DNA from: Vezdaea acicularis
Lineage: Eukaryota
DNA length: 64,000 nucleotides
Assembly (NCBI GenBank): GCA_026025075.1
Contig: JAPEUI010000025.1
Coordinates: forward strand, 1 to 64,000
Reading direction: 5' to 3'
Shown: positions 1 to 64,000 of the stretch, piece after piece
How positions within the stretch are numbered: the stretch's first letter is position 1
Layout of the letters: each line of letters starts with the position of its first letter
Notes under the pieces: generated by a model
What the model was told of the DNA's origin: nothing
Databases searched by the model: none
The model's input: only the letters and a program-made list of their open reading frames with translations
Made by a program: the position numbers and the translations under genes

Positions 1-1
1 G

Positions 2-301
2 CCTCGGACCGCTGCGGCTCGGGCCCGGTCGGTTACGGCCAGGGTTCCAGCTGCCAGGGCCGTAGCCAGGGCCATTGCCCAGGCCGCCAGGCCTCCGGCT
101 ACCAGAACTGCGGCCAGGACAGCCGTGAGGTCTTTGGCTGCCGGGGCTGGAGCCTCAGCCCGCCAGGGTGGGTTCCAGCCCCTGAATGAGCCCCCTGTGC
201 TGATGCTTGCCAGGGAGGTCCGTAGCTTGGCTGCCGAGATGCGGCAAAATGCGGACATGATGGAGCAGAGGATGGATGATCTGGTGGCTATGTTGGAGTA
301 G
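2..301 (+). CDS. 3' end of an ORF of unknown function (Ala/Arg-rich, then a helical tail), antisense to and convergent with pol; 5'-truncated by the window edge
   Basis: Frame 2 is open from base 2 to TAG at 299-301: PRTAAARARSVTARVPAARAVARAIAQAARPP...LAREVRSLAAEMRQNADMMEQRMDDLVAMLE*. It is not in the ORF track because its start is off-window. Confidence 0.55.
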   Translation, partial: PRTAAARARSVTARVPAARAVARAIAQAARPPATRTAARTAVRSLAAGAGASARQGGFQPLNEPPVLMLAREVRSLAAEMRQNADMMEQRMDDLVAMLE

Positions 302-540
302 TTGACGGATGGGTGAATTGACGGATGGATGATAGGCAGTTTTACGTCCGTCAGGGCCTTGCGGACGGTTTTTAGCCTGGACATAACAAGTAGATAGTCA
401 ATAATGAATGTTTTTTGCGTTTTATGGTATTTACAAATGAAATAAGTGCTTGTCGGATGACTCAAGTGTTTGACGGATGTTCCAGCGTCCGTCAGTAGAA
501 AGTATGGTCCGTCAGGTGGGACGGCCTGCCCGTCAATGTA

Positions 541-3500
541 TTATAGCAGTTGCCACAACTGCGGTTCTATTGGACTGTCTTCCTGCAGTCCTTCTTCTTC
601 CGGTAGAGCTTCAAATTGGTCTAACGGAGCTGCCACCGCGTGATTTGGATTGTTTTCACTACCGTAAATCCGTTTACGGCCTGGCCCCTTGGGCATCCGC
701 CATCCGCGAGTTACTCTTCCTTCAACTCGAGCCTGTTTTAGCCGATCACCACCTACAAGGAGCTCTAACTTCTTCTTCTGAGGAGTCTCTAGCTCGTATG
801 TATTCAATGGCATAGCTCGACGGACTCGGTAGGGTCCAAACCATTTACCTTGCCACTTCAGCTGATTCTCCGCCCGTACCAGTACATAGTCATCCGGTTT
901 GTACTGGATAGGGGTAATAGCTGCGTCCCATGCTTGCTTGTTCTTTAAGGCACGTTCTTCTGTGTTTCGTAAAGCTTCCATACGGAGTGTTTCAAATAAC
1001 GGAAGCTTGTCCTCCCGTACATTGTCCGTCAGTAGAGTTATCCCATTCTCGTCTATTGGTAATCTAGGTTGGCGTCCGTAAAGCATATAGAATGGTGAAA
1101 AACGGGTAGTACTATGCGTACGGATACGTGCCGCAAACAATGCTTGATCCAGATACCGGTCCCAATGAGAACGTGGCCGGTTGAGCAGGTACTTTGTCAG
1201 CATGTTACCTAACGTTCCGTTAAGACTTTCAACTGCTCCGTTTGTCCGTGGGTGATAAGGAGTTGTTCCCCTATGCTTGACATTTAGTTTAGACAAGAAT
1301 TGACTCATTGCCGGAGCCCATAGGTTCCGTCCTTGGTCCGTCACAATCTCCTTTGGAGATCCGTAATGCATATAGAGTTTGTCATGAATGAACTCAGCTA
1401 GGGCTTCTGCTGTAGCATCCGGCACTGCTTTTGCTACTGGCCAACGGGTTGCATAGTCAACTGCTGTAATGATCCAGCGGTTGCCGGACGGTGTTTTAGG
1501 GAGTCTGCCAATGAGATCTAATCCCCAACGGTCAAACGGTTCAATCCGTCCACTCCATTGATGTGACGGATGCTGAACATCAGTGTGCAACCCCTGACGG
1601 GACCGTCCTGCTATTTGACAGTCCGTACAGTGCCGTACATAATGCCTTATATCTTTGCGCATTGTTGGCCACCATCCCCGTGCACTAACTAGGTTTAGCA
1701 ATGTCAACTCATTGCTGTGACCATAGTCCTTATGCAGACGGTCCAATAGATCAGCTCTTGCCCATAGGGGTAAGTAGTCAATCCAGTCCGACTCTGGTGA
1801 ATCTCTGTGACAAAGAGTTTCCATAGCTATTGTAAACTCATGTGCTCTAGAACGGAGCATATGATCAATGTTCTTGTCACCTGATAGCTTGCCGGACTCT
1901 AGATAGTCCGTCATATAGTCCGTCCATTCCAAAACATTAAGTTCAATGTTATGCAAGTAGTCAGGACGTCTTGATAGTGCATCCGGCACCGTCATTAGCT
2001 TTCCGGATTTGTGGATTATCTTTAGATTGTACTCCTCAAACTCTTCTATCCACCGGCCTAGACGTTTGGAAGGCTTACGGGTTGTCTTCATGTACTGTAA
2101 CCCTTCATGATCTGTCCGTACAATAGTTGTATGTCCGTTCTCAATGTAACAACGCCAAGCACGTAAAGCTTGCTTGATTGCCAATAGCTCCTGTTCATGT
2201 GTTGGATAACGGCTTTCTGCCGGATTGAACTTACGGCTTTCAAAAGCAACCGGATGTTCCCGTCCGTCAGCCAAGTTTGTCTGCAACAATGTAGCTCCGC
2301 ATGCATAGTCTGATGCATCCGTTTCAATGATAAAAGCTCTTTTAACATCCGGTTGTTGCAATACTGGCGCGACGGTGAGGCATTCCTTTAGTTGACGGAA
2401 ACTCATCTGGCATTTGGCATTCCATACTATAGGCTGATGTTTATGTCCGCGAGTTGCTTCCGGCAGCTTAAGCAGCTCATGCATTGGTGCTGCAATGCGT
2501 GCAAACTCCTTAATAAACCTCCGATAGTATGAGCATAAGCCTACAAATTGACGGACATGATGAACTGTCCTAGGAGTTGGCCAATCTTTGATGGCTGCTA
2601 GCTTATGCGGATCCATACGGACTACGCCAGCTCCGACAATGTGTCCGCAAAAGTCCACTTCCGTTTGAAAGAAGGAGCACTTGTCTGGCCGTGCAAACAG
2701 GTTGTTTTCTAACAAGATCTGCAATACAATCTTGAGATGTTCCATATGCCCCTTTTCATCTTGACTATAGATGAGGATGTCATCTAGATAGACAACCACA
2801 AATTTGTCTAGACATGACCGTAAAATGTCATTCATAAGCGTCTGAAAGGTTGCCGGAGCATTGGTTAATCCAAACGGTAGTACACGGAACTCAAACTTGC
2901 CAATACGGGTATTGAAGGCTGTCTTTGGTATATCAGCATCCGCCACACGGATTTGCCAGTAGCCTGACAGTAGATCAACCTTTGAAAACACTTTAGCGGA
3001 CCCTATTTGATCCAAACAATCTTGTATCTTTGGTAACGGATAGCCGTTCTTGACGGTCACATTGTTTAATGCCCGGTAATCAACACACATCCGCCATGAA
3101 TCATCTTTCTTCTTGACAAAGAGTACTGGAGAACCCCAAGGTGAATGAGATGGACGGATAAGATCCCGTTCTTCTAGGTAACGGATCTGTCGGGCCTGTT
3201 CCTCTAACTGTTGTGGAGTCAGAGTATAGGCACTCCTATTGATAGGACATGCATCACCCGTATCAATGTGATGATCCACATAACGCTTTGGCCCTACCCC
3301 TGTAGGTAGTTCAGTACAGAATACTTTCATTAACGGTCCCAACTCTTCCTTCAATGACTCAATGTTCTTGCCGGACTTGTCCGTCAGCTTGTCGGATGTG
3401 TCTCCGTCTATCAACATGTATAGAACTCCTTGCCCCTTATGTTGTAACGTCCGTCTGACGTTCCGCCATCCGCTAGCTGGTATATGATTATACTCTAATG

Positions 3501-4146
3501 TTAACGGATGTGCTAATGAGTCATAAAGAGCATGCTCATAGCTGTCCTGCTGAATAATGAGTCCGCAAGCTTTGTAGTCAATAGTTGGTTGATATTGGCG
3601 GAAGAAGTCCATGCCTAGGATGATATCATATTGCGCCAGATCAATGACAATAAATGTAGCTTTATCTGTAAAGGTTTGGATAGTAACTGTGCAGTTTACG
3701 GTCCCGTAAATCTGCAATTGGCTGCTGTCCGGCAGCCTAACCCCTTTATGCCCCTTTAAAGGCATAATCTTCAGTCCGGCAGCATCACTTGTGCTCCGTC
3801 TGATATACCGTCTTGACGCTCCTGTATCTGCTAGTATTCTTATGGTATGTCCGTTCACATTGCCGTTAAATACTAACAGATCAGCGTCTGCTCTGTCTCT
3901 TATGCTTAGGAGTTGATCAAGCTCCTCTATTGTCTCCCCATGGGTCTTTCTATTTTGTTCTTCAATCTCCCGTTGTCTGGCAGAATCGGACACCGCCAGA
4001 GGCCTGCCGCAAGCTCCGGAGATTTCTATCCTTCCGTCAACTTCCTTCTCTAAGTTGCGGGTACTCTCTGTAGATATGGCCTGTAGAGAAGGCGCCATAC
4101 TTGACTTAGATAAGAGCGCCAACTTATCTAAGTCCTGTAGTTTTTT
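541..4146 (-). CDS. pol: Pol polyprotein (aspartic protease, reverse transcriptase, RNase H, integrase with GPY/F module, no chromodomain), reached by -1 frameshift from gag
   Basis: Protease [35 protein letters not shown]; RNase H ETDASD; integrase H-x4-H...CTDC, DLIG/TDQG/NGAVE; WFGPY. The frame is open upstream to the slippery site at 4140-4146. Confidence 0.96.
4091..4146 (-). promoter_or_regulatory. -1 programmed ribosomal frameshift signal: A AAA AAC heptamer, 5-nt spacer, 12-bp stem and predicted H-type pseudoknot
   Basis: Minus strand reads CC-A AAA AAC-TACAG-GACTTAGATAAG-TTGGCGCT-CTTATCTAAGTC-AAGTAT-GGCGCC. A -1 shift joins gag to pol. Confidence 0.9.
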
Positions 4147-5105
4147 GGCCCTTGTGGCCTAGAGTTAGTCCGTTCACCAACTCTTCCTGTCGGACAGTTC
4201 CGAGCAATATGTCCTGGCTTATTGCACATAAAGCACAACCCCTTTCGTCGTTGGTCCGTCTTCATAGAAGGGCGTACTGGACCTGTCATCATTGACAGAT
4301 CCATAGGTTCCGGACCATAATATGGTGTTGGCGGACCAAAACCAGGACTGTCGGATCTTCTTGGTTGCTTCTGATATCGGTTATTGGGTTGACGGGGCTG
4401 AAACGTCTGAACGTTAATGCCTTCAGCTGCGTCCGCCAGCTGTATAGCTGCTGACAGTGTCACTGGTTGGGCACGTTGCACATCTATTCTTGTACGAGGC
4501 TGCAGTCCTTGTACAAAACGTGATACAGCAACTGGTTCAGATATGTTGGTATGAACCACTGACCATAACCTAGTGAAGGTTTCAATATATTCCCGTAAGC
4601 TCCGTGAGCGTGTACTAGCTTGCGTTATAGTGAAGAACTGCTCAAGCATCTTGTTGTTGCTATTGACGTCTTCAAAACGGGCTTTGAATGTCTCCTTAAA
4701 CTCAATCCAGTTATCTGACGGACTTTGAAACTGATTGCCAGCTATGGTCCGGTACCAGAACTGAGCATTGTCCGTAAGATATTGTGCTGCATAGATGACT
4801 TTTAGCTTAGAGTCTATCTGTGCTAGCAGGAGATACCGTTCCATCTTAAAGAGCCAGTTGTTGGCTCCGTCAGTATCCCTTTTGGCTCCGTCAAACTTTT
4901 CAGGGGCCTGCAACTTGGGTTTGTTGCCTGATGCATTGAGAAGCTCAATGACAGTGGCCGTATCCAGTGTATTTCCGTTGTTTGAATTCATATTAGGCGT
5001 TGACGGAGTGTCAATGGGTGGCTCTGGTGTTGACGGAGTACTGAAAGCTCTTCCACCAAAGCCAAACACGTTAGGGATGCCAAGATTACCGTCCGACGAT
5101 GCCAT
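4128..5105 (-). CDS. gag: Gag (retrotransposon capsid plus CCHC zinc knuckle)
   Basis: 325 aa with PEKFDG..., AQFWY, [16 protein letters not shown] and [14 protein letters not shown]; lies directly upstream of pol. Confidence 0.95.
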
Positions 5106-5211
5106 TTGAGTACGTTGATGGCTACAACGGGGCGTTCGCTACTATGTCTAGAGGATCTGATCGTATTTGATGTGTTTATAGGGGTTTGTGGTCCTAAAAC
5201 TCAAATAGGGG

Positions 5212-5222
5212 TGTTGCTACCA
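5212..5222 (-). promoter_or_regulatory. Primer binding site, initiator tRNA-Met type
   Basis: TGGTAGCAACA begins 1 nt after the LTR end (...CTACA-T-TGGTAGC). TGGTAGC is complementary to the GCUACCA 3' end of fungal tRNA-iMet, as in Ty1/Ty3. Confidence 0.7.
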
Positions 5223-5223
5223 A

Positions 5224-5635
5224 TGTAGTTGCGAAGCCGCTGAGCTCGCGGTTACGGGGGCTCGCCTCTATAGGCGAGCCTGACTAAGCGGTACGTACAC
5301 GGTTGCTAACTTTTTCGGTAAAAAGCTTGCAATTGAGTTTCGCCGCCGTGCCGCGCGCACGATCGGGCAAACCAAAACGAACGAACAACAAAGGCCATTT
5401 TTGCGCGGAAGCAGACAGATGAGAGATAAACCGACGAGGGGGGGGGGCATGGGGAGTTTTCTGCCTGATGAGATGGGAGAGGGGGACCCGCGTTTCAGAG
5501 ATGGGATTTTGTTTTTGAATTTGAGGGATGGCGGCGTAAAAATGTAATTGTGAGCGGAGACGAAAAAAATGTGAAAACACATGTGAAGAAGGACTAATCC
5601 TCTTCACGAAGCGCACGGAATCACGAAATGTCACA
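5224..5635 (-). repeat. Putative 5' LTR (~412 bp)
   Basis: Minus strand TGTGACA...ACTACA gives TG..CA termini, directly followed by the PBS. The outer end could be 5635 or 5637. The partner LTR is not in the window. Confidence 0.65.
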
Positions 5636-5855
5636 CATTCAAGAAGTTAAACGCGGGCGAGGCGATTGAGGCGGCGGCTAGAAATAGGAAGTTGTCTCTC
5701 TTCAAGCCAGCCAACTAATTACAAAGTACGATAGAGACTCTCAAAAAGAACAAAAAAGGCCAGCAGGGGGCATCGGTATACAGCCGCACATGATCCAAAA
5801 AACACATGAACGATGCATGCGGCGTAAGCGTCTGACCTAAAAGTCCCCAACGACT

Positions 5856-8601
5856 TTATTTATTGGCCGCGATTTCGACGGGCGCCGCTGGCTCTCCTGC
5901 AGCCGGCTTAAGGGTATCACTCCTCTGTTCGACATTAAGAATGGCGCTCTCCAAGGCGCTGGTGAGATCGATATGGAAAAGCGGGCGGTTGAGGCCGTGG
6001 ACGACGGCGAGCTTGGTGCCCTGCTTGTAAGCTCCGCTGTGGGAGAGACGTTTGTCCAAGTCGCTGGAGCTCGAGTCGTCGGATCGTGGGGCAATGCCAT
6101 CGCTACCGTGCTCGAGATCCCGGGTGCGCTGTCGCTGGTTGTTCTTCTCATTGTCACGCTGTTCGGCCGCGCTAGCTGCGGAGTCGAAGCCGCCAATCTC
6201 GGCGACGCTGAAGATGGGCTTCCAGCGATGGATTCCTGCGTCTGCCGGAGTGGGGTATCCAAATCCAGCACTGATCAGGGCACGCTTCGTCCAGCGGTTG
6301 TTGATGCAAGCGATATGCCAGTCCACCTTCTCGGGAGATGCATATCGATCAAGCTGATTACGAACATCGATCAAATTCTGAACGGACGTGATGTCGACAT
6401 TGTTGACGGACGAAAAGTCAAGAATGATCGCTTTGAGCGTCGGGAGGTCATCACGAACTTCTGCCACACGTCCTCGTCTCGGGCCGGGGTCATTCCAGGG
6501 GCGATCCTGAACTCAATGTCAGCACACATGATTGCACAACCAAGTTTGTGATGGAGGAATTGGAGAACTTACCCCTAGCCGTGGGTATGAATTGGCGTTA
6601 GTCCGTCGGGTGTACTTAAAGATGTGATGGGTCAAGTAATCAAAGTAGTGACTCGCATTCGGATAATTGAACCCCTCGGAGAATCTATAGATGAATACTC
6701 CAGGATAAGGCGAGTCGATGTGGATCTCTGGGTTGGAGCCGTCGTCATGGTCGATCGGCAGGAAGATGCTCCTTGTCTTTCCGGACCCTTTGTCGAAGGG
6801 AGATTGTCCCTTTGAATCGAAGCCGCCGTCACCGCCAAGGTTGGTATCGGCCGCGATGGAACGGACCTTGACTTTACCGAGGAAGCGACCCTGGGCCTTG
6901 AAGAGGCGGAAGCCGAGCACGGCTGCTGATACGGCGATGGTCACGTAGATGCCATTCTCGATGCTGGAGAAAATGGTGACGAACACACCGGCGAAGAAGA
7001 TGAACACCTCGATCGGTGAGACCCTCCAGAACTGGTAGACGGTGTTGGGTGGCGTGATCAGATCACCGACGGCATGAATGATGACGGCGGAAAGAGATGA
7101 GCTCGGAATGTAGAAGAAGACCGCCGGGAGAGCATAGATGGCGAGGAGGACGACTACCGCCGTGATGACACCGGCGAAGGGTGTCCGCACGCCAGCCTTC
7201 GATTTGATGGCTGTCCGCGAGAAGGATCCGGTGGCGGGATACGCTCCCAGGAAAGGACCGAGGAGGTTGGTGACACCAATGGCAACCAGCTCCTGGGATG
7301 GGTTAATCTGGTAATTATTGACACGGCCAAAGGACTTTGAGATGGCAATGTGCTCGATGAGGAGGACAATGACCGAGACGGGTAGTTGACTGGCAAAAGA
7401 TTTGACAATCGTCTTGTTGACCGTGGGCACTCTGGCGTGCTTGAAACCTGCCCATCACGTTAGTCATTCGTTTTTAAGGAGATTGGTCTTTTTAAACTGG
7501 GAAATAACACACCTCTGGGGACGGTGCCGAGAATCTTGAACTTGGGCTTCTTGCGGTGGTGACGATTGGCCAGGTAGCTGATCAGAGTGTACAGCAAGAT
7601 GACGAAAGCCGTGCGGAGCGTCGAGATGAAGAAGAAAGTCTTTTGACGACTTGGCTTCTTCTTCGACGCAAAGACGCAGGCCGATCGAATGAGATAGAGC
7701 ATCGCCAGTGCGGTCAGGCCCATCGCGGCATCGAGTTGCGTGCGACCGAGATGCTGCAAGATGTGGATGACGACCTTGTAGGTACTATCACGCGTGGAAA
7801 ACCCGGTGATGCCCATCAACGTCGGCACTTGAGACACGGCGATGTTGATCGCGGAGCCCGTCATGAAAGCGGAGATGGCCGTCAGGGAGATCAGATCGAC
7901 CAGCCACCCGAGCCGGACCAGTCCCAGGAAGCAAATGATGCCGCCGGCGACGATAGCTAGAGAGGAAGCGACTTGATCCAGGACAAGCTTTGGGTGAGTC
8001 TTGTGCACTTTAATCAGAATGTTTCCGACGATAGTGGACATGACTGCGACGGGCTATGGAGGTGTCAGTGTGAATTTCCAGGTCTGTCACTTGGGCAATA
8101 CTCACGCCAATGGTGATATCCTTGGAAGTTGCGAAAAACCAGTAGATGAGCACCCCCATGAAGGAGGTGTAGAGACCAAATTCAGGGGGCAGATCAGCCA
8201 AAAGAGCGTAAGCCATGCCCTGAGGCACGACAACGGCTCCAACCGTGATGCCTTTAGATCCGTTAGCTTGACTGGAGAGCTTTCTAGGTCTCACGAAAGG
8301 GCTACTTACCGGCGACGAGATCTCCCGCGAGCCAGATGAGGTTGTAGCGACCGATCCAGTGCGTGAAGGGGAACAGACTGCGGCCATACAGGATGAGATC
8401 ATGTCCGGAAGGGAGCGTCTCACGAATCCATTCGGCGGAGGTTGGTTCCTCCTCGACGTAGGTGTCCGCGGACGCTACAGAGAAGACCGACTCGCCTCGG
8501 GTCAAAGCGTCAGGGCTGGAAACCTCATTGCGATAGTTCAGCTTGATCCCCAAGACCTTGGCGAGCCCGTGGCCGAGCTTGGTCGCCGGGCTTTGAGCCA
8601 T
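5856..8601 (-). CDS. SulP/SLC26 sulfate permease with STAS domain (cys-14/sB/SUL-like), 5 exons
   Basis: [77 protein letters not shown]. Introns 8309-8252, 8105-8054, 7512-7448, 6572-6507. Confidence 0.95.
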
Positions 8602-11037
8602 GGCTGCCGCTCAACTTCGCCCCGCCGTCAGCTGAGTTGAAGCTAGGACACACAGACCGTTCGTTCACCGCGACGAGGAGGATGAAGCAATGGGACCTTT
8701 TGCGGGGGGGGGAAGTACCTAGTAGATGTATGCTCCGCCGCTTCCTTTCCAATGGAGCAGTGAATAGGCAAGAAAAAGCCGCTGATTGGCCGCCTCGTCG
8801 TGTCAGCAAGAGCTCCGAGCTCTTCAGAGACTTGATGAGGCAGTTGATGCACGCGACACGTTTTGTGATCGCGGAGGAGAGAAGGGGGTAAGGAACAGAG
8901 ACCCTGTCCCAGACGTTCGGCGCGAGCACGAGATATATGTCTTGTCGGGGGCGAGGGAGGATTGGACAAGGGTGTCAACCCTACTTCCCGCTAAGGAGCT
9001 TGGGAGGGAAGGGAGGGGGGGGGCTGGTCGAGTCGTTGACAGCTGGTCACGTCTGCCCCGATGGCGTCGCCCACGTTCGGCTTCGCGATGGGGCCGGATT
9101 AGGCAAGTGCGGACGACTGACTTCATGACGGCGGCGAGCAGTGGGAATGACGAGGCGTCGTGGTGGAATATCACAATATCAAATCGGGGGTGATGCGAAA
9201 GGCGAGCGCGCGAGGGAAGCTCGGTCTAGAGCTCACGACGGGGGCAAGGTACCCACGTACCGGACGGGGGTCCCTTTAGCATCTCGGCCAATGGCACCAG
9301 CGGGAGGCCCGTGAGGAGCGTGAAGACGAGATCCCGAGTGCCCGCGAGGCCCAAAGGGGGGACGGCGATGGGGACGGCGAGGGGAATGGGGGATGGGGGA
9401 TGGAGGATGGGGGATGGGATGGGCGATGATGAGGATGTCGGGGAATATGGCGTGCTTCTCGCTAACGGGCAACGCGGGTGCGTCGAAGGATGGCAAAGAC
9501 GTACCAGCACCAGCAGCTCCCGGACGAGGCCCCATGTCGGAGCCCTTCGCGCGCCGTCCGATGTCGAAGCTCGAGGTAGCGTCGCTCGCCAAGCTGCCCC
9601 GCGGACTGCGGGTGGGTCGATGCCCTCATCGCCAAGCAGCTCGCGCCGCGGTGCAGTCCCAGCTTGGCGGTGCTTGCTCTTGCTTGTGCTGTTGCTTGCT
9701 GTTGCTTGCGGATGCTTGCTGTTGCTTGGTAGCTCGCGAGGGTGTGGGTGTGGGGGGCGCCAGTGGAGCGGGACCCGCTTACCGCGCCGTGTCGGTTGTC
9801 CGCGGCTGCAGGAAGGGGGGTGGACGGTGGAGGGGGAGGGAAGGGAGGTTGGGACGTGAGCACCAATGGCACGCGCTGCCCATGTCGTGATACTCAGAAG
9901 ACGATCGATGGGGCGGCACAGACGCAGCCCTCTGCCTCTCCACAAATCAGTTCCACCGAAAATAAAGCTCTCGCCCGCCTGCCAGACGTGGGGGAGGGAG
10001 GGAGGACGTTGGACCACGCGAGCCGAGGCGCGTCGAGAGCTTTGCGTGAGAGGCAAACGAGCACGAGAGCGAGGAGCAAGAGAGCGAGAGCGCGAGCGGC
10101 CATGTCCAATGAACGGAGGAACTGACTCGAAGTCCCAGTGCCCGATCGGCACGCTGCATCTCTACCCAGCAGCCCGCTGCCCCGGAGCGCGGGGCTTGGC
10201 ACTGAGGTGATCGGATTAGGGCATGGCAACTCGCGGAAGGGCGTGGGGAGGAGAGGGGGAAGAAGCCGAGGGCCCATTAGGGCTTGGCTCTTCTCGTCCT
10301 GGAGTAACAAGCTCGAAAACGATCAGATCGCGTGATTCTCAAGCCGATGTCTGTCATTCCCTTTCCCCAAAGCGTGTATCATCGTCGTACTCGAGGAATG
10401 TCGAGTGTCGAATGTCGAATGTCGAAAGTCGCTAGAAGTATCACGCACACACCCGCCCACCACCCTCGGAATATTGTATTCGTAACTAAGTTAACCCCAA
10501 ACGCCGAAAAGAGCTCACGACGTCCCGATACACACTCCCAGTCCATCGTTCTCGTCATTAGCTCCACCCTTCCACCCTCGCCCCCCCCAAAAAAAGACGA
10601 TCTTAGTCAAGGGCTACATGAGCGAGACATGGCGTGATTCTTCTCCGCGGGCGACCTGTCAGATATCCCAAAGAAACATTACTCTATCCCTCTAGCCCAA
10701 CTCTCTCTGTCACGAGCGAGTCACCACGACATGACGTGCTTGACTGAAAGAGAACGCCTCTAATTTACTGCCGCGCTTTTGCCAATAGTTCCTCAGGGCT
10801 TTAGCCCGCCCCCTATCCCTATCTCTCCTTTTCTGCTCGAAAGGGCTCGATCACGAAGTGACCTGAAAGAGCTTGAGAGGAATGGGGCGTGGTTTGGCTT
10901 CAGAAAAAGGGAGATAGATGTTGTGATACTACCAATATACAGTACTGGGGGCCATCGGATGGTATCAAGGTGAAGTGCCTAAACGAGTCCATACTCCATT
11001 CCGCGCCCACGAGCGCAGCGAGCGAGCGAGCGAGCCC

Positions 11038-12354
11038 CTATCCCGCTCCGAATCCATCCCCCTCCTCCTCTGCCCCGACCAACCTCCCCAACCAGCCTTC
11101 CCTCCCCTCCCAGACCATCCCGTCGACACTCCCGCAACAGCCTGGACCGACATACGTAGCATTACACGCACAAACACTCGCCTCCCCTCTCTTGCGGCGT
11201 CCAGCGCTCGCCGCAACAACCGCAATACCACAAACACCTGCCTCCCAGAGATCCCTCCCGACGCGATTGAGCAGACACCGACAGCCGTCTCCGACGCACT
11301 GAAGGCCATTGCAAGGCCCACCGCACGTGCCATCCACGCCCCTATTATCCGCCGCGAACCCCTGACCAAACGACGCGAGTCCACCGGCTCGACTCCGTGG
11401 CCGACCAAACGCCGCTCTCTCACTCTTCCGCCTCCGCCCCGTCTCCGCCGCCACGAGCCGATTCCTACTCTTCCGCCTCGGAGCGCGTCTGGTCCCCTCC
11501 TCTGCTCCTCCGGCCAGCACGGGCGCGGCCGTCGCTTGCGTCCCCAAGGCCGCGACGGGCTGGATGGTCGTCGTGTAGGAGACGCCGCGGTCGGGGAAGG
11601 CGAAGAGACCGATGAGGCGGCCGTCGCGGAGTTTATACGCATGGACGTCCTCGGCCGTGAAGCTGGCGACGACATCCCCGGCTTTGACGCCGCCCGTGAG
11701 CTCGTCGTCTTGGTCCGCGTCGGCGGCGTGCGCGGGCGGGATGCGGCACCGGCAGAGGAACTCGCAGCTCATCGCCAGGGAAGGCTGTTGATGGAGCACG
11801 GGGTCCGCGAGGGGCGGGGGTTGGCAGAAGACGGTGGATTGTACGCCGGGCCAGCCGCAGCCGCAGCCCAGGTTGCGGCTCTCGTAGCCTGCAGTGAATG
11901 TCCATTGGATCTTGCCGTTGTAAGCGCAGAGGGCGCGTAGGTCGGTATAGCCGGCTCGAGGGCGTGAGGGAGGGAAGGCGGCAGGGGAGGGGAGCAGGTC
12001 GAGGCATTCGATGTCGTAGGAGGTGTCGGCGGGGTAGTAGTATGGGGCCATGGGGGGTTGGAGGGGCGGCCCCAGCTGCGCGAGGTTGGAAAGGCCTTGG
12101 AGCGCCCAGGAGCCGACGGTCGAAAGATCGCTGGCATCTGAGTCGGTCTGCAGGGAAAAGGGGTCGTAAGGGTCCAAGGGGGAGATGTGGACATCGTCAA
12201 GGTCTTCGAGGTCGGCGAAGGCGTCGAAGGGAGAGAATGGCGTGGGGTCGGGGGCGATGGCGGGGAGGATAAGGAGGGCGATCAGGAGAGCGAGTGGGTA
12301 TGGGCGTACCAGCACAAGCTCATGGCGATGCTGGGTCGAGAGCCAGAGCATCAT
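11038..12354 (-). CDS. Hypothetical secreted cysteine-rich protein (~438 aa, no intron needed)
   Basis: Long GC-rich ORF. ATG 12354 is followed by a hydrophobic stretch YPLALLIALLILPAIA. Cys clusters LCA..GCGC..FC..CEFLCRC, CGGPC..C..CRC..C and CACNATYV..CC..G.VWE. Confidence 0.7.
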   Translation of the reverse strand: MMLWLSTQHRHELVLVRPYPLALLIALLILPAIAPDPTPFSPFDAFADLEDLDDVHISPLDPYDPFSLQTDSDASDLSTVGSWALQGLSNLAQLGPPLQPPMAPYYYPADTSYDIECLDLLPSPAAFPPSRPRAGYTDLRALCAYNGKIQWTFTAGYESRNLGCGCGWPGVQSTVFCQPPPLADPVLHQQPSLAMSCEFLCRCRIPPAHAADADQDDELTGGVKAGDVVASFTAEDVHAYKLRDGRLIGLFAFPDRGVSYTTTIQPVAALGTQATAAPVLAGGAEEGTRRAPRRKSRNRLVAAETGRRRKSERAAFGRPRSRAGGLASFGQGFAADNRGVDGTCGGPCNGLQCVGDGCRCLLNRVGRDLWEAGVCGIAVVAASAGRRKRGEASVCACNATYVGPGCCGSVDGMVWEGREGWLGRLVGAEEEGDGFGAG

Positions 12355-13365
12355 ATAACAACCCAATGGTGGGTATAGCGGACATGGCCAGGAAAGGAGA
12401 ACACTCCGCTCCCGATGGGATAAAGAGATACCGTGAGTGTATAAACAGACTTTCGCCCACAACGCTGTGCCACATGGCTTTGCGTCAGCTAGGAGAGAAG
12501 CTCGATGGCAATGAGAGAGATGTCAGCATGGTCGCATCGGGCCCATGTCAGCAGTAGCGGTAGAGCGCGGTGAAGATATACACACACTCACACGCATAAC
12601 CACAGAGACTTTCCCAGCCTTACGGTTATCCCCTCTTCCCGTCAATGTCTCCATCGGTGCAACGTCCGCACACTTCCGGACAATAAAGCGGAGAAAGCTC
12701 GCGAACAAGGTTTCAAGCCTTAGGCGATCCATCTGAAAAGCTGCAGGCACAGCTGCAAGGGCACGGACAGTCTTAGAGGGGAAGGTGCAGACCACGCCCA
12801 TCAGGATCCGCTATCTAACACAAAGTAGTGAGTGGAGGCCGGAGACTTTGTTCCTTCGTAGGAGGGCAGAATGAGATGAGAATGCACCATCGGCATCCTC
12901 CGGCCTGACCTCGTAGTATCTATATTCGTCCGGGGGGTTTGTCACAACTCTCAGCTTGTGAAGCCCATAACATTTCCGTTGTGGGGTATGAGGGATATGA
13001 TTATGTCAAAGCTTGCCGAGTTTCGCATGGGGTCGGATTCAGCGATCCTAAAAGTTCACTCGCTAGGAGTCTCGAGATAATGCTCGAGATAAGAAAGTAC
13101 ACCGGAAAGATATGCTCAACAGAAATCATACATGCAGAGACATGGCCAGATAGTGAAAGAAGTAGAAGGCCAAGTTCGCTTACTCATGAAAAGATTCGCT
13201 CCCACAAATATATGGTCATCGTGCATCGTCAAATTTCGTCAATGTTCGCGATGGGGTTGGTGCGGTCCGTAAAAGTGCCTCATGCCGAAAAGCTTAATGC
13301 CGCTAGGAACAATGCTCAAACTCTTTGCTTGTAAAATGGGCCGAATACCTGTCAGATTGCATCAC

Positions 13366-15044
13366 TCATTTCGCATGAAGCAAAAGCTCTTCATACACGC
13401 TGTCTGGTATCCTTGGCGCTAAGCTTAGTGTGAGCTTCTTGATATCAGTTGCCCGTAACGGAGGAAATGATCTGAGGACTTTCACTGGACTATTTCTTGG
13501 TCAGAGGAGGAGAACGTAAACGACCGCGGGCTCGCTTGCCTTGGACTTCCTAAGATTTCATCCCGAATGAGGATAAGCTGAGCGACGATACACAGGATGT
13601 TGAGATGAGGTCCCCAGGCGAAGAGAAAGTCCCATAGGTGCAACACCTCCGGAAGAGGGGGCGTGCACGCACACAACGTCAGGACCGACGGAAAGGCGTA
13701 GAGCTCAGCATGCATCCCTTTCGAAGACAGAAAGGCAGATAATTTAGGGTCGACAATAGCAAGTATCTTATCAACAAGCTGGATAAACGGAGCGTTAGAC
13801 ACCAATCACGAAGAATCAATATGCGAAAGGATTCTTACAGCTAGACCGCGATGTACGCCGTCCATGGCACCCCTCACGTAAGCTGGACATTGCTGAGTCA
13901 AAAATCGGTGAAATGCAACGAACGCTTCCGCTTCGCTCCGAGCCGCGTACAGGAAAGGGGCAGCTAAGACATTCATGCCCTGGACGTACGATCCCGGCTC
14001 CGCGACACCTGGCTCAGATCCTTCAGTCGTGGCCGTGCGGTCGCCTTTGAATGCACGGGGCTCTGCGTTGGAGCTTAGGGCTGAAGGTCTCGATGCGCTG
14101 ATTATTAGCTTCTCTTCTCTCTCGTCGTGCAGTTTCCAAGATATCGCATTAAGAAGCCTGATCAGGCTAGCCTCACTCACGCGGCGTCGAAAGAGCGGGT
14201 CTGTGGCCAGTGTTCGAAAAGTGTCGTTACGAATTTTGGAATAGGCAGATGAGGGCCCGCGATGTATCAAAGCCAGGTACTCGTCGGTTGCAAGGGGTGG
14301 AGCGTTGAGGAAGATCAGCCAGATGTATATCCGAAGTTTTGACTGTGACAGATAGATATTAGCCCTGTTCTATCACGAGCATTTCCATAGTCCACTGGTG
14401 AGACCACGCAGATCCATACAATCCTGTCAACCCCAGTGGCGCCAAATACTCCTAAGGGAGCTTCCAATCCAATGGCCAGTAGAACACTTCAAACTCACCA
14501 TTCCATCCCCATCACTCCCTACCCCGTCCATGAGCACCGAAATCCTCATCTCCTCGAGGCCCTTCAGCACGTCCCCATTCGGCGGTCCTTCTCGGAGGAA
14601 CCCCTCCAAGCTTGCCCCCTTCCCCTGGCCCCCCATCACTACCCCCCTCTTAGCGCCCATCTGCCTGCGCCGCTCCGAAGCCGTGGGCATGCCCGTTCCT
14701 TGCGCCATGACCGCAGCATCACTGTTCGATCGCGAGCGTCCATGTCGTGAGTTTGTGCCGGGCAAGATATTCTCGAGGTTGTTGTGGCGTAGCGGTTCTC
14801 TGCCTCTTTCTCTGTCTTTCTCTCGATGATACGAGGAGTCTTTATGTATCGAGCTAGAAACAGTCCTGAGTTGCTGTCGCTGCTGTGCAATGAGCGAGGG
14901 TGCGTTGGCGGCTGTCGAGAGTGAGTGAGCTGATTGGAATTTTCGGATCGTACGTTGCACCCGGGGTGAAGGGGGGTTGAGGAGGGAGGTATGGCCCGAT
15001 GAGGCGGGATTGGCAAACTGGGATCTTTTGGGGGAGGTTGCCAT
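13366..15044 (-). CDS. bub2: Bub2/Cdc16 TBC-domain GAP (spindle position checkpoint / SIN)
   Basis: KIRNDTFRTLATDPLF, YVQGMNVLAAPFLY, AELYAFPSVLTLCACTPPLPEVLHLWDFLFAWGPHLNIL, last exon VLRSFPPL...LLHAK*. Multi-exon; last intron is GC-AG (13539-13490). Confidence 0.93.
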
Positions 15045-15137
15045 TGTGGAGGTGGTTGCAGGATGTTTGTGAGATGAATGATGCAGCAGTGGCTAGATGA
15101 TAACAGATGCAAAAGAAAAGAAATCGTTCAATGCGTC

Positions 15138-15247
15138 ACGCGTGTAGTTAGGAGAGGCAGCGGCGTGAATGGGTAAAACTCCGGGCAGTGGTGAAAGGTG
15201 GGAGGTGTTCCCCGCCATTCACATTTTAAACGCGAGGTTTTCGCGAA
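15138..15247. promoter_or_regulatory. MCB/SCB-like cell-cycle boxes upstream of bub2
   Basis: ACGCGT at 15138-15143, ACGCGA at 15230-15235 and TTTCGCG near 15239-15245, about 100-200 bp upstream of the ATG. Confidence 0.4.
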
Positions 15248-15936
15248 TGTCAAAGAGGTGCACCCGGGTTATTCCAGCCACTCGCAATGGAACATTTCAG
15301 CACCTTTCTTTAGCATTCTTTTGATTGGGCCTTGAGGACTAATTATTTGGACATTTCGCGGAAATGATACGATCCCGTGGGTGCTGACCAAAATAGGGAA
15401 TATGTGGGACGACCGGTAAAAACGCAATTCACTATAGCAAACTCATATATATGTCATGAGATTTAATCTACTCTATTTGCGCACGCGCTCCAACACGTGC
15501 ACATGACTATTGGACTATATACAAGCTCCTGAAGAGCAATCACTCTCCATCACCCGTGCTTCAACGCACCACGAAACGGAAGGGTATTTAACATAGGAGA
15601 TCTCCGAGGAGGAGAGGTGAGGGTGTAGCCGCCACAAGAACAGTCCGGCTGAGGAATAGACATTAGGCAGGCCTGGGCCACAGGCCCATTATCGGTATTT
15701 CGAGGGGGGGAACAAAAGGGTTGTCGAGTTTTCGATGGTGGGAAGAACAGGTACAGTGAATGGAAAGAGAGCAAGGTGAGCAGGACATCAGATGTTGGAG
15801 AAAAAAGCCAGTAAGAGCCACCAAGGACCAAGCCGGAAAACACCCAGCGCCGTGAAATGCCATGCAGGAACTTTCAAGGAGTGTGGTATCCTCGCTGAGA
15901 CAGGAAATCGCTAAAAGACCAGGACCAAACCGTAGC

Positions 15937-18900
15937 TCATATCATTGGCGCGCCTCCAGGACCCCGATTCTGTGAGTGACCTATTGACTCGAACAGATGC
16001 GAAGGAGGGATGCGGTCCATGTTGCTGTGTTTATCGTACATCTGCGTCGGGGCAGGTACATAGCCTTCACGTTTCCGACGTATGCGTTCGAAGAAGATGC
16101 CGATGACAACAAGGATGAAGATGAGCGCAAGGGAGATGGCGAGTGCGATAAGAACGACAAAGCCCACGGCGAGTTGACCACCTGAGATATCATGTTAGTG
16201 AAGCATAGCAGAGATGTGATGGAGGAAACATACCATGTGTCTTGAAGAAATCTTGTTTTTGCGAGAAGAGGGTTGCCAAGCTCCCCGGAGAGTTGTCCGC
16301 TGTATTGGCCAATACGAACGGAGACACGTTAGAGCCATTGTAAAGCACAGCTGATACATTGCCGAAGTTTGGTAGGTTTAAGGCGCCAGTGATGAGAAGG
16401 ACGGTGTTCTTGTCCATAAGTGAACTCGTTGCATGTGATTGGGTCACCGAGAGCGCTTGAAGGCCTCGAATCTGCGTGTTCGGTCCAAACTGGTCCCCAA
16501 TGGAATGCCATGTGAAGCCATCAAACATGACCAAGAAAGCGGACCCATTGAGGGATGTGCCAGCGGCCCACCATTGAGACACGTCTGCGGTTGCAGGAGT
16601 GAGAGCCGAGACGGGTCCTGGAATGGTCGAGGCTCCAACGAAAGAAGACCACACCTTCGCCTTGGTATCGTACATGGCAACAGATGTACCCGAGTTATTG
16701 AGGGTAAGGTTTCCGCCGATGATGAGCTTGTTGTTACCGGACCACATCAAATCACCGACTTCTCCGCTGAGACCACCGCCAGGCGAAACCCACTGAGAAT
16801 TAGAAGTTGCAAAAACACACACGCTTTCGCATCCAAGGGAGCCAGCAGAGTCGAAGTTTCCACCAACATAGACATCCCCTGAGCCTCCAGGTTGAACGGA
16901 TATAGCATTGACGATCACATTCGGACCAGTCAGCGCAGGTGGCTGCCTAGCATACTTGGCTCCGATGAGATCATAGACTACTAAGCCGTTGATCTTAGTT
17001 CCACTGACTGTCCCTGTAACTTCGCCCCCAGCAAAGAGGGTATCGCCGTTCACTGCCAAGGTCAAGAAGACCGAGTCAGCATCAACCCCCGAATCTAAGC
17101 CAGTGACTTGATCAGAGTTTGATCCGTTTACAAAGATGAGGTTGTTGAGAGTGGAGCCGTTGGTGGCCTTTGCGGTAAAGTGCCCTCCTAGAATAGTCAC
17201 ATTGCGATTCGAATTCTCGTAAAAGTATCCGTCAACAACACCCGTGATGTTCCGGCCTTGCAAGGCTCGTTTGCGTGAGGAGCCACCGATGTTCTGCGGC
17301 TGAATCTTGACAGGCAGCGAGCTGATTCCGGAGGTTCCTTGGGTGGAAAGAGAGATTGCGCCACTGGCACTCAATGCCTGGGAAGAAAGCGATCCTCCAA
17401 AGAGCGTTATATTTGTACCTGGCACGGCAATTCCGACCTGCAATCGTCCGCTTATTGAGGGCACCTGGGCGTTCAGGTTTTCGAGCCAGTTGTGTTGGGA
17501 TGGAACCCATACGGCTAGGCCATCGACAGGTATGGCCGGGTTGTTTCCAAAGGCAAGGATCTGATCAAAGTCTCCACTAAGACCGATCACCGTCTCCGGC
17601 TTACCAGACGTGACATTGATGGAGAAGGGCACAATATCGCACACACGACCATTGACTCCTGCTCCAAGCGCTTGCCATTTCTTGTCTGTCGTTGAGTAAG
17701 TAGCGATGTTGCTGAGGTCGTCGACCCCGCCTTTACTGGTGTTGGTAAAGTTGCCTCCAACGTAAAGAGTTTTGCCATCGGCGTAGATAACGAAGACTTC
17801 GGCATTAAGCCCGCCGTCTGCGAGTGCCGTTGCATTTCCGCTGTCTGGTATCATCATGATATTTTGGAAATCGCTTGTCGAGAAGTTTCCACCAGCGTAC
17901 GTGACCTTATCAACGACTACTAGACTGTTGATTAGAGCGCCAGTGTCGAGTCCCATTCCAGCTTTGTCGTAAACGGAGGTTGAGAAATCTGTGCTGACGA
18001 CTTGCAGGCTGGGGTTGAATTCAAAGATCCCATTGAGCCCTCCCGTCGAGTTTAGTAATTGGAATCGGACCCTTTGAGCAACAAAGTTGAGGTTGCCCGC
18101 TTGGCCGGGGCTAGGAGTCAGGGTTACAGTTGGTCTGAAAGAGCCACTGGCAGCATCCACATGTCCATTGTAGATCAGGTCGTATTTATCGTAAAGGTTT
18201 GTCTGAAAGATATCAGATTGAATCGGAGGAGTTGCTGATGTTCCCGTAGCCATTTCTCCGGTAATTGATACTCTTCCTCGTGATGCACAGCTGTTGTCTT
18301 GCGCGCAACCTGGAGTGTAGATGGTAACACTATAATTGCCGGACTGTTTGATGTCGGGTTTGAATACTACTGAAGCGGAGCCAGATGCAGTAGAAGCGTC
18401 GGCAAAATTAGCCATGAGGAATCCTGAATTGCTTTGCTGAGAGGGAGATGACGCCCAGGGACCTGTAGCTGTGGCAGTGGAGGGGAAATCGGCTCCAGCA
18501 CAGGCGGGTTCATTGAATTCGTTGACGGCGAAAGCGTAGATATCTGATGAAACGAATTAGTGAGAGACCAGTAACACAGGTAGGATAGAGCTCTTACCAT
18601 CTTCATACAACGCAATGCCATTCAAACCTGCCCCAGGACCATACCAATCAGAGATGTCGAGCTGGAAAGCGCTCATTCCGATCACATTGATGAAATGGAA
18701 GTCCTGAGGCTCGGTGGTTTGAGGTAGTGGACATCTTGCATCACAAGTCCGGTTCACGCCTTGATCATCGGTGTAGGTAAGATTCATGATGCCGTTGATA
18801 GGCAAGGCGGTGAAGCGGAATGTCTTCGTCCCCCGACCGTCTTGATTCGTGTTCCATAACCTCAGCTTTGTAGGCTGAAAGCCGAATCCGAAGCTAGCTT

Positions 18901-19756
18901 TCCAAAAGCCTGCCACGCTATCTTGAACCAGCCAGGTATTTCCTGCGCCGCTCTGGCCAGATGTCTTGCATATGATGTTTTTAGGATCGCTGAACCCAGC
19001 GGTCGTAGTGCTGAGCCCGCTCGTGATTTCGGCAGACGAGAGATTGATGACTTGCTGGTCCTTCTTTGTGGGACTCGTCCCCGTGCTGTTCCCCAAGCCA
19101 GTGAACTCGCCGCCGAACAAAACCGTGCCATTTGATGATGCCGTTATGGTGCGCACGGGACCATTGAAACCCTCAAAGGGTAGATTCGTCCAACCGTCTG
19201 TCCCTACCCAAGCAATCGCGTTCGTCGAATTGGCACCGCGGAACTCTCCGCCCACATAAACCGAGTTTTGACTTTGATCACAGTAGAGAACGTTCACCTT
19301 CCCGGTCAGACCAGGAAGAGGGGTAATCTTTCCAGAGTTTGGATCGAACAGCGCTACGGCCTGAGTGTTCATGCCGCCGAGGCTGGTGAAGTTTCCCCCG
19401 ACGACGATTCCTGCAAGCTTTCCCGTAGACATGACGAACGGGCACATTGTCGTAATATACGCATCCGATCCGACAACCTTGACGAATTCGCCATTGGGAA
19501 GTTGGGTGATGATCGCCTGGCTACCATTCGCATTGAATCCATTCTCGCTCTGTTCGGTGTACTGGTAAAGCGAGATCGCGTCAAAGTCTCCCGCCAGGCC
19601 GACGCGACCGAGTTGTGACAGATCGAGATTAGGTGAAGGTACGGTGTTGAAGGTGAGGGCGAGCGAGGATGAGATCAAGGTCGAGAAAAGCGGCCATAGT
19701 CGTATGAGCGAGCTGGGACCGGCCGTCACTTGGCCCAGCAACGAGGGTATCCTCAT
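15937..19756 (-). CDS. rax2: Rax2 cortical polarity marker (type I membrane protein), 3 exons
   Basis: Signal peptide; PNLDLSQLGRVGLAGDFDAISLY; repeated YVGGNF beta motifs; PTKLRLWNT..GRGTKTFRFTALP; C-terminal TM GFVVLIALAISLALIFILVV followed by RRKREGY. Confidence 0.92.
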
Positions 19757-22066
19757 CACTCGCGCTGGAGACGACGGGTCTTGTCGCGAGATTTTGTCGT
19801 CAGTCCACGCTGAGGTCGAGGATGATGTGGTCGAGTCGGTGACGCAGATCCCCCCAGCTCATTCCTGTTGGCAGCCAACGTTCAATTCATTCAGGAGAAG
19901 CGATCGGGTGAGCTCCACAAGGTCGACTCGGCTCCGGACTCGGTATATCCTCCGACAATTAACCTCACACCCTTCGTGTCGTGCGACGGCGGAATCAAGT
20001 CGATTGAAACGAGTGAGGTCGACTGTTCGGGACGCGGATGAGGAGAGGAGAGGAGAGGGTGGAAGGGTGCGGTGGCAGGTACCGGGTGAGAGTGAGGGTT
20101 GCCGGCCAAGGAGCAAGATTGCAGCTTGGCGTGAGGGAGTGCGCGACTGGAGGCTTCCTCGCCGTAGCGTGCAGGCCGCCCGCGAAAATCGTGACTGCAA
20201 GCGGCTTAACGCGAGTTAGCGCGGTCGAGACGGCGGTCGGGATGGGGGCAATCCGGCGCTGCAGCTTCACCGTCGCTGCGGAGCGACGGCCGGAATGTCC
20301 AATGAGGATCCCGCCTGCCCTGCGCGGCGGCGTTCGATAGCGTGCGGTGCGATGATGGGAACGAAGGGCACGCTGGCCGAAAGAGGCCGTCGGGGCGCGC
20401 GACGGACTGCTTCACTCACCTTGACGTCGCTGATCAATGCAGCCTCTGCCCTTCTCGTCCGACGATTCAAGATCCTCTGTGCTGGGTGGGGATGACTGGA
20501 TGATGGTGTGAAGATGCAATGCCTGCACGCGAACTCGACGGGCTGCAGCCGTGTTCAGGCACGACTGGACAGTGCCTGGCAACAGGATCCAGCAGTACGA
20601 GCCGGCGTCCAAATAGAGTGACGGGTGGTGAGAGGGCACGCTGGATGTCCCACGTTGCCGTGATGCGAAACAGATTCGGGCGGTGGTGGTAAAGAACGTG
20701 AGAAGGCTTCGGCCAACGGTAATAAAGACTGCGGCGGAGTCAGCGATCAGCCCTGAGGAGTTTCGCCGTCACAACGCCGACGAAACTGAGGCAGATAGAG
20801 TTGCTGAAACCAGCCTCCTTTTCGCGGCCGGAAAAGCGCAGGCAGGCGGGACTCACTCACCAAAGGAGCGTGGGAGCGACGGACGCGTGTACGGCGCGCT
20901 GTAGTGGCCGACTGTGTTGGTGTTTCTGGCAAAGGAGCGACAAGGACAAACGTCCACAACCCCTCAACAAACGGAGATAACGTCTCGCGACAGAGTCAAA
21001 AGAGCGACGATGAGGATGAGGAGGAAAGGAGAAGGAGAGAGAGGGGAAGGCTTCTCGACGGCGTTGAGGTTGAGCTCGGCGTCACGAAGGGCTGCGCGGT
21101 TACCAGAAACACTACACAGGCCAGCATACGGGGCATCCGCGAAGGCGGCGTTTCGCTCGTCACCAGAGCGATGGCTCTCCAGCGCAAAAGCGGTCGCTCC
21201 CCAACCCACGGTCAGCCATCCTGACGATTCGCTCAGGGTCATGATCTCCCCCGTCAGACCCGCTGGAGGCCTCTCCGTCCACGCATGCTACTGGGTCGTC
21301 GCGGACACGGACCGACGCTGGGATCGTGTCCTCCCAGCTGCCGAAATTACCTTCGTAGCCGAAATTGGAGCGCGCAGCTGTCCGAAGATTGGCTGGAGGG
21401 ATGGCCGGGGAGTCGCAGCCATCTAATCACTCAGCACAGCATCTGACGGAGTACATCAAGCTGGGGCATCGATCACAGTAGGATCGATACGCTGTTCGTG
21501 AAGGATTAATTAATGGATTGAGATGGGGGGCAGAGCAAGCCAACGCATTGCCATATGGAGAGGTCGACATCACAGCCTCTCTCATGGAGAACCTCACGCG
21601 CGGACCAACTCGCTTGGCATACCGTTACCCCTGCTTCTCAGGTCGTGTGTGGACAGAAAGTCGGATCTTCAAGGACAGCGCCGTCGATCAATCGATGACA
21701 CGAAAATTAGATAAATTATCTACGTCGAGTTATGGAACGAAAAGGATTTTTCCGGATATATTGTGCACGTGGTACGTGGCCGTAACAGAAGAGGCCGCTA
21801 AGCCTTCGATCCCGCATGATCTGAAACTCGCCTGGAGGAGTTTCCCTGACATTGGACGAGATCTCAGAACCACCAAGCCTACGAACAGCAAATAGAGTCT
21901 GGTGACCGGATGACTATTTCACGTATTCACGTTGAAGCTTTGATGAAGCAAAGACAAGAGCGATCGAGTCCAAGTTCCTATAGCTCGAGTACCTGACGAG
22001 GCATATATCCCAAAAGCAAGATTATCTGATTAGACATGAAACGACACCCCCCCCCTCCCTACGCGC

Positions 22067-23558
22067 TTATTGCCTCTTCCTCCGCTTCACCTTCTTCTCG
22101 AGCACCACCACTTCCTCCCGCTCCCGCTTTACCCGACCCTTCATTTCGACCTCGCTCTTTGTCACCACCGTCTCCACACGTGCTGTCTCATCGTCCTCAG
22201 TTTTGATGAGCCCCTCTTCCTCCTTGATCTCGACCTTAGTCGAGAGGCGCTCGGAGAAGGCGCGGAGGTCGGCGGTGAATAATACCGAATGGGCCCATCC
22301 CGCCTCTTTGCCCCATAAGGAGCGGAAGTGGTCCCCGATGGCGTTGTATGTATCCTTGGTAAGGCTCTTGAACTTCCCTTTGCCGAATTTGTAGTCTTTC
22401 TGAGCAATCTGCCAGACTTTTTGAATATTTTGTCAGCAACGTGGGTCACCGTAGGACATGGCACGCGATAAGGTGTAACGTGATCGGTCCTTCATTCGTT
22501 CGTGACGTACCGTGTGTGTCAACAGGCACTGCTTCACCCCAGCCTAGACCCATCAAGCAGACGCAGTCAGCAACTTTAGGCCCGACTCCTTGAAGCTCTA
22601 GCAATTGCTCATGAGCCGTCCTGTATCCTTCTCGCCCACCATCTCTCATCTGCCCTGCAAGTCTCCGCCTGACCCCCAGTACAGGACTTTCTGGGTTCCG
22701 CAGGCTGTCCAGCCAGCCGGCCTCTCGTTCCTGTGCGACCATCATCGCCGTTTGGTGTATGTATCTCGCGCGATAGCCAAAGCCTAGTTGTCTAAGGTGT
22801 GACTCCACGTTTTTGCCAGTGAGTGATGCGGGTTGTGGGAAGTCATAGAACGGTTGGGAGCCAATATGCCCTATTAAGGGGCCGTAGTTGGTGCATAACT
22901 TCTCGACCTGTCCAATGCCATTAGCCCGCCTGACCACGTAACCTCGAGTCTGCTCCTAACTCACCATCTGCGATATCCTTATGATGTTATTGTTACTACT
23001 GCAGATGAAGCCGACCAAAGCCTCCCATGCGTCCTGTTTAAGTATACGAACCCCTGTAAATTTGGGGGCTCTTTTCTTGAAGTTCGCATCCGCAGATGAC
23101 CATTGCTCGTAGAGCTTTGTCAGATTGATGTCGAGGTTGAAGTAGTGATTGATGAGCGCTAGGGTATCCTCATCGGTAGGTCCAGCCTCGGCGACGGATG
23201 GAGGAGCAGAGGACGGAGGGGTAGGAGGGGCGACCGGCTGGGAAGGGAATACCGAGCGATAATGCAGATGTGTTGGATCTTGACGTAGAGACACGATCCG
23301 ACCGTGAAGTGCGCAAGACCTGTGATGACACTTTTGTTAGCAAGTCTGCTCCTATTCGAATTTGTGGTGTACCTTACCATATATCGTCTTCAGACTTCCT
23401 CCACCTGCATAGCCTGTAAGCGCGTGTTCAATCAAACAGGGGAGGGGAGTCAATCAATCTCACCGAAAAGATTGACCACAGCGGAGTGAAGTATTAATAC
23501 AAAGTTCCGTCAAGCTGACTGGCAGCTTGCGCCATTCACTAATCCGTCCTGCTCCCAT
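22067..23558 (-). CDS. ogg1: 8-oxoguanine DNA glycosylase/AP lyase
   Basis: ELCINTSLRCGQSFRW, LKQDAWEALVGFICSSNNNI, LGFGYRA, HhH-GPD motif LQGVGPKVADCVCLMGL..VPVDTH, GWAHSVLFTADL; several short introns. Confidence 0.95.
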
Positions 23559-23582
23559 TTTGAATGTTGAACGATCTCGGAA

Positions 23583-23609
23583 GACGCGAAGAGGCGCGAA
23601 AGTCGCGAC
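23583..23609. promoter_or_regulatory. CGCG-core (MCB/SCB-like) triplet in the ~300-bp divergent ogg1/U2AF65 promoter
   Basis: GACGCGAAgagGCGCGAAAgTCGCGAC, 25-50 bp upstream of the ogg1 ATG. Confidence 0.4.
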
Positions 23610-23856
23610 TCCATTCATTCTCCGAATAGCTTAGCGTGATCCTTCAGCCAATCAATTTGGCAGCGGCCGTCCAGCCTGGGACTTTTCGCGAGGCTCTTCA
23701 CAGGTATGGGGCTAGCGAATGCTATTATTCCAGGCAAGCAAACGTCACTCGCTCACTCGAGTGTATCCACGCTACGTACAGTAGATCAATCAGCTCTTGT
23801 TGCAGGTCGATCCTGTGTAGTCTGTGTCTGCACAAATCTGTTAACAGCTCGCCATC

Positions 23857-25837
23857 ATGAACGGCGATAGCTACTCTTCTAGAGGCATGGCTCCAACATC
23901 AACAAAACCTCGCAAGCCTTTGGAGACTGGTACTAACATTAAGACTGAAGCAGATGCTAGATATGGATCATCTCGCGACGCATATGTAAGTCACCAGAGG
24001 ACAATTCCTTACCCTTTAATGAACTTCTGGACACAGTTGCTAATAAAATTTTAGGGTCGAGGAGACCGAGACGACCGACGGGATCGAGACCGCCATAGAG
24101 ACAGCCGACGACGCTCTCGTTCACCAGGCCATGGCCATAGATCATCTCGTCGGGATACGGAGGTAGATTCTTATTCGTCCAGCCGTGACTACAGAGCGAA
24201 AGAACGAGAAGAGAGATACTCAGGGCGAGACCGTCGGGATGGCCGAGACGACCGAGATTGGGACAGGGACCGAGGATACTCACGGCGAGAAGCTCGGAGA
24301 GACGATGATGACAGACCTCCCAGAAGAGATAGGGATCCATTTGGTGAAGATCGACGAGGCGGACCGCGACGTGGGCCACGGGATGATTTCGGCGGAGGAG
24401 CAATGGGCGGCGGCGGTGGTGGCAGAGAGCGAAAGAAAAGCATGAGCCCTCCACCAAAGAAGAAAGAGCCAACTCCAGACTTGACGGACATAACGCCTGT
24501 ATTGGATCGAAAGCGAAGGTTGACACAATGGGATATCAAACCACCAGGCTACGAGAACGTTACCGCTGAACAGGCGAAGCTTTCAGGTAAGAATCTCAGC
24601 TAGAGAATCAATATCTTGATTACTTGATGTCAAAGCTAATCAAACTTTTTCTTAGGCATGTTCCCTCTACCAGGCGCTCCACGACAACAACCAATGGACC
24701 CTAGCCGCCTCCAAGCTTTCATGGCCCAGCCCAGCGGCGCAGCTACCAATACAGCCCTGAAGCCTTCTAACGCCAGACAGTCCAAACGATTATTCGTCCA
24801 CAATATCCCCGCCTCTGCTACAGAAGAGAGCATCATCAACTTCTTCAATCTGCAACTGAACGGTCTGAATGTAATTGAAGGCAGTGACCCCTGCATCTCC
24901 GCGCAACTATCGAAAGATCGCGAGTTCGCCCTCCTCGAATTCAAGCAATCTACCGATGCCACCGTCGCCCTAGCTCTAGATGGCATCTCAATGGAAGAGA
25001 ACGATGCTATGGAGACGAGTAACGGCACGGCCAACGGCTCCTCAAACGGCCTTTCCATCCGCAGACCTAAAGACTACATCGTCCCGTCCTTCGCGGACGA
25101 TACGCCCATGGAAGAGGGCGGCGTCTCCAGCTCCGTGCCCGACACCCAGAACAAAGTCAGCGTAACCAACATCCCGCCATACCTCAGCGATGAGCAAGTG
25201 ATGGAACTGCTCGTCGCCTTTGGCGAACTCAAAGCCTTCGTACTCGTCAAAGACCGGTCGACGGACGAAAGCCGCGGCATCGCCTTCTGCGAATACACCG
25301 ACCCAGCCTACACCGACATCGCCGTCGAAGGCCTTAACGACATGGACATCGGCGACCGCAAACTGCGCGTCAAGCGCGCCAGCATCGGCAACCAGCAAGC
25401 CTCCGGCCTTGAAATGAGCGTCAACGCCATGAGCATGCTCGCCGGCACCACCTCGCAGGACCTCGACGAAGGCCGCGTCCTGCAGCTCCTCAACATGGTC
25501 ACCGCCGAAGAACTCATCGACCAGGACGACTACGACGAGATCTGCGAGGACGTCAAGGAAGAGTGCCAGCGCTATGGCCCCGTCCTCGACATGAAGGTGC
25601 CCCGCCCCACTGGCGCGAGCAGGCAGGCCGCCGGCGTCGGCAAGATCTTCGTCAGGTTCGATACGCCCGAGAGTGCGGGCAAGGCCCTGAGGGCCCTCGC
25701 GGGCAGGAAGTTCGCGGATAGGACCGTCGTCACGACGTTCTTCTCTGAGGTGAGTCCCGTTTGCTTTTTAGGCGCCGTCAAAAGTATGCTTGTTGCTAAC
25801 GCTGTTGCAGGAAAATTACGAGGTCAATGCATGGTAG
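23857..25837 (+). CDS. U2AF2: Splicing factor U2AF large subunit (U2AF65/Prp2/Mud2 family)
   Basis: RS/RD-rich N-terminus, ULM RKRRLTQWDIKPPGYE, two RRMs and a UHM (GVGKIFV..AGRKFADRTV). Exons 23857-23884, 23954-23985, 24055-24586, 24656-25749, 25811-25837. Confidence 0.95.
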
Positions 25838-26271
25838 GGGAGATGGAATTGGGGATCTGTTACTTAGTTCCGAAAGATCTTCCAGGGAGAGTCTACATGC
25901 CACACTCGCCGTGCCAACATCCATCTAGGGCCTCAACGGCTACTTCTACCTGGGCTGTTTCAGTGGCTCTACAGGTACTCCTTTGTAATTCTAGGACGCG
26001 TCACCATTTCACACAAATGCAAGCAAGCGGGCTCTAAATAAATGGGGTGATCAAAAGAATGTGTTTGTGCTTAGTATGCAAGAAGAAGAGCAGGGACTAA
26101 GTCCCCAATGTGAGGGGGAGAGACACAAACGCAAATGATCGTGATGTATCCATGCAAACAAACGACAGAGCGATTGCCCATTCGCTGTGGAATAAGGGCT
26201 CCTCCGCCAAACCCAAAACCCCGAGACCCAAACCAAAACACCTGGAAGAGTCCTCCCTTTTATTCCCTTAA

Positions 26272-26434
26272 TGTTGATGCCTTGAATGCCTCAGCAGGCA
26301 GTTTGTCCTTAACCTCTGTAAAGTTCATATTCGAGTCCTGAGTCCCTCCCTCCCTTCCTTCCTTCCTTCCTTTCACGTCGATGGCGTGAACGCCTCAGCA
26401 GGCAGCCTGTCCTTGACCTCCTCGAATTTCATAT
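26272..26434 (-). repeat. Diverged direct duplication (~59 nt, 104-nt offset) of the last mex67 codons, separated by a CCTT-type microsatellite
   Basis: 26376-26434 encodes MKFEEVKDRLPAEAFTPST; 26272-26330 encodes MNFTEVKDKLPAEAFKAST. Confidence 0.85.
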
Positions 26435-28027
26435 ATGCCGCTTGCAGGTTCCAGGCATTGTCATTAAGACACTCCCCTGAGAACTGCAGCGTCATGCCGG
26501 TGAGGTAACTGAGATCAATCGCCTTCCGTTCTTGGTCGACTTGATCCTCTGTCTTGTCGGTAGTCGGCACGCCGAAGCCCTGGGGGATGATGGGCTTAGG
26601 TTTGGTTTCGGCAGAGTTGCTAATGGTGGTCAATTGAGGGAACCACAGCTGTAGGGTTGTTCCGAAGGCTGGGTCGTTCTTCTCGATCGGGTTGTTTTGG
26701 AGGTAGATAAGTTCGAGTTTGGAGAACTTGTTCTTCCAGTAGGAGAGTGCCTTCAGGTCTGGGATGCAGTTGTCTGAGAGGTCTAGGTTCTTCAGACCTG
26801 GGAATTGTTGTGATAGTGATATTATGGTAGAGACGGACGGGATTGCATTTGAAGCGAGTGTGACGCTTTCGACAGCCGCGTCCCTCTTCTCGGTTGTAGG
26901 GAACGCGTCATCGAAGACGACCATGAGTGCTTGGAATAGCTTTGAGTGGCTGGTGCCATTGAGGTCGAACAAATTCTCGTCCTTGAGTGCAATGAGGGCT
27001 TCATCTTTTCCCAATGCAGCAAGATCTAATAGCTTGCTAGCTGGGTTGAATCGGCGATCGAGAATTGACTTGAGAACCGCTTTGGTTGAAATCTTCGGCG
27101 TTTCTGACTTGAGCAGTTCGGATTTGTCATTTTGCACCTGGTGTAAGGTTAGCATTGGGGGGACTTAATTTGAGGGTACGCGGAAGACTTACTCTTGGTG
27201 AGCGTTTGTTCACTTCTTCGATCAAGAGCACCGCTCCCGCGAACGTGAATTTGTTTAGGCGAAGAACTTTAGAAGTGTCCTCTTGCTTTAGGTAGATGAC
27301 AAATGCATCACCTTCACAGAATGACTGCACAGAAAATAGATCAGTACACCTCGTCAGTGTCGGACGGCGGGTCCTAAGGAGGCATGGCCAGAAAGTCGCC
27401 AGGCAGCTCTTGTGGTCATCGTTCTGAATGTAGCAAAGTAACGATAGTGACCTAGAAGAGTGGGCTTTGTTCCTGCTGCCTCCTATGCTGGTGAGAGCAT
27501 CGGCAACGTACCTTCTGGATCTTGGCGGAGTGGGGTGACTCTCGGTTTCCAGTGGCTTTCCGCTCGATCCAAGCGCTGAGGGATGCACGGCCAGCGTCAG
27601 GGCTATCTGCGATCTTGCTGTCAAGGTATCCCCGAATGGCGACACGATCCATTTCAGCCAGCGGTGATAAAGACCTTTGACGTGTTCTCGGTCTTGAATT
27701 GGGGGCTTCTTGGCGTGTTCTCGGACTTAGGTTGAAACGTTCTTGGGCGGCTTCGTCTTGTAACGCTCTCTTGAGGGCGTTGCGATTTGCAGTGGAGAGT
27801 GCCCTTTGGGGACCTCCGCGAGAGTGATGCTCTGAGGTGCTCCGCCCGCTACGATGTTTGAGTAGACCTGTCGCTGAACCGCCCATGTCGACATCGCCAT
27901 CTCTGTCAACTCTTGTTGAGGCTCTACCGGGGCGCTTCTTGTCAACGCCTCGACCGGAGAGACTGGCTTTGTGGCCCAGTTTGGATCTTGAGTGTTGGAG
28001 CTTCGAGAGATTTTGATTGCTCGACAT
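26373..28027 (-). CDS. mex67: mRNA export factor Mex67/NXF1 (470 aa): basic N-terminus, RRM-like, LRR and TAP-C/UBA, with no NTF2-like domain
   Basis: RVDRDGDVDMG, LRLNKFTFAGA, RRFNPASKLLDL, LRRs (SVTLASNAI, LKNLDLSDNCI, LIYLQNNPI), TAP-C TGMTLQFSGECLNDNAWNLQAA..LPAEAF. Exons 28027-27512, 27324-27193, 27137-26373. Confidence 0.88.
27377..27484 (-). other. Extended imperfect RNA hairpin inside mex67 intron 1
   Basis: Nested complementary blocks: AGGAGGCA/TGCCTCCT, AAAG/CTTT, CCA/TGG, CTCTT/AAGAG, GGTC/GACC, ATCGTT/AACGAT, closing a 16-nt loop. Confidence 0.65.
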
Positions 28028-29271
28028 CCTATTTTTACTTTCTAGGGGGCGATTCAGGTGGAGGTGGTGCGTAGTTGTGTAAGGGTAGGGAGATTATGAG
28101 CGGCTTCGCTTGAGGAGGTCGTGTGTGTAATTGAGGTTTGTGAGAGCGTACAAGAACGAGCGCGTTGTGTGATTGTATTGTGTGTGTGTAGTGCAAGAAC
28201 GTTTCGTGTAAGTGTGGTTTGAGAACGTATTGTATAGAAGTATTGTGAGACCGTGACGTGAGCGTGAGCGTGAGAACGTGATTTGTAAGCGTGTAGCGAG
28301 AGCGTGACGTAGCCGTGCTATTGAGTTGGCAGAGACTTGAGAGCGATGGATCTGAGCGGAAGCGGCTGTGTGACTGGAATTGGGAGAGAGCCGAGAGTGT
28401 GAGAGGTTTTGCAAGCGGACTTGTAAGTATCAGTACGCTTGCACAGAAGTTGCAGTAGAAGCTGGCCAATAGCGACTGTGTTTGGCAGTAATTTTGCTTC
28501 GACGAGTTGGATGGTGGATGCTTCTTGCTGCTTTCTGCTGGGAGAATATGTAGGAGAGATGGAGGAAAAGGGCAGGGGGTCCTGCCTTTATAGTCGGTGG
28601 ATACTCGCTGTACCAGCCATTTTTTATTAGCTGCATGGCGCTATAGACGATTTAGCGTTTATTACTCACAAAATTTCTGCCTTGTCGCCCGAAAATACAC
28701 CCTTCCGGCTCAGAGCTCTTTCCTTATTCGGGGTTTCTAGGCCGCTAAGCACCACGCATGTGACGGCCGTGACAGCTGCAAGTGTGCTCGAGGGCGCGCA
28801 GCGCGCAGAAGCATGTGAATTTTCGGAGAGTCGGGTGAAGGAGAGGGTGATGAAGAAGGTATAATGGGTGATCGTGAGGTCTGAATCACAGGGTTGAGGC
28901 TCTGTCGTAAGGATGTCTGATTAGTGGCGTAAATTATCTGCCGGTCTCCGCAAGAGGAATGGCGTGACAGGGGTGAGATCGCGGGTGAGACATGGGCCAA
29001 AAAACCGAAAATGTGGCCTCTGGATGAGGTACTCGAGACGAAATATTGTACGAGTACAGCAATGCATTAAGAATTCTTGATATCTGAGCTATTGGGTCTC
29101 AACAGTAGCTTGGCCTTTCTCATGTCTCGGCGTTGAATCGTTAATTTACGTGCAGTACGAGCTTCTCAGGGGGATTACCTCGCGCGGTTGTCTCTGCGAC
29201 GAGCTCTCCTTCACACTCGGACGCAGTACCCTGACAGGTCATCCAGCATCATATACGATTGAAATATCAAA

Positions 29272-30744
29272 ATGCCCGCCAAATCACGGTTTACACGCCT
29301 TGACGCGTTCACAAAGACTGTGGAAGATGCCCGGGTGCGCACAACTTCAGGGGGTATCGTTACAATCACCTCTCTGATCATCCTATTCTACCTAGTATGG
29401 GGCGAATGGGCGGACTACAGGAGGGTAGTGGTACATCCTGAGCTCGTAGTAGATAAGGGTCGAGGTATGCCAGCGCACAGCGAATACTTGTGGACGTGTC
29501 TAACACCCTCGCAGGAGAGAAGATGGAGATTCACCTCAATATATCCTTTCCCCGCATGCCCTGCGAGCTACTCACCCTTGACGTGATGGACGTCTCAGGC
29601 GAGCAGCAAGTAGGCGTCATGCACGGCGTGAACAAAGTGCGATTAGCACCAGTGAGCCAGGGCGGCCACGTCATAGAAGTAAAGGCATTGGACCTGTGCG
29701 TCTCCTCTCCCTCAACATCCTTCATCAAGCACTTTTCCCCAGCGCTCTTCACCCGCCGCTCCCCCCCAGCGTACTTCCCCCGAAGATTTCTCCAGCTAAC
29801 GAATCCCCAGGCACGAAGAGTCCGCCGCACACCTCGACCCCTCTTACTGCGGCAGCTGCTACGGTCCGCCAGCACTCCCTACAGCCTCCAAGCCCGGCTG
29901 CTGCAACACCTGCGAAGAAGTACGCGAAGCCTATGCGGCCGTAAGTTGGGCCTTCGGACGGGGCGAAGGCGTCGAGCAATGCGAGCGCGAGGGGTACGGC
30001 AAACGGCTGGACGAGCAGCGCAACGAAGGGTGCCGGATCGAGGGGGGAATCCGTGTCAACAAGGTGGTCGGCAACTTCCACATCGCGCCGGGCCGTAGCT
30101 TCAGCAACAATAACATGCACGTGCACGACCTGGAGAACTACTTCAACAGCCCGGCCGAGGTGCCGCATACCTTCACACACGAGATCCACGGCCTCCGCTT
30201 TGGCCCGGAGCTGCCAGAGCGCGTGACCCGCCAGGCCATCGCCGCCGGCACCCCCTGGACCAACCACCACAGCAACCCGCTCGACGGCACCGCCCAGACC
30301 ACCGACGACGCCCAATTCAACTTCATGTACTTCATCAAAGTCGTCTCGACGGCGTACCTACCCCTGGGATGGGAGCCGAAGTTGCGCGCGCGTGATGCCA
30401 CGCCCGACCCCGTCTCCATCGGCGCCTACGGCCACGCGGACGACGGCCGCATTGAAACCCACCAGTTCAGCGTCACCAGCCACAAGCGCAGTCTTATGGG
30501 CGGCGACGACGCTCAAGACGGCCATAAGGAGCGTCTCCATGCCCGCGGCGGCATCCCCGGCGTCTTCTTCAGCTACGATATCAGCCCCATGAAGGTCATC
30601 AACCGCGAGGCAAGGACGAAGTCTTTCACCGGCTTCTTGACGGGCGTCGCGGCCGTTATTGGGGGGACGTTGACGGTGGCGGCCGCGGTGGATAGAGGAT
30701 TGTATGAGGGTAGCATACGCGTGAAGAAGCTGCATCAGCGCTAG
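29272..30744 (+). CDS. erv46: COPII vesicle cargo receptor Erv46 (ERGIC3 family)
   Basis: LDAFTKTVEDARVRTTSGG, PCELLTLDVMDVSGE, YCGSCYG..CCNTCEEV, GNFHIAPG, GGIPGVFFSYDISPM. Introns 29465-29514 and 29696-29810. Confidence 0.95.
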
Positions 30745-30958
30745 TACGCTGTTCTGGAAGGGAGGGGTGTTTGTAATGGCGTTTTCTCTGGTCCCTTTGG
30801 TCTATGGTAGCAAAAAATGTATTTTGAGCATTTTGACTGCATGAAATCCTCTGGCGGGGCGGAAAGGATGGGTTGAGTGGAAGAGAGAGAAGAATATTTT
30901 TTGATATGCTGACAGCGTAAACGCCATACATGACAAACCATCCGAACAACAACCCCAA

Positions 30959-32241
30959 TTACAGCTTCGCCCGCCCCCCCTCGACCTCCCGACTTCCCTG
31001 ACGCCTCTGCAAGCCCTCCACCAGCTCCCACGCCAGCTCCCCAAACCGCCCCACCATACTCGCGTGCTCGCCTGCCCGCTCCGAACTGGCTTGCCCCCGT
31101 GCCAACCGCGCTTTGATCCCTTGACAGATGACAGCAGCGCGCAACATGGCGAAAGCCGCGCCCCACTCCAAGTCCGGGGCGGGATCCCAGCCAGCCGCCT
31201 GTGCATACCAGCTCAAAGCCTCGTCACGGGAGGGGATGCCGGGGGTGCAGTCGCGGACGGCGAAGGAGCAGGCGCTGCGCGTGTAGGATGTCATGCGCGG
31301 ATGTGAGGCGAGGAGGTAGGGGGTGAGCAGGTTGGAGAGGTCACTTAGGGGGTGGCCGAGGGTGCTCATTTCCCAGTCGAGGATGGCGATGACGCGTGGG
31401 GCGGTGGGGTGGAAGATGAGGTTGTCGATTTTGTAGTCGCCGTGGATTAGGGCGGTGCGGTCGGTGGGCTGGGTGGCGCGGTCGCTGAAGAAGGATGTAA
31501 GGGCGGAGAAGTGTGGGATGGCGCCCACGGGGGTGGAGGTGGAGAGATCGAGGGTATCGGCTTGGGCAGGGGAGAGGGTCCGAAAGGTCTTCAGTTGGCG
31601 GTTGTAGAAGTGGAAGGGGGCGCCGTAGTCGGTGAGGGAGAGAGAGGCGGGAGGGGCGCGGTGGAGCTTTGCGAGGGTGAGGATTGCCGCATGCCACCTG
31701 TTTTTGCTAGAGATCAGCTATGCTTCGATAATTTGCAGTAAGGGTGTGTCCAAGGAGACCACTTACAGCTCCCGCCGCTGCTGCGGCCCGACACCAGGGA
31801 AGCCCGGATCCTCGAATATCCTACCGTCGACAAACTCCATCACGTAGAAGGGCGTTCCCAGGATGGTTTCATCCTCGCAGAGGCCATACGCCTTCGGCAC
31901 AGGCACCTCGGTCCCCTGCAGCGCATGGATGACACGGTATTCCCGCTCGACCTTGTGCGCCGTCTTGCTGACTAGCTTGCCGGGCGGCTTCTTTCGTAGG
32001 ACAAAGTGATTCCCATTGTGGTCGATGAGTTTGTAGGTGGGATTTGATTGTCCAAAGCCAAACTGGAAAGACAGTTGTTAGTGTGAGGAGGGCCACGTGG
32101 GGGCGGGCTGGGGAGAGGGAAAGGGTAGGAAATTGCAAGTACCTGCTGGATGCTAATTGGGGTCTTGATGGAGGGAATGTGCGTGTCGATATACCGCTCC
32201 AAAGAGGGAACGTCAATGGGTTGCCGCACGGCGCCCGCCAT
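30959..32241 (-). CDS. APH/choline-kinase-like phosphotransferase (ACAD10/11 N-terminal-like), probably peroxisomal
   Basis: [65 protein letters not shown]-terminal -AKL (PTS1); two introns. Confidence 0.9.
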
Positions 32242-33040
32242 GGTCGCTGATGTCATGGGAACGGCATCTTCGTGAGACCCAGAGACGGATATCAAAGCTC
32301 GGAGCGGGACAGGATGTCGGGATTTTCAGCCGAGGTCCAGCTTCAAATAGAGCGCGAACCTATCGTTTTTTGGGTCTTGAGTACAAATGTGCAATTTTCG
32401 TCCATTTACAACAGAAAACTCGATGCCCTTTTAAGACAAAGCTCTAGGTATTTGTAGGGCCACCATTCATGCATGCTTATGTCCGTGAGATTGTCCCCTT
32501 CCGTGCATTCGAAAGCCCGGCGATGCACTCGTAGGAACCTAGGATGAACCCCAACGTTAGGACTAGAAAAATCTCCCTACGTCTCAAAATCATTCCATTT
32601 TTTTGCATCACGGTAGAAAATAATCGCAATAATCGAGAAGTGTAGAGCTGTCATTAATTTGGTCATCTATGCATTGCTAGTATCCACCATATCCGAACCC
32701 ATTCCTAGCTTATAACTCTAGCATCCGACGACCGCCCATTCGTGGCGAGAAATGTATCCCCTCAGGAAAAGAAAGCATCGTTGCTCTTATGCTGGTGGTC
32801 AAATCGTGGAAATTTCCCAGTCCAAACGCCGTTGGAAAGCACGTTGCTACGCTTGTATCAATGAATCGAATAACGGGCCGTCATTTGATTAATTCTGGAA
32901 AAAGCCTCTCGTATGCCATGCTCCCTCATGATGCAAATCGAACAGAACGGAAGGGGCGAAAGGAAGAAAAAAGAAAATGCCCGCAGAATCGTGTCTGTCT
33001 CAGGGTTGTAATTTTGATGATTGGTATTGCTTCAGCCACG

Positions 33041-35465
33041 TCACACTCGCCCGAAGAGCGGATCCGCCATGTCGATAGCTAGCTGGTTCTCGTCGCTATC
33101 TTCCGAGCTCCCGGATCCATGCGAAGAAGGCGTGGGACTGCGTATTGGGGTTGCGCCCCATACTGGCTCTTGTACAGACGGAGGTACTGAGTTCCCCACA
33201 AGGAAGCGTGAAGGGCCTGTATAAGATTGTTAGCATTGAACATGACTAGCTGTGTCAAAACTTCTCCATGCCTTCACATCAACTCCATGAGATAATTGGG
33301 AAGGGGCCGAAAGGCTTCGTCAAGATCGATTGAAAAACCGTCAAAAAAAATAAATTAGATGGGTACTGACCGGGTATAGAGCTGGGATAGTCGGTCGCAG
33401 TAGCTCGACGGATCGTGTTTTCAAAGGGGTTTGAGGACATTTGCGGCCCTTGGTATGGCGGATAATATCCTCGCGTCTCTCGGGCGGGTAAAAGCGATGG
33501 GCCATCGCGGCTTCTTCTACGTGAGCCTCGAACGACTGGCGAGGGACGGTTGGCATGGGGTGCTGTGCGGTTTCGAATTGTCCGAGCTGTGACTGAATCT
33601 GATCCGTTTGCTTCGGGAAGATCCATTCGCTGATCAAATTCCGAAGGGTCTCCGTATCGCCCTGTAGTGGCGAGCCACTGTGCAAATTCAGTAGCGGTCT
33701 GAGGTGCTCTCTCGGCCAGCCCCGCCAGTGATGATGGCCGACGGAAATGACCCCTCTCTTCGCTAGCTCTTACTCTTCTCATCATCGACACGGGGACCGT
33801 ATCGCCCTTACCCAACTCTGACCGGCAAGATGGACAGGTTGTATGTTCCTCAAACCACTTTCGAATGCAAGTTTTCCCGAAAATATGCCCACAAGGCACC
33901 TTGACAGGGTTTTCCGCAGGCTCGTCTGGGCTGGGCTTGCCGTATTCCTCGTAGCAGATGCTGCACCAGCGATCCTCTTTGTCAATCGCCGATATTTCGA
34001 CTTGGGGTAGACTTTCGAGGAAAGTAGCTTTGGCACGCCTCGGTCCATAATGCCTCAATGCAGATTCTGGAGGATAGTCTGCATGTCGACTTCGATAAGG
34101 GTACCCGTTGCCGTCGAGTGGAAGACCATCTGCCCTATCGGCCCTCCTCGCCATATTTTCTATGAACCGCAGTCGTTCTCGTTCTGAATCGCTACCCAGA
34201 TTCCTCATTGCCATCGCCCGAGCACGGAATTCTTCCAGGTTGGGGGCCTGACCCGGGGTACTGCTTGTCGGTCTGCCGTTCTCCCGTCTCTCTCGACGTC
34301 GATGGTCTACGAACTCTCGAAAGTCATTGAGCGGCATGCCGGAGACACCGGTGTTCTGGCGTAGCTGGGACTGCACCGCATTCGACGAAAAGCGCCCCGA
34401 AGCCATATAAGCGCGGACGTCCGCTTGAAATTCATCAGCCTCTTGTTGGGCGTTCGACGGAGGTGTCGGGTCCGGTCGTAGACTCGCCACGGATTCGATG
34501 AAACCCCGCCTCGGATCCCCACTACTCAAAAGAGCCGCATAAGAGTCTTCGGGGAAGTTTCCACCGACTCTTTGTCCATCTCTCGACAAGAGGCTTGCGA
34601 ATCTAGGATGGCGGCTGGTTGAGTTACCTCGCGCTCGAGAATTTGCTGGTTCCGGGCTGTGTTGACGTGGAGGACCCGAGGGAATGTTTAGACTGAAATT
34701 GGGGGCATGAGGGTAGTGTACAGGGGTACTGCCAATGTAAGTGGAGTTTGGGATTCCTGGTGGCGAGGAATCTGTGTTGTGTACTGGATAGAACGGTAGC
34801 CCTTGCAGCGGTATGTTCGACGGATAACTTTGGTGAAAATTTATGAACGGCTGCGAGGGCTGGGATATTCCTGCCATCGAATTACGGCGTTCGTGCGCCG
34901 GTTGCGTCGATTGTCCGACCGAAGATGGACGATCCGTTGTGGATGTCGTCCTTCCCAGCGTCGGCAATGTCGTTGTCGTTGCTGGTGCCCCATTTGGAGG
35001 AAGTGCTGGTGTATTGGTGTTTCCCGCACCTGCCCCACCCTGATTATTGCCTTGAGGCGGCTCATACCGATTCATTTGCGATATGAAGGGAAGTTGGTTA
35101 TTGTTCGCCCCCCACCCGAACGGTCCTCTGTTCATCTGCTCTCGATTCCCACTGTAACCTGCGTTGTAGGGGGCTTGTGCGAAGGGATTTCCGGAGAACT
35201 GAGAATGTGTTTGATAAGGAGGACTGTATGGACCGTTGTGATAAGAAAGAGGTTGGGAGGGGTTCGGTAGATTCGGATGAGGGTGCGAGAACGTGTGATT
35301 ATTCGGCTGGATAGGCTGAAAATGGACCGCCTGGAAAGGCCGGAGATCCTGTGTCTGAGACCACGGTACATATGGACAATCAGTTCGAGTCTGGTTCTCT
35401 GCACCTGTTCTCGTGATGGTCGGATGTGGACCTTGCATTTCATAGTCCATCACGTCTGGGTCCAT
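33041..35465 (-). CDS. San1-like RING ubiquitin ligase with long disordered regions
   Basis: CSICYEEY...PCGHIFGKTCIRKWFEEHTTCPSCR, with Gly at the fifth Zn-ligand position as in San1. Intron 33370-33217 gives an open last exon ending at 33041. The start codon is uncertain. Confidence 0.75.
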
Positions 35466-36788
35466 GCCGAACGGGTGGAGACGGTGTATTGTTAGAGTGG
35501 AGTTCGGCAATCCCCAAACTCAGCAACGACGCCTCAGACAGTTGCGTGCTCGATATGACATTCAAAGCGGAGACTCTGATTACGAGACTGTCAGTTTACG
35601 ATGAGACTTGTCTGTAAAAGAATCTCTCCGTACTGACTTTCCACGAGGCGGCCTGAACTTATCGAAGGGGTGCTTGGTCGGATGAAAGGCTGCGTAATAT
35701 AGCTGCCTTGGTGCTCTCTTTAAGGCGCTCGGCCAGTTAGAGAAGTGTCACTGTGTTGAAATGAGTGAATAAGGTGAAGAGGCCTTGTGGTTGTAAGTTT
35801 GATGAGTCAAGAGAATGTCGAAGGGCGGTCGTTGTTATAGCGGACGTGGGGTCCTGACACTGATGTATTTTAGAGCGTCGACACGTTCATCGCCATTCTT
35901 TGCGCACGAAGTGTCGAAGCAGAAGACATGCAGGCACCTCCGATCCGGATTCACAGGGAAGGCAGCTGCGACGAGGTTGTTGCTCGGAGTTTTCAGCACT
36001 TCACGGGCCGGATGGGAATCGAGCGGCGGCGGGGCCACTGGAACAGGGTTGGGGAGGCAGAGAAGGGCCGGCTGGGCTGACAGACAGGTGCTCGCAAATG
36101 CTCGCGGCTTTCCCAGGTGCATTTGCCTTCCGGTTAAGGAGGATTTCATGCGTGGTCCAGCCCGAATCACCTCGCACTCGCTTACCAGGCTGGGTGATAA
36201 CGAGGCCTCGGTGACAAATGAAGACGGTGCTATTCGCGACATCCAAAACTAATTCGTCGACCGACTTTAAAGATGGCGGCAGCACCTAGATCCACTCATA
36301 GAGAGTGGAATACACCTCGGAAAGCTTGAATGAGGGGTCTCGCCTGTGATGGAGGCTCGAATCCTTATAAAGGAGCCACATACGTTGTGTCATGGACTTC
36401 TGGTGGATCAAGTCGTTCCTTCGCCTGCCAACAAACGTGCATAGTCTGGCCAGCGCGGTCGCAAAAAACGCTCTCAGAAGAGAATGATGGTGAGCGGAAT
36501 AAGGAGGATCACTTCGTCGGAAATTTACAAGCATGTAGATTCAATGCCTCAAAGACTTGCTTGGCTTTTCAAGCGCATTGGCCATAGCATTGGATTTTGA
36601 TTTTCGCCGTCTTCATTGTCACCTGGCCTCGGAACGAGCAATTTATGATCGCTTGGGTGACCGGAACAGCGCTTATTCCATTCGCGTCTTTGGGACGCGT
36701 CTTTCTCTTCGGATATCAGACCTTTGCACTTGAAAGTCTCACCAGTACCTCGTCCCACCGATTCTTTATATCTATTTCCACAACCTTG

Positions 36789-37533
36789 ATGTCTGGGACT
36801 CCGCCGCCAGTTCCCTCGCTGCCCAGCTCTCCCCTTCCCAAGCGTCAGAAGACAATGGAGCCCGCGTTGGACAATGTGACAACCACATACACAGACACTA
36901 TAGTTGCGCCAACCGTACCAGCACTACCAGCAACTACTCCAATCGCTTCCTCAACAGCTGCACCGCCCCTACTGATCAAGAAACTGAGTCCAAACGCCCA
37001 GACGCCTACCAGAGGAAGCGCGTTTGCCGCCGGATACGATATCTACAGGTACCTTTCCCCCGCTCCGCATTCCCACCGCCCTTCCACACTCATTCTCATT
37101 TGTCCATACCCCCCCCCAAACCCATTGCCCCTCCGTTCCCTTTCTTCATTCGCACTCTTCATATTAACCCTCTCACCCCAGCTCCGCCCAGACAACCATC
37201 CCCGCCCGGAGCCGTGCCCTCGTCAGCACCTCCCTCGCGATCTCCGTGCCCACGGGCACTTACGGACGCATCGCGCCTCGCAGCGGCCTCGCCGTGAAGC
37301 ACAGCATCAACACCGGTGCTGGCGTCATCGACGAGGATTACCGCGGCGAAGTGAAAGTCCTGCTCTTCAACCACGGAGACGTGGATTTTGAGGTCAAGGA
37401 GGGCGATCGCATCGCGCAGTTGGTGCTAGAGCGGATCGTCACACCGGAAGTCGTGGTGGTGGAGACACTGGAGGAGAGCGGGCGGGGGGCGGGAGGGTTT
37501 GGCAGTACAGGGGGATTTGGCGTGGGCGTTTAG
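36789..37533 (+). CDS. dut1: dUTPase
   Basis: [53 protein letters not shown]. Intron 37049-37181. Confidence 0.96.
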
Positions 37534-37620
37534 ACTGGGTTGACTAGACATGACAGAAAGGAAAGCAGTTGCAATCCACCTTCCTATCGCTGTTCCTGCT
37601 CTGGATAAGGCATGCTCTCA

Positions 37621-38875
37621 TTACTCTACGGGCTCGGCCCTAAACCGCACCTCGGGCTCTCGCAACAGCTCGATATTTCCCACTACGCGCACCTCCAGCG
37701 CCTTGGTCTTCCTAAGATGAATGCGCTTCTGACTGCCCTCTTCCCTCTCCAGCACGGGCTTCATCTGCGCTAAGACTGTGTCCGCCTCCGCCTTCGTCCG
37801 CTCAAGCACGCTCTGCATCGAGCTCAGCACGCGCTCCACAGCTTGCGCTAGGGGCAGGTCTGTCGCTTCCACCTCGTCAGGGGAGACCCAGCTTTTCACG
37901 CCCAAGAGGCCGGCGCGTGCGCAGGCCTCGCGGAAACGGACGAGTACCAGCGAGGCGAACATGTCGCCTGTGCCGCTGAAGAAGGCGTCGAGGGCGGGTA
38001 CGGCGATCTGGAAGAGGCGCGGGGTGCCGCCTGCGCGGGCGGACGAGCCGATGACGCTGATGTGAGAGCTGGATGAGGGGAGGCGCACGGAGGTGATGAT
38101 CATGTGAGGGAGGCGGTGCGCTGTGTGGAGATGGGTGATGGCGGCTTTGAGGGAGGGGAGGTCGGTTATGCTGGTGGAGGAGAGGACTCTGTCTTCTGTT
38201 AGGTGTGTACTATAGGAGGTAGTAAGAGAGGGAGGGACTAACTCGGCTTCGAATTGGTTGGGCACGATTAGATCGGCGTCTTGCAGGAGGAGCTTGTAGG
38301 CTGGCACGACGTCTTCGTCGACGTAAAGCCTGCCTTCATCGCCCATGACGGGGTCGAGCACCCAGAAGAAGGAGCCAGGCTTCATAGTCGCTTTGAACTT
38401 TAGGTCGCGCCCTATTACCCCAACGGCCTTGACGGCGGCGGCGCCGGGGATGTAGCCCGAGAGCATCATGTCAAAGTCGTCGAGGTACGATTGTTTCAAG
38501 CCTTGGTAGATCTCGGTGATCTCTTCAGCGGATGCTTTCGTGCCCTTGAACTGCTTGTAGGCCGTGTGGTTGCCTTTGCAATATCAGCATGTGGCAGACT
38601 GCAAGGTGCCTTGGCATGACTGACTGAACTGGACAGTGTTTAGTGCGGACACCTCACAGCCCAATGATTGCATTATGAGGGTTGCCATTTTATTGCCAAC
38701 ATAGCTGTGACTGATTAGGGCGGAGTCAGAGCTTATTAGCATTTGACCTACCCATATACAACCTATCACGTCTGGGTTAGTACATTTCTTTGGAATGAGA
38801 AATACAAACAGGCAAGCTTACATGGCTTGCGACTGCAAAGACTTTCGTCCCGGGGACCAAAAGATCCGTCGACAT
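37621..38875 (-). CDS. bud16: Pyridoxal kinase (Bud16/PdxK family)
   Basis: AVASHVVYGYVGN (VVYG from an 11-nt microexon, 38762-38752), NTVQFSNHT, LSGY, LDPVMGD, PNQFEAE, FSGTGDMF. Confidence 0.93.
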
Positions 38876-39256
38876 CTTGATAGTAAAGCTGCGTTGAGAA
38901 TGCAGCTAAGCCGGATGAGCTAACGCATGGTGTCAAGTTGGAAGTTGTACACCTTATCTTCCATCTTGATAGAGGAAGTGAGACATGACGTTGAATTATT
39001 TACGTTTCGCTAAACTTTTTGGTTGCGACATTATGCGGACACTGTCAATATCACATGCATAAGAGTAATTTGAGGAATAAGCAGAGTCGTGCTCATTTCA
39101 GAATGGTTGTTAGAAGCTCAAAAAGGGCAGAGAGGATGAATCGCTTTGAATAACTTTCCCGCTCATTCGTCTATCCTAATATTCGTAGACCACCCAAGCA
39201 TTGCCCACCCTCATCTAGCAGATCCCTTTCTCCTTTTCGACCGCATTATCTTCTCA

Positions 39257-40282
39257 CTATTCGTCGTCTCCGATCTATTGGAGGAGAGGATCAGCATCGC
39301 TGGCATAGTAGTGACGGAGATTGTAGTAAAAGAAACGATCGACGCATACCTTGGGCGCCAAATAGAACCGCAAGTAACTGCTTCCGGCGAGCATGTATTC
39401 GACTAGTAAAGGGACTTCGTTCGAAAGACACAACTTAACACTGGTAGACAGCCCACTAGCCTTGCAGAAGTTGACCAGATACTTGAGGGAGAATGTAAGT
39501 GCGACAGGCTCGGAGAGGTCGATCTCAATATTTTGCTCTGGCTTCTCGATATTGGAGTGACTTCGAAGAGTGACTGCTCCGTTGCCGATGTCCCCTGAGC
39601 ATGCGAACTTGACACCGTCCTTGCTAGCTTCAATCGATACTAAAATGGTGGAAATCAATGCTCAGTTGCCTTGCATGACGTAAAGGATGATTGCCCGTAC
39701 CTGACTCTGAGATGTTGGCCAGCTCACGGCAGATCCTTTGAAACTCTGTCGAGGGCATTGAGATAGTGGCGGCGTACTCAGTGTCTGGAATCCCCATATG
39801 TTCTTGATCGATGTCCATAAGCTTGAGATCATATTCGCTAATTCGATCACTCTCGCTGCTCTCAAAACAAAGATTCAAAGAGTCTGGTGAGTCTTCAGCC
39901 TTTAGTGTTAGAATGTCCTCATTCTGTGCGGCCCGAAGGATCTTGGTGAGGGAGGTGAGGTTCATGCCGATTGCTACATTGCGGTCGCATCTGTAGGGAG
40001 AGAATGCATCCGCTTTGAGCATCATAGAAACAAGGGCAACATGGGAATTGTCCATTGCTTGGAGCGCGATGCCCGAGTCATTGCAATCGAAGTTGCAGTC
40101 TTGCACTAGATCTTTGATCGCATCAACCACCTGTTGTTCATGGTCAGTCGTTACCTAGCAACAAACGCGGAGAAAGAAACTACCTACCTTCTTTAGGAGA
40201 TTGGCCTGTTCTAGGCGCGCTTCTAACACTATTCCCTTTTATAAGCAACATGTTTCGCCATGCTATTGAGAGACACCATACT
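39257..40282 (-). CDS. pcn1: Proliferating cell nuclear antigen
   Basis: [56 protein letters not shown]. The ATG is split A|TG by intron 40281-40229. Confidence 0.97.
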
Positions 40283-40536
40283 GTTTGCTAAGAAGTTTGA
40301 TGGCTAAAGCTTGGAAAATTGCTTTCGTTTTGTTCGACTGGGCGACTTTCAGTAATACAATTTGGAAAGTGGGCTAGAAAATTGTCTGAGTACCACTTGC
40401 TTTGCTTTTTGGTTGGAGGATATGCTATGATTCAAGAGGCTCACAACGGTATTCTCAAGATTCCTACAGTTCCTCCTGTGGGTTAAGAGCTTTGATTGTT
40501 TAGCCGTTCAATGTTCCTGTGTTGATAGAGGGGCGA

Positions 40537-40629
40537 TTTCGCGAAGCTCGCGTGCCGGCGTTCCCAAAGCTTGACGCGAGATCGTGTAAAGCGCTCGCAT
40601 CTGCCTAGCACCAACTCGGCTAGCGCGAA
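40537..40629. promoter_or_regulatory. MCB/SCB-like cluster in the divergent PCNA/SF3B1 promoter
   Basis: TTTCGCGAA (40537), TCGCGT (40548), ACGCGA (40574), CGCGAA (40624). PCNA genes are established MBF targets in fungi. Confidence 0.55.
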
Positions 40630-40730
40630 TTCTATGCCAAGCTTTCTCCTTCGACCGAGCAAATCTTACACATCTCGCCGCATCGATTTCTACTTGTCCA
40701 CAGTTTCACTTCTCCGCGCTCACATTCACC

Positions 40731-43700
40731 ATGTCTGAAGGTAACTCCAACATTGGCAAATCCAATAAGAACAACTTGGCTAACTTTTCAGCCGAATTTG
40801 AGGCGATTCGCCAGCTCCAGGTCGAAAGAAACACTAAGAAGCCGTTGTCGCAGAGAGAGACAACCAAGGCTTCCCTCACGGAGACCTTTGACAAGAACCT
40901 ATATAGTGATGACGACCGGTCAAACTATGTCACATCCATCCCTGTGGATGGTGAAGAAGATGAAGATCCGGGCAACAGACTGGTGGGACAATATACGGCT
41001 ACCAAAGCCCAAATGAACGAGTTTGCAAGTGGCGACGATGACATCCTCATGGGCCAAGAGAAGTCTGCTGCTATTGAGCAGCGCGAGACTGACTACCAGA
41101 AGAGGAGATTTGATCGAGTTCTTACTCCTACTTCCGAACAGTCCTCCTACAAAGAAGCTATGGCGACGAGAGAGATTGAAAGGGAGGAGCGACGAGTCCA
41201 AGAGCTGATTGCCAATCAAGACCCAGCGTCTCAGGCTGCATTGCAGGATAGCAGCGACAAGGAGAATGCTGGTGCGACACGCAAGAGGAAGCAAAGGTGG
41301 GATGTCAGCACAGAAGAAGCCACGGAGAAGAAGCGCAGTCGATGGGATCAAACCCCCGTGCCTGGGGAGGAGCCGAAGCGACGATCAAGGTTCGACGTTG
41401 CGCCAGCTGCTACGCCAGTAGGGAACCAAGGCCTTGCTACTCCTATGCACCCTTCACAGACTCCAGCTATGCCTACAGCGTTCGGCACGGACATCTCATC
41501 TCGAAACGCCCCTCTTTCTGATGAAGAGTTGGATCTCATGCTTCCAAGTGAAGGCTTCAAGATTCTCGACCCACCTCCCGGATATGCACCCATTCGAACA
41601 CCTGCAAGGAAGCTCATGGCTACGCCTGCAGCAAGTGCCGCTGGTTTTGGGGGGTTCATGATGCAAGAATCCGAGACGCCACGCCTTGGAAAGCAGCTTC
41701 CAACAGAGATACCCGGTGTTGGAGATCTACAGTTCTTCAAAGCTGAGGATATGACCTATTTTGGAAAACTCGTGGATGGTCAAGACGAGAACACTTTGAC
41801 CGTCGAAGAATTGAAGGAACGAAAGATTATGCGACTTTTACTGAAGGTCAAAAACGGAACGCCTCCAATGCGAAAAACTGCTCTGCGTCAATTGACAGAC
41901 AATGCTCGTCAATTTGGCGCTGGCCCTCTCTTCAACCAAATCTTGCCAATTCTGATGGAACGTTCTCTGGAAGATCAAGAGCGCCATCTACTCGTCAAAG
42001 TAATCGATCGTGTTCTTTACAAGCTTGACGATCTCGTTCGGCCTTACGTGCACAAGATACTCGTCGTCATTGAGCCGCTGCTGATCGATCAGGACTACTA
42101 TGCGCGTGTCGAGGGTCGAGAAATCATTTCGAATTTAAGCAAGGCCGCTGGCCTGGCTCATATGATCAGTACGATGCGGCCTGACATTGACCATGTTGAC
42201 GAGTATGTGCGAAACACTACCGCTCGCGCCTTTGCTGTTGTCGCATCAGCCCTCGGCGTACCAGCTCTCCTCCCTTTCTTGGGTGCAGTGTGCCGCAGTA
42301 AGAAATCATGGCAGGCTCGTCATACTGGGGTTAAGATCGTCCAGCAAATTCCCATTCTTATGGGCTGCGCCATTCTACCACATCTCAAGGGTTTAGTTGA
42401 TTGCATCGCCAACAACTTGAGCGACGAACAGGCGAAGGTGCGGACGGTAACGTCATTGGCAATTGCCGCCCTTGCGGAAGCCGCGAACCCCTATGGTATC
42501 GAGAGTTTCGATGATATCCTCAACCCTCTTTGGACTGGCGCTCGTAAGCAACGGGGCAAAGGCCTTGCTGGCTTTCTCAAGGCAGTGGGCTATATTATCC
42601 CGCTCATGGACGAAGAATATGCAAACTACTATACCAGCCAGATCATGGAAATCCTTCTTCGCGAGTTTTCTTCTCCTGATGAAGAAATGAAGAAAGTGGT
42701 CCTCAAGGTCATATCGCAATGTGCTGGCACGGAAGGTGTGACTGCGGGTTACCTGAAGGAAAATGTGCTGAACGAGTTTTTCAAAAGCTTCTGGGTTCGA
42801 AGAATGGCCCTAGACAAACGCAATTACAGACAGGTTGTTGAGACCACCGTCGATCTCGGTCAAAAGGTCGGTGTCGGTGAGATCGTGGAAAGGGTTGTGA
42901 ATAATCTTAAAGACGAGAGCGAAGCTTACCGCAAGATGACTGTTGAGACTATCGAAAAGGTTATTGCGGGGTTGGGTGCGGCGGACATTGGCGAGCGTCT
43001 TGAAGAAAGATTGGTTGACGGCATCCTCCATGCTTTCCAGGAGCAAAGCGTTGAGGATATTATCATGCTCAATGGCTTCGGTACGGTCGTCAATGCCCTC
43101 GGAACAAGGTGCAAGCCATATCTTCCACAAATCTGCAGTACCATCCTATGGCGACTCAACAACAAGTCCGCAACTGTGCGCCAACAGGCGGCCGACTTGA
43201 TCTCTCGAATTGCGATGGTTATGAAGCAGTGTGGCGAGGATGCTCTTATGGGCAAGTTGGGCATCGTGCTCTACGAATATCTAGGGGAGGAATATCCTGA
43301 AGTGCTGGGTTCTATTCTTGGTGCTCTTCGATCTATCGTTACTGTCGTCGGTATCAACTCAATGCAGCCACCTATCAAAGAGCTGCTCCCTCGGCTTACT
43401 CCAATTCTGCGAAATCGACATGAGAAAGTGCAGGAAAATACGATTGATCTTGTCGGACGTATCGCCGACCGCGGTCCTGAGAGCGTAAACGCTCGAGAGT
43501 GGATGCGAATCTGCTTCGAGCTCCTCGACATGCTGAAGGCTCATAAGAAAGGTATCCGACGCGCGGCTAACAACACGTTCGGCTTCATTGCCAAAGCTAT
43601 CGGCCCTCAGGACGTGCTTGCTACTCTGTTGAACAACTTGCGAGTGCAAGAGCGGCAGTCGCGTGTCTGTACAGCTGTCGCGATAGGCATCGTTGCCGAG

Positions 43701-44243
43701 ACTTGCGCGCCTTTCACTGTCCTCCCCGCGCTGATGAACGAATACCGCGTCCCCGAATTGAACGTCCAGAACGGGGTCTTAAAGTCACTTTCATTCCTTT
43801 TCGAATATATCGGCGAGATGGCAAAGGACTACGTTTATGCTGTCACCCCCCTCCTCGAAGACGCTCTCATCGACCGAGACCAAGTTCATCGACAGACCGC
43901 AGCATCGGTTGTGAAGCATGTCGCGCTCGGTGTAGTCGGTCTAGGATGTGAAGACGCGATGCTCCATCTGCTCAACCTGCTCTACCCCAATCTATTCGAG
44001 ACTAGCCCCCATGTCATTGACCGCATCGTCGAAGCTATCGATGCCATCCGTATGGCAGTAGGGAGTGGTTTGGTAATGAACTACGTTTGGGCGGGGCTCT
44101 TCCACCCTGCACGCAAGGTACGACAGCCGTATTGGAGGCTCTACAACGATGCGTATGTACAAGGGGCTGATGGGATGGTACCGTACTATCCGAACCTGGA
44201 CGAGGAGAGGATCGACAGGCATGAACTGGCGATTGTGCTATAA
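40731..44243 (+). CDS. SF3B1: U2 snRNP splicing factor 3B subunit 1 (Hsh155/Prp10)
   Basis: ULM motifs [25 protein letters not shown] and HEAT repeats to the C-terminus. A 51-nt in-frame intron at 40741-40791 (GTAACT..GCTAAC..CAG) is likely. Confidence 0.98.
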
Positions 44244-45206
44244 TTAGGGTGTCTATATTTCTTCGACTGTAACTTAGGGTTGCATCCGCTGCGGTATTTT
44301 GGGGGAGAAAGCTGCATACGGGTAGAGCATGCTTGATCGAAGATTGAGAGGGATATTGGAATTAGAATTTATAGATAGGTATAGCATGTAACACCGTCAA
44401 CTTGGGACTGTATGTGCATTATTTGTAACTGTTCCGTCAATAGTATTTACTCGATTTAATGTTCTGGGTCTTGAGAATAAAAGCTGAGCGCTCGTTTCGA
44501 GAGCTACGAGTACGCCGTTCTCTCCCGTGCTGCCTCTAGTCATCCGAAACAAGTTCAGATGAAGGGCAACACGCCTCAATGATCACCGACTGACTATGGA
44601 CCCGCTTTACAGCAAAGCGAAACTTGATTCGAAACGGGAAAAGCAACTTAAATCAGCAGATATCTGTGCAGAACCGGGACATGAAAATTCCAGGCGCGCC
44701 GAGGAGATATCAATACCGCTCTTCCCACCACGTGCTGCCAACACTTGCACTTTCTCGAATCTAAGCTGGAGAACGAAATTATAAGAAAAAAACCCGAGGA
44801 ACGCCGAACTAAAGCTCCACACAAGTGATCCAGCAGCATGAACGCGCAGCAACCTCAAATGATACGACGCACTGCAGCTCCTCCGCGAAAGGGGCGTGAA
44901 GTCTCACGTCAGACGGCCCCAGACGGCTCTAAACGCGCTTCATCCCCGCAAACACAACTTGCAGATCTTCGAGTGGTTTAGTAGGGAGAGAGGCGAGTTT
45001 GTATGGACGTTCTGAGCGCTTATGCGGCTGGGATTGTGGGGTCGCTGCTTATAAGTGTCAGTTTACCCCGGGGGTAGGAGGAGCTTCTGGTAGTTCTTGC
45101 TACAGATCTCTTTTCTCTGCTAGCTACAGTTATATAAAACCCTAGCGCTACCCCCATAAATTCCTCGCTCGTCAGGTCTTCGACTAGAGTTACCACCTAT
45201 CCCGCA

Positions 45207-46463
45207 ATGTCCGCCGACTCTTCTCTCAACGCCTCCCTCCCTACCTCCACGACCACCACCACCAAAAACCCCCCTCAAGCCCCCCCCACAATCCCCACCC
45301 TCCCCTACCCATCCCTCGCCAACCCCGCCCCGCACAACAACAACCAACACCTCATCTCCCTCCTCCGCACCCACGGCTTCATCCGGCTAACGCACCACCC
45401 CATCCCCCCTTCCCTGCTACACGCCGCCTTCGCGCACTCCCGCGCCTTCTTCGCACTACCTCCGGCGGAAAAGGAACTAGCCCCGCACCCCCCCGCAAGC
45501 ACAGGCGTGCATCGCGGATACTCCCGTCCTGGGTTCGAGAGCGTGGGGGGGACGACGAAAGGGGTTACGGGGTTTGATGCCGAAGAGGGTGATATTGATA
45601 TCAATAACAGCAACAACAACAGCAGCAGCAGCAACAAAAAGCCGAGCCCCAACGAAACCGACACCAAGAACGCAACCGTACCACCCCTCGAACTCAAAGA
45701 ATCCTTCGAACTAGGCCACCCCCTCAATCCCCTCCAACCCAACATCTATCCCCCCCCCTCACTGCTCCCCGGCTGGCAAGAATTCATGCTCGACTTCCAC
45801 GCCACCCTCGCCTCCTTCTCGCATACGCTCTTAGACGCCATCGCGGCCGGTCTGGAGTTATCACCTGACGAGCGAGCCAGCTTTTTAGATGTCCATACGG
45901 GTATGAATGATCAGTTGCGCTTACTCTGCTACCCGGCTATTAGCCAGAAGGAGCTAGGAGGGGCTCGGGAGGGAGAGGAAGGGGGAGGCGTGGTGAGAAT
46001 GCCGGGGCATACGGATTGGAGCACTATCACGCTTTTATTCACGGAGCAGGGGACGGATGTGGAGGCGGGGGGCGGTGGGGGCTTAGAGGTGAAGTCCCAG
46101 GACGGGACATGGATTGCCGCCGAAGCACAAGCAGAAGCAGGGGATGACAAAGACGGATTAAACACCGTCCTGGTCAATGTAGGAGATATGCTAATGCGCT
46201 GGACCAACGGCATTCTACCCAGCGCCGAACATCGCGTGGGACTACCCTCTCTTCCTCCCTCTTCCACTTCGTCCCCCGCTTCATCCGCACAACCCTCTCT
46301 AATCCCCGCACGTTTCTCAATCCCCTATTTCGTGGCCGCGGACGCCGATACACTAGTCACGCCCTTCGCGAGCTGTGTCTCGGAGAGTAGGCCACGGAGG
46401 TATGTACCTGTTACGCAGGGGGAGTATGGACGGGTGAGGGGACGGGGGCAGTTTCTTGAGTAA
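45207..46463 (+). CDS. 2-oxoglutarate/Fe(II)-dependent dioxygenase (IPNS/DIOX_N family)
   Basis: GFIRLTHH..FFALP..K, RGYS, KESFE, LRLLCYP, HTD, VNVGDMLMRWTNG..HRV, RFS. Confidence 0.9.
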   Translation: MSADSSLNASLPTSTTTTTKNPPQAPPTIPTLPYPSLANPAPHNNNQHLISLLRTHGFIRLTHHPIPPSLLHAAFAHSRAFFALPPAEKELAPHPPASTGVHRGYSRPGFESVGGTTKGVTGFDAEEGDIDINNSNNNSSSSNKKPSPNETDTKNATVPPLELKESFELGHPLNPLQPNIYPPPSLLPGWQEFMLDFHATLASFSHTLLDAIAAGLELSPDERASFLDVHTGMNDQLRLLCYPAISQKELGGAREGEEGGGVVRMPGHTDWSTITLLFTEQGTDVEAGGGGGLEVKSQDGTWIAAEAQAEAGDDKDGLNTVLVNVGDMLMRWTNGILPSAEHRVGLPSLPPSSTSSPASSAQPSLIPARFSIPYFVAADADTLVTPFASCVSESRPRRYVPVTQGEYGRVRGRGQFLE

Positions 46464-46480
46464 ACACAGAAGAAAAGGGA

Positions 46481-46499
46481 GGGGGGGGGGGGGGGGGGG
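46481..46499 (+). repeat. Poly-G tract
   Basis: Run of about 19 G just after the oxygenase stop codon. Confidence 0.9.
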
Positions 46500-47274
46500 A
46501 AGAGGGTTATTGGGGGCGAGAGATGTGGGATTGTAGCGATTAGGAGGGTTGATGGGAATGAAGACAAAGGGGCGGGGGGAGGAAGTGGTGGTATTTACGA
46601 TGTCGACTGCGGGCCGCCGCGCGGGTTATAGCCGGTGCTTTTGCTGTGTTCCTCCCCGCAGCAGCAACAGCAGCAGTATCACATCACAACTATCTTATCA
46701 GCGCGTGGCCAAGCCCCGAGACTTATCTGCTAAGCGGTAGGGTCGTGAGATCGAGCTGCAGATAGGGTACCGAAACGATTGGAGATGGAACTGGAAATGA
46801 TGGGATGGATGGTATTGAGCGTTACAGTGTAGTTGTAGGTAGGTAGGTGAAGAAGTTCCCCCGGTGGACGTTGTACTCATGCTGTGCTGCGCCGTGGAAA
46901 GAATGCCGCGACGGTCGATGCATGTCGTCGAGGTTCCTCTAGCTGTACCCGTCTGTTATTATCGGGTTGGGATGATCACTTGACCCAGACCCTTCGCCAT
47001 TGAACTGAGAGTATCTGGAACACGTAAAGTCTTTCAGCTGAGGAGGAGTGATCTTGACCTTTGCCTGAGAAATAGGGGGTCCGGTGCTTGATTGATACTT
47101 TGAAAAGGGGGGAGGAGCAGTCTATGCTGGCACGGCGGAAGTCACTGGGCGCTACACGCGACACGGGAGGACGAAGGATTGAGCAGACTATGTACAAAAA
47201 GGGCGTTGCCGCGTCCTAAAGATTTTCGGTTTCCTAGACCCTAGACAGTTTCTGCTCTTCTAACGGAGCTCCAT

Positions 47275-48460
47275 CTAGGTCGCCGCGGGTGAAGTGAGAA
47301 TATTTCCTGTGAGCAGCATCAGTAACCGTCGTAACCAGACCACTCAATATCAGCAGCAGGAAATCACCACGTACCTCCATCCGGATAGACGATCTGGCCA
47401 TTCAAGAACGTGCTAGCGGGTCCAGCCAAAAACAGGATACACGCGGCCATATCGGGTTCTTCCCCGTACCTCCCGGCGGGGTTACTCGCTTTGCTATGAT
47501 CGAGCTCGGACTTGTTGGTCTGGTTGGAGGAGCTGCCGGCGGTCATCTCGCTCGGGAAGACGCCCGGCGCGATGGAGTTGACACGGATCTTGGCGTCGGC
47601 GAAGGTGGTCGCCATCATGCGAGTGAGGTGGATGAAGGCGGCTTTGGAGGTGGCGTAGGCGAATTGGCCGCCGCTGCTGCCTTTCATCACGCCGGATATG
47701 CCTGGGAGCTTGATGTTAGCAATACTTGCTGTGACAATGCTTCCAGAGATTTGGTGGGGAGGAAAGAATTACTTGTGATATTTACGATGCTTGGGGAATA
47801 CCCGCGTGTCGAATCTCGTGCCTTCCCTAGTAGTGGGAGGAACGCCGCCGAGACGAAAAACTGGGCGGTGACATTCGTGTTCAGGGTCTCCTGCCACAGG
47901 TCGAATTCAGACTTCATCAAGTGGTCCGAGATGGCTTGTGCGTCGGAGAAGTCCGGTGACCCGTGCGAAGAGTACCCAGTATTATCACGAGCGATGCCAG
48001 CGTTGTTGACCAAGAGGTGGACTCCCTTGGGCTCGTGCTTGGCGACCTCATCCGCAAGCCATTTGATATCGGATTTACTGCTGATGTCTCCGGGAAGTCT
48101 GATGTACTGTTAAACCGTGACTGCAATTGGTTTGTATGGAATATCTGTATAAACTCACGCAACAATCTTGCCGGGACCAGTGCTATACTGATCGATGGCT
48201 TTGTTCAGCGCATCCTCCCTCCTTCCAGTAATGTAGACTTTTGCTCCATTTGCCACAAGGGCCTGAGTGATCATCAGACCAATTCCAGTAGCTCCACCAG
48301 TCACAACGGCCGTGTAATTGTTGACGTCGAATAGCTTCGACGCCTTCAAGTTATCGTGGCTCGCTTTGCCGGTGGCCATGTTTCTTGCAAGACTTGGATA
48401 TGATTTATTTACGGTCGAATATGACGGTATTCTCGAAGCTCTTTGGAACACTCGAAGCAT
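47275..48460 (-). CDS. Short-chain dehydrogenase/reductase, 4 exons
   Basis: VVTGGATGIG, LVNNAG, YATSK (YxxxK), RVNSIAPG, NGQIVYPDGG. In-frame ATGs at 48460 and 48379. Confidence 0.92.
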
Positions 48461-51400
48461 GATTTGCAACTTCAATCGTTTGCTTCCAGGAGGATTTTGT
48501 CATGGCCCATGACATCATGATGAAACCACTTCCTTACGCTCTCATGACGTTGGACGTGTCGCCACAGGAGGAATGCAGGAATTCCCCGCGAAGTTTGTAA
48601 GGAGATGAAAATGCATCGAAATAATTGTAGGAGAATGAGAGCTTGTGTATTCTTGGATACACAAGCAGACCGACGAGTTCAAAGCCTATGACATAGAGAT
48701 TGGTTTTGGAAATGCAAATTGCGACTGGTCTGTCAAGGAGATGAGATCATGCTGAACAACGCTTGAGCTTTGTAATGTTCGAATTTTTGATCTTTCCAGC
48801 CCGGAAAGGATGATGCTGTTGATGTCGCAACGTCCCATGCCAGCCCTGTAGCATCCAGCCTTGCGGGCCTATTCGACTGTCCTCAATCAAGCGGACTGAG
48901 GATCTACAACATAGACCATGCGGACTATCACTTCTTGTCCCTCGAAATAGAATCTATTCATATTCCGTCGGCTTCACCGAACGGGCGATAAAAGCTACGA
49001 GAAAAGGAGATCGTATGGCGCAGCAAAAGGCAGCCCTTGAGCGAATGATGCACCACGACAGATCCCAAGGCGTCGCCTCAGCCCTGGCAATCTACGCTAC
49101 GGGGTCGACGTTGCTTTTTCCCTCCGCAAGCCTGACGCCATTGCTATTCTCGAGCTTCCCTGCGACGCCCGCATGGGTCAAGCTCGATCGTGAGGGCAGA
49201 GCAGACCCTGTTCACGGCCAATGACGCAGGTCGCCTGGACAGAGATGGCGACCACGTGCACTGCCGTGGCCCTTCGGTTTGGCGTCACCGCGAAAGACGT
49301 TGGTGGCTTGCAGGGAGGGCCGGCGATCGAGGAAGGTGCCGTGCTCTTAGCGAGACCCTCCGACGATCAGGGTCTGCTCGTCGAGGCCACTCCGGTTTTG
49401 AAGGGCGATGCGGGGCAAGGATGCCCTACGACGTCAGCATGAAGGGCAGATGGGAAAGGCGATAGGCCGATAAGAATGGTCAAGTCAGCGACAGCCATCC
49501 TGTCTTCCGACTCCCTTCCGATTTTTTTACGTCGTCGCCCAATAGCCCTGACCTTCTTACGTCGGAAAACGGCTTCCTTGAATATATCGTTTTGGCCGTG
49601 AGGAGAAAAGTCCTCGCCTTGGCCAGTGAACTTTGCCATTGATTGATTGCCTCTTCTGCCCCAAAGAGAAGAGCTAGTCAAATGGGCCGTTGCACGGCGT
49701 GGACATAGTTCTACGCCGCAGCGTTGCCTATAGCACGTACGAATACACCATCCCCAAGACGAGAGGTGCCCCAATAGAACGACCGATTGACGGGTCCTCT
49801 CCACGGAACGTCGCCCGCACGATTGCGGCGGGCAGACTCCGACGCGGCTGGGGGGGAAAGGGGGGGTACAGCGACTAAGCCGTAATGGGTCACGGCAATT
49901 GATCGAGGGCCGCCCCCGATTCGGCTGGCGCCCAGCCATCTTCGCCTGAATGGGGCGAAGCCAGGGATGGTGCGGGGGGGATAAGAGGACAGCGGGCAGG
50001 CGTCGGCCCCCCCACCCTTGATGTGTCCTGTCGTTCGGCTTGCCGGCACCAATCGGGAGCCGTCCGGCCTCTTCGGGACAAAAGGCACTTGACTGGGCCG
50101 TATGCTTCCTCCGCTCTGCGTGATGGAGGGTGCCGTGGCAAAATCAACTTCACGGACGTATGCCGACGGTGATGGGGCTGCTCTCGCCAGCGAAAGTTTT
50201 CTGGTCCGATACGAGGTCCCTTAGACATGGGGAAAGGTCGATCGGGCTATTCTTGGCCCCGCGCTGCCCGTCAAAATCTACATCGCCTTTGGTAGAGACA
50301 CTTCTAGGTGCAGCCACGACGGAGATAGAGTTCGGGATCAGAGCCGAAACGAAACGCAGAGTGCCTTGCCGGTGGTTGACGGTGGGAATGATTCAGATGC
50401 CGGCCCCGGTGGCGTACCTGTAGATGAACGAAGCGAGCCGGATCACCTGACGATCGGGACGGTCTCCCGTTGTTGACACATTCGTCACCGCGCGCATCGC
50501 GCGCTTCGCGCACCCGATTCCACCAAAATTCAAATGACAGTGAAGAAAAGAGTCCTGCGAATCTCCCCTTCCAACTTGCAAATCAGTTGTTGTATGAATG
50601 AAGTTTTGACTCTATCCCGATCCGTAGCGCAACACGCACGCCCGTAAGATTATCTCCACGCAGGGGTGAGGGCGCAGGACCGCTTTCGGGTGAGCAGCGG
50701 CCAGCAGCTCGTCGTCAGTGGCGCGCGGCAAGCGCAGCCATTGGCTGCCGGACGGCACCACCCCCTGCCCGCCCTCACCCCTTCTCCCGCCCTCCTTCCA
50801 GAAGAGATGACGGAGGAAGGGTCGCTGCAGCCCGACGAGAGGACCTTTCCCCGACCAGCGTTGCCATCGCGCCACCCGGAGAGTGATACGATATTGTCAA
50901 CATGTGAGTATTCGGTATCTTGCGACCGCATGCTGAACAACTCGAGCGACGCTGCGGATGGATCGAGGTTCCGTCCCTCGCCGTCTGAATCATCGTTTAA
51001 CCAGCGCTGGCCAAAGCTCGACAAAGACGTGTCACCCCCGATGCACGGATCTGAAGAAGCTTTGTCCACCTCCATCCCAAGCGAAAGCTGATGCGAGCTG
51101 AGCTCTGTACGGCCGAGTCCTCGAGCTTCCTTCCCGTCAGCATGGACCCTCGAGTTGATACATCGCAAAGACAGTACCCCAACAGACGCTTGTCCTTGTC
51201 CTTGAGCTTGTCGTCGTGGATGACCAAACATGATGACTCTGGTGCATGGACTGGTCTGATGTGAGATCTTTAATGAATGACTTCTCTTGGCGACCTCATC
51301 TTCCTTCGTCGTCGCCTCTCCCGTGGACTCCACGCTGCCCGTCTGACCCCCCTCCCTCCTGGTGAGGCTAGAGGGTCGAGTGTTTGAGATGTGGCCTAGG

Positions 51401-53327
51401 CAGGCAAGCTCGATGCAGCTAGAAAAGATCCCTTTTTCGCCATCCGCGCCATCGCGAAGGGGGAGATGATTGACCTCGGGGCTCCGTGAGATATGCCCGG
51501 CGCTTTCGAGGGGATGAGACCGTCTTCGTGACTAGATCCTGTGGCGTGACTGAGTCGAGGCAAGGCGGACACGGTGCTCGACGATACCGTGCTATAGCTG
51601 ATGGTTCGTGCGGACTTGGAAATTGAGGCGGATCGGTTCCTCGAGTGTTCTCTGCTTCGGCGGGAGCCCTGCCTGGCGTGTGGCTTGGAGAATGGCTTCA
51701 GATAGCGCAGATCATGTCGCGGAGGGCGCTGGGCAGGGGACGGCTGGCGTGTGCAGGGCGAGCGCCTCGCAGCCTTTTGGTGGTTGCACGAGGCATCGAG
51801 GGAGCACCCACTGAGATCGTTCGGAGTATCGCTACCGGCGCGGTCCTGGACTCGATGACGGAGGAAGGTGAAGACGGTCTGGCGTGGTACAGAATCAGTG
51901 CTTCTCCTTCTCCCTCTCCTTCTCCTGCTGCTCAGGAATTGAACCATCCCCCGTCCGTCAAAGGCAAAGAAAGGAGTCGATGCACGTCCCTCGCATCGCT
52001 CATTGCGGCGGGATGTAACCAATTTCCCCCAGTATTGGCGTACCTGACCGTCGGGCTCCTCCTCCTTCATTGTCTTCCCCATTCAGCGTCTGAATGAGGA
52101 GCTGGTCTTGGCCGCTTTGACGTGATAGGGACCGCCAGTGAGATGGTGAAAGTAGTTGAAATCTCGGCGCTGCAGGGGGGGCCGAGGTCGTCGCTCCTTA
52201 CCCATTGCCATGATCAAGTCCCGATTCTCTCTCGGACGGGCGCCGTCGTCGAAAGCAGCGGCCAAGAGGAGGCCCTGCAGCAAAGCGACATCCGGTCACA
52301 CATCCGCCTCATACGCAGCCTTCGCGGCGCGCTGGGAACGTCTCCAATGAAGGTTCACGGAGTACCGACGGGAGCAGAGAGGAATGACGGCGATGATGGA
52401 GGTGGAGGCCGGGGGGGGGAACTGGGAGGGCTCGGGGTTGCACGCCGGACGCGGACGAGGGCGGGGACCCTGCGTACGGCAAGTGAGAGCACGACGAAGG
52501 GTCGAGCGGGGGCCCCCTGCGACTGGCGTGCAGCAGCTGCTGGCAGCGAAGCGACGGGCTCGCCTACCGCAGCAGCAGAGGGGGGAGCAGGCCGCTCGCT
52601 CCCCTGCCCATGCGCTCCCCTCCCTCAGATCGCGGGCTGGCGCCATGCTCGAGCAAGCCACCCACACGTTGGCCCTCCTAAGGGGACCCCCCCCCCGGGC
52701 GCCAGAGCGTCATTGTCTGCATTCCATGCCGTTCACTCGCCAGGCCGACGGCTGCCCGCCCGCGACCGCCCTCCACACCGAAACTTCTCCATTCTTTTAT
52801 GTAGACCCCAATCCCACCTGCTCCGTCTGCTCTCCAAACCTCTGATTTCTTATGATCGCCCGTTTGATCTACCTGCCCGACATATCACTATTTCTCCATC
52901 TCAATTCGAAGCACAGTCTCGAGTAGACGCACACTGAAACATCCTCTCCCGGAGCAGATACAGTCCCAAGCGACCCGTCGATCTCCCGCCTCTTCTCTTT
53001 TTTTTGTCGTGGCGAGACTTGTTCAACTCGACCGTTGGCAAGCTTCTTTCCCTCCATTGAAAGACACGTCCGGTGTCGACTTTCTCAAACACTACTCTCT
53101 CCCGAGACTCGCGTTTGTCTGTGCCCGACCGTGGTACTCCATCTCCACACGTATCATCCTGCTACGCCGACAGAGCTTGTGTTTCGCGTCGACCGTGGAA
53201 CGCTATCGTCCGAATCGCACGCCACGGTAACACCATCACGACTATAAGAAAGCTCTCGACGACGCCAAAGTTGGACTCTATCACGCTCAATCGCCATCTT
53301 CACTCTTAACTATCAGCATTTCTAAAT

Positions 53328-54518
53328 ATGATGGCGGTAGATAGCCAGCGGAGCCACCTCGGCTTCTCAGGACTCAATCCGATGACGCAGTACTCCAACG
53401 GCCCTCACTTTACAGATCCTTTCGCAGGCTCGGCGTCGAGCAACCCCTCCTCGCACATGTTCTCACACTCCGCAATGGGCCCAAGCAGCGAAGCCGTTGC
53501 AAAGCAACAAGCAGCGCGGGGCAACAATGTCTCGATGCCTTACGCTTCGGTCCCAATCACTGCGCCTTCGTTATCCGCCGGCACCAGCTTGCCACCAATG
53601 ATGTACGGCCAGCAACAGGACATGCTTGCCTCGCAAGAGCTCCTGAACCCGCGCTCAAGTTACGAGCAGAGCTTCACAACCGCTCCACCGTCTGCAAGTC
53701 ACGCATTCGCACCGACAGCAGGCCCATACGGCTCGATGGGATATACCACCACACAATCGAGCGGTGCTTATACCTTCCCACCACAACAAGCAGATGCACA
53801 GGATCAGCGCCGGTTAAGTCAGCCGTCGATGGCCAACAGCGGCTTTGTCGATTCTTCACTAGACCACTCTCGCCAACGCCAAGCCTCCCTCATCGACTTC
53901 AGCGGCCGCCTCCCACAACAATCGCGAGAAGCATTCGGCGACGCTCTTGATGCAGGACGCGGGATGGTCGCCATGTCCCAAGACGCCACGCCGCGAAACA
54001 TTTACGGCCGCGGCCGCGAGAGCAACGATTACGGCTTCCCCTCCACACACTCGCCTCACTCGTCGATATCGTCGAGTAGCTACAACTACCTCGACTCGAC
54101 CAACTCGTCCGTGACCGACTACAGCTCTGCCGCCGAGTCGCTCGACCTGCCCTCGCGTACACTCCCGCGACCGAGCGGCTTATTGCAAGGGAGCATGCCC
54201 CCGGCGCCACAAAGCATGATGGGCCAATTCAGCAGCAAAGTATCGAGCAACACACAGAAGAAGCATAAGTGCAAGATCTGCGATAAGCGCTTCACGCGCC
54301 CCAGCAGTCTGCAGACGCACATGTATAGCCACACAGGCGAGAAACGTAAGCCTCTCCATCTCATTCAAGCAAGCATGAACCAAAAACTAACGATTCCTCC
54401 AGCCTTTTCATGCGAATATGACGGTTGCGGCCGCCACTTCTCCGTCGTGTCGAACTTGCGCCGCCATCGCAAGGTGCACAAGGGCGAAGGCGACCACCCC
54501 TCGCCTGACGATTGCTAG
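53328..54518 (+). CDS. flbC: C2H2 zinc-finger developmental transcription factor FlbC/FLE1
   Basis: FTDP, [71 protein letters not shown].C...[14 protein letters not shown]. In-frame intron 54346-54402. Confidence 0.88.
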   Translation: [396 protein letters not shown]

Positions 54519-57359
54519 ATTGGAGTCATCACCAACCATCCACTGCTTTTACAACTTGAGCGTTCTGTTATATTTCATTCCGCCGCTTATCTCTTTTGTT
54601 TTGGGGTGCGCTTGATGCGTTGTACGACGAAGATGACCGGTTTTTCATCCACATAAGATCGATAAAAGGGGGATCGTTCGCTTAGAGAACGCTTGTCATA
54701 CTAAGCGTTTTACATGTTACTGCCACTTGCTCACTCCCGCAGCTACGCTCATTGGGCGGAAGACGATGATTTGATACCCTTGCTTGTTTTATTTGCGGGT
54801 GTGACTGGAGCTAAGAGCTAGAGGGGAGAAAAAGAGAGATGGAGGGAAGTGGAGATATGGATTGGATGGAGGATTCCTCACGATCGCTAACATCGTCACC
54901 TCCGCCACGCGCAGAGGAAGACGAAGGAGGTGGTTGTTGTTGTTTTTTCTATCGTGCTACATGGCGTCTCAGGGATTCATTGTCATGTTCTTTTTTTTGT
55001 CTTGTGTTTTTTTTCGGAGCACGTTTGGCTCCTGTTGCTCTTTACATGGAGCGAGAGCGCGGTCCTTGTCCCTGCCCACTGGTAGGAGACTGAGCGGACA
55101 TGAATGTACTATAGCTATAGAAAAATTTTATCTTATGCCTGGCATCATCTTTTTGATCCATTCACCATTTGTTCTGCCACTATGCAATGAGGCCGTGATG
55201 CTCTCTCCAAGCTCCTTCAAGCTCCCCCAAGCCTGTCTAAGCTCCAACCCATCTTTCCCCTCAAAACTCCTCCCATCTTTCCTTTCCTCGGAGCCCCAAC
55301 CCCACAACCCTCCTCTCCAACAACAATCACCACCACCACCACCACCACCACTACCCAGGCCAAGTCAGCCCCACCGCACATCCCAGCGTTATCAACACCC
55401 AAAGATAGCAAAAAAAACCCCCCGCAGACCCTGAAACCCTCACACCCTCCTACGCCCTCCAAAAGCTTGCAGGTCGATCCGAACGCCCCATCTTTAGCCC
55501 TTTTCCTCTGCCCGAACCCTTGCCCTACGTTCCTCCGTCTCTCCCTCCCGGCTATCCCGAACGCAAGCAAAGAAACATCCCGATAGGTGGTACTTCTGCA
55601 AGCCTCACGCAAGGGAGAGAGAGGATGTTGTGGATGGTGTTGGGGGGGGGGGGTATGACATCATATACGTTTCACCCTCAGCCTCCCTCGCCTCCGCCCT
55701 TGAGTCTGTTCGATGAGAGAGCTGGCGGGGGGAGAGAGAAGGACGGACGAGGCTAGCGATGCCCACGCAGCGGGACGGGGAGGTGTGTATCGGCTGGGAT
55801 GTCGTTCGACTGTGGTGGTAAGCGGGCGGGAAGCGAGTGGTGGTTGGTTGGTGGATGCATACTGCGGTGGAGATAAATGACTGGTGGATATGGTAGTCAA
55901 GCGAAGCGAGGCGCTGGCGCTGCGGGGTGATGTCATTGTTCGGGAGGAAGGCGGTTTGCTGGCTCGGTTGTCGGGTTGTGTGTTGTGGATGTGTATCTAT
56001 GGATAGGATATGGATGGGTTTATGGATAGAGAAAATTGATGATGCACGGAATTGGTAGCAGCGGAAGGGAACAGGAGGGGGCCATGAAGAAAGAGGCAGT
56101 GCAGTGTAGCCAGACACCTGAGAAAGCTGAAGAGAGAGAGAGAGAGAGAGCAGAGCACAAGATAGTATACTCGCTCACGGCGCGCAATACACGACGAGCA
56201 GAAGTAGCACCACCATGCACACACCTGAATCTATCCAACCCCATCCCCATACCCCCGAACAGACCAACACGACCAACCAACCATTCATCCATGCAAAGCT
56301 CTGACATATCTCACGTACTAACGTTTCAGTCTATCTCCGAACTCCGGGGTATACAATAGAGATGGAGTAGACCAGCAAAACAAAAAACGTGGCTGCCGCG
56401 TCCCCCCCTCTTTAACTCAGATGTGGCGCTTTCGCTTCGAGTGTGGCATTTGACAACGCAGAGGGGGTGAGATATTATGGGAGGCTTTGCAGATATGCTG
56501 AGGGGTGTGGGGAGATGCTATTGTTAGGGTTGATGGACAGCTGATTGGACGGTTCGTTATCTATGGAGGTAAGACAGTAAAGGAGAGGGTATGTGTTGGG
56601 TGGGTGTACAGGTACGAGGGGAGGGTAGGGAAGAGGTATGATATGCGTTTATGGGGGGATTGTTTGGGCATGGTGTGTGTCTCTTTAAAGGGGGGGTTGG
56701 TAGAGGTTGTGGTACAGATGAAGTTGTGAGGGAGGTAGTAGGGGAGAGATTAATGTAACACTTGCTTTGGTCGGGCGAAGAAGAGGAGGGGAGCGGCAAA
56801 GGCGTCAAAGAACGCAGCACCAAAGCAGCTTTCTTCGAAACGCCCAAAGCTTTCACACAGCCATGGCTGGGTCAAGAGAGAGAGAGAATTATATTGTCAT
56901 TTGAGATCGTGAATGCTCGTCAGAGCGCATTCCCCCCTATTAACGACCGAGTAACCAAGTCAACCCATCACTAGAAACCGTAGTGTCCATGCATATACCT
57001 ACCACCCAAAGACTTCCAACGCTTGCTAATGCTTCCCAAATAAAAATGACCGTGACAGCGTAGCTGTGTCCCAATATCCCTTATCCCTGCAATCCCAACT
57101 CTTTATGCCAAATTTCCCCTTTTCGCGCTTGCGATGCCTATTTTATCCAAACCTAGTGAAGTAATCATATAATCGTCGTGAAATAAAAATCCATGTCAAG
57201 AAAAAGGATAGGGAAAAGCAATCAGGGTACTTTCGACAAACATCCTATCTTCCATCCACAGCGTACGAAAAGGCGCCTCCGTCTAACCCAGGTGGATCAT
57301 TCTAGGGAACATCCACTGCCTCTCCGGCATGTGTGGAGATTATCCAAGTGTTGGCGCGC

Positions 57360-60336
57360 CTAGCTTTCTGTTGACCCGGAAGGTCCAGCGGAACTGCTTT
57401 CGGGGCTAAACTGTATACGCTCGGGATCGTCCCCAGTGATGATAAGCATATATCGAAAGTCAGGTTGTATCTCTACAGCTTCTTTCAACATGTCTCTCTC
57501 GGCAGCCTCTAGCCCCGCCCAGAGACAGTCTGTAACGTAGCAATTCACGTGAGCTCTTTTAGCTGGAAGGCATTCTCTAGAGACCTCGACACGCGTTGCT
57601 AAGAGAGCCAACATCTCGTTGTTTCCAGCGTACACTATCATGTTTGGTATTATGTCTTGCGGGGTTGGGGTCCCCCGTGACGAAGGATTTTTCGAATATT
57701 CGATAACGAGTTGGCCCTGTGAGACCATATCCATCAACGGAACCTCTACGAAATTGGGGCCACTGCCAAGAAATTCTTCCGACAGCTTATGATGACCACT
57801 CGAGACTCCTTGACGATGTAGTTGACAGGGTAGTAGCAAAGAGCACAAGTCCCGGGCAACAGCGTAGTCCCTCCCTATCCCACGGATAAGTTCATAGATT
57901 CCTAGCTGCAATCGAGACAAGCCGTTTATGCGGAAGTTCAGGCAACATGTTCTTGGGTCATCCTCCCAACATGGCTCAAAGTCCCAGCGCAGACTGTCTT
58001 GATGCGGAACGGAAGGCTGATGGGATTGTATCCGAATGGACTGAGACTCCGTCAAAACCTTAGAGTGGTATATCCTTACTCCAGAACCTATACCATCCTT
58101 TACGAAGGATTCATACACTGGGAAATCAATGAGCTGGCCTACTTGGACGTGATAGTGCAATAATGAACTCGATTGTAGGGAGGGTTTTAGCAAGACTTCA
58201 GAGATTGCAACCATCCCATTATTTTGGACACCAAAGTTCGATCGAGTGAAGGGGTAGTCATAGCCGAGTATGGCCTGTCATTCATCAGTGAAGTAAGTGC
58301 CGAGGTCTTGTTAGCAGTGACGTTACTTACTTGCGTTATGAGAGTTCCGATCCTTTCTCTACGATTACTCCATGAGACGCGCTGGTAACGCGCATCGTGC
58401 AGGTTGTCACTGAAATCGGCGTCTATATGTTTTGCCGCCGCAGCCACAAGGCTTGCCATTGAAAATATTCTAGGCGCCCAGCGGAACCACTTGTTTTCTC
58501 CGATGTTGACTTCACTAATACTGATGACAGGAGTGTGTATGTACACAAAGTCCGAGTCGCGCCAGTCTGCGGTCTCGCCTTCTCGGTGTATGAACAGGTC
58601 CAAAAAGGAAAGGATCCATGCAAATACTGGAATTTGAATGATTGTCAATAGATCAACGCAGTCGAATTGCTCAACTCCAAGTTCCTGTAGCTACGAAAGA
58701 TTATTATCAATATTGAAGAAGCTTTCCCACAATGGAATTGCCATCTAATGACAAACGGAATGAATCCTGCCATGTGTGAGTATATGCCCTCTCATTCAGG
58801 AAGGCATATCATCGGTCTTCGAAGAACCGTTGAGAGGTGCTAAAGATCTTCGCAGACAAAACTGAAAGTCTTAGAAGTGCCGATTGCTATAGCATCGCAA
58901 TTCACCATTTAAGGGCCACATCCAATAATTTATAGAGCTATGTCCTGGGGAGACCGTTCACACATTCATTCCTCTCTAATAAAGGACACCAAGAAGATAT
59001 ATTGCAGGAAGATAGATCCCATTCTTCTTGCGTATAGCTGGGACTGACTTACCGGGGGCTTTCTCAGCAGCTTTACCAAGTGATGCCGGAGACTAGATTC
59101 CAGCCTTTTGGCGGACAAAACGCCTCCCTCAGGAATGTACTTCGAAAATTGAGTGCACATGAAGATTGCCGTCTTGAATTGCCTTGGTAATTCATCGGGG
59201 AGGCTGTAGTCCAGGCTCTCAAGCTCTTCGGTGGGAATAAAAGGCCCCTCAGGAAGCTGGGCCGCTCTCGCGAGTCCAACTTGACTGCGGAAAAACTTAC
59301 TACTCCAATCGTATGTGGATATGAATGCCTCGTGTAAAAACTCTGCTTTCAGCTTGGGCATGTGAGGGCATATGTCAGCGAATGCTAAAGCGGGGAAGGC
59401 TCGATAATTCGTGATACGTGGTTGAGAAATGACGGGCGAGGATGTGAGTCGAAAGTCTGAAGCCCCTATATCAGTTTTCCAAAGGGCTGATAGAACTAGC
59501 ATCACCTTGCCAATAGATCCAACACCATGTTGAAACCCAACACCTTGTTCTTCATTGGTAGGACCAGCATTAATCGCATGTTTTGAAGCTTCAACCTCAA
59601 ACCCTAACTCGCCAAGAACCACGCAAAGTGACCAGACTTTGAGACTTCTAGTTCTATAGACCGGCTCTTTCCGTTTATCCGGTCGGGTCAGAATCCACGC
59701 AAGCACCCCTGTTATGTGTGCCCTATCTGTCTGAGACGATGAGAGAAGGTCCCCCAGGCTCGCTCCTGTGACCCGAGGGAGTTGATATTCAACTGAATAG
59801 AGAAGACGTCCACGGACTTGATCCACATATTCCTCACCAAAAATTGTTTCAATGTAGTCTTTCAGTACCCTCAGGATAGGGCCTTCAAAGAACGTTTGCG
59901 GATCTTCATAGTGCTCGTAGTGTAACAGGTAGTTTGGTAGAAGCTCTTTAAGAACAGTATGTGTCTGTTCAATGTCGAGGAAGCATGATAGACTGACAGT
60001 GAGAGCCCGCAGGCAGTCAGGGCCCGGCTTCTCTGAGGTAGCCGTTGAGGCGAAGGGAAGAGATATTCTGACAAGCTTCCGCTCTGGGTTCACGGCGGCA
60101 CCGTAGACGCCCCCTTGCGTATGTCGAATATTGTGGTAGCGTTGCTGGCTGAATGTTGACGAAGGAGCTAATGATGCTTTATGTAGCTCGAGGGCCTGCG
60201 TTAACGTCAACGTACGTTCTCGACTCTTGTACCAGCCATAAGCTCCAACGGCTAGTTGTAATGCGCCATCAATGCTGATTAAAGGAATCGCAATCTGCGT
60301 AAGGGGTCCAGCATTCACGTTAAATGCTAACTCCAT
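57360..60336 (-). CDS. Hypothetical protein (~850 aa if spliced as modelled), no recognised domain
   Basis: Three collinear ORFs joined in frame by phase-0 introns 59052-58691 (362 nt) and 58330-58275 (56 nt), both with GTAAGT donors. The middle part could instead be degenerate. Confidence 0.6.
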
Positions 60337-60987
60337 GATCAGGCCTTGCACCCATGAGAGGAACGAGTGAACTGAATCGCATTAGAGATAACAAGTATTC
60401 TTGAGAGGCGGGCTTCTGAAGTCTGAAGGATGTAGCCATTTCTTCCTTGATCTTCAGGATACCACTGATGGCCGCAACAAATCAGGCTGGCATAAAACAC
60501 TGAGCAGGGGATTGATTATGCGAGAGGCGGGATTCAACGTGCATCGCTGCACAACTCTTGCAGCGAATGAGCGCTCACCGCTTGCCGCCATCCATTGCGG
60601 CGGGATAAATGTGCATGACTTGTTTACAAACGTTTTCAACACTGGTTCAGATGCGCAAACAAACTAGCAGAGGCAAAATAACTGTGGAGCTCTCCTGTCT
60701 TGCTGACTGGCTTCAAACCGCTTGACCCTTGAAAAGGCGGCATGACACTACGAAAAGAAAAACTCGACTTCTGGTCCTGACAACACCATAAAAGGCAACC
60801 TACGACGAGTTTTTGACATTTGCAGATTCCGAGGAGTACTTACTTACCTCGATCTATGAATAAGTAGTTACCCTAAGAATTTAGCAGAGGCCTTGGCGAC
60901 GCTGGAATGTTGACTAATGGATGGTGTGACGAGCACCAATTTGCATGCTCTATGTATGTGATCATCATCCACTTCAACTACCATTTA

Positions 60988-63900
60988 TCAAGCAACATTC
61001 AAGGCGGATAAAGTTCGTTCAGCGATGCGTACCACGCTGTTCGGTATGCCTGCGAGTCTCAAGACTTTCAGGGCATGGGATCGTCTGTTCACCCCCTTTC
61101 GCAGATGGTATAGGTAAGTGAACGAGCCTGCAGTTTCTTCTTGAACGTCCGTGCAATAGCATGCGGTATTCCCAAATCCTCCAGTCAAATCTGCCAAGGC
61201 ATGAAAATGGGTCGCAAACAGAACACGACATTTGTTCGTGTAGTAAAGGTGATGTAAGCATGCGTATGCAACAGCTATGCCATCTTCTGGTGTCGTGCCG
61301 CGGCCGACTTCATCCATAATAACCTTGAATGAGTCCATCAGCAGGCAGCACCTCCAAAATACCACCTAATACTCACAAACGAACGATGTGTGGCTTGCTT
61401 TAAGATAGCAGCAGTCTCCAGCATTTCGACCATAAATGTTGACTGGTCGCCAGATACGTTGTCGGCGGAGCCAATCTATGATAGCTCATTAATGCATGCA
61501 AAGCAGACAAGTGAGAGCAGACTGACTCTAGTGAAAATTCTATCGACAATGCCTATCTCTGCGTAATCAGCTGGCACAAATGACCCAATTTGGGCTAGAA
61601 TAGAGATCAGCGTGTTCTGTCGAAGGAAGGTGCTCTTTCCGGCCATATTTGGGCTACGCCATACGTCAGGTTGACATGAGTGAGATCGGACGGCCTCTCT
61701 CACCCTGTAATGAGCCAAAGTCGTCCTTCCCCACCAACGAAGCAATCATTAGGGGTGAAGCTTCTGCCTCGATCTTGGAGTCCATCTTCTACGGTAAGAT
61801 GCCTCCCACCAAATATTTTGTGCGTAAGACTTTCTGAACTTAGCTTGTCTCTTTCCGGAAGTCATGGAAGTCATGGAAGTCTCAGACCTTGTATTCACAG
61901 TCGGCCTCACTAATTGCCGCTCTTGGGCAAGAGTAGCTGAAGAACAAGCGATATCAAGTTCATCAAGAACTGCTGCATTCTGGCGCAATTTGGCAAGGCG
62001 TGTAACGACCTGCATATAGTCAATTCTCTAGGCCAACATACTCGCTTGGTGTTCATGCCTTCTCTCGTAAATCTTTGAAGAGTCTCTGTTCCTCGGCTCG
62101 GATTCGAAGCCTTGCTTGGTCTATTTCGTTACCTAGGCGGGTCCACTCTGGGAGATGAAACGAAAGTGTTGATTTGGTCGAGCTAACTGTCCTAGCCTCT
62201 GGAAGAGAACCAAGTGCCGCCTTGGTGTCCTTGCCCTTCACGTGACATATGTGGCCTAGTCCTGGTGTCCACCTCAAGGTGAGTGTAGAAGCACCTTACA
62301 CAGGGTTAGTCAGTCCCTCCCTTACCAGGAAACATAAGCTTAGCAGATTTACCTAGTTTTTCACGTATATTCTTGGCAAGTTCGGGCTTTTCGGATCTTA
62401 ATTGGTCTAGATCTTTATGAAGCTTGCGTAAAACGTTGCTTGCCCTTTACAAGTCAGAGTACAAAGTCAAATATCAAGATAGGAACTCTCACGCCTTTTT
62501 CATAACCCAAACATCTGTTGAGTCAAGATTGGAATTTTCGTTACTATCAAACTCCCCCAAACCCTTGACTCTTCCGCATCGGGATGTGAAAGACTCTGTT
62601 TTCTGTTTCTCTGCTGTATTCGCTGTAGCTGTTCGTTGTGCGAGAGCTGCAATAGTCGAAGCATTGTAGTCCTCGATTTGATGGCGCTGGGCAAGAGCCT
62701 CCTCATCTACAGAACTGATAATGTTGGCCGCAAGTGCACTCGTACCTTGCATTTCTAGACGGCTAGTAAGGTCACGAACACAGTTTGGCTGTATGTCTAG
62801 CGTATCTGAATCATGCACGATAGCTGAATGACCTTTGAAACTTAACAGTGCTGAATTGATCAACTCGGTGGCTTCTATCGTCTTCGCTAGCGAGATGAGA
62901 TCGTCCGCATCACCACGTCCAAGAGAGAACTTTTGAACTAGTCTCTGAGAGTCATAGGATCGGCAAAGATAATTGACGATTTCCTCCCTAAGCGACTCGT
63001 TGGTTAAAAGTAGCTCTACAAGATCTAGGCGACCATTGATTACAGAGAGCGAGGTTGATGGAGATGCTGAAGGTATCAAATTAGCTCAAATCGCCAGACC
63101 GAGACAGACGGGTCGGGTCAAAAGAAACGTCCCCAACAATACTCACAAAGCCAGTTGCTTAACAGCCTTGCCCCGCCTTTAGTGCTCGTCCGTCGAATAG
63201 AGTGAAGAAGGCTACCCCTTGAAAGGCCGTCTTTCATCGTAGTTTTTATCTCGAGAGACCTCATGCTGTTTTTATCAATGAACATATGTTCTGCTACCTG
63301 CTTTCTCACAGGAGGCTGCAGTTTGAGTGTCTGGCCTTGTAATCGAGACGTAACATAATCAAGTAAGTTTGTTCCGGCCCAAATTTCCTCTCTTGTAAAC
63401 TTAGTTTCGTCTGCAGCAGCTACTGGTCTCTCCAGCATTGGATTCCAAGCAGACAAAGAAGGCTCTAGGGCCGAAAAAGAGTGGTATGTAATCAATAGAT
63501 GTTCTTCTCGTAGCGAAGCTAGAACTCCGTGATCATGGGAATGCTTCAATGCTTCATCAACGATAACTTCGCGAGGTCCTATACTCGAGATAGCGGAGAG
63601 CAGCGAAGAAAGCAAAAGCTGCTGCGTAAAGAATTGTCCTGTTGATAAGTCCAACCAAGCAAGTCCAACTGGACTATCGAGACCCGGAGTTTTGCCCGCT
63701 ACCAAGCCAGGATTGCGATCCTCAAGACTACCGCCTAACACGCCAACCGGTTCTGACTCTGGCAAGAGAACGGAAAGAAGGAAATTATTATCTTGAGGTT
63801 CCATGAACTGTTCGTCTATTAATGTTCCAGGGCTGACAATCCTCGTGACTCGCCGGTCAAAGAGGAGGCCACCTGATTTGACTTTCTCCGAGGTGTCATT

Positions 63901-64000
63901 TGCAAACTCCTCGCTCAACGCCACGTACTTATTAAGATCATGGACCAATGTCTTCAGGTATCGATCTAGCTGGTAAAACGGAAATCCTGCCTGAAGTGAC
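60988..64000 (-). CDS. msh1: Mitochondrial MutS homolog MSH1, 5' end outside the window
   Basis: [85 protein letters not shown]. The ORF breaks examined are bridged by introns. Confidence 0.94.

Follow-up and report, generated by a model that had tools for sequence, protein, structure and literature searches.

The left 5.3 kb of the 64,000-nucleotide (64-kb) stretch of DNA analysed here, referred to as the window, is occupied by a minus-strand Ty3/Gypsy element, a young, multi-copy retrotransposon with very short LTRs (76 bp) whose host is probably a fungus. Past the stop codon of its pol gene, a plus-strand frame converges on pol from the left edge of the window. By comparison with a complete relative (locus L005), in which a spliced gene for a DUF3716 protein is found on the antisense strand past pol, there is about an even chance that this frame is the last-exon tail, that is, the C-terminal end, of a comparable element-borne antisense gene. 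Contigs that bridge the region to pol, the CpG context, the three-base periodicity of 161-301 and the architecture of L005 speak for this reading. Against it stand the length of the frame, a codon model, searches that returned no homologue or Pfam family, the lack of sequence similarity to L005, a first part (codons 1-53) unmatched in other copies, Met codons that come late and a further relative, L019. The window alone does not prove an antisense gene, and the analogy is drawn from one complete relative. The lineage does genuinely have an extra region that separates pol from the 3' LTR.

Structure and borders of the element

The features of the element are collected in Table 1. gag and pol overlap by 31 nt, and their domain content and order, as assigned by Pfam, are those of Ty3/Gypsy elements (Metaviridae). 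The 5' LTR and the primer-binding site expected at the ends of such elements are present in the window, the 3' LTR and the polypurine tract are not found in it, and all four are present in L005.

Table 1. Coordinates of the features of the element and of the antisense gene of its relative L005
Feature	Position	Strand	Remarks
Plus frame; candidate for the C-terminal tail (last exon) of an accessory antisense gene	2-301	+	99 codons; runs off the left edge of the window; TAG at 299-301
G+C-rich, Ala/Arg-coding low-complexity part of the plus frame (codons 1-53 = 2-160)	1-160	+	Unmatched by the contigs listed
Shared part of the plus frame, encoding the predicted C-terminal amphipathic helix	161-301	+	X1 record 1, periodicity, AlphaFold2
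Non-coding spacer between the convergent stops	302-540	.	240 bp, no periodicity, conserved
pol	541-4158	-	Pfam: protease, RT, RNase H, integrase; frame intact; TAA stop at 543-541
pol Pfam domains (residues)			RVP_2 93-198; RVT_1 348-508; RT_RNaseH 604-710; Integrase_H2C2 801-850; rve 874-970
gag	4128-5105 (open frame 4128-5138)	-	Pfam: Ty3_capsid, Retrotrans_gag, zf-CCHC; ATG at 5105-5103; intact
Primer-binding site TGGTAGCAACACC	5210-5222	-	One base past the LTR; first 12 bases identical in L005
5' LTR	5224-5299	-	76 bp, TGTACG...ACTACA (TG...CA); from contig flank breaks and alignment with L005
L005 antisense gene, exons			58, 182, 166 and 389 nt
L005 antisense gene, introns			88, 44 and 49 nt; starts GTACGT, GTAAGT, GTAAGT; ends CAG, TAG, TAG

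Contigs of four public runs (X1, X4, X6 and X8) were aligned on positions 1-8000 of the window at an identity of at least 85%. They leave the window at 5299 and at 5222-5227 into flanks that differ from run to run, and one short X8 contig (record 28) matches 5224-5299 only, which is the behaviour of a terminal repeat and sets the LTR at 5224-5299. Both ends of the 113-bp LTR of L005 align with 5299-5224, so that the 336 bp of 5300-5635 are flanking DNA and not LTR. The preliminary description had drawn an LTR of 412 bp at 5224-5635, an assignment that the contig flanks and the L005 alignment show to be wrong, and the borders of the element are hereby corrected for annotation. Contigs cover the element over about 161-5299, to a summed depth several-fold that of the adjoining DNA, a figure that does not equal copy number, and a blastn search of the 64-kb window found no second copy. 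One X4 contig skips 59 bases at 2841-2901, in the RT region of pol, a deletion variant in that sample which would shift the frame. Adjoining the 5' LTR, a gene on the minus strand (5856-7454) has long open frames, one of which resembles STAS weakly and below threshold (E 0.0067, 16.6 bits; cut-off 22), so that the gene may be sulfate-permease-like; its frame ends about 560 bp from the LTR.

Past the pol stop, the same contigs tie most of the remaining DNA to the element. X4 record 9 bridges the stop (267-1830). X8 record 24 spans 296-561, where it differs at 6 positions and has 4 gaps (about 97% alike, most other X8 pieces being less than 90% alike), and X1 record 1 aligns without gaps over 161-362, differing at 5 positions. 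In the X1, X4 and X8 runs the flanks beyond 5299 and before 5222-5227 differ, so these contigs join 161-540 to pol in copies with other LTR flanks, and 161-540 is therefore element DNA present in other insertions. The preliminary description had reported neither a polypurine tract nor an LTR copy after the pol stop, and for 1-540 this was borne out: no stretch of 9 or more consecutive purines or pyrimidines occurs in 1-545, a repeat search of 1-8000 found no direct repeat joining 1-540 with 5224-5635 or 5224-5299, and 5100-5900 matches only itself when compared with the window by blastn.

A complete relative with a spliced antisense gene

A profile search of genome contigs with the pol clade returned 16 loci, the nearest of which is L005, with a pol 51% identical to that of the window (residues 83-1189). 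L005 is a complete, young insertion, with two 113-bp LTRs that are 100% identical, the same primer-binding site and a polypurine run, AGGAGGGGGAGAG. Its pol stop is separated from the 3' LTR by 1,551 bp, and on the antisense strand of this region a gene starts at an ATG (14752) situated 154 bp from the 3' LTR. Once spliced, the gene has 264 codons, as against 31 unspliced, and all phases fit. Its exon 3 corresponds to Pfam DUF3716 (PF12511; E 6.7e-7, 29.6 bits against a cut-off of 22), located upstream of the tail, and its last exon, rich in G+C, encodes a tail composed of Arg (17%), Pro, Gly, Ala and Ser, with a stop 423 bp from that of pol. The window frame is likewise placed and composed, 240 bp from the pol stop in a block of 72% G+C, with 27% Ala and 15% Arg, and shows the C-terminal 99 codons only. 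The 3' region of the window has no similarity to the spacer or the exons of L005, including by tblastn with the L005 exons; this is expected for low-complexity tails at 51% identity in pol, and the parallel is therefore one of architecture only.

The model of the L005 gene is, on sequence grounds, taken to be real, because a degenerate paralogue located 1.5 Mb off in the same record (L023, 9382-9926) still has exon 1 at 58 nt, an unchanged intron phase and the junction of exons 2 and 3, the protein identity being 49-52%. The paralogue has in-frame stops, a mutated 5' splice site and an AT-rich context, with no gag or pol within 9 kb, and the L005 gene is probably either a descendant or the source of a family with members outside the element as well. 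Beside the paralogue, a long array of a motif of about 25-30 bp occupies L023 10400-10900, and the whole looks like a mutated repeat region. The record that holds L005 (OZ255840.1, 5043502-5066825) is labelled as a MAG of Lapillicoccus (Actinobacteria), and carries a Ty3/Gypsy element, introns of the spliceosomal type and a 2259-codon ORF of the Mus7/MMS22 family; the L005 stretch has the look of eukaryotic (fungal) DNA, as may the 6.65-Mb record in its entirety.

L019 and L008 do not extend the parallel. The pol of L019 is 46% identical, and a large minus-strand ORF, which we take to be a host gene, starts about 700 bp past its pol stop, so that this locus appears to have no room for a comparable antisense gene; listing of the ORFs past pol gave no comparable gene in L019 or in L008. 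PF12511 was found in one of the five genomes behind the loci of the relatives, and the second match there is not near a pol. A metagenome scan for more copies yielded 4 distant loci only (24-31% identity), an exact 24-mer from the spacer was absent from the genome contigs and viral contigs searched, and a pol-clade profile scan of viral contigs gave nothing.

If the comparison with L005 holds, positions 1-540 of the window would be the end nearest pol of a long stretch that reaches to the 3' LTR, in which an antisense gene would converge on pol across a conserved, non-coding spacer. The visible peptide would be made of a disordered Arg/Ala-rich tail and then a C-terminal amphipathic helix. The start of the gene, its introns and a folded domain (the Cys-rich DUF3716 in L005) would be located some 0.7-1 kb to the left of the window, and the promoter beside or in the 3' LTR. 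Such a gene would not lose its introns on retrotransposition, since splicing does not act on them in the sense genomic RNA. We infer from this comparison that the frame may be translated and may continue into an L005-like gene. As to function, a DNA- or RNA-binding regulator would be a reasonable guess, because of the basic tail and of the Cys-rich domain of L005.

Coding evidence for the plus-strand frame

The frame was confirmed in the ORF list as the preliminary description had given it, with 99 codons that end at 301, 240 bp from the pol stop. The G+C content is 72% over bases 1-200 and 67% over 1-301, and the net charge of the peptide changes from +11 (residues 1-60) to -4 (residues 61-99). 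AlphaFold2, run without an alignment, predicts a helix at residues 65-98, with a block-mean pLDDT above 90 from residue 71 and low confidence before the helix; in the model, residues 55-64, which link the basic part to the helix, take no helical form, and the predicted helix says nothing on whether the peptide is made. The peptide had been described as a basic Ala/Arg repeat followed by an amphipathic helix. Its composition and the model agree with the basic Ala/Arg part and with the helix, but Tandem Repeats Finder reports nothing in 1-301, and the first part is of low complexity instead of being a repeat. Met codons occur in the last 32 codons only. Pfam assigns no family to 2-298, neither DUF3716 nor bZIP among others, and the peptide found no homologue among 255 candidates (proteins of 54-174 aa), no match among 1.84 billion representatives searched with no length limit, and no usable match in the atlas.

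The length of the frame alone is no evidence beyond chance, because 49% of 2000 dinucleotide-preserving shuffles of this 67% G+C sequence (1-301) have at least one fully open frame; the same is true of 94% of the shuffles of 161-301, and four of the six frames are open over about 190-287. A possible, if less likely, explanation is thus that the frame is open by chance and that 1-540 is an untranslated 3' internal region in which neither strand codes, low-complexity G+C-rich DNA being followed there by a conserved spacer that acts in cis. The several frames open at once, the protein searches without homologues, the failure to find a tandem repeat or a Pfam family and the lack of conservation of 1-160 between copies are what this explanation would lead one to expect. 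Codon log-odds scores, for which the long ORFs of the window served as training set, do not clearly favour a coding plus frame either: true in-frame chunks score 0.145 (sd 0.136), and over 161-301 the plus frame, at -0.035, is not preferred to two minus frames, at 0.12.

What chance does not readily produce is the three-base periodicity of 161-301. In the plus frame, GC1/GC2/GC3 are 0.68/0.34/0.77 (chi-square 19.8, p 5e-5), a periodicity beyond chance, equalled in strength by 2.2% of 416 windows of the same length elsewhere in the 64 kb and by none of 25 windows of pol, and its order (GC1 > GC2 < GC3) agrees with a reading in the plus frame. Of 195 chunks cut from long ORFs in other parts of the window and treated as host sequence, 3.6% have a GC1-GC2 of at least +0.34 and 0.5% one of at most -0.34, which favours the plus frame over the antisense frame that shares its wobble positions by about 7:1. 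In L005, moreover, the equivalent G+C-rich block demonstrably codes antisense. The earlier claim of an antisense extra ORF inside the element therefore stands in part: 161-540 is joined to pol in other copies, the frame lies after pol on the opposite strand and the periodicity of 161-301 fits it, but the length of the ORF carries no weight, neither a homologue nor a Pfam domain was found, and 1-160 is not matched in the contigs listed.

Origin of the first 160 bases

Positions 1-160 are covered by none of the listed contigs from the four runs at an identity of at least 85%. The depth recorded for the bin 1-267 is explained in X1 by record 1 (161-362), and in X6 (0.49) it comes from an unlisted piece. 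The X1 contig diverges exactly at 161 and runs 92 nt further to the left with unlike sequence. The 30 nt shown of this loose end have no significant alignment with 1-160 (98 of 500 shuffles score as well), and for that reason the proposal that these letters are a homologue of 131-160 with wobble-biased changes was dropped.

These observations would suit the reading in which about 1-160, or even the whole of 1-301, is not ancestral to the element but stems from a rearrangement particular to this copy, from a fragment that was nested or transduced, or from host DNA fused to a copy truncated at its 3' end, so that the 99-codon frame would be a chimera. The GC3 of the frame (0.70-0.77) is like that of host genes (0.65-0.67) and unlike that of gag-pol (0.44), and the window ends inside the region, with neither an LTR nor a polypurine tract in view. 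We nevertheless regard such an origin as unlikely, since the CpG context of 1-160 follows the element. The preliminary description had stated that the frame shares the CpG signature of the element, and the counts uphold it: CpGs fall in CCG/CGG in 18 of 18 cases in 1-301 (13 of 13 within 1-160), in 150 of 202 (74%) in gag-pol, and in 1702 of 4050 (42%) in the rest of the window (58.7 kb), which argues for a long membership of 1-301 in the element. The 30 nt shown of the X1 continuation are also equally G+C-rich, open and Ala-rich in the same plus frame, as would fit a fast-evolving low-complexity tail, and L005 has a G+C-rich block at this position as well.

The end of pol and the conserved spacer

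The stop codon of pol marks its true end. A 99% identical copy of the protein (P0001, 1172 of 1185 residues) ends at the same residue, and in the six nearest pol relatives the protein closes no more than about 10 residues away from it, so that pol truly stops at 541. Beyond the TAA, the minus-strand frame in phase with pol (1-540) is open for a further 180 codons. This frame and the plus frame share their third (wobble) positions, which makes one a likely shadow of the other, and the 180-codon frame is read as a shadow of the plus frame plus chance because 302-540 shows no three-base periodicity (p 0.2); this also counts against a sense-strand read-through of the pol stop. The least probable reading of all, that the sense strand codes here, by read-through past the TAA at 543-541 or as a sense ORF3 with a hydrophobic segment, draws on the phase of this frame and on the fact that a fully open frame of any kind appears in only 2.35% of shuffles of 1-540, but it is opposed by the ends of P0001 and of the six relatives, by a spacer that has no periodicity and is nonetheless more conserved than the synonymous sites of pol, by the absence of a homologue for the 180 residues (among proteins of 99-315 aa) and of a match to the tails of 120 pol relatives, by a GC1 that falls 0.34 below GC2 in the minus frame of 161-301 (seen in 0.5% of host ORF chunks), by its being the expected shadow frame, and by the pol frame of L005, which closes 33 codons past its stop.

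The spacer contains six copies of TCCGTCA/TGACGGA, in both orientations, at 303, 319, 347, 471, 488 and 508. No other part is as well conserved: X1 shows at most one difference in 430-570, as against 16 in 571-1063, 15 of which fall at third positions of pol codons. The predicted RNA fold of its minus strand (z -2.66) is better than that of all 200 shuffles. The spacer is probably a cis-acting element. Rfam gave one sub-threshold match only, inside pol. As a further observation, the interval 296-561 is more conserved than the adjoining pol, both between copies and in a more distant X8 relative.

Relation to known antisense genes of retroelements

Antisense extra ORFs are a known kind of gene, of which that of the window would be a new fungal member. 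The antisense proteins of retroviruses include HBZ of HTLV-1 and ASP of HIV-1. Retroviral antisense genes, on the strand opposite gag-pol and driven from the side of the 3' LTR, are a comparison drawn in PMC11963269, and the gene proposed here would share both traits. Unlike in HBZ, the helix predicted in the window is parted from the basic part by a Pro-rich linker; the basic region of a bZIP is continuous with its leucine zipper, residues 55-64 are here non-helical, and there is no Pfam match, so that the window peptide does not count as a bZIP.

In plants, antisense extra ORFs between pol and the 3' LTR occur in Tat/Retand, Grande and RIRE2 elements, as described in two accounts (Vicient and Casacuberta 2020, PMC7264820; Vicient 2025, PMC11963269). 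They are well catalogued there. The element studied here would share with them a long region from pol to the 3' LTR with an antisense frame and a protein without database relatives; for the plant proteins a regulatory role has been proposed. The plant regions span 2.9-6.6 kb and mostly encode a TRP28 domain (PMC11963269). Here, in contrast, the host is probably a fungus, the LTRs are of 76-113 bp, the region is of about 1.5 kb in L005, the domain of L005 is DUF3716 and Pfam finds no family in the window frame.

Among fungi, the Boty-like Ty3/Gypsy element of Botrytis cinerea has an antisense extra gene, brtn (Zhao et al. 2011, Virology 417:248, as cited in PMC8365987, PMC7264820 and PMC4227169). 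The citing papers describe it as an additional antisense gene in a fungal Ty3/Gypsy element; Boty has a chromodomain, whereas Pfam finds none in the pol of the window. DUF3716 (PF12511) is also carried by a class II transposon of Zymoseptoria tritici, in the genes REP9-1 and REP9-2 (PMC8232023). These are, like the antisense gene of L005, DUF3716 accessory genes of a fungal mobile element, so that the accessory domain of L005 is found on a DNA transposon as well; REP9, however, belongs to a DNA transposon and not to an LTR element, and the visible window frame, which covers the C-terminal 99 codons only, has no DUF3716 by Pfam or tblastn. In the literature searched, brtn of Boty was the only antisense gene of a fungal LTR element, and a DUF3716 antisense gene in an LTR element was not reported. 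Should the antisense reading be true, a fungal Ty3/Gypsy lineage with LTRs of 76-113 bp would carry an intron-containing accessory gene, offering a tractable fungal system for asking what role antisense genes of retroelements play.

Short motifs and CpG skew within the element

Within the window, the 7-mer TCCGKCA (TCCGTCA/TCCGGCA, on either strand) occurs 49 times against 19.4 expected. As many as 31 of the 49 copies lie inside the element (303-5037), at about 6.5 per kb against 0.3 per kb outside it, on both strands and in coding and non-coding parts alike, with none in 1-302 or in the LTR. The CpGs of the element (1-5299) are also skewed in context: the share in ACGG/CCGT is 43%, as opposed to 11% for the remainder of the window (5300-64000), and the share next to T or A (the TCG/CGA classes) is 14%, as opposed to 48%. 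This skew may be the footprint of context-specific mutation or methylation, or the result of selection on TCCGKCA. The L005 element has no such skew (39% of CpGs in CCG/CGG, against 40%).

TGACGGA is not enriched in L005. A different CpG-containing 8-mer, TCGTACAA, is found there 8 times against 0.45 expected, with all copies in the element (10212-14633) and on both strands. It is a highly speculative proposal, and one that we hold to be very improbable, that a zinc-binding DUF3716 protein, encoded by a spliced antisense gene of this lineage, would recognise such an element-specific CpG-containing motif (TCCGKCA here, TCGTACAA in L005). With copies of the motif scattered along both of its own strands, the element could in that case mark itself or regulate itself, as in copy-number control or in protection from silencing. 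Of the L005 copies, two are located in the antisense gene, in introns 1 and 3.

What the first reader, a model, noticed from the sequence alone, without database searches (positions are those of the whole stretch)
26373..26700. Mex67 lacking the whole NTF2-like domain: LRR fused directly to TAP-C
Seen: in one uninterrupted exon the LRR end (LQNNPI...LQLWFPQLTTI) is followed after only about 10 residues by the pre-UBA linker (PQGFGVPTTDKTEDQVDQE) and TAP-C. The total is 470 aa, with no room or intron for the middle domain. Known: in Mex67/NXF1 the NTF2-like domain between LRR and UBA binds Mtr2/Nxt1(p15) and FG nucleoporins, and the heterodimer is essential for bulk mRNA export in yeast. Inference: either an Mtr2-independent export receptor, a split system with the NTF2-like part encoded elsewhere, or a specialised paralog. 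This is the best candidate for an undescribed system in the window.
Basis: partly seen in the sequence, partly recalled or inferred. Interest (0 to 1): 0.8.

Follow-up and report, generated by a model that had tools for sequence, protein, structure and literature searches.

The report
Mex67 lacking its NTF2-like domain
A fungal gene for the mRNA export receptor Mex67 has cleanly lost the middle domain that normally binds its partner Mtr2; the same loss recurs in other fungi, which raises the question of how these species export mRNA.

Summary
A three-exon gene on the minus strand (28027..26373, 470 aa) encodes an N-terminal RRM-like part, an NXF-type LRR, a 29-residue disordered linker and a TAP-C/UBA domain. 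There is no NTF2-like domain in the gene or in any frame of the 64 kb window.

It is not a misassembly. Contigs from two other samples bridge the LRR-to-TAP-C junction.

The gene sits at the ancestral mex67 locus. It has the same divergent ERV neighbour and the same first-intron position as canonical mex67 of related fungi. It groups with Eurotiomycetes. It is therefore best read as the lineage's own mex67 after an in-frame deletion of about 225 codons.

It looks intact and constrained. 3 of 3 coding polymorphisms are synonymous, and 40 of 45 highly conserved columns are kept.

The architecture is not unique. 41 of the 149 best non-self representatives are LRR+TAP-C without NTF2L. These include a conserved clade in Chaetothyriales.

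Six literature searches found no description of this. No genome was available, so a canonical second copy cannot be excluded.

Verdict: real, a new variant of a known kind, moderately high interest.

The parts
27512..28027 (-). Exon 1 (172 codons). It encodes the low-complexity N-terminus with the conserved R-x-D-R-D-G-D-V-x-M motif and the start of the RRM-like domain, and ends ...KIQK.
   Evidence: Sequence; alignment to canonical Mex67; no Pfam hit.
27325..27511 (-). Intron 1 (187 nt, GTACGT...CAG, phase 0, between K and S).
   Evidence: Canonical mex67 of Eurotiomycete-like loci L035, L044 and L029 has an intron at the same position and phase, of a broadly similar length (about 180-210 nt, read off the printed stretches).
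27193..27324 (-). Exon 2 (44 codons): the core of the RRM-like domain (SFCEGDAFVIYLKQ...LLIEEVNKRSPR).
   Evidence: Pfam RRM_9 E 0.0015, 18.8 bits, below the 25.9 cut-off; aligns to the RRM-like block of canonical Mex67.
27138..27192 (-). Intron 2 (55 nt, GTAAGT...CTAAC...CAG).
   Evidence: the reading frames join as in the homologues.
26373..27137 (-). Exon 3 (254 codons plus TGA): LRR, linker and TAP-C in one open frame.
   Evidence: A 260-aa ORF of this stretch is on record as P0028.
26619..27086 (-). NXF/Mex67-type leucine-rich-repeat domain (exon-3 residues 18-173).
   Evidence: Local HMM E 3e-50; PDB sequence hits 4wp6 6e-25, 4xm4 and 4wwu; Foldseek 4wp6 TM(target) 0.86, rmsd 2.4; pLDDT>90.
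26532..26618 (-). 29-residue linker (ISNSAETKPKPIIPQGFGVPTTDKTEDQVD) standing where canonical proteins carry about 225 residues of NTF2-like domain plus its flanking linkers.
   Evidence: Alignment gap; pLDDT<50 for residues 176-192; no NTF2L hit.
26388..26531 (-). TAP-C / UBA-like domain (exon-3 residues 203-250), with the conserved Trp loop (NAWNL).
   Evidence: Pfam TAP_C E 5.6e-14; PDB 4wp2 E 1.3e-4; Foldseek 4wp2_F TM(target) 0.87 and 1oai_A 0.81.
26273..26330 (-). Non-coding relic copy of the last 58 nt of the CDS (46 of 58 identical). It lies about 45 nt past the stop, behind a (GGAA)n-like run (about 26343-26372).
   Evidence: A weak UBA HMM hit covers profile positions 36-50, E 1e-3.
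29800..30744 (+). ERV41/46-type gene (COPIIcoated_ERV), divergent from the mex67-like gene. It is the synteny anchor of the ancestral mex67 locus.
   Evidence: Pfam E 4.4e-81. The same divergent neighbour lies upstream of mex67 in 13 of 71 metagenome loci.

Best explanation
This is a real, intact gene. It is the fungus's own mex67 (Mex67/NXF1-family mRNA export factor), still at the ancestral mex67 locus, and it has lost the whole NTF2-like domain through an in-frame deletion of roughly 225 codons inside its large 3' exon. Shown: the product is RRM-like, then LRR, then a short disordered linker, then TAP-C/UBA. Inferred: it can still bind RNA or export adaptors through the RRM-LRR module, and FG-nucleoporins (and perhaps ubiquitylated THO) through the single UBA-like domain. 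It cannot form the classical heterodimer with Mtr2/Nxt1, and it has one FG-binding site instead of two. I therefore expect a weakened or specialised, Mtr2-independent export adaptor. The loss is tolerable because filamentous ascomycetes do not depend absolutely on the Mex67 pathway. The host is a Eurotiomycete close to Verrucariales and Chaetothyriales. The gene belongs to a recurrent, so far undescribed class of short Mex67 proteins. The best-sampled clade of that class is in Chaetothyriales.
For: Architecture. Junction confirmed in contigs of two other samples that differ from the window by SNPs.

Positional orthology. The ERV41/46-type gene lies divergent and upstream, and the next gene (30959-31717) is also shared, as at mex67 in 13 of 71 metagenome loci. 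Of those 13, 11 are canonical, 1 is cut off after the LRR, and 1 (L055) is a Chaetothyriales-type short form. Intron 1 has the same position and phase as in canonical loci L035, L044 and L029.

Phylogeny. The gene falls within Eurotiomycetes (SH-aLRT 99.9, UFBoot 99), next to Endocarpon plus the Chaetothyriales short clade.

Integrity. Both introns have consensus splice signals. 3 of 3 coding differences against runs X1, X2, X3 and X7 are synonymous, while the 573 nt downstream carry 5 substitutions and one indel. 40 of 45 highly conserved LRR/UBA columns are retained; the other 24 proteins keep 78-100%.

The architecture is viable. 41 of 149 non-self top representatives lack NTF2L. 13 of 13 rechecked by Pfam lack it, while the control P0227 scores 2.8e-43. 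24 of 27 hits to the Cladophialophora immunda protein are short forms from Cladophialophora, Fonsecaea, Capronia, Rhinocladiella and Exophiala at 41-91% identity, which implies long conservation.

Background from papers (passages read). NTF2L binds Mtr2/p15, and both NTF2L and UBA carry FG sites needed for Tap export (PMC4488659). A. nidulans mexA, nxtA and the double null are viable (PMC3192866).
Against: No whole genome is held, so a canonical mex67 elsewhere in this organism is not excluded. After a duplication either copy may stay at the old locus.

The terminal branch is long (1.08-1.3 substitutions per site against a median of 0.46), and identity to any canonical Mex67 is only 37-46%. 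That pattern also fits a relaxed or neofunctionalised extra copy.

Evidence of expression is one 206-nt contig from a lichen metatranscriptome, which could be DNA carry-over. Three polymorphisms are few.

No canonical Mex67 from Herpotrichiellaceae appeared, but this is weak evidence. The tool's word prefilter also missed known relatives (P0097, P0146, P0104, P0110) that share 4 or fewer five-residue words.

Two FG sites are reported as essential for Tap-mediated export (PMC4488659), so a one-site protein may not be an export receptor at all.
Confidence: 0.55

Rival explanations
1. It is a specialised extra paralog. The genome also carries a canonical Mex67 with an NTF2-like domain elsewhere, and this short copy has a side role, for example titrating adaptors, handling selected transcripts or acting as a regulator.
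For: The branch is long and identity to canonical proteins is only 37-46%. In the trees many short forms sit as single tips beside canonical forms of the same class: P0043 Hypomontagnella next to Apiospora, P0050 Phlyctema, and P0029 next to P0032 at UFBoot 99. That pattern is what lineage-specific duplicates would give. Canonical forms P0097 and P0143 branch between Endocarpon and the Chaetothyriales short clade.
Against: The gene occupies the ancestral locus and keeps the ancestral intron. A Chaetothyriales-type short form (L055) does too. No second Mex67-like sequence lies in the 64 kb window. No genome was available to look further.
Confidence: 0.3
2. It is a split system. The NTF2-like module survives as a separate gene whose product, with Mtr2/Nxt1, joins the short Mex67 non-covalently.
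For: Nothing found here supports it.
Against: No NTF2L is found in any frame of the window. The short linker has no recognisable docking element and is predicted disordered. An Atlas look-up with the Endocarpon NTF2L domain gave only scores below 0.9 and no fungal stand-alone cluster (uninformative).
Confidence: 0.04
3. It is a recently crippled gene on its way to decay, a null-like deletion allele tolerated because Mex67 is dispensable.
For: mexA deletion is viable in A. nidulans (PMC3192866). The branch is long. A relic duplication and a microsatellite at the 3' end show local instability.
Against: The 470-codon frame is open and the splice sites are intact. 3 of 3 coding SNPs are synonymous. 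40 of 45 conserved columns are kept. The same allele is present in three samples of one study. The same layout is conserved across genera in Chaetothyriales.
Confidence: 0.07
4. It is an assembly collapse or chimera that removed the NTF2L-coding part.
For: None found.
Against: Independent Logan contigs of X1 (25800-27172) and X2 (26428-26697) bridge the junction, with no joints or loose ends reported.
Confidence: 0.01

Closest known systems
Canonical fungal Mex67 (with Mtr2) and metazoan NXF1/TAP (with NXT1/p15)
   Same: Same family. It has the N-terminal motif, the RRM-like block, the NXF-type LRR (4wp6, 4xm4, 4wwu) and the TAP-C/UBA (4wp2, 1oai). It shares the genomic neighbourhood and the first intron with canonical mex67 of related fungi.
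   Different: The whole NTF2-like domain is absent. That domain is the Mtr2/p15-binding module, one of the two FG-binding sites, and part of the RNA-binding surface (PMC4488659 passages).
Short 'TAP-C domain-containing protein / mRNA export factor MEX67' records of Chaetothyriales (for example Cladophialophora immunda PV07_11127, Fonsecaea, Capronia, Rhinocladiella, Exophiala)
   Same: Same layout, RRM_9/LRR_NXF1-5/TAP_C without PF22602, at 400-470 aa. Same pre-UBA 'FGVP..DK.E' linker motif. A member (L055) has the same ERV neighbour. A single clade with the window's protein is not rejected (delta lnL 3.7, p-AU 0.22).
   Different: Only 30-35% identical to the window's protein. The linker is longer (about 40-80 residues). 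The best ML tree puts Endocarpon's canonical Mex67 closer to them than the window's protein, so the losses may be independent.
Other short Mex67 forms scattered in Pezizomycotina (Hypomontagnella P0043, Phlyctema P0050, Trizodia MAG P0058, Massarina P0167 and the Pleosporales-type clade, loci L051-L054)
   Same: LRR followed directly by TAP-C, with no NTF2L by local HMM and Pfam.
   Different: They fall within other classes in the trees. About 20 changes of state on a rough FastTree suggest repeated origins. Some may be paralogs or faulty gene models.
NXF/Mex67 paralogs with missing domains in other eukaryotes (trypanosome TbMex67L without UBA; animal NXF paralogs, recalled)
   Same: Family members that have dropped one of the NPC-binding modules.
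   Different: All three trypanosome paralogs keep the NTF2 domain and bind Mtr2 (PMC12774637 passages). I know of none (recalled) that keeps UBA and drops only NTF2L.
Engineered TAP derivatives with altered NPC-binding modules (Braun et al. 2002, seen only as cited in PMC4488659)
   Same: They show that p15/NTF2L can be replaced if two FG-binding sites remain.
   Different: The natural protein here has one UBA and no replacement for the second site.

Membership tests
Mex67/NXF1 nuclear RNA export factor family | NXF-type leucine-rich-repeat domain | tested here: met
   Local HMM E 3e-50; PDB 4wp6 E 6e-25; Foldseek 4wp6 TM(target) 0.86. Pfam LRR_NXF1-5 scores E 1.1e-05 but 25.5 bits, below the 30.5 cut-off.
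Mex67/NXF1 nuclear RNA export factor family | C-terminal TAP-C / UBA-like domain | tested here: met
   Pfam TAP_C 51.9 bits against a 21.3 cut-off; 4wp2 E 1.3e-4; Foldseek 4wp2_F 0.87 and 1oai_A 0.81.
Mex67/NXF1 nuclear RNA export factor family | N-terminal RRM-like domain | tested here: inconclusive
   Pfam RRM_9 E 0.0015, 18.8 bits, below the 25.9 cut-off. The block aligns well with canonical Mex67 across the exon 1/2 junction.
Mex67/NXF1 nuclear RNA export factor family | NTF2-like domain between LRR and UBA | tested here: not met
   No Pfam NTF2/NXF_NTF2 hit at E<=1; an alignment gap of about 225 residues; no hit in six frames of the window. The control P0227 scores 2.8e-43.
Mex67/NXF1 nuclear RNA export factor family | Heterodimer with Mtr2 / Nxt1(p15) | not testable with these tools
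   No genome is held, so the presence of mtr2/nxt1 is unknown. The binding domain is absent.
Mex67/NXF1 nuclear RNA export factor family | Binding of FG-nucleoporins and export of poly(A) RNA | not testable with these tools
   Only sequence and fold conservation of the UBA, including the Trp loop, was seen.
Mex67/NXF1 nuclear RNA export factor family | Orthologous position (same locus and gene structure as canonical mex67 of related fungi) | tested here: met
   ERV neighbour and next gene are shared. Intron 1 position and phase are identical. Placement within Eurotiomycetes is 99.9/99.
Chaetothyriales short Mex67 clade (RRM-LRR-TAP-C) | Domain layout without NTF2L | tested here: met
Chaetothyriales short Mex67 clade (RRM-LRR-TAP-C) | Membership of the clade in a tree | tested here: inconclusive
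   The ML tree puts the window's protein just outside Endocarpon plus that clade (81.4/93). Holding them together costs 3.7 lnL, p-AU 0.22. Under another model the held tree was better than a quick free tree. With 306 columns the protein pairs with P0061 at UFBoot 74.

The most novel reading that the evidence does not exclude
The short protein is the only Mex67 of this fungus, and the same holds for the Chaetothyriales black yeasts. These Eurotiomycetes would then run nuclear mRNA export with a receptor that cannot pair with Mtr2/Nxt1 and has a single FG-binding site. Either many copies per mRNP or self-association would make up for the lost site, or bulk export has moved to another pathway. 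This would be a natural experiment on what the NTF2-like:Mtr2 module is really needed for.
Probability: 0.4. Interest if true: 0.8.

Novelty: new variant of a known kind. Interest (0 to 1): 0.6.

Why it matters
The Mex67:Mtr2 (NXF1:NXT1) heterodimer is treated as the universal bulk mRNA export receptor of fungi and animals. Its NTF2-like domain carries partner binding, one of the two nucleoporin-binding sites, part of the RNA-binding surface, and in yeast the pre-60S export function.

A Mex67 orthologue that has naturally dropped exactly this domain while keeping the rest under constraint is therefore informative, and more so because it recurs in several fungal lineages, including a whole clade of black yeasts. 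It gives ready-made material to ask which functions of the module are dispensable in vivo. It may also help explain why mexA and nxtA are non-essential in Aspergillus, and what replaces them.

There is also an annotation point. Records named 'mRNA export factor MEX67' in these fungi are not equivalent to yeast Mex67.

Tried and rejected
- **Whole genome:** none is held. I could not search for a second mex67, a free NTF2L module or mtr2/nxt1.
- **Earlier findings:** nothing for this genome, this sequence or these words (one search was a mistyped request).
- **The search for related loci, P0001 alone, metagenome contigs:** no relative found. The 25-row alignment A1 was too diverse to search with. 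The 10-row A2 worked.
- **Close orthologues:** the word-based searches found none above 46% identity, so no dN/dS could be computed.
- **Canonical Mex67 in Herpotrichiellaceae:** none appeared. I do not count this as evidence, because the prefilter also missed known relatives.
- **First FastTree pairing of the window's protein with the Trizodia short form:** support was 0.0, and the pairing vanished in the ML trees.
- **treekit 'careful' PMSF search:** it did not finish. I used its quick tree and my own IQ-TREE LG+F+G4 runs.
- **ESM Atlas look-ups** (P0001, and the NTF2L part of P0227): all scores were below 0.9, so they are uninformative.
- **U2AF65 as a synteny marker:** no locus had it next to mex67.
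- **SF3B1 adjacency:** it holds only for one Dothideomycete-like group, so it could not show whether the Pleosporales-type short clade is a dispersed paralog.
- **RNA run X7:** it gave one 206-nt contig within exon 3. That is too little to show transcription or splicing.
- **Homodimer prediction** (two copies of the LRR-TAP-C part, to ask whether self-association could supply a second FG site): it was never accepted because the queue was full. There is no result either way.
- **In-frame stop between the two Rax2 ORFs at 18557:** it lies in an ordinary intron.
- **Paper supplements:** none were consulted.
Full report
**Observation**

The minus strand between 28027 and 26373 carries a three-exon gene with consensus fungal splice signals.
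- Exon 1: 28027..27512
- Intron 1: GTACGT..CAG, 187 nt
- Exon 2: 27324..27193
- Intron 2: GTAAGT..CTAAC..CAG, 55 nt
- Exon 3: 27137..26373

Pfam finds TAP_C at residues 209-250 of exon 3 (E 5.6e-14) and LRR_NXF1-5 at 22-153 (E 1.1e-05, below the curated cut-off). It finds a weak RRM_9 in exon 2 and no NTF2-type family even at E<=1.

Aligned with six canonical Mex67 proteins, the product matches from the N-terminal RxDRDGD motif through the RRM-like block and the LRR. It then shows a single clean gap of about 225-230 residues where the others carry the NTF2-like domain. It resumes at the pre-UBA 'GFG.P..K.E.QV' linker and TAP-C.

HMMs that I built from ten canonical proteins give LRR E 3e-50, UBA E 3e-18 and no NTF2L. 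The NTF2L HMM finds nothing in any frame of the 64 kb window (best E 0.074).

AlphaFold2, run with a 25-row alignment, gives two confident domains (18-172 and 195-250) joined by a linker with pLDDT<50. The domains match the Chaetomium Mex67 LRR (4wp6, TM 0.86), the Chaetomium Mex67 UBA (4wp2, 0.87) and the Tap UBA-FxFG complex (1oai, 0.81). Sequence hits to 4wp6, 4xm4, 4wwu, 8hbn and 4wp2 agree.

**Assembly**

Ten public runs hold part of the stretch. The best four are labelled moss metagenome. I laid four runs on 25800-28400.
- A 3732-nt contig of X1 covers 25800-27172 with 8 substitutions and one 2-nt deletion.
- A 270-nt contig of X2 covers 26428-26697.
- Both bridge the LRR-to-TAP-C junction. 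No joints or loose ends were reported.
- X3 covers both sides without bridging.
- X1-X3 are different samples of one study. Because they differ from the window by SNPs, they are not merely the window's own reads.

A collapsed assembly is therefore rejected.

**Relatives**

The word-based search for longer proteins returned 26 hits. All 26 carry PF22602, at 39-46% identity over 59-69% of the query. The search at similar length returned only the window's own ORF (P0028) and three partial Aureobasidium proteins. No close orthologue is on record.

The exhaustive HMMER search of 1.84 billion representatives gave 345 hits at E<=0.001, of which 150 are listed. By my domain HMMs, 41 of the 149 non-self representatives have LRR and UBA but no NTF2L. 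Over all 189 rows examined, 108 have all three domains, 53 lack NTF2L (these include the window's three entries and nine cluster duplicates), and 28 lack an LRR or UBA hit. Pfam rechecked 13 short forms: 13 of 13 lack any NTF2 family at E<=0.01, while the control Endocarpon protein scores 2.8e-43.

Several short forms are single uninterrupted ORFs from contigs, like P0028, so they cannot all be exon-skipping errors.

Named short forms are:
- Hypomontagnella submonticulosa, Phlyctema vagabunda
- Cladophialophora immunda, Fonsecaea erecta, a Chaetothyriales sp., Massarina eburnea and a Trizodia MAG

A search with the C. immunda protein gave 27 hits. Of these, 24 lack PF22602. They come from Cladophialophora, Fonsecaea, Capronia, Rhinocladiella and Exophiala (and one record labelled Elasticomyces), at 41-91% identity, and many are named 'mRNA export factor MEX67'. 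Only 3 hits are canonical: Endocarpon pusillum and two unnamed proteins.

I do not take this as proof that these genera lack a canonical copy. The prefilter also failed to list known relatives that share 4 or fewer five-residue words.

**Whose gene is it**

- In an ML tree of 35 proteins (534 columns; NTF2L columns drop out because under 60% of rows fill them), the window's protein lies inside Eurotiomycetes (SH-aLRT 99.9, UFBoot 99). It is sister (81.4/93) to Endocarpon's canonical Mex67 plus the Chaetothyriales short clade (100/100).
- Forcing the window's protein and the Chaetothyriales clade together costs only 3.7 lnL (p-AU 0.22). Under a PMSF model the forced tree even beat a quick free tree.
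- With more fragments and 306 columns, the placement is weak. The protein pairs with the unnamed short form P0061 (UFBoot 74), and two unnamed canonical proteins (P0097, P0143) branch between Endocarpon and the Chaetothyriales clade.
- One ancient loss shared with Chaetothyriales and an independent loss are therefore both open.
- Across Pezizomycotina, short forms are scattered among classes and tend to sit next to canonical forms of their own class. A rough parsimony count gives about 20 changes on a FastTree of 163 rows. The loss is recurrent.

**Locus**

A scan of metagenome contigs with a 10-row alignment gave 71 loci. I searched them with the window's neighbouring proteins and my HMMs.
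- 13 of the 71 loci have the ERV41/46-type gene upstream of mex67 in divergent orientation, as in the window (ERV at 29800-30744 on the plus strand; mex67-like ATG at 28027 on the minus strand).
- Of these 13, 11 are canonical, 1 is cut off after the LRR, and 1 (L055) is a short form. L055 is 56% identical to the Chaetothyriales-type protein P0154 over its whole length.
- Some of the 13 look like the same organism assembled several times (L032, L034, L035, L036).
- Three loci (L023, L050, L060) also share the next gene (window 30959-31717).
- By best matches, the ERV-linked canonical loci are Eurotiomycete-like and Lecanoromycete-like.
- Seven other loci, all of one Dothideomycete-like group, have SF3B1 just downstream. 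In the window SF3B1 lies 12.5 kb away, at 40590-44243.
- Intron 1 interrupts the same K|S junction in phase 0, with a broadly similar length, in canonical loci L035, L044 and L029.
- In those loci LRR, NTF2L and UBA follow each other in one frame.

The simplest history is an in-frame deletion inside the 3' exon of the resident mex67 gene.

**Integrity**

The three coding differences seen in other samples (26622, 26816, 26892) are all synonymous. The 573 nt beyond the stop carry five substitutions and an indel. The protein keeps 40 of 45 columns that are at least 85% conserved among 24 other family members; those members keep 78-100%. This is limited evidence, but it points to constraint. The terminal branch is two to three times the median, so evolution has been fast.

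**Mechanism (inferred)**

From passages read in PMC4488659: the NTF2L domain binds Mtr2/p15; NTF2L and UBA each hold one FG-binding site, and both sites are needed for Tap-mediated export; and RRM, LRR and NTF2L together bind RNA.

The short protein should therefore still meet mRNPs or adaptors through RRM-LRR, and the pore through its UBA. It would do so without Mtr2/Nxt1 and with half the pore-binding valency.

From passages read in PMC3192866: A. nidulans mexA, nxtA and the double deletion are viable. The pathway is thus not essential in a related fungus, which makes such a loss tolerable.

I rate 'resident orthologue, functional but reduced or specialised, Mtr2-independent' at 0.55, and 'extra paralog beside a canonical copy' at 0.3. 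Split system, decay and artefact are minor.

**Literature**

I ran six searches:
- Mex67 + paralog + NTF2-like + fungi
- Mex67 / 'lacks the NTF2' / Aspergillus
- Mex67 + Pezizomycotina + duplication
- Mex67 with Chaetothyriales genus names (none of the 12 papers listed holds 'Mex67')
- 'TAP-C domain' / Mex67 / 'lacking the NTF2-like domain'
- the Braun 2002 title

None found a description of a fungal Mex67 without NTF2L. Passages of PMC12774637 show that all three trypanosome paralogs keep NTF2. [quoted passage not shown] PMC3032688 (passages) does not address domain loss. I did not consult supplements, and subscription journals are not in the library.

**Limits**

- No genome could be searched, so copy number and the fate of mtr2/nxt1 are unknown.
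- Expression rests on one short metatranscriptome contig.
- The phylogenetic position relative to the Chaetothyriales clade is unresolved.
- The self-association test could not be run.

Noticed in passing
window 26273-26330 and about 26343-26372 (minus strand, just past the stop codon): A 58-nt relic copy of the last coding bases of the gene (46 of 58 identical; it would read MNFTEVKDKLPAEAF...). It lies about 45 nt downstream of the TGA, behind a (GGAA)n-like run. This is a small old tandem duplication of the gene's 3' end. X1's contig covers it.
   Followed up: partly
window 541-4158 and 4128-5138 (minus strand): A long open Ty3/gypsy-type retrotransposon pol frame (protease, RT, RNase H, integrase; 1205 aa without a stop) with an adjoining 336-aa ORF. 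It may be a young element.
   Followed up: no
window 24055-25770 (+), 40590-44243 (+); loci L011, L016, L017, L020, L027, L041, L067: Two splicing-factor genes lie near the mex67-like gene: a U2AF65-like gene (RS-rich N-terminus plus RRMs), convergent with it, and SF3B1 12.5 kb away. In seven Dothideomycete-like metagenome loci SF3B1 lies directly downstream of canonical mex67. This suggests an old mex67-SF3B1 linkage that was rearranged here.
   Followed up: partly
protein P0208: A short Mex67 labelled Elasticomyces elasticus is 56% identical to the Cladophialophora protein and sits among the Chaetothyriales hits. As I recall, that species is a Dothideomycete, so the record may be mislabelled or contaminated, or the gene has an unusual history.
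   Followed up: no
protein P0058 (Trizodia sp. MAG): The deposited 642-aa model has LRR and TAP-C without NTF2L. It then runs on for about 150 residues of non-homologous sequence after the TAP-C end, so the gene model probably overruns.
   Followed up: no
loci L051-L054; proteins P0108, P0167, P0144, P0173, P0128, P0141: A second clade made up only of short forms (Pleosporales-type; Massarina eburnea is the one named member). It is sister to canonical Delitschia and Zopfia proteins. P0108's cluster has 8 members on contigs of up to 82 kb. Whether it is a paralog could not be settled.
   Followed up: partly
proteins P0029 and P0032: A short form (327 aa, 76-residue gap between LRR and UBA) and a canonical form are close sisters (UFBoot 99, branches 0.21 and 0.28). 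This may be a very recent loss, a splice isoform from a transcript assembly, or a recent duplicate.
   Followed up: no

Follow-up and report, generated by a model that had tools for sequence, protein, structure and literature searches.

A Mex67-like gene with a long intron in its RRM

The window, a 64-kb stretch of a Vezdaea acicularis contig (JAPEUI010000025.1, positions 1 to 64,000), carries a Mex67-like gene on the minus strand, with a start ATG at 28027. Exon 1 (27512..28027, 172 codons) encodes a disordered N-terminus and the first half of the RRM. Intron 1 (27325..27511; 187 nt, phase 0, GTACGT...CAG) splits this domain, and exon 2 (27193..27324, 44 codons) supplies its second half. Intron 2 (27138..27192) has a length of 55 nt and is not shared by canonical genes; the loci compared with named proteins read through that point. 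Exon 3 (26373..27137) encodes the LRR and, immediately after it, the TAP-C/UBA domain, as indicated by Pfam and by alignment, neither of which detected an NTF2-like domain in frame in this exon.

In tblastn searches, exon 1 aligned with canonical mex67 loci over their N-terminal and RRM regions, up to residue 172, and exon 2 was 34–67% identical to these loci. Pfam was run exon by exon, so that the RRM of the window scores only as half a domain: exon 1 scanned alone gave no match, and exon 2 matched RRM_9 (profile positions 33–69) with 18.8 bits, under the cut-off of 25.9. The gene in the window is a derivative of Mex67 that evolves fast and has no NTF2-like domain. RNA evidence came from a single contig (run X7; 206 nt, 26858–27063), which lies in exon 3 alone and covers neither a splice joint nor an intron. 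One contig of a relative (X5) spans 26380–28200 and differs by 105 substitutions and by 3 indels that all lie outside intron 1, and a further contig (X9) covers 27220–27426 with 2 differences.

This gene model agrees with the original prediction, which had placed an intron of 187 nt at 27325..27511 in a mex67 gene. The prediction had also described the intron as about three times the length typical of this region, which holds against intron 2, the sole intron of the window that was compared.

Predicted fold of intron 1

RNAfold reproduced the two elements that had been predicted in intron 1, namely a 108-nt rod of nested stems and internal loops (27377..27484, minus strand) and a small 5-bp hairpin, AUGCU/AGCAU, adjoining the donor (27485..27500) in the minimum free energy (MFE) structure. 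The basal stem of the rod comprises 8 bp (27484–27477 with 27384–27377), and the same arms were reported by an inverted-repeat search. At the apex of the rod lies a core hairpin (27414..27452) composed of the stem GGUCA/UGACC, a 3-nt bulge, the stem UCGUU/AACGA, and a 16-nt loop. The MFE structure contains two further small hairpins within 27346..27374 (27374–27362 and 27360–27346), which separate the rod from the branch region, and a small hairpin was found in the same place in introns of other clades. A candidate branch site (27340..27345), located about 16 nt upstream of the acceptor, was assigned by sequence inspection as CTRAY-like, following the fungal branch-site consensus.

When intron 1 is read through, the open reading frame (27452..28093) gains 19 codons and ends at a TAG (27454–27452), the first in-frame stop, which shares one base with the start of the core hairpin. 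The resulting product has 191 aa, exactly as had been predicted.

The stability of this fold was compared with that of shuffled sequences. The whole intron had an MFE of -54.5 and a z-score of -1.09, with 27 of 200 shuffles equally good, and the opposite strand had a z-score of -0.58. The rod alone reached a z-score of -3.33 (0/200 shuffles), a value that is selection-biased because the bounds of the rod were picked post hoc. Compared with the best 108-nt segment of each shuffled intron, the z-score was -1.70 and 17 of 300 shuffles were equally stable; this null is, if anything, too weak, since segments were taken at step 3 in the shuffles and at step 1 in the real intron. The original prediction had regarded a folding energy no better than that of shuffles as evidence against itself, and after correction for the bounds the energy was indeed no better. 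Taken without comparison to relatives, the stability of the window's fold is only marginally beyond chance.

An intron at the same codon boundary across Pezizomycotina

Relatives were collected by an alignment-based scan of metagenome contigs, which yielded 73 mex67 loci, 50 of them scorable at the intron site; a scan of metagenome contigs with one protein alone found no relative. An intron was located exactly at the codon boundary of the window's intron 1 in 48 of the 50 scorable loci, and in 47 it was at least 161 nt long. The exceptions were two loci without an intron at this site and one with an intron of 53 nt. In canonical genes, the phase-0 boundary lies within the RRM, with ...K-I/V-x-K before the intron and S-R-x-E-G-D after it, and the residues of the window (...KIQK and SFCEGD) match this site. 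After clustering (~90%), 26 of the 28 clusters had introns of 161–214 nt, one of 350 nt, and one of 53 nt, with a median of 185.5 nt against 187 nt in the window.

Named NCBI proteins were compared with six loci. Five aligned in exactly two pieces, the gap between which was the RRM intron, and no other intron was found in the coding sequence; for example, a Penicillium canescens protein aligned with its locus (L053) with a gap of 187 nt. At the sixth locus (L018), the alignment crossed the intron in one piece. By position, intron 1 of the window is the orthologue of this long intron, and it may well be a copy of an ancient long RRM intron, of ~160–215 nt, of Pezizomycotina mex67 genes. The rod singled out by the original prediction is probably inherited architecture and no local oddity.

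A conserved core hairpin in mex67 introns

The RRM introns of mex67 carry a core hairpin of ~40 nt, which in many cases caps a longer rod and, in canonical introns, lies 50–69 nt from the donor. A nhmmer profile of the core found seven loci outside the training set with E-values of about 1e-10. A covariance model (R1) found 33 loci at E ≤1e-9, mostly training sequences or their duplicates, and every match was inside the intron. Mean pairwise identity across 36 pairs was 0.78 in the core, with limits set post hoc, against 0.64 and 0.68 in the flanking exons and 0.58 in the remaining intron. In canonical genes, the bases of the bulge and the loop of the core are near-invariant.

Pairing within the core was assessed in two sets of sequences; one alignment (A7), in which part of stem P1 is misaligned, was left out of the pair counts. 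Among 18 sequences, 91.7% of cells pair in the hairpin, and the covariation score was equalled by shuffles in 108 of 500 cases. Among 25 sequences, pairing was 85.0% (matched by 5/500 shuffles), six pairs had changed on both sides (18/500), and the covariation score was 0.201 (16/500); in this test, kinship alone can raise related sequences above shuffles even where no structure exists. As the core barely varies, covariation is weak. The variation that does occur consists mostly of G:U in sense orientation, a pattern that favours RNA over a DNA palindrome.

The flanks of the core were examined in the same manner. Cognate 5' and 3' flanks pair at -21.1 kcal/mol against -16.9 kcal/mol for non-cognate flanks, and of 2000 clade-level derangements, 1.25% attained the cognate mean. 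Flank pairing was not found in an Aureobasidium-like clade and in one Dothideomycete clade. In the window, the flanks pair at -28.9 kcal/mol; among non-cognate partners, 2 of 20 and 1 of 20 did as well or better. RNAalifold on MAFFT alignments recovered the stems of the core and did not recover the outer arms of the rod region, and folding of 27 whole introns gave a mean z-score of -0.23, with a z-score below -2 in one of them.

Position, length, and sequence are conserved, and they are compatible with a hairpin on the sense strand. The alignment of orthologous introns across Pezizomycotina, proposed with the original prediction, thereby bore out the site, the length, and a core hairpin where the apex of the rod lies; the covariation that had also been sought proved just modest.

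A probable copy of the core in the window

The candidate core of the window is offset by 59 nt from the donor. A stems-only pattern, composed after the window sequence had been seen, had one match in the 64 kb (27452–27414) and a single match, always intronic, in each of 21 of the 73 loci. In local alignments with 18 real cores, the window element reached a maximum score of 16, attained by 4 of 1000 shuffles, and a mean score of 11.0, attained by 1 of 1000; among 1358 chunks of the window ranked by local alignment to the cores, the chunk from the intron was first. Models built without the window gave a different result. Covariance model R1 had no match in the 64 kb (gene region, 3.7 bits; E 1.9), the window element was not among the 10 matches of covariance model R2 with filters off, and a nhmmer profile assigned it 2.2 bits, seventh in the window-wide list. 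Judging from its sequence, the rod apex (27452–27414) is probably a diverged copy of the conserved core of mex67 introns. Both stems are kept in this copy, and the near-invariant bases of the bulge and loop are changed; given these changes, the element of the window may be relaxed or retargeted.

Comparison with known RNA families and motifs

A search of Rfam 15 with positions 26000–29000 of the window (E up to 10) returned two matches, neither of them in the intron. At the gathering threshold, the only match in sixteen loci was Afu_298, located elsewhere in its locus (L004). With E up to 10, the intron of one locus (L001) had two matches far below the threshold, and that of another (L022) had none. 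A search to rule out a snoRNA had been suggested with the original prediction, and no snoRNA or other family matches.

Several other identities were considered and rejected. As regards a box C/D snoRNA, TGATGA was found in none of 27 introns, CTGA was missing in 10 of the 27 and had no fixed place, and no Rfam snoRNA reached the threshold. By eye, neither an ACA or H box of an H/ACA layout nor the tandem G–A pairs of a K-turn were seen. Use of a conserved CAG for a poison exon was discarded, as no branch site together with a ~28-nt downstream mini-intron was found, and the spacing is far too long for a Zn-cluster DNA site. AAGACA is the internal-loop motif of the constitutive transport element (CTE), where it lies in an extended stem; it occurs in 0 of the 27 introns, including that of the window, from which the original prediction had correctly reported it missing.

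Discussion

The conserved hairpin at one old intron site suggests, from sequence comparison, a control element not described before. Our main reading, to which we assign a probability of about one half, is that the hairpin would be a cis-acting element of the pre-mRNA that binds a factor, sets the removal of the intron, and so gives feedback on the export receptor; the rod and core of the window are probably a new cis-regulatory intron element of this kind. According to this model, an ancient mex67 intron, fixed at one codon boundary of the RRM, would carry a conserved RNA hairpin. A putative factor would bind the hairpin in the pre-mRNA and thereby set the efficiency of intron removal, unspliced transcripts would meet a stop codon and be lost, and the outcome would be feedback control of the export receptor. 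Action at the RNA level, in splicing or retention, the feedback, and the factor's identity are the inferred parts of this model.

The main receptor for mRNA export is Mex67/NXF1, and the control of its level is poorly understood outside vertebrates. Three traits of the element are unusual: the core is conserved above the neighbouring exons, its intron is the sole one in the coding sequence of canonical genes comparable with named proteins, and this intron has been kept at about three times the usual fungal length in Eurotiomycetes, Dothideomycetes, and lichen-type lineages. It offers a concrete and easily testable handle on the control of the export receptor in moulds amenable to genetics, Aspergillus, Penicillium, and Aureobasidium among them, and the hairpin would add a candidate RNA family that is not listed in Rfam or in two fungal screens (for PMC8216456, the main text).

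An unlikely account is that of an ordinary long intron, in which the stems form a "zipper" that aids splicing by bringing the donor and the branch site near each other, the conserved blocks are non-regulatory signals of splicing efficiency, and the rod of the window is largely due to chance. Zipper stems are known from long yeast introns, the outer arms vary by clade and yet still pair, as an architectural stem would, and the fold of the window is only marginally significant after correction. This account leaves unexplained the persistent length of the intron, its being the sole one kept in the loci compared, and the conservation of the unpaired bases of bulge and loop above the level of the exons.

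Binding of the hairpin by the RRM-LRR of Mex67 itself appears less probable still. The hairpin would then be a CTE-like element by which the receptor senses its own level and exports or blocks its unspliced pre-mRNA, a fungal analogue of the NXF1 intron 10, which is kept in a polyadenylated mRNA that leaves the nucleus and whose CTE the receptor binds directly through its RRM-LRR. The vertebrate precedent (PMC4338338, available part) lends this idea some appeal, as do the presence of a conserved structured element in an intron of an NXF-family gene and the near-invariant bulge and loop bases, which a sequence-specific protein site predicts. However, similarity to the CTE in sequence or motif (AAGACA in 0/27 introns) and any Rfam match are lacking, the position and size of the intron differ, the retention product would lack a whole RRM-LRR and leave no counterpart of "small Nxf1", and the factor might be one of many other RNA-binding proteins. 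By analogy, and at similarly long odds, filamentous ascomycetes could have independently evolved an intronic RNA sensor, convergent with the NXF1 intron-10 CTE, in which Mex67, alone or with a p15-type partner, would bind the hairpin and divert the unspliced pre-mRNA from productive splicing, so that the export machinery would regulate its own abundance; the domain-poor paralogue of the window would keep a retuned copy.

We consider it improbable that the rod gives rise to a small non-coding RNA hosted by the intron, whether snoRNA-like, Dicer-derived, or a stable intronic RNA. A rod-like hairpin of 100–120 nt would suit a processed hairpin, as would a core whose 3' strand is conserved, and the window has, by chance, a C-box-like word and two CTGA words, but the searches described above, with no Rfam match, no TGATGA, CTGA absent or variable in place, and no H/ACA layout by eye, argue against it. 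Action of the blocks as DNA, in an intronic enhancer or internal promoter, is highly improbable: conserved sequence close to the gene's 5' part would fit, as would inverted repeats that could conceivably bind dimeric factors, but the mostly G:U-compatible variation of the sense strand amounts to A–C mismatches on the other strand, and four nested or adjacent pairs of complementary blocks suit an RNA fold.

The reading as a cis-acting pre-mRNA element invites comparison with known systems. Structured RNAs of fungi have been screened by Li and Breaker 2017 (PMC5640933) and by Gao, Jones and Rivas 2021 (PMC8216456), and the latter reported intronic structures in Pezizomycotina, such as those in the introns of lysyl-tRNA synthetase and metacaspase genes. 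The mex67 hairpin resembles these candidates in being a conserved intronic or UTR structure of Pezizomycotina found comparatively; the terms "mex67" and "export" are absent from the main text and three supplement files of PMC5640933 and from the main text of PMC8216456. Our literature search found no paper on an intron element of mex67 or mexA, and the available parts of PMC13490950 and PMC3192866 contained nothing bearing on it.

The CTE of vertebrate NXF1 lies in intron 10, between the LRR- and NTF2L-coding exons, in an intron of 1.8–4 kb; the available part of the source (PMC4338338) places it in mammals, zebrafish, and coelacanth and does not contain "fung" or "yeast". Its viral counterpart is the CTE of MPMV (PMC5170612, available part). 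Like the CTE, the mex67 hairpin is a sequence-conserved structured element in an intron of the export receptor's own gene, conserved beyond what is usual for introns, and the reading frame is cut short when the intron is retained. In contrast to the CTE, the mex67 intron lies inside the RRM, measures 161–214 nt (187 nt in the window) as opposed to the 1.8–4 kb given in the available part of PMC4338338, and shows no similarity in sequence, motif, or Rfam family; its retention product would contain only half an RRM and no complete RNA-binding module. By these comparisons, the mex67 intron element is no homologue of the CTE. What endures of the original prediction of a structured, CTE-like regulatory intron is the conserved structured element, whereas the analogy fails as homology in position, size, and motif.

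YRA1, DBP2, and RPL30 are yeast genes of RNA-binding or export factors that carry autoregulatory intron elements. Further examples are RPL22B (PMC4838235) and SUS1 (PMC4691836) in yeast and an intron element of a plant DEAD-box helicase (bioRxiv 10.64898/2026.01.23.701338), as described in the available parts of these sources. The mex67 element differs from these in its unrelated sequence and fold, in its occurrence in Pezizomycotina rather than Saccharomycotina or plants, and in its factor, which is only putative. It shares with them an unusually long or conserved intron that contains an RNA structure and belongs to a gene for an RNA-handling product, and the logic would match, in that excess product would lead to less productive splicing.

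Conservation of the RRM-site intron in mex67 genes

An alignment-based scan of metagenome contigs yielded 73 loci with Mex67 relatives (L-numbered), and a single-protein scan yielded none. The intron site was scorable in 50 of them; in the remaining 23, the site lay off the contig (four), the LRR start was lacking (one), or the exon start was unrecognised by the search pattern (18). An intron was located exactly between the motifs ...K-I/V-x-K and S-R-x-E-G-D in 48 of the 50 scorable loci and was missing from L046 and L048. All but one of these introns were at least 161 nt (47/48), the exception being that of L050 (53 nt). The 48 introns comprised 35 distinct sequences and 28 clusters at ~90% similarity, with lengths of 161–214 nt in 26 clusters and of 53 and 350 nt in the other two (median 185.5 nt, versus 187 nt in the window).

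Comparison with named NCBI proteins showed that, in five of six loci, the protein aligned in two pieces separated by the RRM-site intron, with the remaining CDS uninterrupted; the alignment at the sixth locus (L018) ran in one piece straight through the intron. Because the named proteins align with that single gap, the alignments indicate that the canonical genes in the loci compared have no CDS intron other than the RRM-site intron, and the 55-nt intron 2 of the window gene was not common to these genes. According to the nearest named protein, the loci included Penicillium (L053; 99% to P. canescens), other Eurotiales, an Onygenales-like lineage (one locus), Aureobasidium-like and Myriangiales-like Dothideomycetes, an additional Dothideomycete clade, and a group ~50–55% identical to Trapelia and Rasamsonia proteins with no class named. 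The conservation of an orthologous intron across Pezizomycotina that the original prediction called for was thus observed in its site, in its length, and in a ~40-nt block located 50–69 nt from the donor.

In the Aureobasidium-like loci (L018, L019 3186–3191; L030–L032), the conserved intron begins with GTACAC, a weak donor, which would be consistent with splicing that is inefficient or regulated. Among Mex67 proteins predicted automatically from assemblies, many were ~490–550 aa and without the RRM_9 domain; because the intron is long, gene callers may have missed exon 1.

Structure of the conserved core

The first nhmmer profile of the block (hereafter, the core) recovered it in seven loci outside its training set (E about 1e-10). 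A covariance model built from 18 sequences with the window excluded (R1) matched 33 loci at E ≤1e-9, all inside the intron and most of them training sequences or duplicates; untrained loci gave E 0.0038 (L024) and 0.11 (L027), and no match was obtained in Aspergillaceae, L012-type loci, and L029, where the block was more diverged. With core bounds set after viewing the alignment, mean identity among nine clade representatives was 0.78 in the core, compared with 0.64 and 0.68 in the 120-nt exon flanks and 0.58 in the rest of the intron.

Most introns had a common hairpin in their minimum free energy fold, in which a 5-bp stem is separated by a 1-nt bulge, one G:C pair, and a 3-nt bulge, in that order, from a 6-bp stem closed by a ~13–17-nt loop. 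In the 18-sequence set, 91.7% of cells were paired and two pairs changed on both sides, and the covariation score was reached by 108 of 500 shuffles. In 25 sequences including Eurotiales, pairing was 85.0% (5/500 shuffles as high), six pairs were double-changed (18/500), the covariation score was 0.201 (16/500), and slid partners paired at 20–63%, with the caveat that relatedness of the sequences alone can beat shuffles in such counts. Covariation in the core was modest, and in the smaller set it did not exceed that of shuffles. Most variation in the hairpin was G:U on the sense strand, which favours a core acting as sense RNA rather than as a DNA palindrome.

RNAalifold recovered the core stems and nothing beyond. 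Eurotiomycetes and the group with no class named had an additional complementary block pair around the core and a small hairpin adjoining the branch site. Alignment-free modelling supported pairing of the intron flanks, with −21.1 kcal/mol for cognate flanks versus −16.9 kcal/mol for between-clade swaps and with the cognate mean reached in 1.25% of 2000 clade-level derangements; the effect was carried by some clades and the window and was absent in two clades. The whole-intron z-scores were unexceptional, averaging −0.23 across 27 introns, one of which was below −2.

The mex67-like gene of the window

The gene model on the minus strand comprised an ATG at 28027, exon 1 (28027–27512; 172 codons), intron 1 (27511–27325; 187 nt, GTACGT...CAG, phase 0), exon 2 (27324–27193; 44 codons), intron 2 (27192–27138; 55 nt), and exon 3 (27137–26373). 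A Pfam scan, for which each exon was searched separately instead of the spliced protein, detected the second half of the RRM_9 profile in exon 2 (18.8 bits, under the cut-off) and NXF LRR and TAP_C in exon 3. Because the NTF2-like domain (PF22602) is present in each of the 26 longer homologues found and the window protein cleanly skips it in frame in the homologue alignment (A1), with the LRR directly abutting TAP-C, the gene is a Mex67 derivative that has RRM, LRR, and UBA but lacks NTF2L.

The gene is fast-evolving: the terminal branch of the window protein was 1.61 (median 0.14) with unsure placement in a tree of LRR segments, and its sole close database protein was the window's own 260-aa call. 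DNA near-identical to the window was found in moss-metagenome runs. A roughly 94% identical relative in run X5 covered 26380–28200 with 105 substitutions and three indels, none in intron 1, so that its intron 1 is also 187 nt. Among the 40 exon-3 differences listed up to position 26958, 29 were at third codon positions, and the codon changes were synonymous in 28 cases and non-synonymous in 10; this predominance indicates that the truncated gene is under purifying selection. The gene is consistent with either a domain-poor paralogue that remains functional or an orthologue that has diverged. The single RNA contig matched (run X7) lay within exon 3 only.

Further Mex67-like genes without the NTF2-like domain were found in metagenome contigs (L043, L045, L051, L056, ~2900–4300; L057–L060), their proteins being ~30% identical to the window protein; one group had an RGG-rich linker and an RRM that is uninterrupted at the conserved intron site, and another had just an RGG-rich N-terminus ahead of the LRR. 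Near the window gene, a 68-nt direct repeat (26263–26330 and 26367–26434; 78% identical, 104-nt spacing) copies the last codons and stop just downstream, with a GGAA-rich stretch between copies. The 5' leader region upstream of the ATG (28200–28330, minus) is rich in short CACG/CTCA-type repeats. The convergent neighbour (24640–26034, plus) is an open frame encoding two RRM_1 domains plus an occluded RRM, which by eye we take to resemble a U2AF large-subunit-type splicing factor.

A probable copy of the core in the window intron

Both the small hairpin (27500–27485) and the nested rod (27484–27377) attributed to intron 1 by the original prediction were present, the rod having an 8-bp basal stem. 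Comparison with shuffles did not bear out an unusual folding energy: the whole intron gave z −1.09 (27/200 shuffles equally good; opposite strand, z −0.58), and the rod alone gave z −3.33 (0/200) with bounds chosen to fit the stem, its stability being matched in 17 of 300 shuffled introns when the best 108-nt window of each was taken (z −1.70). The fold of the window intron by itself is not remarkable.

The window and canonical introns share an identical site and phase and a similar length. The hairpin at the rod apex (27452–27414), 59 nt from the donor, keeps both core stem sequences around a 16-nt loop, has A:U instead of the consensus single G:C pair, and lacks the 1-nt bulge. A stems-only pattern, composed after viewing the window sequence, matched once in 64 kb, at this hairpin, and, in 21 of the 73 loci, once each and only within the intron. 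Local alignment of the window intron to 18 real cores gave a maximum of 16 (4/1000 shuffles) and a mean of 11.0 (1/1000), and the intron-bearing chunk ranked first of 1358 chunks covering both strands of the window. R1 did not match the apex in the whole 64-kb window; in the 1.8-kb gene region, the apex was its best match, yet weak (3.7 bits, E 1.9). The apex was not among the 10 matches of a broader model also built without the window (R2, filters off), and nhmmer scored it 2.2 bits over the 3' half only (9/1000 shuffles as high; seventh window-wide). We consider the rod apex a probable diverged homologue of the conserved core (probability about 0.7–0.75), a copy with the stems kept but without the near-invariant bases of bulge and loop.

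Putative function and relation to known elements

Identity with a snoRNA or another known family found no support in Rfam: window intron 1 had no match at E up to 10, and no family fitted the mex67 introns searched. TGATGA occurred in none of 27 introns, and CTGA was missing from 10 of 27, with no fixed position elsewhere. A C-box-like word in the window intron was rejected: it results from a local substitution, and the consensus itself is no C box. A box C/D snoRNA match in L004 (Afu_298; 5465–5538, minus; 42.4 bits, threshold 40), ~2 kb downstream of the mex67 intron, is unrelated to it.

The conserved intron length, its status as the only CDS intron in the canonical loci compared, core conservation exceeding that of exons, and conserved unpaired bases lead us to propose the hairpin as a putative cis-acting element in the RNA, at which a sequence-specific factor would bind and tune splicing efficiency. 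As originally predicted, retention of intron 1 in the window reaches an in-frame TAG (27454–27452), giving a 191-aa product. Among the 28 cluster representatives, the intron contains an in-frame stop in 26 and shifts the frame in the other two; unspliced mex67 RNA would therefore be non-productive, which would fit feedback control such as is known from several yeast genes whose products handle RNA. Mex67 itself is an unlikely candidate for the putative factor. Genetic tests would be easy in A. nidulans, since mexA is described in PMC3192866 as non-essential and paired with a p15-type partner.

Our literature search found no description of a mex67 intron element. The words 'mex67' and 'export' were absent from the main texts of two fungal RNA screens (PMC5640933 and PMC8216456), and three supplement files of PMC5640933 held no mention; the scope for PMC8216456 was its main text.

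The original prediction likened the element to the constitutive transport element (CTE) of NXF1 intron 10. A point in common is a conserved hairpin in an intron of mex67; the viral CTE loop AAGACA, already claimed to be missing from window intron 1, was indeed absent there and occurred in 0 of 27 introns. PMC4338338 describes the vertebrate CTE, reported from mammals, zebrafish, and coelacanth, as lying in a 1.8–4-kb intron that separates the LRR exons from those for NTF2L, whereas the fungal intron lies elsewhere in the gene and is unrelated in sequence. The mex67 hairpin is placed as a new candidate among conserved structured intron elements in genes for RNA-handling proteins.
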